The translations under genes were made by a program, and so were the position numbers. Shown one piece after another: positions 1 through 64,000 of a DNA stretch of 64,000 bases. This stretch comes from Narcine bancroftii (taxonomy: Eukaryota). A model generated the notes under the pieces. That model was given only the letters and a program-made list of their open reading frames with translations, was not told the DNA's origin and ran no database searches. The number at the start of each line of letters is the position of its first letter. The first letter of the stretch is position 1. The stretch is taken from positions 203,608,001-203,672,000 of the forward strand of contig NC_091470.1 of assembly GCF_036971445.1 (NCBI RefSeq), given 5' to 3'.

Positions 1-11896
<11,896 letters not shown>

Positions 11897-13553
11897 CAAG
11901 CTCTTCAAAAGCCATACCAAATGCTTCTCTCTGTCCGAGCGCCCCCACCGCCGGTCCGACCAGTGGCCAGAGTCGCCCATTCACCATGCCCATTATTTTT
12001 CCTTCTTTGTTTCGCATCAGCCAATTAGCTATGTGTCTTTACTCAACCTTTTCATCAGCAGCTGCGTGAGGTGGGAAAACAAGATGGCCACCCATGGAGA
12101 TGTGGTCAAGATGGCCACCTGCGGATACACGGTAAGATGGCTGGCTGCGGGTACACAGTCAAGATGGCCGCCCACAGCACGCAGTCAAGATGGCTTCCCT
12201 GCAGTACACAGTCAAGATGGCTGTCCCGCAGTTACATTGTCAAGATGACCACCCAGCGATATGCAGACAAGATGCTTCCCCCTCCTAGGACACAAGGTCA
12301 GGATGGCCACTCCACGGGTATGAAGACAAAATGGCCACCCCGTGGGAACAAGGTCAAAATGGCCACCCCCTCCCAGGACCCAAGGTTAAGATGGCTGCCC
12401 CATGGGTACCAGGTAAAAATGGCCACCCGGCGGGTACTCGTGGGTATCAGGTCCACTTGGCCGCCCTATGGGTGCAAAGACAAGATGGCTGGCCCCTCCA
12501 GGACACAAGGTAAAAATGGCCATCCCGTCGATACAGTCAAGATGGCTGCCCCGCAGGTACATAAACAAAATGGCCATCCCCTCCCTCCAAGCCATAGTCA
12601 CTGAGGCGACCCATTGACAGTTTACGTTCTCGAACCTCTGTCACATGACTTGATGCTGCAGCAAATACCACTTTGGCCTTCGAAGATGGGACGAGGAAGA
12701 GAGAGAAAAAAGGATTTTAAAAATAAACTTTTTTATTGAAGAAAAGAAGCATTAAGAAGTGGTTTTGGATTGTTAAATACGGGTTATAGCAAGAGTTATT
12801 TTTGTCTTTGCTTCTTGTTTGAGGTTTATGTATTGTGTCACTTTAATTTAGACACACACCAGCCCCCAGTGAAGCCCCTTTTCATATAAATTATCAATCA
12901 CATCATCCCCACCATCTGCATCCATTGTTTTTAAAAAGAAAATTTCTAATGTACAGTCTTTGGTTTTATTTATGAAATTCTCTATTTATTCACTCTTAAT
13001 GGTTTTCTCTGGAGGTTTCACATTTTTAAAAAATGATTAAGTTTCATGAAACGAAACACTTTCGACTCCGAGTTTCTTCACCCCTCTGCACATTTCCTGT
13101 TCATCTTACCACTCCTTCCTTCACTTGCTCCTCCATGCCCTTCTCCCCTCCTTTCCTCTCCCACTACCTTCCTCTTCCTCTTTCCCCTCTCCCTTTTCCT
13201 CTCCACCATCCTCCCCACCTCTCGCTCCAGTTCCTTGCATTACTGCCCCTTCCCTCTCTCTCTCTCCCGTCTTCGCTCCTCCTCTCCCCCACCCCACTGC
13301 AGGGTCCTCTAGAACTGGATGAAATCAGGCCTGTTTTATTTTCTTGCAGAGTGTGACATTATTTTCATTGTAATTGAAGTTACGCTCGCGATCCTTCCAA
13401 AATGCGAGGTCACATTTTACGGCAATGTTGAAAATTCACTATTTTTTTGTTGGATTTTATGACAAGGGTATGTTTTGGAGTTTACTGCACTGTTAAGAGA
13501 AACTGAGCCAGAATTGTCTTAACTTTGTGAAATTGTCTGATCTACACAATAAA
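11897..13553 (+). other. Putative KDM6B 3' UTR ending near AATAAA 13548-13553
   Basis: Follows TGA at 11894-11896; AU-rich blocks at 12700-13060 and 13330-13560. An earlier AATAAA lies near 12722. Confidence 0.55.
12080..12575 (+). repeat. Array of 18 short motifs (consensus CAARATGGCY, YY1-like) with variable spacers
   Basis: Units at about 12080, 12107, 12133, 12160, 12186, 12213, 12241, 12268, 12299, 12327, 12355, 12387, 12415, 12453, 12481, 12512, 12538, 12566; 14 keep an intact AA(G/A)ATGGC core. Confidence 0.85.
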
Positions 13554-13823
13554 AGCTTTTGATAAACTTTCCTCCATGTCCTTGGTGCCCTGGGTCTGGA
13601 TCCGCACACGAGGGGCAGGTTCCATCCGCAGGACCAGGAAGGAGTGATGAGGCTTGCCGTCATAACACAGAAATAGACTGTTCAGCCCATCGAGTCTGCC
13701 CCACCATTCAATCATGAGCTGATCCATTCTCCCCTCTGCCCGGCCTTCTCCCCTCTGCCCGGCCTTCTCCCCTCTGCCCGGCCTTCTCCCCATAACCTTT
13801 GGTGCCCGAGCTAATCAAGAACC

Positions 13824-14109
13824 TGTAGCAGCGTCCACACTGCTAACTGAAGGATTGCACAACCAGATGGGTTGAGTTCAGTGAGCAAAAACTGATTTAT
13901 TGCAGGTTGCCTGGCTGGTCTTATACTCCCAGCCCGGACCTGGCTGAGAACCGTGTTGGGGTACCCCGACGTCACCGGGGCGTCACGTGGGTCCCCAAGC
14001 ACGGGCTTCTGAGCACAGTGCCGAGGTTGGGAGGAAAACCCCGATGGCACCATTTTGGCCAGCTGCCAAAAGTGGGGCCAATTCACCTGCCTAATGGCAT
14101 ACCGCCACA
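13824..14109 (-). repeat. Gypsy 3' LTR
   Basis: Direct repeat of 25404-25698; AATAAA and TATA-like box on the minus strand. Confidence 0.9.
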
Positions 14110-15094
14110 CAGCTCCCCACCCCCCAGAACCGGCACCAATGTCCTTTTTTGCCAGGCGGCCTCGCTTCTTAGATTGGGCCACAACTGGTTTTGTGGGGTC
14201 GAGGTGGGCTGGTTTTAACCTGTCTACCGTAAACAGTTCCCTCTTACTACCGATGTCCAGTGTGAAAGTGGATGCTGAACACTGGACAACTTTGTACGGC
14301 CCTTCATATGGTCTTTGTAGAGGTGCTGTGGACGGGCCCCGTCTGATAAAAATGTACTCTGCAGAGTACAGCTCGCTGGGGAAATAAGAGGCCCATGTGT
14401 CGAGTCTGGGCAGCAGTGGGGGTGTGAAGGAGTCCAACTGGGCCCGGAGCCGGGGAAGTAGACCATGCGGTGACTGCTGGAGGTTGTGAGGTGCATTGAC
14501 GAACTCACCTGGTAGGGCTAGCGGTGCACCATAGACCAGCTCAGCTGATGACGCCTGTAGGTCTTCTTTGGGTGTTGAGCGGATGCCCAGGAGCACCCAA
14601 GGCAGTTCGTCCACCCAGTCGGGACCAGTGAGGTGGGCCATAAGTGCCGACTTAAGGTGGCAGAGCAAGCGCTTGACTGGCCTATTGGCCTGTGATAGAC
14701 CATGGTGTGACATAGCTCAATCCCCAGCCTGTTGGCAAGCTCTGCCCAGAGGTGAACTGGGCGCCCCGATCACTGGTGAGGTGGTTCGGGACGCCGAACC
14801 GGGCAACCCAACTGTTCAAAAGCGCTCGGGAGCAGGAGTCCATGGAGGCATCTGGTATTGGGATTGCCTCAGGCCAACGAGTGGTGCGTCTACCACGGTT
14901 ACCTCGGGAAACGAGTAAGGGTCTGACAATGTCCACATGTATCTGGCTGAACTGTTCCCGGATGTGTTTGAAATGTTGAACGGGCGCTCTGGTGTGCTTG
15001 TGTACCTTGGAAAGCTGGCAATGGGTGCAGGTTCTGGCCCAGTCTGCAATCTGCTTCCGAAGCCCGTGCCAGACGAAATGTTCTGCCACCATAC

Positions 15095-15564
15095 TGTGAG
15101 AAACAGAAGTACCTTCACAGATTTCGCTCGAGACAAAAATTGAGAACAAAGAACATTTATTGTACAACAATGCAAACTTCCCCTTACCCTGGGAATACAC
15201 ACACATACTGGGGCTCACCCAACTTTTATACAGTTCATTTCATAGAGGTACCCTCCCCCACTAACATTCTTCTGCCTCCTGGATTGGTTTGGCATTTGGT
15301 AATTCTGTCTGCCTACGTGCAGTAAACTTGAAAGACCATGGGGTATCCTGTCTGGGTCCCATCATGTCATTGTCCTTACTCATGAATCTACCTTTGTCCT
15401 TATTCACACATCTCAACCCCCAGGACATACCTATAAGAACTTGCTAATTCTGTCTATCACTATAAGACCCGGATTCTATTGCGTAACCCTTTCCTCACAC
15501 TCATCGGAATTCATTACTTAGCATTCATACCAGTTTTACTTCCTATATTCTATTATCTCTCACA
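15095..15564 (-). repeat. ERV 3' LTR (470 bp)
   Basis: TGTGAGA..TCTCACA inverted ends; TATAAAA and AATAAA on the minus strand; purine-rich tract adjacent. Confidence 0.92.
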
Positions 15565-15597
15565 ATCCACACTTTTTTAGCTACGCTTAGTAAATTC

Positions 15598-16631
15598 TCA
15601 ACTGGAAGCTTGGTCTTTTTCCCACCGAGTCAGCAAACGAACTGCAATCTCAGCATCATCAGACGGAGTTTGGGAAACATACATCCTTTGGGTTGTAGTG
15701 ATCTGACGAAGGGTCCGTTGAATTAAACACTGCACACAAGTCATTAGGCAGGGAAGTATCATGATGGCTAAAATAACGAGTCCAACTGCTATAAGGGCTG
15801 TGTGTATCCACCTCCAGTCACCAGTAAAAAGTTCAACTGCCTGACCATTGTGACCATTGAAATCAATCGATCTTCCACAAACGCCGCCCTCAGCACCCAA
15901 CAAGTAATCGAGAGCCAGGCGGTTTTGATAAGCTATAGCTCGTATCTGTCGTTGTTCTTCAGCCAATAAATCCAAGGCCGTCGCTGTCTGTTTGGTGATA
16001 ATCTCCAAAACTGCCTGGAGTCTGATTAAATGGTTTAAATGCCAAACAGCTGTGGTATTCTGGAGCAGCTTGAGCTGTTTAGAACCAGAATCCCCGTTAT
16101 AGTGATGGCCTTTAGCCTTCCGAATATTCGTGACCCAAAGGATGATTTACAAGATGCCAAGTTGGGGGGGGTGGGGGTGGGGCATTTATTGTTACCTAAT
16201 CTGTGAGTAGCAGCTTGTCTGCGAGCATTAGCAAATATACCCCCTTTATCCCTACTCCAGGTATAGCCCTGACTAATGTTCTCCCTATCATTTTCCCACC
16301 ATCTTCTTTGGACCATATTTTTAGCACTCATCTCTTTAATATCTGTAGAGGCTGGGATGCAAACCCAATCCACTCCCCTAGGGCAGGTCTGTTTCCCTGG
16401 TCCATGTTGGGATCCTAAATTAAACCATACTAAATAAGGTACCCCACTATGAATAGAGTCTATACCTGTGCCCTGTCTGCATTCTAAAGGTAAACTTGTC
16501 CATTCCTCAAAGTAATTATCACCTCTGCTGCCCCTATTCCAGGAGGACTTAATACATTGTGTACAATTGGGTGGTTTCCCAAAAATTGGGAACCAGCAGA
16601 AAAACAATACAGCAAATAATAAAAATAACAT
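15598..16631 (-). pseudogene. env: ERV env, internally deleted
   Basis: Signal peptide MLFLLFAVLFFCWFPIFG; TM ectodomain [22 protein letters not shown] and immunosuppressive motif [19 protein letters not shown]; membrane anchor [18 protein letters not shown]. No recognisable furin site, fusion peptide or complete CX6CC. Confidence 0.85.
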
Positions 16632-19600
16632 TACAGCACTTTTTCCCGCATAGCTTAACTTTCAGACCAGAAGGATGCGAGACTGCACGCCAGGTGGAGA
16701 GTATATTATCAACATCTTTAGTCCATGGATTAGCTTGTTTAATGCGTTGTATGTGAGTCCACCCCTTTTCTTTTGTCCGCATTGCAGTGTCTGTAATCAG
16801 AAGTACACAATAAGGGCCGTCCCATATCAGTTTTAGTTTATGGTCTTGCCACACTTTTACATATACCCAATCACCAGGTTTTTACAGAATGAATAGGATA
16901 GTCCAGGGGTGGGTTTTGAGCTAATAAACCCTTCTGTCTTAAGTCATATAGAGAAGTAGAAAGTCCCTGTAAATATTTAGATATGTACTGGTCATTAGCC
17001 TCAGGGGTAGGGGTATCAGTGGAATCCCATGTAAGGAAGAACCAAACATCATTTCATATGGTGAGACAGCAAGGTCCTTACGAGGAGCTGTGCGAGTGCT
17101 GATTAAAGCTAAGGGTAAGCATTTAATCCAGGAGAGGCCAGTTTCCTCATGAAGTCGAGTGAGTTGATTTTTCAGGGTCTGATTCATCCGTTCAACACGG
17201 CCTGAACTCTGGGGGTGCCATGGGGTATGTAACTGCCAATCTATTCCCAGGATTTTATGCACACCCTCCTGGAGTACCTGAGAGGTAAAATGTGTACCTC
17301 GATCTGAGCCAATGGTTTGAATAATCCCATAACGCGGAATAACAGACTCTAGTAATATCCGGATAACGGTGCTAGCACGATCATTAGGGGTTGGGAAAGC
17401 CTCAACCCATCGAGTAAAATGATCCACCATCATCAGGAGGTATTTATAAACCCTTATCTTAGGTAGTTCCGTGAAGTCAACTGTATTTGTTGAAACGGGC
17501 GTAATGCTATATCGCGACCGCCAGGCATTACTTGGCGCATTACTTTCTTATTCACTCGCTGACAGATTGGGCACCCCCGAGTACTTTGCTTGGCTATGGT
17601 GTATATTCCCGAGCAATTAAAGGACCGTACAAAAGCATCAACAAGTGCCTGAGTTCCCCAATGTGTCTGCTGGTGGAGCTGATCAATAATCTGACGAGCC
17701 AAGGCTCTGTTCAGTACTTGGCATCCCTCTGCCGTCCACCACAACCCATCGGCAGTTTGACGCATTCCCTGGTCTTTCATATAAACCTCCTTTTCCAGTG
17801 AAAAGATGGGAGTCTTTTGAACCTCCTGTGGGGTGGAGAGCAACAGCTGCATGTCTATTTTTTCTGTGAGTGCAGCCTGTTTGGCAGCTTCATCTGCCCG
17901 TCTGTTCCCCTGTGCTTCAGGACTGTCAATAATTTGATGGCCCCATACATGAACTACAGCTATCTCCTCAGGTAACATAAGAGCATCTAAGGATTGAACA
18001 ATTAAGTTTTCATGGATCAACTTTTGTCCTTTCCCAGTTATCATTCCCCGCTCTTTCCAAATCTTTCCAAAGGTGTGCACTACACCAAAAGCATACTTTG
18101 AGTCGGTATAGACTTTCCCTCTAAACCCTGGAGAGCTCCACAGAGGGCATATAATTTACAGGATTGTGCCGACCAATGACCGGGAAGACGACCGGCTTCA
18201 ATCACAACTCCTTCATTCCCATCCACTACATTATACCCGCTATACCGAATGCTGTCAATGCAGCGGGAAGATCCATCAATAAACCACCTTTCACCCTCCC
18301 ATAAAGGTTAATCACTTAAATCATCTCTAATTTTTGTCTGTAAATCTATCACTTCTAAACATACATGCTCTAAATCATTGGGGACAGTATCAGAATCTGG
18401 AGAAACCAAGAAGGCGGCTGGATTCTGTTCTTTGTTCATAATCAGTGTCAAACCATCCCTATCCATGAGAATCGCTTCATACTTTAAAATTCTAGAATCA
18501 GTAAGCCACCTTCCGGCACGTTGTAAGAGAATGGTGTGGACTGTGTGAGGGGTATGAACTATCATCAGGGCACCAAACGTAATCTTTCATCCTTCCTTGA
18601 CTAAAATAGCAGTGGCTGCAATTGCTTGCACACATTCTGGCCAACCACGACAAACAGGATCTAAAATTTTTGACAGAAGGGCAACTGGTTATCTAAAGCC
18701 TGCCCTCTCTTGCATTAATACTCCCATGGCCACACCGTCTTTCACATTGGTATATAGGTCAAATGGCTTATTTAGGTCGGGTAAAGCCAAAACTGGGGCA
18801 CTAATAAGACGCTGTTTCACCAAGGTAAAATCTTTAATCTCCTCCTCCGTCCAGACAACAGTTTCGCCCCCGAGAGTTGCAAGTTTATCATAAAGAAATT
18901 TGACCAGGCTAGAATAATTCTCAATCCAAATTCTACAGTATCCCACTAAACCAAAGAATTTCCTAAGTTCTTGAGCACTCTTTGGAGGCGGGATCTGCAG
19001 AGTACCGCGTGTTCTCTCTGGACTTATCTTCCTAATTCCTTGACTAACCAGATGACCTAAGTATTTAACTTCAAATTGAACAAATTTTAACTTTGATTCA
19101 CTCACTCTAAGACCCTTATTCCCTAGAAAATTCAAATATTCAACAGTGTATTGTTTAACCACATCATACGTTTTTCCCGTGATTAATAAATCATCAACAT
19201 ATTGTATTAATTGACAATTCTCTCTCCGAGGGGCCTCATCTAGTATCTGTTCTAAAACTTGGCCAAACAAATTTGGGGATTCTGTAAAACCCTGGGGAAG
19301 GACTGTCCACCAGTATTGATTTTTCCGTCCTGTAAAAGGATTCTCCCACTCAAATGCAAACATGTCCTTACTGTCTATTGCCAATGGACAGGTCCAAAAG
19401 GCATCTTTGAGGTCAATTACACTAAACCACTTACTATGGGGATCAATTTTACCCATTAACGTATAGGGGTTAGGTACAACCGGATAACAGGTGAGAATAA
19501 TTTTGTTTAACTCCCTCAAATCCTGCACTAATCAATAGGTACCATCTGGTTTTTGGACAGGTAAAATTGGGGTATTAAAAGGTGACATACAAGGTTCGAG

Positions 19601-20167
19601 TATACCATCCTTCACCAATTGGTCAATTACTGGCTGCAGCCCCTTTCGGCCAGCCATAGGAATTGGATACTGTTTTCGTCTAATTACTTGGTCAGGTTCT
19701 TTTAAAGTAACTTGCAGGGGAGGAACATCTAACCCTCCTCTATTGGCTCTTTTTGCTCATACGCTAGGATTTATTAGTTCCTGATCCTCCTCTGTTAGTA
19801 CATAAAATTGAACCCCTATACATGATCCCTATGGTCTGGTACCGATAGCCAATTGGTCCTGTAAATCCCGTCCCAACAAGCAAACTCCAGCTTGGGGAAC
19901 TAGTAAAATATCCTCTGTTATTATCTTTTTTCCCATTTGTATCCTTACATTCTTTAGTATTGGGACCGTAAAATCTCTTCCTCCCACTCCCGAAATCATC
20001 ACTGTCCCTTCTGTTTTAACACCCTCGGGCCGTTGTAAAATACTAGACCGGGCTGCCCCAGACTCAACTAGAAAAGTTATCTCGTCACTGTGGGGTCCTA
20101 TGCTTAAATTTACCAATGGTTCTCCGTGCAGCCCCACAATTGGAATTGACTGAGAACCGTGACCCCC
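16549..20167 (-). pseudogene. pol: ERV pro-pol, disrupted
   Basis: Protease FLVESGA (catalytic D to E) and LLGRDL; RT QDLRELNK, IDLKDAFW, LPQGF, YVDDLL; RNase H WFIDGS, YTDSKYAF; integrase HQQTHWG..CPIC, SDRGTHFT, PQSSGRVERMN, WDGPY. Confidence 0.92.
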
Positions 20168-21895
20168 CTATTCATAATCTGCCTCCATCAATGCGTAAGA
20201 TCACGTCTCCCTGGCTCGCATTGGGCATTCCCTCTTAAAGTGTCCCTCCTTTTTACATGAATAGCAAACTAATGCTCCTGTTTCCCAATTTCTACCAGGG
20301 TCTCCACGGGGTCCCGGGAATGGTTGTCGTCCCCAGAATTCTCCTCTACCCCTGCCTCTACTCTGGTCTCTACTTCCCCACTCCTGGCGCTCCTCCCAAC
20401 GTCCAGGAGCTGGCACACAGTTCCTAACATTTCCATGCTGTCCCTCCACAATTTCCTTGACTGCCTGCATCCAAATCTTAGCCTTTCCTTTCTGTTTATC
20501 TTCAGACCTCTGGACGTATGCCCTTTGTGCGATCTGTAAAAGCTGTGTTATTCCCTGTTCATGCCAATTCTCTGTCTTTTGAAATTTCTTCCTGATATCT
20601 GGGGCTGAATTAGTAACAAAGCCCATCAATACCAACTGTTCACCTGCTGGGGATTCTATATCCAACCCCCCATATTGCTGTATGGCCGCAAGCAATCTAT
20701 TCAGAAATGCAGAGGGGGTCTCCTTGGGACCTTGGGGAACCTCAAATGCCTTCTTAAAGTTCTGTCCTTTTGGAACAGACTCTTTTATTCCTTTTATTAT
20801 ATTAATCCTATACTCTTCCATTCGTGTGCGACCATCATTAGTATTCTTATTCCAATTCGGGTTTACCAGGGGAAATTTAAATTCCCCAGGTATCGCCTCT
20901 GGTCCCCCTTGGAGTTCCCTATCCCAGACTCTAATCCCTGCCTGGCAAATCATTCCACGCTCATCCAAAGTGAATAGATCGATATTAATTAATCCCAGGT
21001 ATATATATTCGGTCCCAAAAATTGATCTAATTGTTCTGCACATCCCTGAGGGTCTTCTATCAGGGAGGTCATTTCCTTCTTAAAATTGTGCACCTCCGTA
21101 CTAGTCAGAGGCACATTTACGAACCCAAGACCCCCCCACATCCCCTCCCAAAGGAACCTCTTGTAAAGGTCTCATCCAGTTAAGTTCTGGTTTATCCCCT
21201 CCTCTATGATGTTTAGGTTCCTGCCCTCTGGGAGACAAATCAAAGGGTTCTGCCCTTCCCTCCTGAAAGGTCTCACACTGTTCTGAATGACCCTCATAAT
21301 CAAAGTCTCCTCCCTCTCGTGTCAATTGAGGCAGTAATCTTGTACTCTGAGAGCGGGTCATCATACCACCCCTACTTTCTTCTTCTTTCTCTAACTGTGG
21401 AGGAGGAGGGAAAGGGTAAAGAAGGGTAAAGCATAGGTGAGAGGGGGAGATAGGAGCCGGCACAGGGGGAGCATAAGGTGGAGGAAGGGAATGTAACACA
21501 TCCCATCCTTGTATTTCAGGGGCAGAAGGTTCCTCATCCTTCTTGTTTTTACATTCCTTTTCGCTCAAAATCATTTGATCAAACGATCCACTGATCCAAC
21601 AGGCTGCATATTCTCTGCTCTCAGTATTACCTCCTTGATTTTGGTAGAGCCAGATGTTCAATGCCTGACACATCCAGTCCTCGTCGGATCCAAACTTTGG
21701 CTAATATACCAAACTCCCTTTTATCGGATTCTTAACCCATTCCTGACAGCAATACCTAACCATGGTCTGTTTATCTTTCCCACAGGTTTTCCCCACACCC
21801 CAATCAGATAACATTAATCCTAATGGACTATGTTTAGGTATCTGATCTTCCCGTCCTTCTTTAGGACTGTTTCCCTTGCTACTTACTCCTCCCAT
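20168..21895 (-). pseudogene. gag: ERV gag, disrupted
   Basis: MGGVSSK myristoylation-type start, PPPY late domain, MHR-like QGPKETPSAFLNRL, CCHC knuckle CYSCKKEGHFKREC; ends at TAG 20168-20170; internal stops and frameshifts. Confidence 0.88.
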
Positions 21896-22126
21896 ACTAG
21901 CAGGTAAATAAAATTCCTCTTACCGGGATCCAGTAGCTATTCCTAACGCGCTTCCTTAATGTTCTCCCATTGTTTGTTCTCAATGCCTCTTCTCGGATAT
22001 CACTCGCTTCGTCCATTGACCAGTCACCCTTCATCCGGGAGTCCAGCTGAATCAGCCGGGGTGCACCTACCCCGTCGTTGGGCACTCTGTCAGTGGAGGG
22101 AGTGCGATCCCGGACGATCCCCCATT

Positions 22127-22666
22127 TGTGAGAAACAGAAGTACCTTCACAGATTTTGCTCGATACAAAAATTGAGAACAAAGAACATTTATTGTACAAC
22201 AATGCAAAGTTGGGTGTTTCCCATTACCCTGGGAATACACACACATACTGGGGCTCACCCAACTTTTATACAGTTCATTTCAGTGTAGAGGTACCCTCCT
22301 CCCCTAACATTCTTCTGCCTCCTGGATTGGTTTGGCATTTGGTAATTCTGTCTGCCTATGTGCAGTTTCTGTAAACTTGAAAGACCATGGGGTATCCTGT
22401 CTGGGTCCCATCATGTCATTGTCCTTATTCATGAATCTGCCTTTGTCCTTATTCACACATCTCAACCCCCAGGACTTACTCATTCTATATGCAGAACTTG
22501 CTAATTCTGTCTATCACTATAAGACCCTTGTTCTATTATACTTGCGATAACCCTTCCTCACACTCTTATCGGAATTCATCCCTACTCAGCACTTACTTAA
22601 CTTCCTCTAGTCTAGTCTAGTATTCCTTATTTCATTCATACTAGCTATATTCTATTATCTCTCACA
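22127..22666 (-). repeat. ERV 5' LTR (540 bp)
   Basis: Direct repeat of 15095-15564, followed by PBS-Pro. Confidence 0.92.
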
Positions 22667-25403
22667 ATACGGACCGTAGACCTGAAGGAAAAGGTCATGG
22701 ATACGGTGGAAGACTTGCCTGCACCACTGCTGGGAAACCACTGGTCACGCAGGTGCCCATGGAGACATCGCAGAGGTCAGTGCCCTCACCTTGAGGAGTC
22801 AGGAGGTCCTGGAACCGCAGGCCCGTGATGGCAGTCCTGAAGGTCCGTGTCTCCTCATTGGACTTCCGGTCCTAGGCGAGCTGGTCGAAGTCGAGGCCGG
22901 GTGTCAGCGCGCAAATGGCCAGTCGTGAGAGTGCGTCGGTGACCACGTTGTCTTCCCCCGCCTGGTGCTGATTGTCGGTGGTGAACTCTGACTTGAAGGA
23001 GAGGTGACTCTGTTGGCGGGCCAACCAGGGATCTCTTGCCATAGCGAGCGCCTGAGTAAGGGGTTTGTGGTCGGTAAAAATGGTGTAAGGCCTTCCGTCC
23101 AAGAAATAGCTGAAAATACGCACCGCCAGGTACATGCCCAGCAACTCACGATCAAAAGTGCTATACTTGCACACTGGTGGGCGAAGAAGTCGGCTAAAGA
23201 ATGCCAGTGGTTTCCACTGTCTGTTCACCTGCTGCTCCAGGACGGCGCCAACGGCCATGGCAGAGGAATTGATGGAGATTGCCATATGCAGGTCAGTGTG
23301 TGGGTGGACAAGCAGGGTAGCCTTCGCAAGGCCATCTTTCATGGCTTCGAATGCCCTGCTGGCCTCTGGAGTCCAGGCAAGTCTCTTGCCTTTGGCCGCG
23401 ATGAGGGCGAAGAGCGGCTGCATGATGCGCACAGCACCTGGAATGAAGCAGTTATAGAAATTGACCATACCCGTGAACTCTTGTAGCCCCTTGAGGTTGT
23501 CTGATTGCAGCGACCTTCATAGCGGCAGTTGTGGCTCCTTCGGCCATGATGGTATGACCCAGGAACTGCATGGACTCTTTCCCAAACTGGCACTTGGCTG
23601 GATTGATCGTTAGGCCGAAGTCAGCTAGTCGGGAGAAGAGGGTGTGCAGGTGAGACTTGTGTTGTGTCCGGTTTCCACTGGTGACAAGGATGCCATCCAG
23701 GTAAATGAATACGAAATTCAAATCCCTGCCCACTGTGTCCATGAGGTGCTGGAAGGCCTGGTTCTTGAGCCTGAACGGCATGTGTCGGAACTCGAACAAG
23801 CCAAAGGGGGTGATCATGGCCATTTTGGGTATGTCCTCAGGGTGCACCGGGATTTGGTGATACCCGCTCACCAATCAACCTTGGAGAATACTCTCGAGCC
23901 ATGCAAGTTGGCGTAAAGTCCTGGATGTGAGGGATCGGGTAACGGTCAGGTACTGTCGTGTCATTAAGCCGGCGATAATCTCCCCAGGGCCGCCAGCCGC
24001 CGGAGGCTTTCGGAACCAGGTGGAGTGGTGAGGCCCAAGGACTGTCGGAGCATCGAATGATCCCCAGCTCCTGTAGATGCAAGAACCCTTCCTTCGCTAT
24101 CTGGAGCTTATCCTGCGGGAGCCGGTGGGCCTTGGATGGGGTTGTAATGAAACACACCATGACGTGGTGAGGTGGCGGAGAACTGTGGCTTGAGGAGGGA
24201 CGGGAACTCGTCCAGGATACGCAGAAATTCGTCCTTGGGCATGCTGACTGTGGCCATCTGTGTGTGCTCTGTGCGGGAAGCGTTGAGGCGAATGGATTGG
24301 AAGATATGGGCATCTACCAATCACCTACCTCGAATGTCGACCAGGAGTCTGTGGGCGAGGAAGAAGTTGACGCCCAGGATGGCGATTGGAAGGGACGAAA
24401 CAGTGAACCACCACGAGAACTTCCGCTGGCTGATCTGGAAGTGGACGGTCTTGTCTCCATATGTTTGGATCTCCATCGAATTAGCTGCACGGAGGGGAGG
24501 TCCTCGAGACCAGTTCCAGGACTCGAAGGTTGTGGCCAGGATGAAGCTGATCTGGACCCTGGTGTCGTTGAGGAAGCATCAGCCACTGACTTAATTCCAC
24601 AAGAAGAGAAGGGTGTGTTCTTGGCCAGCCGCTGCAGCCATTAACAGTGGCTGGCCTGCTCGTTACCCTGGATTGAGCAGGGCTGACGACACTTCCGAGC
24701 CTTGGCTCCCCAGCGCTGGTGGAAGAAGCAGAGGCCTGAAGTGGATGACTTGCTTCTGGCTATGCTCTTTGAGGCCCTGGCATGGGCCGGGTGTTCCACC
24801 GCAGCGCTAGAGGAAGGCTTGGCGTGGTCATGCCCGTGACTCATAACCTGCTGGACTCCTGAGCCCTCCAGGAATCATTTAAGCCATAGCTCCTGAGCCT
24901 TTTGAGCGACCTTCCTAGGGTCGACGAAGCTCTCCTGGGACAGTAACGGCCGGATGTCTTCAGGCAGATGGTCAAGGAAGATGCGCTCGAAGAGTGGGCA
25001 GTTGGTGTGATTGCCCATGAGCGTGAGCATCTCGTCCATCAACTCAATTGGAGTTCTGTACCCCAAGTCGTCGAAGCGCAGCATCTGAGCTGCACACTGG
25101 CACCTGGAGAGGCTGAGGGAGCCGGTGAGGACCCGCTTGATGGTCCCATACTTATCTTCCGCGGGTGGGTGCTGAACGAGGTGCAGCACTCGTTTAGTGG
25201 TGGCCTAATCCAGGGCAGCAACCACATGGTAAAACTTGGTCGAATCTGATTAAATCTGGCGGAGGTGAAACTGAGCCTCTGCATGGCTGAACCAGGTCTC
25301 CAGCTCCTGAACCCAGAAGTCAGGAAGTTTGATGGCTATACCGTTGATTGAAGGGTTGTTCATATTGGGTTCAAAGATGTTTGAACCTGTCGGGGTCACC
25401 AAT

Positions 25404-25698
25404 TGTAGTGGCAGCTACACTGCTGACTGAAGAATCGCACAACCAGATGAGTTGAGTTCAGTGAGCAAAAACTGATTTATTGCAGGTTGCCTGGCTGGTC
25501 TCATACTTCCAGCCCGGACCTGGCTGAGAACTGCACTAGGGGTCCCCGACTTTACCGGGGCATCACATGGGTCCCCCAAGCACGGGATTCTGAGCCCGGT
25601 GCCTAGGTCGGGAGGAAACCCCCACCCCCACCGATGGCGCCATCTTGGCCAGCTGCCCTGTCGTCTACATGACAAATGGGGCTGGTTCACCCGCCACA
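25404..25698 (-). repeat. Gypsy 5' LTR
   Basis: Direct repeat of 13824-14109, followed on the minus strand by PBS-Trp. Confidence 0.9.
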
Positions 25699-26147
25699 AA
25701 CCTGTGGATCTCTACCTTAAATACACCCAGTGACCCAGCCTTCATGACTGCCCGTGGCAACAAATGCCACAGATTTAAATTTACAATTTAAAAAAGACCA
25801 TGTGGTAACAGGCCCTTTCGACCCACAAGTCTGTGCACCCGATTAAACGACACTTCCTATATGTTTTGAACGTTGGGAGGAAACTGGAGCACTTGGGGAA
25901 ATCCCACACGGGGAGAACAAAGGAATGCTTTCTGGACAGCGTAGGATTTGAACCCTTGTCTTGATCGCTGGTGCTGTAACAACTTTACACTAACCATGGA
26001 TTTTTCCGCATGTCTGTTCTAAGTGGACGTCCTTCAATCCTGAAGTTGTGCCCTCATGTCCTCGACTCTCCCACCGAGGGAAACCACGTTTTACATCTAC
26101 ACTGGCCACTTTCAACATTTAAAATGTTTCTGAGATTTCCCCCCCCC

Positions 26148-26858
26148 CAGCCCTGTACCAGCCCCCACACTGATCCCACTGCCCCACTCTCTCCCCACAG
26201 CCCTGTACCAACCCCCACACTGATCCCACTGCCCCGCTCTCTCCCCACAGCCCTGTACCAGCCACCACACTGATCCCACTGCCCCGCTCTCTCCCTACAG
26301 CCCTGTACCAGCCCCCACACTGATCCCACTGCCCCGCTCTCTCCCCACAGCCCTGTACCAACCCCCACACTGATCCCACTGCCCCGCTCTCTCCCCACAG
26401 CCCTGTACCAGCCACCACACTGATCCCAATGCCCCGCTCTCTCCCCACAGCCCTGTACCAACCCACACACTGATCCCACTGCCCCGCTCTCTCCCCACAG
26501 CCCTGTACCAACCCACACACTGATCCCACTGCCCCGCTCTCTCCCCACAGCCCTGTACCAACCCCCACACTGATCCCACTGCCCCACTCTCTCCCCACAG
26601 CCCTGTACCAGCCACCACACTGATCCCACTGCCCCGCTCTCTCCCCACAGCCCTGTACCAACCCACACACTGATCCCACTGCCCCGCTCTCTCCCCACAG
26701 CCCTGTACCAACCCCCACACTGATCCCACTGCCCCGCTCTCTCCCCACAGCCCTGTACCAGCCCCCACAGCCCTGTACCAGCCCCCACACTGATCCCACT
26801 GATCCCACTCTCTCCCCACAGCCCTGTACCAGCCCCCATACTGATCCCACTGCCCCTG
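26148..26858. repeat. 50-bp minisatellite, about 14 copies, upstream of TMEM88
   Basis: Unit CCCTGTACCARCCCCCACACTGATCCCACTGCCCCGCTCTCTCCCCACAG. Confidence 0.95.
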
Positions 26859-27201
26859 ACTGTACTGATATCTCTCTAACTCTTTCAATTTGTGTGTGTA
26901 AGTCCCCCCTCCCCTGTCCTCTCCAATCTCCCCTCCCTTCCAACATCCCTTCCAACATCCCTCCCCTCCTCCCGGCTCCTCTGCCAGGATGAGGGGAGGG
27001 GGTTGTTATCTGAATTCCAGGACTGCCGCAACCCCTCCCTCCTCCCTTCCCCTCCTTCTGGTCCCTCCCTCCGGCCCCTCTGCCATGGGGGTTATCTGCC
27101 ACATCCCTCCCCCCGCCACTTCCCCTGCTGCCCCGGGAAGAGGAGGTGCCCCCCCTGCCCCACCACCACCTCCGCTCGCTGCCCCCCCAGCTGCCGGCCG
27201 C

Positions 27202-28707
27202 ATGTCGGACGGAGCTGCTCCACCGAGAGGTCCGGCCGCCGCGGGTGGGCTTTGGCCGCCCCCCTACACCCCCTCGGGCCGGAGCGGGGGGGACGGGCCG
27301 GAGCTGCGCTCGCCCTTGGACTGCTGGGCGTGTCCGGTGCTGGTGTCAGCCCAGAAACTGCCGGTGGCCGCCTTCAACCTGCTGCTGCTCGGCGCTACCC
27401 TCACCCCCATCCTCCTGCCCACCGGCATCATGGTGGGCTTCGGGCTGGCCTGTCACTCACAGGTGAGCCCCTTTCCCCCCTCCATCCATCTCTCCCTATC
27501 AGACCTCTCCCCCTTCATCCCTTCCCTCTCACCTTTCTCCCATCCTTCCCAATCACACTCCCTCCATCACTCTCCCTTCCTCCCCCTCTCTTACATCTTC
27601 CCTCCATCCTCCTGCCCCCCTGCATTATGGTGGGCTTCCGGCTGGCCTGTCACTCGCAAGTGAGCCCCTTCCCCCCTCCATCCATCCCTCTCTCTCAGAC
27701 CCCCTCCATCTCTCCCCTCTCCCATCCTTCCCACTCACACCCCTCCCTTCCTTCCTCCCCCTCTCACTTTCCCTCTATCCCTCCCACTCACACCCCTTCC
27801 CCCTCCTACACCCCTCTATCCCTCCTCCCTCACCCTCCCTTCCTTCCCCTCTCACACCTTCCCTCCATCCCTACCCTCCTCCCTACTCACACCCTCCCTT
27901 CCTTCCCCCTCTCTCACACCTTCCCTCCATCCCTCCCCTCCTCCCATCCTTCTCTCACCCCTCCCTTCTTCCCCCTCTCACACCTTCCCTCCTCCCATCC
28001 TTCCCACTCACACCCTCCCTCCCTGTCTCACACCTTCCCTCCATCCCTCTTCGCTCTCCCATCAAATACACACACTCCCTCCCTCCCTTCCCCTCACACC
28101 TTCCCTCCATCCCTTCCCCCTTCCAGCCTTCCCACTCCCCTCTCTTTCTTCCTCCCCTCTCACATCCTTCCCACTCACATTCCCTCCCTTCCTTCCTCCC
28201 CCTCCCTCACACCTTCCCTCCATCCTGTCCTCCACCCCTCCCTTGTCCCTCATCTGTAACTCTGTCATAACCTTGACATTTGTCTGCCGTAACAGTGCCC
28301 GAACTCCGCCATACTTCCGCCTGAATTCTTTTGTACCTTTGCTGTAACATTTAGCGTAACTCTTCCGTACATTTGCAGTAACTCTGCCATCATTGTCCTG
28401 CTCACTGCTTCCCTGACCACCCCCCAACCTCTCCCCACAGATCCTGGACTTGTCAGCTGGCCGGTGTAAGGAGACGCTGGGCGATGGCAGCTCGGCAGCA
28501 CTGGTGGCGGTGGGCTCAGTCCTGGCGGCGCCGCTGGCGGTCCTGGCCCTGGCGGCCTACTGCCACCTTGCCCGCCACCTCCATCTCAGCCTCTGCTTCG
28601 TCCCCTACAGCAAGGCTGTCTACCGGAACCTCCCGGCCAGCCACTACCAGAGTACGGGGGTATGCTACCTGCAGCCGAGAGAGACTGCTGGCAAGATCTG
28701 GGTGTAG
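27202..28707 (+). CDS. TMEM88: Transmembrane protein 88 (Wnt/Dishevelled inhibitor), 2 exons, about 175 aa
   Basis: Exon 27202-27462 (MSDG..GDGPELRSPLDCWAC.VLV.AQ.L.VAAFNLLLL..GFGLACHSQ) and exon 28441-28707 (..CFVPYSKAVYR..GKIWV*); phase-0 GT/AG intron; C-terminal PDZ-binding-type IWV. Confidence 0.92.
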
Positions 28708-30959
28708 CCGGCAGCTGGGGCGTGGGGCTGGAGAGGTGGGTTTATCCTAGGTGCCAGTGCTTCTGAGGTGGTGAGATGTCCCCTCCGTTTCTGTGGTTGG
28801 GAAGCGAAAGGGGGTCATATCCACATCCCCTCCCACTCCACGTCTGTATGGGTTCCGAGCATTGGTGCCTCCGTCCTTAGTCAACAAGACCACCTGTAAA
28901 TTGGAAAAGCAACTCTTGAATCTCCGTCCTGACCCTCTCCAGCCGGACGGCATTAACAGTGACTTCTCTGGTGTCTCCCGGTCCATCCCTTCCCCATCTC
29001 CTTCCTTCCAGCTCTCCACCCCTTCCCCCCTCCATTCAGAGCCTTGTCTCCTTCCCCCTCCATTCAGAGCCTTGTCTCCTTCCCCCTCCATTCAGAGCCT
29101 TGTCTCCTTCCCCCTCCATTTAGAGCCTTGCCCTCTTCCCACTTGCTGCTCCCTCCCTTATCCACCTTCCTGTGGGACTGCGCTCCTCCCACCCCATTTT
29201 GTTCAGCCGACTGCTGACACCTTGAAGGGCTGGTTGGTTCAGTATCTTTATCTTGGCTACATAAAGGACACTGTTTGACCTGCTGAGTTTCTCCAGCATC
29301 ATGTTTTTATTTAATCGCAGTGTCTGCAGATTTTTCCATTTTACCAGCAGGTCTTGGGACATGGGTCAGGAGCAGGGACTTAATTTGGGGCATGTGGTCA
29401 GAACAGACATTGTGGGCCGAAGGTCCTCGAGCAGATGTCTGACCCTCCTCCCCCCCCCCCCCCAACAAAGGATGACGATCTCTCCACTGTTGGGGTTGGC
29501 CTGGCCAGACCACCCCACCACTAGGAGCCCGCAGCATGGATATGGACCTGTCCATTGGAAGCTCCCTCCGCATCATCCCATTGAATGTTCCCAGGGTCAG
29601 ACAATATGAAGTCGTTTCCACCCCCACCCCCACCCCCCCAGCCCTTTATATCTGCCTGGACCCATCACGTGCTCCCCCCCCATCCATGCTGCCCCCATCC
29701 CACCCGGTCGGGTCTTCCCTCGCGATATCGAGGCCGCATCCAACCGTCTCCGCACCCAAGGCCCTTTCGTCGATACACACACAGACGAAATAAACCGCTT
29801 AAAAGTGGAACATCACGTGTGACGGACCTTCTGTGCTGCAGCAGAGAGCTCCTTTTCATGGCTGGGAAGACGCCATTTCCTCTCACACTGCATTCTGGGA
29901 AGGACACTTGCCGATGGTCAAATAGAACTGGTTTAAAATGATAATAGAGAGAATCCTTTCCCTGGAGATGGGCAGCTCGGGTTAGGGGGTCATTGTGCAT
30001 GGATATTGGATTCAAGATTCTTGTAATAGATGTAATATCACACAAACTTATCCTAATGCAGACAGAGTTGGCACGAGCCTTGTCCAGCGCCCCTAAGAGG
30101 AGAAAGAGAAGCAAGAGAGTCCCTTCAGAGTTACTAAGTGTCCGTGGATTCACCTCCAGCGCTCCAACAGGGTCCATCGGCCGCCTCAGCTCCAGATCCG
30201 AACCTCTGGCACTACTGGGAAGCCTTCAGCATCCCCAGCACCCTCTCGCCCCCCTCCCCCCGGTTCCAATACCTGGTACCCCCCTCAGCCAGTCTTGAGC
30301 AGTCCACGTGTGTGTGGGTCCCTTGACCACGGTCATCTGCAGCCCACATGGGTTCCTCGCCTCGAATCACCAAATGGCTCACCGCCTGCGTGGCCTTCAG
30401 CCGTAGGCCTCCCCCCTTCGCTGGTCTGCCGCTGTGGTCACCGTCCTGTGGGTTGTCTCCTTCTCAAACAGGGGAGATGGTCACTGTGTTTTCTGGTGCC
30501 ATGCGCTGGTCCGCTGCTTCCCTTAGGGGCCACTGCTGATCATGGGTGTGGCCATCTTGGTTGCAGATCCCGCAGTTGCAGGATTTTAAATAAAACATCA
30601 CCGGTTCCTTGAACAGGCTGTTTGAAACCTGTATGGAGCTATCAGTAGTAGGACTGGGTCCTCGTCTCCGCTCCCTGGTATTCCCAGGTCCGTACCAGCA
30701 ATTACAGAAGCTCCACCATTTTTTAAAATTTAAATGTGTTAAATTTATTTTGATTGCGACCTTCTTCACAATGTCTTGGAGCGGAACAGTGTGTCTGTAA
30801 GTACAGAGTGTGTACGTTCTCCCCGTGTCTGCATGGGTTTTCCCCGGGGGCTCCGGTTTCCTCTCATCCTTCAAAAATCCACAGGTTAATGGGGCATAAA
30901 TGGTCCGTAACGCCCGTTACCGTGCTGTATGATTAATTAAAATTTAACCATGTCCTGGG

Positions 30960-31125
30960 AATGCATAATGGGACAGTGCGGAGGGAGCTTCACTCTGGCC
31001 CTGACCCCAGGAGTATGTGACGGGATGATGCGGAGGGAGCTTCACTCTGGGTCTGACCCCAGGAGTGTATGACGGGACAGTGCAGAGGGAGTTTCACTTT
31101 GGGTCTGACCCTGGGAGTGTGTGAG
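30960..31125. repeat. Short tandem array of GGGACAGTGCGGAGGGAGCTTCACTCTGG units
   Basis: Three units of about 53 bp; related degenerate array at about 52595-52985 in reverse orientation. Confidence 0.7.
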
Positions 31126-31399
31126 ATTATAAGCTCAGTTTCAGAGGAGAAATTAATTCCCCCCCAAAAAAAGAATGATTTTATTGTGAGGATTGTGAAG
31201 GTTCAGCCCCAGGGAAGAGAAATTGTAGATACAGCATTTTCCCCAAAATTCTGTGCAATTCATGGGCTGGTGCACAGAGCATAGGGTCAGAGGTATCATG
31301 TTACCACTGTCCCAGACTTGGGTGAACCCAGCTATCAGAGAGATACCACAGAACTGGGAAAGATTCTCAGGAATGTGACTAGAACTGACTGGCTTAAAT

Positions 31400-31775
31400 T
31401 CCACTGAACAACAAATTTTTTTCAAAATTCCTAAAAAAAAAATTGGGGATTACTATAGACAACTTAAAGCTGAACACAAAGATAATTTCAGTTTGGGCTT
31501 ATCAGTTGGAGAAAAATTACACTAACTTTTATTAAATTTGGCATGTTTAATCGCATAATAATGCTGACACATTGAGTTTGTTCGACTGACCTAAAAATGT
31601 TTTGTCGCTGATTTTCATATGTGCTCAGCCCCTCGTGTCAGAAACCAACAATAGTTGGCCAAACTTTGATGGATTCCAGTCACCCTGATACCACTTTTCC
31701 ATGGAGGCAAAGTCCCAGTGAAACCTCTCACCATGTTCATCACTGACTGCACCAAGATCAGCGGGGAAGTCCAAC
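31400..31775 (-). mobile_element. DNA transposon remnant (Chapaev3/CMC-like transposase C-terminus)
   Basis: [30 protein letters not shown] motif; second copy on + at 41245-41650. Superfamily assigned from recall of the motif. Confidence 0.55.
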
Positions 31776-33150
31776 AAGCGGCATGGTCGGAGCAACAGTG
31801 TAATGACACCAGCGATCACAACCGGGGTTCGAATCCGGCACTGCCTGTGAGGAGTTTGTACGTTCTCCCAGTGTCTGCGTGGGGTTTCCCCGGGTGGGGC
31901 TCCTATGGTTCAAAACATACCGGGGGGGGGGTTGTAGGTTAATTGGGTGTGATTGGACGGCATGGGCTCGTGGGCCGCAAGGCCCTGTTACCATGTTGTA
32001 TGTCAGTGCAAAAGCAGAAAATGAATTTTCAATAACTTTGCAGTTCATAGTTTGGTAGACTTAAAATATGACAGGAAATCACAAAAATATCTTAAAGATG
32101 GTGCGTGATGGGAAAAATTTAAAGTGATTTTTCGTAATCCGCAGTACAAAAATCGATAAAGTACACAGAAACCTGATGGGGGGCATTTACAGAGATTTAT
32201 AAAACTTGCGGGAAAGAGGCAAGATTAGTCATTAATGTACCTTTAAATGGTACATTAATGGTAGGGCTGCTGCTGGTGCGGACCTGGGAAAGCAGGGAGC
32301 AGAGACAGAGAGCTGCTCGAAAGGGTTCAGTCACCCGGATTGAATGCCAGCGGCTCTGTTTGGGATTTAAACTGCTTGTTAAAGGAGAGGGGTGTTTGTA
32401 AGTAAAATCCCACGACCTCGGGTCATGGTCCCAAGATGGCAGCGCCTGTGCTCAGCAGCGAAATCAAGGGGTTGCAGATTCTGGGGAGTAGCAGACAGGT
32501 GCAGGGCACTAGCAATGGGGAGAACCACCCCCTCCCCCCCCCTCCACGTTGAGGAGAAGCCAAGGAGACAATCCTACAGGACGGTGACCACGGAGGCGGA
32601 CCAGCGAAGGGCTCAGCGGTTGGAGGATCCACACAGGCTGCGGGTGATTTGTGTCCGGGGGACCCACACAGGCTGCGGGTGACTTGTGGTCGGTGGATCC
32701 ACACAGGCTGCGGGCTGCTGCAGACTGGCTCATGGGAACCAGAAACCAGAACCAGGATTCAAGGGGGTGCTGAGGACAAGGGGTCCCAAAGGTCCTCGGG
32801 AGCTGAAGGCTTCCTGATCATGTTGGAGGTTTGGATCTGGAACTTGGGTTGCCAATTAATCGAACAGGAGTCTGCGTGCCCGCAGAAACTCTGGAGGCAA
32901 ATCCACAGGCACTCAGTGACAATGAAGGGACTTTCTTTTGCTTAACTTTCTCCTATTGTTCAGGTGGCCGGGCAATGCTCATGGTAATGCATCACCTAAC
33001 AGCAGGTATAGAGGGATATGGGCAGCTGAGACTAGTGTGGGTTGGACAATCGGATGGATCCATGGATAGGAGGGGTTTAGAGAGACATGGGTGGTGGGAC
33101 CAGTGTGGGTGAAATATTCGTATCAACCCATGCATAGGATGGGTTTAGAC

Positions 33151-33521
33151 CAGTGGTTCTCAATCTTTCTCTTTCCTCTCACATCCCTCTTTAATTATTC
33201 CCTGTGCCATCAGTGCTCTGAGATTAGTAAGGGATTGCTTAAGGTGGGATCTGGGTGGAAAGAAAAAGTTTGAAGACCACTGTTATAATCGTCCCTCATT
33301 GACTCGTTATGTGTATGGTTTCAGAACTCCAAAGGAAATTGACCAATGACAATTTTTCTCAAGCAAATTATTTCAGTAACAATTGGGTCTCGAGCAGTGA
33401 TTCTCGACCTTCCCTTCCCACTCACATCCCACCTAAAGCAATCCCTCACTAATCTCAGAGCCCCGATGGCCTAGGGATTAAAGTGGGATGTGAGTGGAAA
33501 GAAAAAGTTTGAAAATCACTG
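33151..33521. mobile_element. Non-autonomous hAT MITE with 8-bp TSD
   Basis: CAGTGGTTCTCAA..TTGAAAATCACTG ends; TSD GTTTAGAC at 33143-33150 and 33522-33529. Confidence 0.85.
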
Positions 33522-35135
33522 GTTTAGACAGACATGGGTGGGACTCGTGTGGGTAGAACAATCGGACAGAGCCATGGATGGGACGTGTTTTGGGGAACGT
33601 GGGCAGATGGGTGGGACATTGGGACAGATCCATGGATAGGATGGGTTTTAGAGGACATGGGTAGGTGGGACCAGTGTGGCTGAGATAGTTGGTCGGTGAG
33701 GGCAGGTTCGGCCGCAAAGCTTGTTTCCAGGATAGTCGCCTTCCTGTTTGAGGTCTGGTGCAGGTGGACGTGAATCACAGATCTGGCAAAAGGCAGGTCA
33801 CTGCAACACCAAACACGTCATGGCTAGTGTAACACTGTTACAGCACCAGCACCCCGGGTTCAAATGCGGTGCTGTCTGCAAGGCGTTTGTACATTACCAC
33901 CGTGTCTGCGTGGGTTTCCTCCGGGGGCTCGTTTCCTTCCATTGTTCGAAAACATACCGGGGGCTGTAGATTAATGGGGTGTAAAGAGGGCTACACAGAC
34001 TCATGGGCCTTTTACTGTGCTGTATGTCTAAATTTTTCTAAACTCCAGCAAGTGCAGTCCTAGAGCCTTCAAACTTTTCACCCAATAACCCTTTCACTCT
34101 GGAGATCATTCTTGTGAACTTGCTCTGAACCCTCTCCAGTCCCAACACATCCTTCCTGAGATATGGGTCCCAGAACTGCCCCCAAAACTTCAACTGCAGT
34201 CTGATCAATCCCTCCCACGTCTCAGAGACATACAGGGCAATAGATTAATGGGTTCCACGGGTGTATTTGTGCGGCATGGGCTTGTGGGCGATAAACTGGC
34301 AACTCTAACAGGTACCACCAGGGTTGAGTTTATTCTGTCCTCTGTACACAACGTTTCATTGTACCTTTTATTTTAACAGGTGGGCAAAAGGAAACCATTT
34401 CAATGGATGGTCCTTGAACCAGAAGGATAATTCTGGGAAAAGGTGATTTGTCCTGTCTTGCCACGCAGAGAAGCGGGTGATACCCCAACCTCAAGCCCCT
34501 CCTCCCCGCAGCGGGAGGAGGGAGCTGTTTGGGTTTCCCACAGTTTTACGAGGAAAATGAAGCAAAATTCCAGGCCTGTGAGGCAAAAATATATTTCAAA
34601 ACGATCTGGAGGTTAGGTTTCATCTGTGGAAGAGGAGAAGGTTTTAGGGCAAAGGCCTTTCCCCTCCCTCTCTCCCTCCCCTCCTCTTCTCCAGTCTCAC
34701 TTACACTCTCATTCCCTCTTTCAAACTAACCCCTCTCTCTCCATCTCTCTATGTACCCTCTCTCATCCCCTCCATTCTCTCTATCACTCCCACCACCATT
34801 TCCCTCCACTTCTACCTCTCCCTCCCCTCTCCATATTCTGCATATAATCCACTATGTGCCCAGCACAAACCTTGCTCCTCTCTCCAGTGACCAGCCCACA
34901 CTCTTCCACAGTGGATTTGTATATTCTGAGTGCTTCCCTCCCCCACCTCTATCTCTGTCTATGCACCTTCCCTCTCCCTCTCACCCCCCCCAATTCCCCA
35001 ACCACCATCTTGTACCCCTGTCTACCAACCCTCTCCCCCCCCCACCCCCCAGGGAGATGACAAGAGCCATACCGGAGCAGAGGGTGAGGATCCGGTTCCC
35101 CCTCTGGGCCAGGTTCCCTCAAGGCCGGGTGGCCC

Positions 35136-38069
35136 TCAGGTGTAGGGAGGGTTGGCGACACCGTCAGCCTCCGCCTCGATGGACACGATATGGTGGCCGG
35201 GGATCATGGCGAGGCCCAGCACCCGGGGCTCGGCCGGGACTGGGGACCCTGCAGCAGAGGCAGGACATCAGATCCCATCTGCTCCCCCTCATTCCCTACC
35301 TGGCACAGCACAATCCCATGGCAGAAATGGGACATCAGTTCCCATCCGCCCCCCCCCCCCCGATCCCCTCAGCATGATCCCACAGCTCGGCTAGGACGGG
35401 GGACCCTGTGGCAGAGATGGGATGTCAGACCATCAGCATACCCCACCCCATTCCCACCGGCACTTCATGATCCCACGGAGGGGGGTGGGGGCAAAGGGAG
35501 GAGGTGGGATGGGAAGGACTGGGCTGAACAATCCGAGGGGACGTCATGTCCAGAGCACGTCAGGGGGCAGGTTGCTCCCAGTGACCGGGGTCTTCTCCTA
35601 CGCACCAATCCATGGATCCGGTTTCTCCCCTCCCCCCCGATAAACACACCAGGGAGTTCACAAGACAAGACAACTCACCCCGCACATGATGGGGTGTGAG
35701 AGGAATCGGGGGGGAGGGCGGTGTGATCCATGGGGTCAAGCACACACTTGTTCACACTTAGACAAACAGATGCTCAGAGACGCACATTAGACACAGAGAC
35801 ACAAGCTTGCACACACACTCAAAACACTACATGCACACACACATGCCCCCATGGGCGCACACAAAGACCCAGACAGGCACTCTTGCTCACACACTTTCAT
35901 ACACCCTCGCCAGGATCAAATCCCCCTCATCCCATTCCCCTACAAGCCCTATGGATTTTCAGATGGATCCCCGTGCCCGGACACGGAAGCTGTATTACCG
36001 GATGGACATTCCCAGGCACCCTCAACGTGAAGCCGGCCCCGGCCCCCCTACCGGTCGGCTTTAGGTACTCCTGAGCAGAGCCCAAGATGACATTGCAGTC
36101 GCGGTCAGTGCAGAGGAAGAGGCCGACCAGGGTCCGGCCGTCTGTCATCCGGATCCGCATGCTCCTGTTCAGCAGGCTTTCCAACATGCACCTAGCGTGG
36201 GAGTACAGCCCATCTCTCACCTGCATGCCATGGCCCTGTAGAACACACAGAGGGGGAGGGAGGAATGAGGGATGGATGGCTGTTGAACAGGCGGGCGCAC
36301 AGAGACACTGGGACAGGATGTGAGAGGGTGCTGAGGGCAAGAAGGGCTCCCGAAGGGCATTGAGTGCTGAAGGTTTGCTGATCATGTCAGCGGTTCGGAT
36401 CTGGAGCTCGGGCTGGAAGGAAATCCATGGACACTCAATAACTCTGAAGGAAACTCTCTTTTGTTTCTCTTTCTCTCGTAAGGGGCGCAGGGCAGCACTA
36501 ATGGTGAGGCTTTGTCTGCAGTTGGGTGTACTTTTTTTTTTTTTTATACACACTGGTTGCATGACAATAAAAGGAATCTAGAATCTTCTGCCCAAAGGGA
36601 GTAGTGAATGAATTGAGACTTTGGGCTCAGAGTCCCACCCTATGGGGCTGGGACACCAATTACCTCCCCCATCCTTCCCCTCTCCCCTTTGTCCTTCCCC
36701 ATCCTCCCTGTCTCTCTCCTCTCCCCACGTCCCTCCCCCTTGTCCTTTACCCCCAACCCCGGTCCTCCCTCCCTCCCTATCTCACCCCACTCCCCTGTCC
36801 TTCCTTTACCCCAGTCCTCCCTCCCTCCCTATCCCACCCCCCCTGTCCTTCCCATACCCTATCTCCCTATCCCACCCAACTCCCCCATCCCCCCCTCCTT
36901 ATCCCACCCCACTACCCGTCCTTCCCCTACCCCTGACCTCCCTCCCTATCCCATGACACTTCCCCTGTTCCTGTCCTTCCCCTATCCCACCCCACTCCCC
37001 TGTCCTTCCCCTACCCCTGACCTCCCTCCCCACCCTACTCCCAGTCCTGTCCTCCCTCCCTCCCTATCTTACCCCACTCCCCCTATTTTCCTACCCCCTC
37101 CTCCCTCCCTTCCTATCCCACTCCACTCCCATCTTTCCCCTACCCTCCCTCCTACCCTATCCCACCCCTCTCCCCCTGTCCTTCCCCTACCCGTCCTCCC
37201 TCCCTCCCTCCCTATCCCACCCCACTCTCAATCCTTCCCCTACCCGTCCTCCCTCCCACCCCATTCCTCCTGTCCTTCCCCTATCTTCCCTCCCACCTAA
37301 TCTCACACCACTCCCCACCCTCCCTCCCCCTACTCATCTCGCACACCACCTGTCCTCCCCCCACCCCTATCTTCCCTCCCTCCTAATCTCACACCACTCC
37401 CTCTGTCCTCCCTCCCCCTACCCCAACCCACTCCCCCGTCCTTCTCCTACTCCTGTCCTCCCTCCCTATCCCACCCCACTCCCCCTGTCATTCCCCTACC
37501 CCTTTCCTCCCTCCCTATCCCAGGACACTTTCCATCCTTCCTCCCTCCCTCCCTATCCCAGGACACCCCCTGTCCTTCCCCTACTGTCCTCCCTCCCTAT
37601 CCCACCCCAAGTCCTTCCCCTTCCTGTCTTCCCTCCCTATCCCACCCCACCTGTCCTTCCCCTACCCCTGTCCTCCCTCCCTATCCCACCCCACCTGTCC
37701 TTCCCCTACCCCTGTCCTCCCTCCCTAACCCACCCCACCTGACCTTCCCCTACCGCTATCTTCCCTCCCTCTTAATCTCACACCACTCCTCCTGTCCTCC
37801 CTCCCCCACCCCACTTCCTCCTAATCTCACACCACTCCCCCCTCCCGCCGCCCTCTCCCCCCTCCCGCCGCCCTCTCCCCCCTCCCGCCGCCCTCTCCCC
37901 CCTCCCGCCGCCCTCTCCCCCCTCCCGCCGCCCTCTCCCCCCTCCCGCCCACCCAAGGGAGCTGGGCAGGGCCCGGTACACATACCGCCGGCCCGTTGCG
38001 CTGCTCCTCGCTCAGTTGCCCATTTTCCCCGAGTACGGACACAACTTCCATACCCGGCATCGCCGCCAT
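35136..38069 (-). CDS. NAA38: N-alpha-acetyltransferase 38, NatC auxiliary subunit (LSMD1), 3 exons, 126 aa
   Basis: Exons 38069-37986 ([12 protein letters not shown]), 36235-36052 ([43 protein letters not shown]), 35248-35136 ([23 protein letters not shown]); 381 nt in frame; Sm-like fold. Confidence 0.95.
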
Positions 38070-38228
38070 CTTACAGCGGCCCTGTCAAACATCGCGAGAA
38101 CAGCTCCCCCACACCCAGGGGCCCAGCATCGCGAGAACAGCTGGTTAATTGCACGATCATGGCAGCTGGGGCTCATGGTGCGTTCTGGGGGGGTTGTAGT
38201 CCGGCGAACCGGAAATCCCGGTGTGGCC
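38061..38228. promoter_or_regulatory. Compact CpG-rich bidirectional promoter of NAA38 and CYB5D1
   Basis: Head-to-head ATGs 160 bp apart; YY1 motif CGCCGCCATCTT 38061-38072; duplicated CATCGCGAGAACAGCT at 38090 and 38127; GGACTACAA on the minus strand near 38194-38202; CCGGAA near 38209. Confidence 0.75.
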
Positions 38229-41200
38229 ATGACGACCACGGACGCCGGCGCCATGCTGCACTCCCGCTACTACACTCCCGGCGAAGTGGCGGGGCACAAC
38301 ACGATGGCCGATTTGTGGGTCTCCTTCCTTGGCAAGGTGTATAACCTCACGGCTCTGGCCCGCGAGTACCAAGGTATTCTCGGCTGAGGGAGGGAGCGCC
38401 GCAGGAAGGGGATGGGAGCGAGGGAGCGCCGTGGGAAAGGAAGGATGGGAACAGGGGAGCTCTACGGGGGTGTGGGAACGAGGGGGCCCAGAAGGAGGGG
38501 GTCGAAATGAGGGAGCGCCGCGGGATCTCCACAACCCTCGTTTCCACCAGGTGGAGATCACGTGACCCTCCACACCCCCACGAAGTTCCAGATGGAGATG
38601 TCACGTGACCATCCACAATCCACATGACAAGTGTCCGGCACTTTCTGCTGATGGCGAAATTTTGTGTGCCTTACAGCAGACTAAAGCAAATTTCAAGTAA
38701 TATTAACAAGCTAACCAAAAACCAGGATGAATTCTCATTTTCTGGCCATCCTGTAAAGTTGGCAGCAAGAACTGTAGCAAAATTGAATGCTGGAAAGACT
38801 CCATCTCCTTTAAAATATTATGTTTATCATAACACCCCCACTCAGCCCCTCCCCAGCTCTTTTACCTCTTCATTTCCACACATCACTCTCTTCCACTTCA
38901 ACCTGGGCGGCACAGTTAGCACAACACTGTTACAGCACCAGCATCCCAGGTTCGAATCCCGCGCTGTCTGTAAGGAGTTTGTATGTTCTCCCTGTGGGTT
39001 TCCCCGGGGGCTCCAATTTCCTCCCACCCTCCAAAATGTACTGGGGGTTGCGGGTCAATTGGGGTAATGGGGCGGCACGTGCTCATGTGCCAAAATGGCC
39101 TGTTACCGTGCTGTATGTCTAAATTTTTTAAAAATCATGAGAGGAATAGATCGGGTGAATGCAGAGAGTTCTTTGCCCAGGGTCGGGGAATCGAAACCAG
39201 AGGTCACAGGTTTAAGGTGAGGAGGGGGCGGTGATGGGAGAGATTTAACAAGACCCTAATGTGTTGACTTTTTTTACACAGAGGAACAGGAAGAGGTAGT
39301 CAAGGTAGGGACTTTTGCAGTGTTTAAGAAAGAAACATTTGGCAGATCGATAGATAGGACAGGTTTAGAGGGCCATGGGGTCAAACACAGGCAGGTGGGA
39401 CTTTCGGACGGATCCATGTATAGGATGGGTTTAGAGAGATATGGGGCCGTACACAGGCAGGTAGGGCATTCAGATAGATACTTTGATGTATCAAGCCTAA
39501 AACATTGAAGTTTGTATGGACTTCCTGTGTCTGCATGTGTTTCCTCCGAATGCTCCGGTTTCCTCCCGCCGTTCAAAATGGACCAGGTAATAGGTCAATT
39601 GGGTGTAACTGGGTGGCGCCGGAAGGGCCTGTTACTGTGCTGTATGACTAAACACAAATAAATATATAAATTCAATCAGGCTCGTGAGACACGACCTACC
39701 CCTGACGAAGCCATGCTGATTTTGCTTTGTTCTTCAAATCAGGTGACGTCTTGCTTAAACCCATTCTTGAAGCAGCTGGACAAGACATCAGCCACTGGTT
39801 TGATAAGGAAAGTCATGATGTAAGTTGGGGTGGTCAGCTCGGAAGGCTGTGGCGCTGCCAGATGGGGTTGGTAGATGTCTGGTGGTCAGTACTGACAGGA
39901 TGGGTCAAAGAGGCTGGCTCAGCACAGCACAGTTCTAGAAATTGATGAGGGTAGGATGGTAGATGTGGTGTATATGTATTCAGTCAGGCATTTGACAAGG
40001 TCCCCCATGAGAGTCTTGTTCAGAAAGTCATGAGGCAAGGAATCCATGGAACCATGGCTGTGTGGATCAAAAAATTGACTTGCCTACAGAAAGCAGAGAG
40101 AAGCAGTGGACAGAAAGTATTCTGCCTGGAGTTCCACAGGGATCTGTTCTGGGACCCCTACTCTTTGTGATTTATGTAAATGACCTAGATGAAGAGGTGG
40201 AAGGATGGGTCAGTAAGTTTGTGGATGATACAAAGGTTGGAGGAGTTGTGGATGGTGCTGAAGGTTGCCGTAGGTCACAACAGGATTTGGACAGGATTCA
40301 GAGTGGGCAGAAAAATGGCACAGCCCAAGAAATCACAGGCGAAACCCTCCCCACCATCGAGAACATCTACAGCACACATGTCAAACTCAGGCCCACGGGC
40401 CAAATTTGGCCTGTGATATAATTATATTTGTCCTGCAAGATCATATCAAATATGTATTAGAGCTGGCCTGCTGGCCGCCGCACCAGTATAGCGCATGCAC
40501 AGCTAATACTACAAATCCCAGAATGCTTTGCAAATGCATTGGCGTCAGCCCGCTAATCGCCCCCACCTCCTCTCTTTACTTTCATTAGCATCTGCGACCT
40601 GTCGCCGAACTCACATGTAATAAACCCCTTACGAAAAATGGCCAAACGAAAGACAGAAGACAGGACCTTTCAAGACAGGTGGGAGGCAAACTCTGACCCC
40701 AGAGTTTGATGAGATACCAAGAAGAGATACCAAGTATCTGGTTTAGACCTAGGTGTATCAGAGTAAATCACAGTGTAGCAAGCTAAGCTTGGATTAATAT
40801 TTTCTTTGGTTAACTTTGGACTGTTCATAGTTGAAAGATTGGATTTTCATTGAAGCAAGTTGTTATTTTTTTGACTTGTTGGCTTGTGAAAAAAAATACA
40901 TTTAAAAGGAGCTTAAAGGGTATAGAGAAATATTATTATTGAATATTTTATTTCTCATTTGTTAATGCTTCTTCTGGAAAGAGTTTAACCAAAACTATTA
41001 TTAAACATTTATTTTAATAAGAAAAAGTTTAACATTACATATGTTGAAAGAAGAGAAAACATGCAGATGTTGTTGAAAATTTTCAATAAATATTTAGTTT
41101 GGCCCACGACTTAGTCCAAGTTTTTAATTTTGGCCCTCTGTGAATTTGAGTTTGACACCCCTGATCTACAGGGTACTCTGCCATTGGAGAGCAGCAGCGA

Positions 41201-44200
41201 TCATCAAGGATTCACACCACCCAGCACACACTTGGTTCTCACTTGGAACGACTTGGAAAATTCATTTTCTGAGTTCGCACTTTGATGTCTTCCCTGTTGA
41301 TATTGGTGCAGTCAGTGACGGACACGGTGAAAGGTTTCATTGGGACATTGCGACCGTGGAAAAGCGGTGTCAGATCAACTGGAATCCATCAAGACTGGTT
41401 GACCATTGTTGGACACTGGCACAAGAGGCATCAGATGCTGAGTACAAACGAAAATCAGTGGCAAAACATTTTTAGGTCAGTTGAACTAATGCAATGTGTC
41501 AGCATCATTATGCGATTAAACTTGCTAAATTCAATAAAAGTTAATGTAATGTTTCTTTAACTTCCTAAATGATAGAGCAAATCAGAAATTATCTTTCTGT
41601 TCAGCTTGAAGTTGTCTGCCATAATCCCCCATTTTTTTTAAACTATTTTGTGGGAAAAAGACTTGTTGTCCTGTGTAATTTACCTGTCCATACCTTGAAA
41701 GCAATGATCTATCTTTCCAAATTGCATGGAACTCTTATCTATGGGTATTCTTTTCTCAGAATCAGAATTTATTGTCACAAACAAGTCACAAAATTTGTTG
41801 TTTTGTGGCAGCATCACACTGCCAACATTTATTTAAACCACCTTACAAAAATAAATAGTGCACGAAAAGTCAAAGTAAGGCAGTGTCTTTGGTTCATTGA
41901 TTATTCAGGAAGCTGATGGCAATGGGGAAGAAGTTGTCCTTGTGCTGCTGGGTGCTTGTCTTCAGGCTAATGTAACTTTTTCCCATGGCAGTGGAATGAA
42001 GAGGGCATGGCCTTGAGGATTGGGGCTGCTTTCTTAAGACACCACCTCTTGCAGATATCCTCGATGGAGTGAAGTCTGGTGTCCATGATGTCGCAGGCCG
42101 AATTAACAACCCTCTGGAGTTTTCTCTTGTCCTGTGCGTTGACACCTCTAAAAGCAGACAGTGATGCAACCAGCCACAAATCTCTGCAGTGCACCTGTAG
42201 AGGTTTTCAAGAGAATTCGGTGACATACCGAATCTTCTGAAACTCCTTGCAAAGTGTAATTTCATTCTTATTCAATTTTAAAAAAATATAAAGACAACTT
42301 AGAGGGGTTTGTAAGTTAATTAGGGTATTTGAGAGGCACAGACTCGTGGGACGGAGGGGCCTGTTACTGTGCTGTGTTTTTTAAAAAAATACACCTGGGT
42401 GACCAATTCATTTACTAACCCCTGTATGCTATGTGTTTGGAGGACGGGATGAAATTGGAGTACCCGGCGGAAATGCATGCAGACATGAGGAAAACCGTAC
42501 AAACTCTTTACAGATTCAAACCACAGTTGCTGGAACTGTAATAGTGCTGTGCCACCTTTCCCTTTCAGAAATAGAAATTGGGAATTAATTTAAAGTTCAG
42601 ATTTCAGATTTATTGTCAGAGGACATACATGGCTTCAATACAAGCCTGAGATTCTTTTTCATGTGGGCCAGGCAGAATTACCACTAGTTGGTAGTGCAAA
42701 AAAACTGCACTCAAGAAAAGATGAGTATACAAAAGAGAGCGATGTAAACAAAGCAATGTGCAAACAAATTGTGCAAGACAGAAAATACTCAATACAGTCC
42801 TTAAATGAGTCTCTGATTGAGTTTGTTGTTGAAGATTCTGATGGTGGAGGGGGTAGCAAGTCTTGGGGCCCCGAGACCTTTTTCCTGATGGCAGCAGCGA
42901 GAACTGAGCGTGTGCTGGGTGGTGCGGACCCTTGATTGCTGTTGCTCTCTGACGGCAGTGTTCCCCGTAGATGTAGTCGATAGTGGGGAGGGTTTTGCCT
43001 GTGTCCACGACCTTTTGCAGGGATTTATGCTCAGGGGTATTGGTGTTTCCCCCACACCATACCGTGATGCAGCCGGTCAGCACATTCTGTCGAAATTTGC
43101 CAGGGTTTCCGATGTCATACCAAACCTCCGCAAACTCCTGAGGAGGTAGAGGCGTTGTATTACACTACAATCAAGAGCATCAGCACACTTCCTTGTTGTA
43201 TCTCCTGAACCCACCCTCACCTGCTGCAGGTCCGCGTTGAAATCGATCAGCTGACCAACTGCCAGAAGTACCACACTCCTCGAGGCCGCTTTGTCCATGT
43301 TCCACCTCCCATGCCCCACAGCGACTGGTTCAACGGCTTTGGCGCACCCTGGTGGAAAGATCAAAAGTACGAGGTTGGAAATCTGAGTGTAAAAACACGG
43401 CATATTCGGATCATCAATACTCTGACTGCGCAAGAACAAGTGCTGGAGGTACAGAGTGCCTGTCGGGCATCTGATGGGGGTGGGGGAGAGCGTGGTGGTG
43501 AGAGGAAACATGACTTGTTTCTCAGATTGCAGGGTCCTGACTGATCCAGAGGCAGTGTACACCAGCACGTTTAACTATTACACCCCAGTGACCTGGGGTA
43601 CAAATCCCGCGCTATCTGTAAGGAATATTTATGTTCTCCCCATCTCCGTCTGGGTTACCCTGGTTGCTCCTCTTTCCTTCTATCCTTCAAAATGTACTGG
43701 GGGGGTTGTAGGTTAATTTGGACGGCATGGGCTCATGGGAGGAGGCAAAAATATATAACCGACGTTTAGGGCTTGACCCCTCCCCCATTCAATTCTCTAC
43801 TTTTCTCTCCTGTCCTCCTATCCGCGGCCTCTTGCCTGTTGGCCTGTGCTCCCCCTGCCCCTTCTTCCTTACCCTGCCTGCCCATCCGAACACCCAATGC
43901 CCCAAAGGTGGACTTATCACCCAGACCTGGCTGTCAGCCAGCCCATCTGACATCCTCTGCTGCACGAATGTGGAGTCATTCCTCAGCTGCCTGCACATCT
44001 GAGCTACCAACACCCTGAACGTGGACTTGTCACCTAATCCTGGCCACCTGCTCATTAGAGCTCCCGACAGCCCGAACGTGGAGTCACTTCTCGGTTGCCC
44101 ACCCATCCGAGCTCCTGACTCCCTAAACATGGAGTTGCCCTCCCACCTGCCCATCCAAGCTCCTGACACCCTGAAAATGGAATTGCTTCCTGACTGCCTG

Positions 44201-44697
44201 ACCATCCAATCTCCTGATTCCCTGAACACAGAGAGATTCTCCAGCAGCCCTCCCACCCACCCATCAGAGCTCCCGATGCTTTGGACATCGCAGATACTTA
44301 TCGCAGTCAAAGGTAGCATCTGTGTAATCACCAACCCCATAAATTTAATGTTAAAAACCGTTCTGCAACACTGGACCTCTACACAGGCCATATGGTACCG
44401 TCATGCTGTCTACACACTCCCCTGCCTCACTTGCTGCCCATGTTGTTGTCTCCCCTCCCCACCAAGGTGTGCAGCGAGGAGACGTTGAACGAGATCCTGG
44501 AGCGGTACCTAGCATACAATGCTCATGCGGCCAGCTACACATGGAAACACAGCGGTGTGAGGCTGGCCATGGACAAGACGCTGGAGGAGAATGGGATCAC
44601 AGACGAGGACGAGGACCTCCATGAGCTGCAGATGGAGCCCCAGGACTGGCGCCACTCCATTCTGCTCTACTTCAACGACAACCTGACTGAGCTGTAG
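38229..44697 (+). CDS. CYB5D1: Cytochrome b5 domain-containing protein 1, 4 exons, about 223 aa
   Basis: Exons 38229-38373 ([26 protein letters not shown]; alternative in-frame ATGs at 38175 and 38253), 39743-39819 ([18 protein letters not shown]), 43230-43448 ([19 protein letters not shown]), 44467-44697 ([23 protein letters not shown]); AATAAA 44771-44776. Confidence 0.95.
39935..40305 (+). mobile_element. CR1-type LINE reverse transcriptase fragment
   Basis: [31 protein letters not shown]. Confidence 0.8.
40373..41163 (+). mobile_element. Internally deleted hAT (Charlie/Buster-type) transposon with 8-bp TSD
   Basis: TIR-like CACACATGTCAAACTC..GAGTTTGACACCCCTG; TSD ATCTACAG at 40365-40372 and 41164-41171; transposase N-terminus [16 protein letters not shown] at about 40638 fused to a C-terminal LTPEFD remnant. 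Confidence 0.82.
41245..41650 (+). mobile_element. DNA transposon remnant (Chapaev3/CMC-like)
   Basis: [45 protein letters not shown]; homologous to 31400-31775. Confidence 0.55.
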
Positions 44698-47394
44698 GAG
44701 ACTGCCCATGCCACGGGTGGCTGCCCCCCCCCCCTCAATCTGCTGAATATACCCTATGTTTGCATGCTTTAATAAAGGTGATCTTCTTTCTGGCGACGTG
44801 ACTCAAAGTGCATCGAGCAGCACACGCCGTCTACTCATTACATATCAGGCAGCATCCATGGGGAGAAATAGAACATTCCAGCATAGTCCAGGCCCTTTGA
44901 CCTACAATGTTGTGCTGACCTAGATAAACCAACAGCGCCAGCGAATGGGGTTCATATCTGGCACTGTCTGTAAGGAGTTTGTATGCTCTCTCCTTGTCTG
45001 CATGGGTTTACCTCAGGGGCTCCGGTTTCCTCCCACCCTTCAAAATGCATGGGGCTTGTAGGTCAATTGGGGTATTAGGCTGGAACAGGGCCTGTTATCG
45101 TCCTCCATGTCTTATCAGAAAACCTCTCCAACACCCCTAAAGAGTCTCTGCCCTCTGGCAAAGTCACTGTTCTTCCGTAATCAGTGTAGCGACCCAAGAT
45201 TCGAATCTGGCGCTGTCTGTATGGAGTTTGTACGTTCTGACCGTGTCTGCGTGGGTTTCCTCTCATCCTTCCAAAGCATACGGGGGTTGTAGGTTAATTT
45301 GGGCAGTACAGGTTTGTGGGCCAGAAGACCCTATTACCTTGTATGACTAAATTAAATTTAACCCTTCCCTCCCTCACACCCAGAACCCTCCATTTTTCTG
45401 ACATCTATATTACTGTCCAAGTCTTTTAAATGTCCCTATTGTACCAGCCTCTACCACCACCCCAGGCAATGCTTTCCAGGCACTGTGTAAAAAAAACACA
45501 AAGGGTACCTCTGACGTCTCCCCTAAACCTTCCTCCCTTCACCTTGTACAGATGTCCTCTGGTGTTTGCCACTAGTTGTCAGCCCTATCTATGCCCTTTA
45601 TATTCCTGGAGACCTCTTTCAGTTGGTTCAGATCAGAGGTGAAATGTTGGCTGGTTTTTCCTTCATCCCTGGGCTCTCCCTGTCTCTTTCCCTCTTGTAC
45701 ATTCCCTCTCAGTCTCCACACTGTGGATGCGTTGATCCACCAATACTGCCTGACCACCCAGAAATCCTTTATCGGTCCTGTTTCCAGCACCCACAGCCTT
45801 TGTGCATGTGGCGCATCTCCCAGTGCTGCGGGCAGGGAGGAGAGAGAGCTGGGCCACCTGGACCAGTAAACCTAACACAGGCGAATCTGCTCTCTGCCCT
45901 TCCCGCTCTCCCAGCCCTGCACAAGTTGGAGGAGGCTGATTTGGCCCATCGGTCTTTGCCAGCCCACAGAATAATCCTATTCCTCATTGACCCTGGGTTT
46001 TCCCCCCTCGCCCACACTGGAGGGGGATTCACAGTAACTGATTAAATCCGACCTCACACATGGTGGGGGGGGGGGGGGGAATGTTGGAGGGAACCAGAGT
46101 GTCTGGATGGGTGAGATCCACAGGGAGAATGTCTAAACTCCACACTCACACGCACGGAGACCAATAGGAATGGAACAAAGGTTACTGCAGTGGTGAATCA
46201 GTACCCACTGTACCACTGCAAAGGTCAAAGCATGAAGTAGAGGACAGATTGCTCCAACAGGATTTGTCCTCTCTTCAGGTGGTCCTGGGTGTCTGGAGGT
46301 AAGACGAGGATAGAGGTCACAAGGGTTATTGTCAGAGTGGAACCCCGGCTCCAGCTGTGTCTGAAACAGCCCTTCAGGGTTCAGTACATGACATCCGGAG
46401 ACAGACAGTGGTCACAGACTAAGTGCAAGCATGCCCTATGTGGCGACTTTAATCCAATTCTGGACTCCCTCCTCAAAACCCATTTTGGAGTGCATGTCCA
46501 TGTGATAACCAATCAAAGGCCTTCTCCTAGTTTAAGCTGACCAGGCAGATGTCCACATCCCTTCCCCCCCTCTCCCGCAAGTAGGCGAGGGTATCTCTGA
46601 GCAGTGCGATGCTTTCAGATCTTCCAGCTTGGAACTGTGCAGGTTTGGACTGGGTAGATTACTGCTCCAGGGCAGACTGGATTCAATTTTTGGTGGCTTT
46701 GGAGGGTCGCAGGGGGAAGTGACTATTACTCCTGAGTACATTTTTCAGAAGTGGCACCTCTCCTCCCCACCCCACCCCCATTCCGTCACTCCCACCACCC
46801 CCCGCTCCAGTCCGACGCTGCCGAAAAATCAGTGCTGCCTGCTATTCAACCACTGACTCACCGTCTGGCCTTTTTACGTGCTCGCTCCCCCTAAGGTTAG
46901 AACCTGTCTACGCCCCTGGGTTCAGGAAAGTCTGGCGAATGACTGTGAACTACATTGGAGTTGAGGTGCGAGCGCAGGCATGCGTTTCTGAGTCAATGGA
47001 TGAAGGAGTGAGGAATGAGTGGAAACAGTGACATGAACAAGTTCATTTATCATCCGATTGTAGCAGTGCCACCTAACGAAACAGTGTTCTTCAGTCCTCG
47101 GTGCAAAACACAGATACAGACAAGCAATACAGATGCAGCACATAAAAAATAATGTTTCGTGAATATGAGAGTCTCAGAGGGCCAGTGTGAACAGTTCCTT
47201 TGGTCGTTCAGCATTCTCACTGCCCATGAGAAGAAGCTGTTCCTCAGCCTGGTGGTGCTGGCTCTGAAGACATTACAATAATTTGAACTTTATTGAAATT
47301 TTAAAAACAAATTGTTGAAAAGACATGCAACAATATCTCTCCTTTCTAGAAGGATTAAGTAAGTCTGGCATGTTACTCACTGCCCTTCAACTTC

Positions 47395-47715
47395 CACAGG
47401 GACCCTGTCGAAATCCCATCTCCCAACACCACCCACAGGGACCCTGTCGAAATCCCGTCTCCCAACACCCACAGGGGCCCTGTCGAAATCCTGTCTCCCA
47501 ACACCCAAAAGGGCCCTGTCGAAATCCCGTCTCCCAACACCCACAGGGGCCCTGTCGAAATCCCATCTCCCAACACCACCCACAGGGGCCCTGTCGAAAT
47601 CCCGTCTCCCAACACCACCCACAGGGGCCCTGTCAAAATCCCGTCTCCCAACAACACCTACAGGGGCCCCGTCGAAATCCCATCTCCCCATTGCTTAACT
47701 TTCACAGGGGCCCCG
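47395..47715. repeat. 30/33-bp minisatellite, about 10 copies
   Basis: Unit CACAGGGGCCCTGTCGAAATCCCGTCTCCCAACAC(CAC). Confidence 0.9.
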
Positions 47716-50329
47716 TCAGAAACACCACCTCCCTGTCCCTCAACTCCCACAGGATGGGAACTGCTCTGCTCGACGTTTGAAAAAGCTTTCGGAAGGTGGT
47801 GAATGCAGCTCACAACATCACACAAACTTCCCTCCCGTCTTCAGAACACGTCAAGGAAACACAGCCAACACGGTGAATCAGAATTTATTATTATGATCAC
47901 GTCATGCAATCTGTTGTTTCGTGGCAGCGCAAACATTTCTAAAAAAAATAAATTAGCACAAAAGAAGAGGCAGTGTCTGTGCTTCATTGTCCATTCAGAG
48001 TTTTGACAGTGGAGGGGAAGAAGCTGTCCATGTACCATTGAGTGTCTGTCTTCAGGCTCCTGGACCCCTTGCACCACAGATGCGCTTCCTCCTCCCATTG
48101 GGGAGAAGGGTGTGAAATCACGCACCAGCAGGCTAAAAGAGAAATGCCGAAGTCTGCAGACGCTGCGATTATAGTAAAAACTCAGTAGAAGTTGGAGGAA
48201 CTCAGCCGGACTTGCAGCATCCGCAGGAGGTAATGAGATATTACCGACTTTTCGGGCCTGAGCCCTTCCTCGAGGGATAAGCAAAGAACAGACGGGCGTC
48301 TGCTTCCTTGTGTTTTTAATCAGAAAGATTTGCAGGCAGTTTCTTCCCTGCAGCCATTGGGCTCCTAAATAAACCCCACAACAGTGCTATCACGTGGCCC
48401 TTGTCTGGTGCTAATTGTTCTGCCTTTTTTGTTCCAATGCTGTGCAAAGGATGCAACAACCTGTTAGTTGGCTTGCAGAAGTACCCTTCTCACGGTGCCA
48501 GGTAAAATTTGTATGCATTTACCCCCAGGAAAAGACAGCAGAGAATTGTGAACTCAGCCAGCGCCATCACAGGTATCAGTCTCCACCCCGATAAGGACAT
48601 CTTTAAGAGGCAGTGGCTTAAGAAAGCAGCCTCAAAGACCCCACCTCCCAGGCTGTACTCTCCTCACACTGCTACCATCAGGAAGGAGGTCCAGGAGCCT
48701 GAAGACAAGCACTCAGCAGCACAAGGACAGCTCCTTCCCCTCCACCATCAGATTCCTGAACAGAATGACATGCATTTTTTTTCCTTCTTTTCACTCGTTA
48801 TTTATTTTTAAGTATTATATTTACATAAATGTGATTTACAGCAACTTTGCACCTTGTTCTGCACAATATTGCTACCACAAAACAAATTTAGTGAAGTGTT
48901 CACAGCAACAAACGGGTTTCTGATTCTTGAAGAGTCGCAAAGTTAGAAACTCTTCACCTGAATTTGACCACAGCAGGAAGTCCAGATCATTCCATGCCGA
49001 CCGCAATGATTGAGGATTTAACGTCAGCCAGGAGGACGGGAAGCAGCCTAGCCAGCCTACATGCGATCTTTCAGATCTGTCACAGCTGGGAGACAAAGGC
49101 TCGCGAGGGTCCATCAGAAGTTTGGCCCATGGCTCCCCCAAAAGAGGTGGGCTCGAATCCATGCTTTCCAGATCTTAGTATTTACTGTCATGAAGATGCG
49201 TCACAAAATTCACTGTTTTGCAGCAGCGTTACGTGCAAAATCGCCACAAATTCTATTTTAAAATGAATTAGTGCAAAAGAAATGAAAATGAGATAGCGTC
49301 TCTAGTTCATCGTTAAATCAGGATTCTGATAGCGGTGGGGAAGAAGATGTCCTTGTCCTGAGGGCTCATCTTCAGGCTCTATCTACCTCCTTTCCTTCCC
49401 GATGGTAGCAGTGTGAAGAGGGCACGGCCTGGGTGGTGGGGGTCCTGGAGGATGGAGGCTGCTTTTGGAAGGCACTGCCTCTCGTGGATGTCCTCGATGG
49501 AGAGAAGATTGATGCCCGTGATGGCGCAGGCTGGGTTCACGATTCTTTGTGATCTATTCTGACACAGAAGCAAGAAAATGTGAACTGTCAGGCCCTCCAG
49601 GGGCAAAGCCTGGCAACAAAATCAATAGCTTATCCTGCCGAGGAAGAGTGGAAAAAAAATAAAACCTGCCAGTGAATTTGGGCAGCGTTTTTTTGAAAAA
49701 AAAAAGAAAATCCCCCAGGGCACGACTAATTAATGTAAAGAAACCAGGCAGGCAGTTCAGAAACGGAGCGCTGCACAGGAGAGCTGTCTTCTTGAACAAG
49801 TTACTCCCAGAGCGTGAGGAAAGAGGTTCTTTGCAAAGTGCAGAAGAAAGTACAACTTAAATAAAAGACCTAAGTCTTTGAAAGCAGAAAGGAAAAAAAG
49901 GGAGACAATACAAATTAATCTTGGAGAGTTAGCAGAGGAAGGGGGAGAGGGAGAGGATGGGGACAGAGCAGGGAAGGGGAAGAGGGGTGGAGAAAGGGGA
50001 GAGGACAGAGGAGGGAGGGAGAGAAGAGTGTGATGGGGAGGGAGTAAGGAAGCAGTGGGAGAGGATGGGGAAAGGGGAGGGAGGGAGGGGATGGGGACAG
50101 GGGAGGGAAGGGGAGGCAGAAGAGAGAGTAGGAAGGAAGGGGAGAGAGGGAGGGGATGGTGAGAGGGGAGGCAGAGGGAGTAGGAAGGGACAGAGGAAAG
50201 AGAAGGAGGAAGAGGTGCAGATAGAAAGGGGAGAGAGGGAGGGGACAGGGGAGGGAGGGATGAAGCAGAGAGGGGAGGGGGGGGGAAGATCCCCTCTCCC
50301 CACCAGCGCGACCCAGAATCCCCCTCCCC

Positions 50330-51950
50330 CACTAGTTACTTGGTTAACACACCATGTGACACAGCCCTAACTAGTTAACCGGCGGCTTATTATGGGATGC
50401 ACCGTCCCCCTGGCAACGGGAGGGGCTGACGTCAATCTGAGCATGAGCACTGATTAATTTTCCACCTCTCCCCCCCTCACATCATCGCCAGTGAGGGGGG
50501 GCGATGGCGGAAAATATTTTGGACGCCATGTTCCCTTCCCCTTCCACATTAAAACATTTTATTTTGCGCGCAGGGGGTCCGGGCCAGTCTTGAACTTTTG
50601 GAAAATTTCGCGTGTCGTTAGGAGGGGAACTTTATCTCAGTGGCGGGGTTTTTTTGGGGGGGTTTTGATTCTCTCGCTCTTTTCTTCCCCCCTCTCTCTG
50701 CCGGGGGTGGGGGTTGTGCAGCGGGGGCCCCATGGCGTCCCCCCCGAGGCCGGGCGGACGGGATGAGGAGGACGAGGACATGGACGAGGAGGAGGAGGAG
50801 GAGCAGCAACAGCAGGACGGCGGCGGCCGCCGTTTCCCGCCAGCGGCAGGTCAGAGCGAGCGAGCGAGCGAGCGCGCGCGCGGGGTGGTGGGGGGGAGGA
50901 GGGAGCCTGCGCGCGCCACCCAAGCATCCGCGCACCGCATCCCCTTTCTTCTCCAAATTCCTCCCCCCGCCCCCCTGCAGCCGCGACCCGATGCACGGCA
51001 CGGGGCCTGCTGCACTCAGCGTTTTGCACCATTCGGTTGCCCTACCTCCTTCCTCTTCCCCCCCCCCCACATCCTCCCTCTTCCCCCCCCACCTCCTCCC
51101 TCTTCCCCCACCCCCCCACCTCCTCCTTCCCTTTACCGCCGCCTCCACCATCTTACGCCGTCTGCCTGCTTCAGGCCGCGCCGGGCCCGTCACTCACCCC
51201 CTGCAGTTCGCGCCCGCACCGGGCCCGACCAATCCCCTTGTAGCCCGCCGCCTGGTGCTGCTCATCCCCCCCCCCCCCGCCTCCCCCCACCTCTTCCCCT
51301 GGATCTCGCGCCGCCGGTGCCCGTCAATCTCCATGGAGGCCGCGGCGGGCCGGCCAATCCCCATGTAGCTCGCGCCGGTGCCCGTCACCCATTAATTTCC
51401 ACCCCCCCCCTTCCTTTGGCGCTCGCACCGAGGCTGACCAATCCCATTGGAGCCCGTCAATCTCTCTGCAGCTCGGGCCGGGCCCGGGTGCCGACCAATC
51501 CCGGGGCGCGGAGTTGGGGGAGGGGGGTCGGCCAACCGCCGCCTCCCTCTCGCTCCCGCCCGCATTCCCTCCGCTCGAGCCGCCGCGCCTGTCACTCAAA
51601 CCAGGGCAGCCGGTGCGGCGTTGCCCCGACCCCTTCGTCTCCGGTCCCGCTCCTCGCTTTGCTTCTGGATGCGTTTATTCTCTCTCTCTAATCGCGCGCG
51701 ACAAAATTTTAATTTTGTTGCTTGGGTGCAGCCATTTCTTTTTGTAAATGGGTCCCTCTTCTCCCCACCCCTCCCCCCCGATACACCCGGTTACTGGGCT
51801 TTGGAGAGTGAGGGTGGTGGAATTTTCCAGCCTTCTCGGTGTCGGGGCCGCCGCCATTGCCGCGCAGGCGCACCGGCGTTAACCCCCAGCCGCCGCGCAT
51901 GCGCGCCACAGGCCGGTGCTGGCATTTAACCCATTCGGCAGTACCGGCCG
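50330..51950 (+). promoter_or_regulatory. CHD3 CpG island and promoter region
   Basis: CpG-dense; CRE palindrome TGACGTCA 50427-50434; X-box-like GTCCCCCTGGCAAC 50404-50417; CCAAT cluster 51229-51499; NRF1-type GCGCATGCGC 51895-51904. Confidence 0.7.
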
Positions 51951-54900
51951 TTCCTCTTCTCTCCCTCAGTCATCTCTCTCTCTTTCTCTTCCCACACCCC
52001 CCGCCCTCCCCGGTTTATTCTCTCTCTCTTTCCCACCCCCAATCTCCCAGGGGACATTCTGACCACTCTTTCCCGCCCCTTGGCCCTCATGAGGTGCCTG
52101 ACCCCTTAATCTTTCTCCCCAGTGCCCTCCTGACCCCTTGATGTGCTTCTATTTCCAGGAGCTTGTGAAACCTCTTTCTTCATCGTGAATGATCGAACTA
52201 CGAAGTGCAATGTTGTAGAGGCTGCGCACGTGTGTGTGTGATTGTGGAGTGCTCTCTCAATGCTGTGAGCAGTGCTGGGCAGCTGCTGTGCACTGTGATC
52301 GTGTTCAACATGAGTAGCTGTTCACAGTTTTACTTCTTGTCTCTCCTGATATCATTGAGTGGTTTTTCATGTTGTGTCAGTCAAGCCAGAGGCTAAATTC
52401 ACTGCTGTTAATCTATAAAATTAACTCGAGGGGTTAAAATGTAACCACTCAGCTGCTGTTTTGCTGATTCTGAATTCCCACTGAGGAGAGAACCTATCAC
52501 TGCTACCCAGATCCGACATGTGAATTGTAGTACAGTCACAGACCAGGGAGTTCCCTGTACACTCGTACTTCGGGGCAAGAACAGCATAGCTTCGACACAG
52601 TGAAGCTCTCTCTGCACTGTCCCATCACACACTCCCAGGGCACGGGATAGACACAGGATGAAGCTCCCTCCACACTGTACCATCACTGTAACTCCTTGAA
52701 CACTGTTCTGTCACACACTCACAGGACACGGATTAGACGTGGAGTGAAACTCCGTCTGCATTGTTCGATTGTACACTCCCAGAGCTGGAACAACGTGAGT
52801 TAGACCTGGAATAAACCTCTCTCGCATTACACACTCTTGGGGTGGGACAGTACAGGTTAGCTGCAGAGTAAAACTCTCTCCTCACTATCCCATCACACAC
52901 TCCTGGGGCAGGGATAGCACCGGTTAGATAGAGATCAAAGTCCTCTCTCTGCCATCCTGTCTCACACACTAGATCAGGGACAGCAGAGGTTAAATACGAT
53001 TAAATACCATTCCGTCAGGTGCTCCTGGGGCAGGTACATGGCACATTTTATCAATGGTGATGTCATGGTTTCCAATCTATTGAGCATGCTTGTTAACAAT
53101 GCAGCTCGTCCCTTTGGCCATTAACAAAATCATGTGCGCCTTTCCCAAAACTTCATGGGAAGCTGCTGATTCTACTTGCTTCTGGTTGCAGAAGAAAATA
53201 TAGAAGAAATCATCGAAGGTCATTCTGAAGGTGTGAAAAAGAAACGAAAGAAATTTTTGAAAAAACTGAAAGAAAACAAACCAGCTAAAACTAAAAAGCG
53301 GAAGAGACTGGTGAGTGATATTTGATAAATATCTGGGAAGAGCACATTTATTTGTTCAGGACACAAAAGTACTGAAGCAACTCAGCAGGTCAGGCAGCAT
53401 CCAGAGGAAGTAAAAAGGCAGTTGACGTTTCGAGCCTGAGCCCTCCTGATGAAGGACTCTGGCCTAAAATAGTGGCTACCTTTTACTTCCTTTGGACTCT
53501 GCATGATCAGAGTAAGCATATCATGTGCAAGAGGAGAAACACACAAATTATCAGAGAATCACAAGTTGTATTGTCGATAGAGTGGCACGGTTGGTGTAAC
53601 AGTTAGCGCAAAGCCTTTACAATGCCAGCGATTGAAACCAAACTGGGGTTTGATTCCTGTGCTGTATGCAAGAAGTTTCTACGTACTTCCCGTGTCTATG
53701 TGGGTTTTCTCCAGGGGGGCTCCAGTTTCCTCCCAATATTCAGAAATGTACTTGAGGTGTACGTTAACGGGGTGTAAATTTGGTGGCATGGACTTGTGGG
53801 CCGAAATGGCCTGTTGGTGTCCTGTATGTTTAAATTTTAAAAAAGTGTCACGAAATTCCTGCCTTGGCGTCCCTCACCGCCCATCCCTGCATCTCTTCCG
53901 TGACTCTACTGAAATGCGGTATGAAATCTTGGACCCCAACTACCATGTTCTAACTATGTTTTACTGTACGATCCTACCACATTCCAGTCATACCCCTTCA
54001 CGGCAGTGTTCCTTTCTATCGTTCAGAATCCATACTCTGGACCGTAATGAATATCCCCGCCGACTGGCCAAGTATCCATCACTATTGGCGCTCAACTTCC
54101 ACGACACTAAACCAACAAATGACTTGGAGCACCACAAAGAGACCGCCGGGCCTTCAGTGTACACACAGGCATGGTGCTTCCCACAGGACAAACTCCTCCA
54201 AGCCAAGAGCAAGTTCGTTGCCATGGAGGAGTTGGGCATCGTTCGCCATTCAAACAACCCCTGGTGTTTCCACTGCATGTGGGAGGTCCAGAAGAACTCT
54301 GGTGGTTGGCGACTTAAAGACGCTACTGTCCCAGATAGATACCCCATCCCACACATGCAGAATTTTGCCATGAGGCTCCAGGGGATCTGGATTTTCTCCA
54401 AGGTGGATCTTGTCAAAGGGTACCATCAGATTCTGGTGTATCCCAACGACATCCCGAAAGCAGCCATTATTACACCTTTTGGCCATTGAGTTCCTTTGGA
54501 TGCCTTTTGGACTAAAGAATGCAGCTCAGATGTTTCAGCGTCTCATGGACGTGGTTGGCAGGGACCTTGATTTCATCTTTGTCTATCTGGGTGACATTCT
54601 CTTCGCCAATTCCGACGCCAGCACACACAGGACGCACCTGACTCGCCTTTTCGACAGGTTGCAAAAGTTCAGACTCTCGGTAAACCTGGCTAAGTGCCAT
54701 TTTGGCCTGGAAACGATTGATTTCCTAGGACACCGTATCAGGAGGGGCCACACTACTGCCAGATAAGGTGGAGCCATCTAACGTTTCCCCAGGCTGAGCA
54801 CAATCAAAGGTCTACAGGAATTCCTAGGGATGGTGAACTTCTATCGTTTCCTCACGGGAGCAGCTACCCTTATGCAACCCCTATTTGAACTCTGTGGAAG

Positions 54901-57900
54901 CATTCCAGGCAACCAAAGTGGCACTAGCAGAAGCCACATCTTTGGCCCAACCAGATTCTTCCTCCCCTGGCCCTTACAACAGAAGTATCAGACAGAGCAT
55001 TCAGTGCGGTGTTGGAGCAGTGGGTCAATGAACAGTGACTCCCACGGCTTTCTTCAGGAAACATTTCCGGACACCAGAACTCCAATGCAGCACGTTTGAC
55101 TGTGAGCTGTTGGCCCTGTACCTGGCAATACCACATTTCTGGTACATGTTAGAAGGAAGGGTTTTTGATGCATACACAGACCACTCACCCATGCACACAG
55201 CAAGGTCTTCGACCTATGGTTAGCGAGGCAACGACGACACCTCTCCTACATTTTGAAGTATACAATGGACATTTGCCACATCGCAGGCAAAACCAACGTA
55301 GTTGCTGATGCGCCATCCAGACCAGACATCACTGCTACCTTAGAGGAATCGGACTCTCAACTGGCCAAAGACTAAGCGGAGGATGCAGATATCCAGGCCT
55401 ACCGGACCACATCAGCTTGAAGGTTAGCGATTTCTGTCCACCGGGGAGCTCGGCTTTACAGTGCAATATGTCCACAGGCTTCCCCAGACCCATCCTACTT
55501 GCGACCTGACGAAGGTGGGTGTTCGACCAAATTCACAGCCTGTCACATCCTTCTATAAGGCCCGTGGTCCGCCTGGTGTCTGACAAATTTGTGTGGTATG
55601 GCCTCTGCTGCAATGTAACCCTAAGGGCTCAGACTTGTTTGGACTGTCAATGCACCAAAGTGCACAGACACACCAAGGCCCTGGTCCAGAGTTTCGACTC
55701 GATGCAGTGTCGTTTTGTCCATCATTGGACTGTTCCCTGTGAGCTAAGATGTGCGCTATTTACTCACAGAAATCGACCGTTTTACCTGTTGGCCGGAAGT
55801 GATACCCCTGCCCATATGCAACACAGAGACTTGCGCCAGAGCTTTCTTGTCCACCTGGGTCACACGCCTTGGAGTCCCGACCCACATCATCTCCGACTGA
55901 GGGGCCCAGTTCATGTCCTCACTCTGGGCCAACCTAGCCAAGTTCTGCAGCAGCCAGTTACTCCACACCACCACCTACGTCCTCAGGCAAACGGACGTCA
56001 AACGTTTCAACCACCACCTAAAAACAGCTCTGAAAGCTCGACTACTAGGCCCTAATCGGATGGACAATTTTCTATGGGTGCTGTTAGGAATTCGCTCAGC
56101 ACCAAAAGACCTACTGGCATCATCTGCATGGATGGTGTACGGCTCATGGGACATTCACTTCAGCCCTCCTGGCCCACAACCCAGTACTCTAGACGTCCTC
56201 CAGCGATTGAGGGAACAAATGGGCAAACAGAAAGCTCTGCCACCTTCCCGACATGGCTCTCCACTCTGCCATGTCCCGGCAAACTTGCGATCCATCACAT
56301 TTGAAGAGGACAGCAAGGATGTTGGCGGGCGGCAGGACAGGTTTATCATTGACTGCCTCAAGGCAGTGCATCTGGGCTCAGGCCAACCTGTCCCGGATCC
56401 CCAGGTCAGATACAGGCCGCCTGCCCAAAGACAGTATGGTGATTTGTTCGAAGGGTGGCAGCGATTTTGGGGAGGGGGGGGGTGGCCAGCCAGTGGTATA
56501 GTGGGCCGAGCGACTGGGATGAATCGCCACCCCTGTCTGACACAAGATGGCGCAAGGTTCCCTTCTGAGAAGAAGCCCGTGGTTGGTGACAAGGATTCCC
56601 TGGGGGACAGCGCTGCTTCCTGGTTGTGTGCCACTGGATAGATAGTAACGCTGATGCCACTCCCGAAGGCCAGCACACACCTCTCAGGAAATGGGCGGTC
56701 CCCGAGCAGCGCGAGGAATTCAAAATAAAGTCCAATTGCTGGTTCACCCTTGTGCTGTGTGGACAACTCTCATTTCAATAGCACTTCCGTTAGCAGACAC
56801 TACAGCTTTATATTTCCAACTGCTGCTGAGGCATCAACAATATCGACTTCACCACTTTTCTCACTCATTCCAATTTCAAACCCTTGGGATGTCTGACTCT
56901 CCGCACTAAACCCAACCTCCCCATCAAATCTGCAGACAAGTCTGGCACACTGACCTCGATTTGGCCAAAGCCAAATGGCAACTCGCAGACTCCTCCTTAT
57001 TTGCCCACTAACAGGGCCCCACCAAAACTTATCAAACCACTGTATCAAGCACCATCTCTGAACATCACTTCCAGTCACCTCGTTGGCACAACCTCCATCA
57101 TTATTGTTTCCCAACCCTGCACCAATTGTTTCTATCTCCTACCTAAGATCCATAAACCCAATTGCCCCAGCAGTTGGGGCATCATGTCCGTGTGCTCCTG
57201 CCCCACTGAATTGGTTTCCGCTTGCCTCAACTCTGTTTTGTCCCCTGTTCCAGTACCTCCCACCTGCATCCAGGACACTTTACATGTCCTCCATCGCTTC
57301 AACAACTTACAGTTCCCTGAACTCAGTCATGTCACATTTACCCCAGTCATTCAATAACTATGCACCTTTATTCCCCCAAATCGAAGGCTTCAAAGCCCTT
57401 TGTTTCTTTCAATAGACCCAACTATCCTCCTCCACCACCACCCTCTGGCTGGCAGAACTTGTCCTTCCCCTCAATAATTTCTCCTTTGACATTCCAATTT
57501 CTCCAGGTTAAAGGGGTAGCCATAGGTTCTCACTTGGGCCTAGCTATGTCTGCTTTTTTGTTAGCTACATAGAGCAGTCCATGCTACAAGCCTAACAGGT
57601 GAGGCCTTTGACATAAATTGTTACTTTGGGGCTGCTTCATGCACCCATGATGAGCTTGACAACATCATCCACTTGGCTGCCAACTTTCACCTTGACCTCA
57701 TTCACTTGGTTCATCTCTAGCAACACTCTCCCTTTCCTCGATCTCTCTCCATTTCGGAAGACAAATTCTTGACCGACATCTGCCAAGCTTCCAGCTTCTA
57801 TAGCTACCTTGACTTCAGCTTTTCAAACCCATGTAAGGATTCCATTCTCTTCTCTCAATTCCTCTGTTTCTGTCGCATCTGTTCCCAGTATGCGATCTTC

Positions 57901-60900
57901 CATGCCAGATAATTAGAGAGGACCTCCTTCATCAAACTGGTTTTTCCTTTGCCACCGTCATCTCGGACCTCACCTGCATATCCGCGGAACAAGGGCAGGA
58001 TTCCCCTTGTCCTCACCAGCCTCTTGTCTCCAACATATCCTCTTCTGCCTTATGCTACACGATCCCACCACTAGACGTGTATTCCCCTCTGCCTTCTTCA
58101 GGAACTGTTGTCTCTCTGACTTCCTTGTTCACTCCTCCCTCCCAGCAAATCATCCCCATGGCATCTACCTCTGTGACCACAGGAGATACTCCAAATGAAA
58201 ATACTGTTTCGCTTTTATGTGTTCAGTATGGAAATGACAATAAAATGACTATGACCCATACATCCTCCCTCACCACTATTCGGGCCTCAGACCTTCCAAG
58301 TGAAGCAACATCACGCATGCCCATCTTCTGTGGGCCAAATGGACTGTGCTTTGCATTTATGTTTTCTGCCTGGCATGTTGGCTGTACAATCTGAATGTGT
58401 AAGTAAGAATATGCCTGTTTTTGCTTGACTTGGCTTTGGGGCCGACTACTATTCTGCTTCGTCCCATCAACCTGCTGTTGTGGGTGAGGAAACAGGTTTG
58501 GTAGCTCTCAAAGGCAAGGACTCTGGTCATAGGTTTGGTAGCTCTCAAAGGCAAGGACTCTGGTCATAGGTCTGGTAGGGAAGGATTTCATTTACAGGAG
58601 GCAAGCGTGGGAAATGATAACAGATGCATCAAACGTGTTAAGTTCTCCCAAATCTTCTGCTTATTCCTTGAAGAACGGCTCAGGCCTGAAATATTGGCAA
58701 TATATCTTAGTCTCCTATAGACACTGACAGACAAGCTGACTTCCTCCAGCATTTTTCTGTATTTTTACTACAGTCACAGCATCTGCAGACTTTAGTGTTT
58801 CACTCCCTTTAAACACTTCTCCTTTCACCCTTAGCCCATGTTCTCTAGTTTTTACTTCACCTGATCTTGGTGGAAAAAGCCTGCTTGCCTTTTATGTGTA
58901 CCCCAAATAATTTTCTATATAGCTATCAAATCTCCCCTCCTTCTTTGCTGCTCCAGAGAATAAAGTTTTAACCTGTTCAATCTTTCTCTGTAACTCAGTT
59001 ACTCCAGTTCTGGTTACTCTGAATGATCTGTGTTTGGAGCCTTGGTGGATATACTTTTATATATAAAAAAAAACCTGAATCTGAATACTGGATGTTGGGG
59101 AATCTAATTTAAATGTTTGACTCCACAGTTGGACGTAGGCCTGACAGCTGAGAGCAAGCAGGAGATTTCCTTCCCCCAAGGACATTAGTGAACTCTCTTG
59201 GCCTTAATGCATGTTCCCAACAATGGTCCCATGGTACTTGAAGATTTTAGACGAGCACGAAAAACACCATTGCAGAGAAGACCATGTTCAGTGCTGGCAA
59301 ATGGGATCAGTGTAGATTTGTTTAAGACCTGGCATGGACAAGGAATGGAGGGCTTTTTTCCTGTGTATAATTCTATGACTAACATTAGAACATTACACCA
59401 CAATACAGGCCCACAATATATACCTTGCCAAAGAAAATTAAACCCTCCACACCTTGTAACCCTTTTTCTTTCATCCATGTGCCTGTCTAAGAGTCTCTTA
59501 AATGCCTTTCTCTGCCTCCACCCCTGGCAATGCATTGCAAGCACCCACAACTCTATTTAAAAAATTTTTTTTACCCCTGACATCTCCCTTAAACTTTCCT
59601 CCCTCCACTTTGTACAGATGTCCTCTGTTGTTTGCTACTCATGCCCTGTGAAAAAGATGCTGGCTGTCTACCTTAACTGTGCTTCTCAGAATCTTGTAGA
59701 CCTCTATGAAGTCGCCTTTCATTCTTTAAAGTAAAAAGCCCTTGCTCTGCTAACCTTACCTCCTGTTGATGAGTTCTCCAATCCAGGCAACATCCTGGTA
59801 AATCTCCTCTCCACCTTCTCCAAAGCATCCACATCCTACCTGTAATGAAGCAACCAGACCTGAAGGCCTAAATGCCTATTATTTGTCAGCATCTTTCTGC
59901 AGCTGGCTGGCAGTGGAAACAAATGTTGACAACTTTGGTGACTCTTCCTAAAGACCAGTGATAGGAAACAAAAAACACTTTGTTGAAGAAACACAACGGG
60001 TCACATGTAACATATAGATACATAAATCAATGTTTTGGGCCTGAGCCCTTCATCTAAGTATAAGTAAAATATTGGCAGGTGCCTGAATAAAATGGTAGAG
60101 GGCAGGGGGAGGAGCGCAGGCGAAGTAGTAGGTGGATAAAGGAGGGAGGGCGCCCCACTTATCCACCAAGTAGGGTGAGGAGGGATGGCTCTGAATGGAG
60201 AGAGAATGGGGTGGAGAGATGGAGGAAAGGGATAGGGAAGAGAGGGAGAACAGGCAGTGGTCTAGCATAAACTGGAGAAGTTGGTTAATGCCACCCAATT
60301 GGACAGTGCCCAGATGGAATATTTGGTGTTGCTCCTCCAATTTGGGGGTGGCCTTGGTTTGGCAGTGCATGAGACATGAACAGACATGTCGGTGTGGGAG
60401 TGGGGCGTAGAATTGAAATGGTTGGCCACTGGGAGATCCCTGTCATTGGCTGCTGTGGATCCTTCTGAGCTCGAGCATTTTTGTGTTTATCTATAACCAC
60501 AGGGTCAGCAGACTGGTGTTTCACTTCTGTCCCTCGATTTGGTTTATTGCATTGTTGTGGGGTTTGGATGGTACTCGAGAGGCCAGCATTTATGATCCAT
60601 CCCTAATTTTCCTTATGATTATAGTGTTGGGCTGCCTAACGAGCTGCTGCTGTCTTTCTGGTGGAGGGAGGCCCACTGTGCTATTGGATGGGGAAATTCC
60701 AGCATCTGCCATTGAGATGCGATGTGGAAACGAGCCCATCAAAGCCAGGCTGATCATTATACATCCATTTCCACTAATCTGATGTTAATCTGTTTTTGTC
60801 CAACTCTCCATATTCCCAGCAACTCTTCTCCAGAATATAGCACTCACCTACACACTGGGGTTAACTTGTAGTGGCTCTTATACAGGGTGTCGGTGGAATC

Positions 60901-63184
60901 TCAAAGGAACTTCAGCCATTCACAGGGATAACATCCAAAATCCTGCTCCTCCTCCACTATCAGATTCCTCAACAATAAACTCAATCAGGGACTTAAAGGA
61001 TTTATTTTTCTCTTTGCATTGCAGTCAGTTTGTTTACATTTATTTGATTATATGTGTACATTGCAAAAAAAACATACACAATAAGTGGTAATTTATTGTA
61101 AAAAGAATCTTAGGGTTGTATGCAATGTCGTGTATGTATTTTGCCATTGCTTAGTCGCTCTGTTTCAGTTCCAACCTCAGGTGCTATCTGTGCGGAATTT
61201 GATTTCAAATTTATTGTCAATGTTGTTTGGAGTTTGATTCTGAATTGGTGCTGGAGGGAAGAAAGGAATGGTTTTTTTTGGTTTTTTTTTTAATTTTTTA
61301 TTTTTCACACCATAAATCACATTAGCCATGATATACACTCTTTCTTTTTCACACATTTACAGTGACTTTTTCTCCCCCCCCCTCCCTCCTCCCAAGCCAC
61401 CCCCCCACCCCCCCCCCCTCATCCATTTTAGGTATACAATCTAGGTTGCATTAATTCAGTCAGACAATGTTGTCATTCAACAAAAATACACCAGAAATTC
61501 TACAGAGTCCATTCTTTTCTTTCCTTCTCCTTCCATCAACTTAGGTAATGTTTGTCCCCGGTAGGTTTTCGCTATTGTATTTAATGTAAGGCTCCCATAC
61601 TTGTTCGAATATTTCAATATTATTTCTTAAACTATATGTTATTTTTTCTAATGGAATACATTTATTCATTTCTATATACCATTGTTGTATTTTCAAATTA
61701 TCTTCCAATTTCCAGGTTGACATAATACATTTTTTTGCTACGGCTAGGGCTATCTTAACAAATCTTTTTTGTGCATCCTCCAAATCAATTCCAAATTCTT
61801 TGTTTTTTATGTTACTTAGGAGAAAGATCTCTGGATTCTTTGGTATATTGTTTTCTGTTATTTTATTTAATATCTGATTGAGATCATCCCAAAATTTTTC
61901 TACTCTCTCACATGTCCAGATTGCATGAATTGTTGTTCCCATTTCTTTTTTACATCGAAAACATCTATCAGATACTGTTGGGTCCCATTTATTTAACTTT
62001 TGCGGTGTAATGTATAGTCTGTGTAACCAATTATATTGTATCATACGTAGCCTCGTATTTATTGTATTTCTCATCGTTCCAGAACATAATTTCTCCCATG
62101 TTTCCTTTTTTATCTTTATATTTAAATCTTGTTCCCATTTTTGTTTAGTTTTACCATTTGTTTCCTCATTCTCCTTTTCTTGCAGTTTAATATACATATT
62201 TGTTATAAATCTTTTGATTAACATTGTATCTGTAATCACATATTCAAGGTTACTTCCCTCTGGTAAACTCAAATTGCTTCCTAATTTATCCTTCAAGTAG
62301 GATCTCAGTTGGTAATATGCCAGCGCTGTATCTCCAGTTATATTGTACTTATCTCTCATTTGTTCAAAGGATAAGAATCTACTTCCTGAAAAACAATTTT
62401 CTATTCTTTTAATCCCTTTTTTTCCCCATTCTCTAAAGGAAAGGTTGTCTATTGTAAAAGGGAGTAGTTTATTTTGCGTCAATATTAGTTTTGGTAATTG
62501 ATAATTTGTTTTATTTCTTTCTACATGGATCTTCTTCCAAATATTGAGGAGATGATGTAATACTGGAGAAGTTCTATGTTGTACCAATTTTTCATCCTAT
62601 TTATATAATATGTGTTCAGGTATCTTTTCCCCTATTTTATCTAATTCTAATCTCATCCAGTCTGGTTTTTCCCTTGTTTGATAAAAATCTGATAGGTATC
62701 TTAATTGTGCGGCTCTATAATAGTTTTTAAAGTTTGGCAATTGTAAGCCTCCTTGTTTATACCATTCTGTTAATTTATCTAGTGCTATCCTTGGTTTCCC
62801 CCCTCTCCATAAAAATTTCATTATTTTCTTTAACTCTTTGAAGAATTAAGGAATGGTTGAAGGTAGAAGAAAGGCTTACTTGTAGCATAAACAGGGGCTG
62901 GATTGGTTTGAAGGGCTGCTTCTCAGATGCAGAACTCCTGAGTTGTTCCATGCTGTGGAAAAATAAACACCGAGTAGAGTGTGAAAACTCACTAGTTTCT
63001 CTCTCACTAGGAAAGCGAGGATGAAATTGCCTCCGAGCTGGAAGATTTCAAAGAAAAATCCGACAGTGGTTGCAGCGACTTTGGCAAGAAAAAGCGGAAG
63101 AAACGAAAGGAGAAGAAGGAGAAGAAAATCAAGCGTCGGAAAAAGGACCAGGGTGAGGACGAAGACGAGGAAGAAGGTCGCAAG
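50732..63184 (+). CDS. CHD3: Chromodomain-helicase-DNA-binding protein 3 (Mi-2 alpha), first three coding exons; continues beyond the window
   Basis: Exons 50732-50849 ([24 protein letters not shown]), 53192-53310 ([27 protein letters not shown]), 63011-63184 ([45 protein letters not shown]); phases compatible; resembles the CHD3/4/5 N-terminus and synteny picks CHD3. Confidence 0.88.
53910..56804 (+). mobile_element. Degenerate Gypsy remnant (same clade as 13824-25698): pol plus 3' LTR
   Basis: [72 protein letters not shown]; G-rich PPT near 56469-56485 and LTR about 56497-56804 with AATAAA, ending CTACA; no 5' LTR found. Confidence 0.82.
56805..58330 (+). mobile_element. Degenerate Penelope-like retroelement RT remnant
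   Basis: [47 protein letters not shown] remnants; likely continues from about 53850-53905 on the other side of the Gypsy insertion. Confidence 0.7.
61274..62847 (-). mobile_element. Young 5'-truncated L1-clade LINE (ORF2 C-terminus, 3' UTR, poly-A)
   Basis: [37 protein letters not shown], Cys/His motif [18 protein letters not shown]; one in-frame stop at 62597-62599; poly-T at about 61272-61305; TSD AAGGAATGGTT at 61263-61273 and 62848-62858. Confidence 0.92.
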
Positions 63185-64000
63185 GTAATGTTCACACTCT
63201 TGTGCTCTAATCACTCACGCTCCTTTTCTTCCTTGCATGGGTCTGACTCAGCTATCTGAGCACCTCCTCTGATTGCTATCCTTGAAAGTAAGAAATTTGT
63301 GAGATGGAAGCTGTGAATCTGCAAGTATCTGCTACTGTCACCTCTGCCCCAACCTTTTCCTACTTCATCCACAGTTAAGTCATGAATTTTAAAAAACATG
63401 TTGTCATTTGGACCCCTCACACCTGGTCTGTTGAGATTAGGGCATATATTTTGCCCTTGCACTTTTCAGTGCTGATTCCATGTTCCTATATTTCCCTCGT
63501 TGTCAAATCTATCAATCCTTGCCTCAAACAGATTTGGTCCTCCACAGCCCTCTTGGGTAGAGAGTTCCAAAGAATAGCCATCCTCTGTGGAAGAAATTTC
63601 TTATTTCTGACCTGAATAGTGAATCCCTTCATTTGTTCTTGTGACCCTTGGTGCTTGGAAATTGTAATTACTGAATCTGCCCTGTAATCCCCCATGATTT
63701 TGTCTTATTTCAAGAAGATAATGTCTCCTAACTTTGAAGGAGAACAGACCCAGTCTGCATTATTTCTCGTCGTAGGACGAGCTCCCATTGGCTCCCTCTC
63801 CCAAATCAGCATGGATTTGCTTAACAAATCTTCCAGAACTTTTTTGTGGATTTAACCAATGGAGTTTAACTATGGTGAGCCAGTCGATGGGGCATTTTTA
63901 GATTTTCAGAGGGGGTTTGATATGGTCCAACACAAGGGTTCGGAGTGTAAAATTGGAGAATGGGGGTAAAGGAGGCGCTGTACTGAGATGAATTGAAAGC

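What the first reader, a model, noticed from the sequence alone, without database searches (positions are those of the whole stretch)
12080..12575. Repeat-spacer array of YY1-type motifs in the KDM6B 3' UTR
Seen: 18 same-orientation units spaced about 26-38 nt, in which the core (C/T/A)AARATGGC(C/T) is kept (14 of 18 intact) while the spacers differ strongly. Other tandem repeats in this window are homogeneous across the whole unit. Established: AANATGGC is the YY1 core, and clustered same-orientation YY1 sites occur in mammalian control regions such as Peg3 and Xist. Inference: motif-only conservation suggests selection on a multivalent YY1 (DNA or RNA) binding platform at the 3' end of the H3K27 demethylase gene, possibly for looping, insulation or feedback control. 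I know of no description of this in KDM6B but cannot search for one.
Basis: partly seen in the sequence, partly recalled or inferred. Interest (0 to 1): 0.72.

Follow-up and report, generated by a model that had tools for sequence, protein, structure and literature searches.

The report
YY1-motif minisatellite in KDM6B mRNA tail
In the untranslated tail of the chromatin-enzyme gene KDM6B of a cartilaginous fish lies an old run of 18 short repeats, also present and reshuffled in close relatives, in which an 8-letter word matching the binding site of the regulator YY1 is better preserved than the rest of the unit; it is likely a docking cluster for YY1, but binding and function are untested and chance preservation is not excluded.

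Summary
The array is real: 18 same-strand units of 26-38 nt, 14 with an intact AARATGGC, single-copy in the genome. It is a degenerate ~27-nt minisatellite; the spacers are homologous, not unrelated. It lies in the KDM6B 3' UTR (one spliced contig of a relative runs through it) and persists with a different unit number in two related lineages. Core columns differ from the majority in 12 of 144 cells, spacer columns in 105 of 324 (p about 0.002 off CpG columns, window choice corrected); neutral simulations reach this in 0.4-2% of samples. The one free core position is YY1's free position, and both core variants match probes that YY1 bound in published gel shifts. Against: the cross-species contrast (2 of 64 core vs 31 of 128 spacer sites) is partly explained by conversion between units; the array is CpG-poor and far from the KDM6B promoter; YY1-motif minisatellites are common in this genome, and this scan noted several before on other shark and ray DNA. 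Best reading: likely selected YY1 cluster of the Peg3/PIK3C2B kind (about 0.5), neutral repeat 0.38. No looping, insulation or feedback is shown.

The parts
12069..12590 (+). Degenerate ~27-nt minisatellite, 18 units, 14 intact AARATGGC cores (GGCCATYTT or AGCCATCTT on the - strand)
7773..7943 (+). Penultimate KDM6B coding exon (C-terminal zinc-binding region)
   Evidence: its end is the loose end of relative contig X15 at 11865
11870..11896 (+). Last coding exon part, TPQPASSR and stop
11897..12068 (+). Unique proximal 3' UTR; 11 of 171 sites differ in organism E
12591..13570 (+). Distal 3' UTR with AATAAA at 12722 and 13548; 13305-13595 about 94% alike in organism D, overlapping pieces in E and F
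13824..25700 (-). LTR retroelement (LTRs 87% alike) with an endogenous retrovirus (about 15095-22480) nested in it; separates KDM6B from the next gene
27085..28707 (+). Two-exon TMEM88-like gene (name recalled; no Pfam or Atlas hit), possible second target of the array

Best explanation
An old ~27-nt minisatellite in the KDM6B 3' UTR keeps turning over between species, while its AARATGGC core is likely held by purifying selection as a cluster of YY1 DNA-binding sites that would help set transcription of KDM6B or of the next gene. Shown: the array, its place in the spliced mRNA of a relative, unit-number change, and a core that is better kept than the spacers. Inferred: selection; YY1 as the binder; action at the DNA level. 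The cores lack the CpG of the CGCCAT site whose methylation blocks YY1, so they would stay usable in methylated gene-body DNA (inference). The most likely action is enhancer- or tether-like, on the KDM6B promoter or on TMEM88, whose first ATG would lie about 2.6-2.8 kb from the array without the 11.9-kb LTR insertion.
For: Within array: core 12 of 144 vs spacer 105 of 324 cells off majority; parsimony changes 11 in 8 core columns vs 55 in 13 non-CpG spacer columns, best-window-corrected p 0.002. Neutral simulations with mutation, CpG decay, conversion and duplication reach so clean an 8-column window in 6 of 1350 young arrays and 5 of 215 equilibrium samples. Core position 3 changes at the spacer rate (5 changes vs 4.2 expected) while positions 1, 2 and 8 have 3 changes vs 12.7 expected, p 0.001: the pattern of YY1's CGCCATNTT, where both T's are needed; GGCCATTTT and AGCCATTTT probes were bound by YY1 (PMC1904287). 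14 of 18 units meet the ECMFinder YY1 pattern, cluster threshold 3 per 500 bp. Relatives: core 2 of 64 vs spacer 31 of 128 listed sites in D (p 8e-5; off CpG 2 of 64 vs 17 of 95, p 0.003), E 3 of 64; flank-anchored units 1 of 56 vs 23 of 103. The three further cores seen in loose ends of C and D are intact. Single copy; 4 of 13 genome-wide matches to a mixed-unit triple pattern are here, control 0.
Against: No binding, chromatin or expression data. Core divergence (3%) equals that of the unique UTR flank off CpG (6 of 150); if neutral divergence is as low as that and conversion does the rest, 2 or fewer core differences arise in 14-18% of simulations (2% at 10% divergence, 0 at 15% or more). 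In organism C the contrast is 0 of 24 vs 7 of 49, p 0.05, and 6 of the 7 are CpG sites. D and E differ from each other at 1 listed site and count as one lineage. 4 of 18 cores are broken, and 10 CpGs of D are decayed here vs 1 the other way, several just 3' of the core. CpG o/e is 0.39, whereas two other diverged clusters in this genome sit in more CpG-rich, promoter-like DNA. AARATGGC-bearing tandem repeats are frequent here (741 triple matches vs 259 control, mostly a few perfect satellites), so a scan will pick some lucky ones. Same orientation follows from tandem duplication and says nothing.
Confidence: 0.5

Rival explanations
1. A neutral minisatellite tolerated in the UTR. Conversion and unequal exchange shuffle spacer variants, CpG decay speeds up the spacers, and the CpG-free core is by chance the cleanest window.
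For: Active turnover: 709 vs 582 nt between the same flanks in D/E; spacers off CpG 17 of 95 vs flank 6 of 150; 32 of 33 D alleles occur in the same column of this array; 14 of 31 spacer differences are at CpG sites; simulations; many other AARATGGC repeats; uneven divergence in the neighbouring intron repeat.
Against: Contrast survives removal of CpG columns and window correction; reached in 0.4-2% of neutral simulations, before asking that the window be a known motif with its free position in the right place.
Confidence: 0.38
2. The motif works in the mRNA: as repeated AUGs in strong start context (downstream ORFs) or as a site for an RNA-binding protein or microRNA.
For: It is in the spliced transcript of organism E; AARATGGC has a purine at -3 and G at +4 of an ATG, and G is kept at -6 in 16 of 18 units (Kozak rule recalled).
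Against: ATGs fall in all three frames with ORFs of 6-155 codons; positions the Kozak rule leaves loose (core 2 and 8) are constrained, p 0.01; the longest unvarying stretch is 5 nt, short for a microRNA seed; no stable fold (z -0.11); no Rfam match.
Confidence: 0.08
3. Origin only, compatible with either reading above: the unit was captured from the gag-protease linker of an abundant Ty3/gypsy family, whose antisense strand carries 1-5 tandem AAGATGG(C/T) units 24-28 nt apart.
For: 71 of 77 matches to a two-unit pattern lie elsewhere, most as one dispersed doublet; a related family has 1894 candidates, zinc knuckle, RNase H and integrase remains, and some copies have grown into small minisatellites. 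Middle parts of 11 spacers from 20 copies chosen by flank score slightly above shuffles against the array (1.24 vs -0.14, sd 0.52).
Against: Whole spacers score 2.9 vs 1.8 (sd 0.7) for shuffles, 2.0 for unrelated clusters and 12.2 within the array; no match outside the cores in 59 loci or in 5 longer loci; the array finds only itself in the genome.
Confidence: 0.15

Closest known systems
Peg3-DMR tandem YY1 array of mammals (PMC4196374, passages; PMC2665242, parts 2-3 of 5)
   Same: YY1 motif embedded in tandem repeats, about 10 or more sites, motif kept while number and spacing change between species.
   Different: Peg3 sites (GGCGCCATCTT) carry the methylation-sensitive CpG and lie in the first intron of an imprinted, differentially methylated region with shown YY1 binding. 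Here: 3' UTR, CpG-poor, no such CpG in the core, no binding data, no known imprinting.
PRE-PIK3C2B, 25 x 25-mer YY1 minisatellite in human PIK3C2B intron 1 (PMC3689693, passages)
   Same: Short-unit minisatellite with one YY1 site per unit; that one repressed a reporter also when placed downstream of the poly(A) signal, dependent on the YY1 motif.
   Different: First intron, homogeneous unit, tested binding and Polycomb recruitment; this array is old, degenerate, exonic and untested.
YY1 autoregulatory cluster in YY1 intron 1 (PMC2743690, part 1 of 5)
   Same: Cores kept, spacers free, also in fish.
   Different: 5 sites in 100 bp, two orientations, next to the promoter, kept across vertebrates; not a minisatellite.
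YY1-motif minisatellites noted earlier by this scan in sharks and rays (e1-9396517, e1-9347032, e1-9375437, e1-9016546; unchecked notes)
   Same: Tandem units with a YY1 word, two of them just behind a stop codon, one with a 27-nt unit.
   Different: By those notes mostly weak or no sign of core retention; here the core-spacer contrast is significant, the locus is single-copy and the host is a chromatin enzyme.

Membership tests
Clustered YY1-site elements (Peg3/ECMFinder kind) | Match to cgCCATntt with at most one mismatch in lower-case positions | tested here: met
   14 of 18 units (definition)
Clustered YY1-site elements (Peg3/ECMFinder kind) | At least 3 sites in 500 bp | tested here: met
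   14 in 500 bp
Clustered YY1-site elements (Peg3/ECMFinder kind) | Sites kept across species while spacers and number change | tested here: inconclusive
Clustered YY1-site elements (Peg3/ECMFinder kind) | Within 5 kb of a transcription start, usually first intron or CpG island | tested here: not met
   3' UTR, CpG o/e 0.39; next gene now 14.5 kb away, about 2.7 kb without the LTR insertion.
Clustered YY1-site elements (Peg3/ECMFinder kind) | YY1 occupancy in vivo | not testable with these tools
   needs ChIP or CUT&RUN
Imprinting control region / DMR | Allele-specific methylation over CpG-bearing YY1 sites | not testable with these tools
   No methylation data; 0 of 14 intact cores have the CGCCAT CpG, which argues against
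Polycomb response element (PRE-PIK3C2B kind) | YY1-dependent repression and PRC2 recruitment | not testable with these tools
   needs reporter and ChIP
Dispersed satellite or transposon fragment | Homologous copies or element flanks elsewhere in the genome | tested here: not met
   1 match, itself (that search skips very common words); no flank homology; spacer likeness to the gypsy linker weak
Structured RNA element | Stable fold or Rfam family | tested here: not met
   z -0.11; 0 Rfam matches at E 1
KDM6B (host gene) | Closer to KDM6B than KDM6A; separate KDM6A paralogue; synteny | tested here: met
   Exon 4327-4467 scores 78.5 bits on KDM6B vs 65.4 on KDM6A; exon 7776-7943 scores slightly higher on UTY/KDM6A, 69 vs 64; a second locus on C16 looks KDM6A-like; Cyt-b5 gene at 38 kb with TMEM88- and CHD3-like neighbours (order recalled from human)

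The most novel reading that the evidence does not exclude
An exonic, methylation-tolerant YY1 array at the 3' end of the H3K27 demethylase gene acts as a tunable gene-end tether or Polycomb-type element, linking YY1/Polycomb dosage to the enzyme that removes the Polycomb mark, with repeat number as a dial that differs between species.
Probability: 0.1. Interest if true: 0.7.

Novelty: new member of a known kind. Interest (0 to 1): 0.36.

Why it matters
If the cores are selected, this is a natural case of a regulatory element built and maintained by minisatellite turnover, outside mammals and inside a 3' UTR, where YY1 clusters have been little sought (ECMFinder looked only 5 kb around starts). 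It offers a compact test: 14 sites, relatives with more units, and an 11.9-kb insertion that moved the next gene away. If neutral, it is a useful warning that conversion makes motif-bearing repeats look selected.

Tried and rejected
No RNA holder listed on record in the run search (16 runs, 7 studies, 8 runs of the own organism, four of them guessed to be RNA); none of those 8 was laid, so splicing is shown only in relative E. Of the 8 other runs 7 were laid. Coding role: unit lengths and ATG frames are not frame-keeping; stop read-through would end before the array. KDM6A-like paralogue: 2 AARATGGC on the gene strand in about 19.7 kb behind the matching exon, no cluster; its last exon was not located. 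Metagenome scan: 12 loci; the 6 examined, three of them fish-like, hold 0.6-1.9 kb behind the exon and no array; the fish-like ones are not shown to reach the UTR, so they say nothing. First segmentation of the intron 56-mer was wrong and redone. The sigma-70 scan is irrelevant to this organism. Atlas and Pfam gave nothing for the TMEM88-like ORF. Two papers wanted for YY1 motifs (PMC2668202, PMC1484457) are not held. Literature: searches (clustered YY1, binding sites, tandem repeat, KDM6B; YY1, UTR, KDM6B, JMJD3; KDM6B, TMEM88, promoter; YY1, minisatellite, shark: 0 papers) showed no description of this array in their listings; most subscription papers are not covered, and ECMFinder's supplementary gene list was not opened. 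No PWM scan or Dfam search was possible.

Full report
Observation. The spacers are related to each other: the units align without gaps over 26 columns, mean spacer identity is 0.56, and TRF and the repeat finder see 26-28-nt periods and larger internal duplications. It is an old minisatellite. A search of the 3.3-Gb genome finds only itself.

Host gene and place. Exons at 3909-4097 (JmjC), 4327-4467, 5256-5381 and 7773-7943 and a last exon from 11870 (TPQPASSR, stop 11894-11896) make a KDM6 C-terminus. One exon is clearly closer to KDM6B, one slightly closer to KDM6A/UTY; a second, KDM6A-like locus exists on C16; the neighbours (TMEM88-like, a Cyt-b5 gene, CHD3-like; names and human order recalled, Cyt-b5 hit) fit KDM6B. 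AATAAA lies at 12722 and 13548. A 2374-nt contig of relative E begins in the penultimate exon, skips the intron and runs through the array to 12860, so the array is in the spliced mRNA there. An earlier scan note calls this genome an electric ray (not checked).

Relatives. Contigs of organisms C, D and E carry the array. D and E are nearly identical to each other and span 709 nt where this genome has 582, with one replaced block, one extra duplication and one shortened block. The tool showed 40 of 43 difference rows and, as far as I can tell, none within about 30 nt of piece ends, so I counted only inner ranges: D core 2 of 64, spacer 31 of 128; E 3 of 64; C 0 of 24 and 7 of 49. Of D's two core changes one is the A/G toggle at position 3 and one keeps CCATNTT. 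Off CpG sites the D contrast stays (2 of 64 vs 17 of 95, p 0.003); in C it vanishes. All these species are within about 2-7% in unique UTR, so deep conservation is untested.

Is the core selected? Within the array, core cells are off majority in 12 of 144 and spacer cells in 105 of 324; with parsimony counts, CpG columns removed and the best window chosen freely, p is 0.002; simple column permutation gives 0.007-0.026. Neutral simulations with CpG decay, conversion and unit duplication gave so clean a window in 6 of 1350 young arrays and 5 of 215 equilibrium samples. The cross-species test adds less than it seems. Spacers differ four times more than the unique flank off CpG (17 of 95 vs 6 of 150), and 32 of 33 D alleles already occur in the same column here, which points to shuffling among units. 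Starting from the real array, 2 or fewer core differences arise in 14-18% of neutral runs if point divergence is 4%, in 2% at 10%, and never at 15% or more. I could not measure the neutral rate.

Which binder? Position 3 changes as freely as a spacer column while positions 1, 2 and 4-8 hardly change. That is the YY1 consensus CGCCATNTT read backwards, in which both T's are needed; GGCCATTTT and AGCCATTTT probes were bound by YY1 in gel shifts, and methylation of the CGCCAT CpG blocks binding (PMC1904287, passages and section 13). The intact cores here lack that CpG. The dinucleotide after the core is CA 9, TG 5, CG 2 of 18, and 10 CpGs of D are decayed here against 1 the other way: the region is likely methylated in the germline and the flanks of the sites are wearing down while the core stays. 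A start-codon reading fits less well (core positions 2 and 8 constrained, p 0.01; ATGs in all frames), and there is no RNA structure.

How unusual? AARATGGC repeats are not rare here: 741 triple matches vs 259 for the reversed control, the listed 100 dominated by two perfect satellites. Among 17 loci compared, four others have 8 or more cores per 500 bp; three are homogeneous (0.89-0.99) and one has mostly 21/24-nt in-frame units, probably coding. Two small diverged clusters sit in more CpG-rich, promoter-like DNA. An abundant Ty3/gypsy family has 1-5 such cores on the antisense strand of its gag-protease linker; its spacers resemble the array only faintly and no element flank is present. This scan has noted other YY1-motif minisatellites in sharks and rays, none like this stretch by sequence.

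Target. An LTR element of about 11.9 kb with a nested endogenous retrovirus lies right behind the distal poly(A) signal. Without it the TMEM88-like start codons (27085 or 27202) would be 2.6-2.8 kb from the array, so the array may have served that promoter rather than KDM6B. Nothing here decides this. The closest tested cases are Peg3-DMR, PRE-PIK3C2B and YY1 intron 1; PMC3575792 (passages) only confirms that the YY1 word is retained in mammalian promoters.

Verdict. Real, ordinary in kind, somewhat unusual in place and in the strength of core retention. Likely selected YY1 cluster 0.5, neutral repeat 0.38, RNA-level role 0.08; retroelement origin 0.15, separate from those. New member of a known kind; interest 0.36.

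Noticed in passing
window 13824-25700: Nested insertion between KDM6B and TMEM88-like: a gypsy-type LTR element (LTRs 87% alike) holding an endogenous retrovirus with gag p30, RT, integrase and an env-like stretch, LTRs 96-98% alike, frames broken by stops.
   Followed up: partly
window 11394-11769: 56-nt minisatellite (about 7 copies) just before the last KDM6B splice acceptor, with CAGGTG (E-box, recalled) twice per unit and a variable junction.
   Followed up: partly
window 12575-12860 and 13305-13595: 3' UTR blocks about 94-98% alike in relatives; candidates for RNA-level regulatory elements.
   Followed up: no
L064:5740-5910 and L065:5980-6410 (G000:C5 139.62 and 139.64 Mb): Two promoter-like clusters of 4 and 6 same-strand AARATGGC sites with diverged spacers, 15 kb apart; L065 begins with 5 kb of very high CpG o/e (1.8), probably a satellite.
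   Followed up: partly
L027-L045, L066-L090: Abundant Ty3/gypsy families whose gag-protease linker carries tandem YY1-type words on the antisense strand and sometimes expands into minisatellites; a possible general source of YY1-motif repeats in these genomes.
   Followed up: partly
L047, L057, L058: Another dispersed family (67-75% alike) with 3-6 AAAATGGC units at 24-nt spacing and diverged spacers; type not determined.
   Followed up: no
L052-L055 (G000:C11 87.48 and 93.37 Mb), L059 (C203): AAGATGGC plus CAG-rich 28/31-nt arrays at two loci, and a 21/24-nt in-frame array with 17 cores.
   Followed up: no
window 26143-26838: 50-nt minisatellite (12.5 copies, 95%) ending about 250 nt before the TMEM88-like start.
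   Followed up: no
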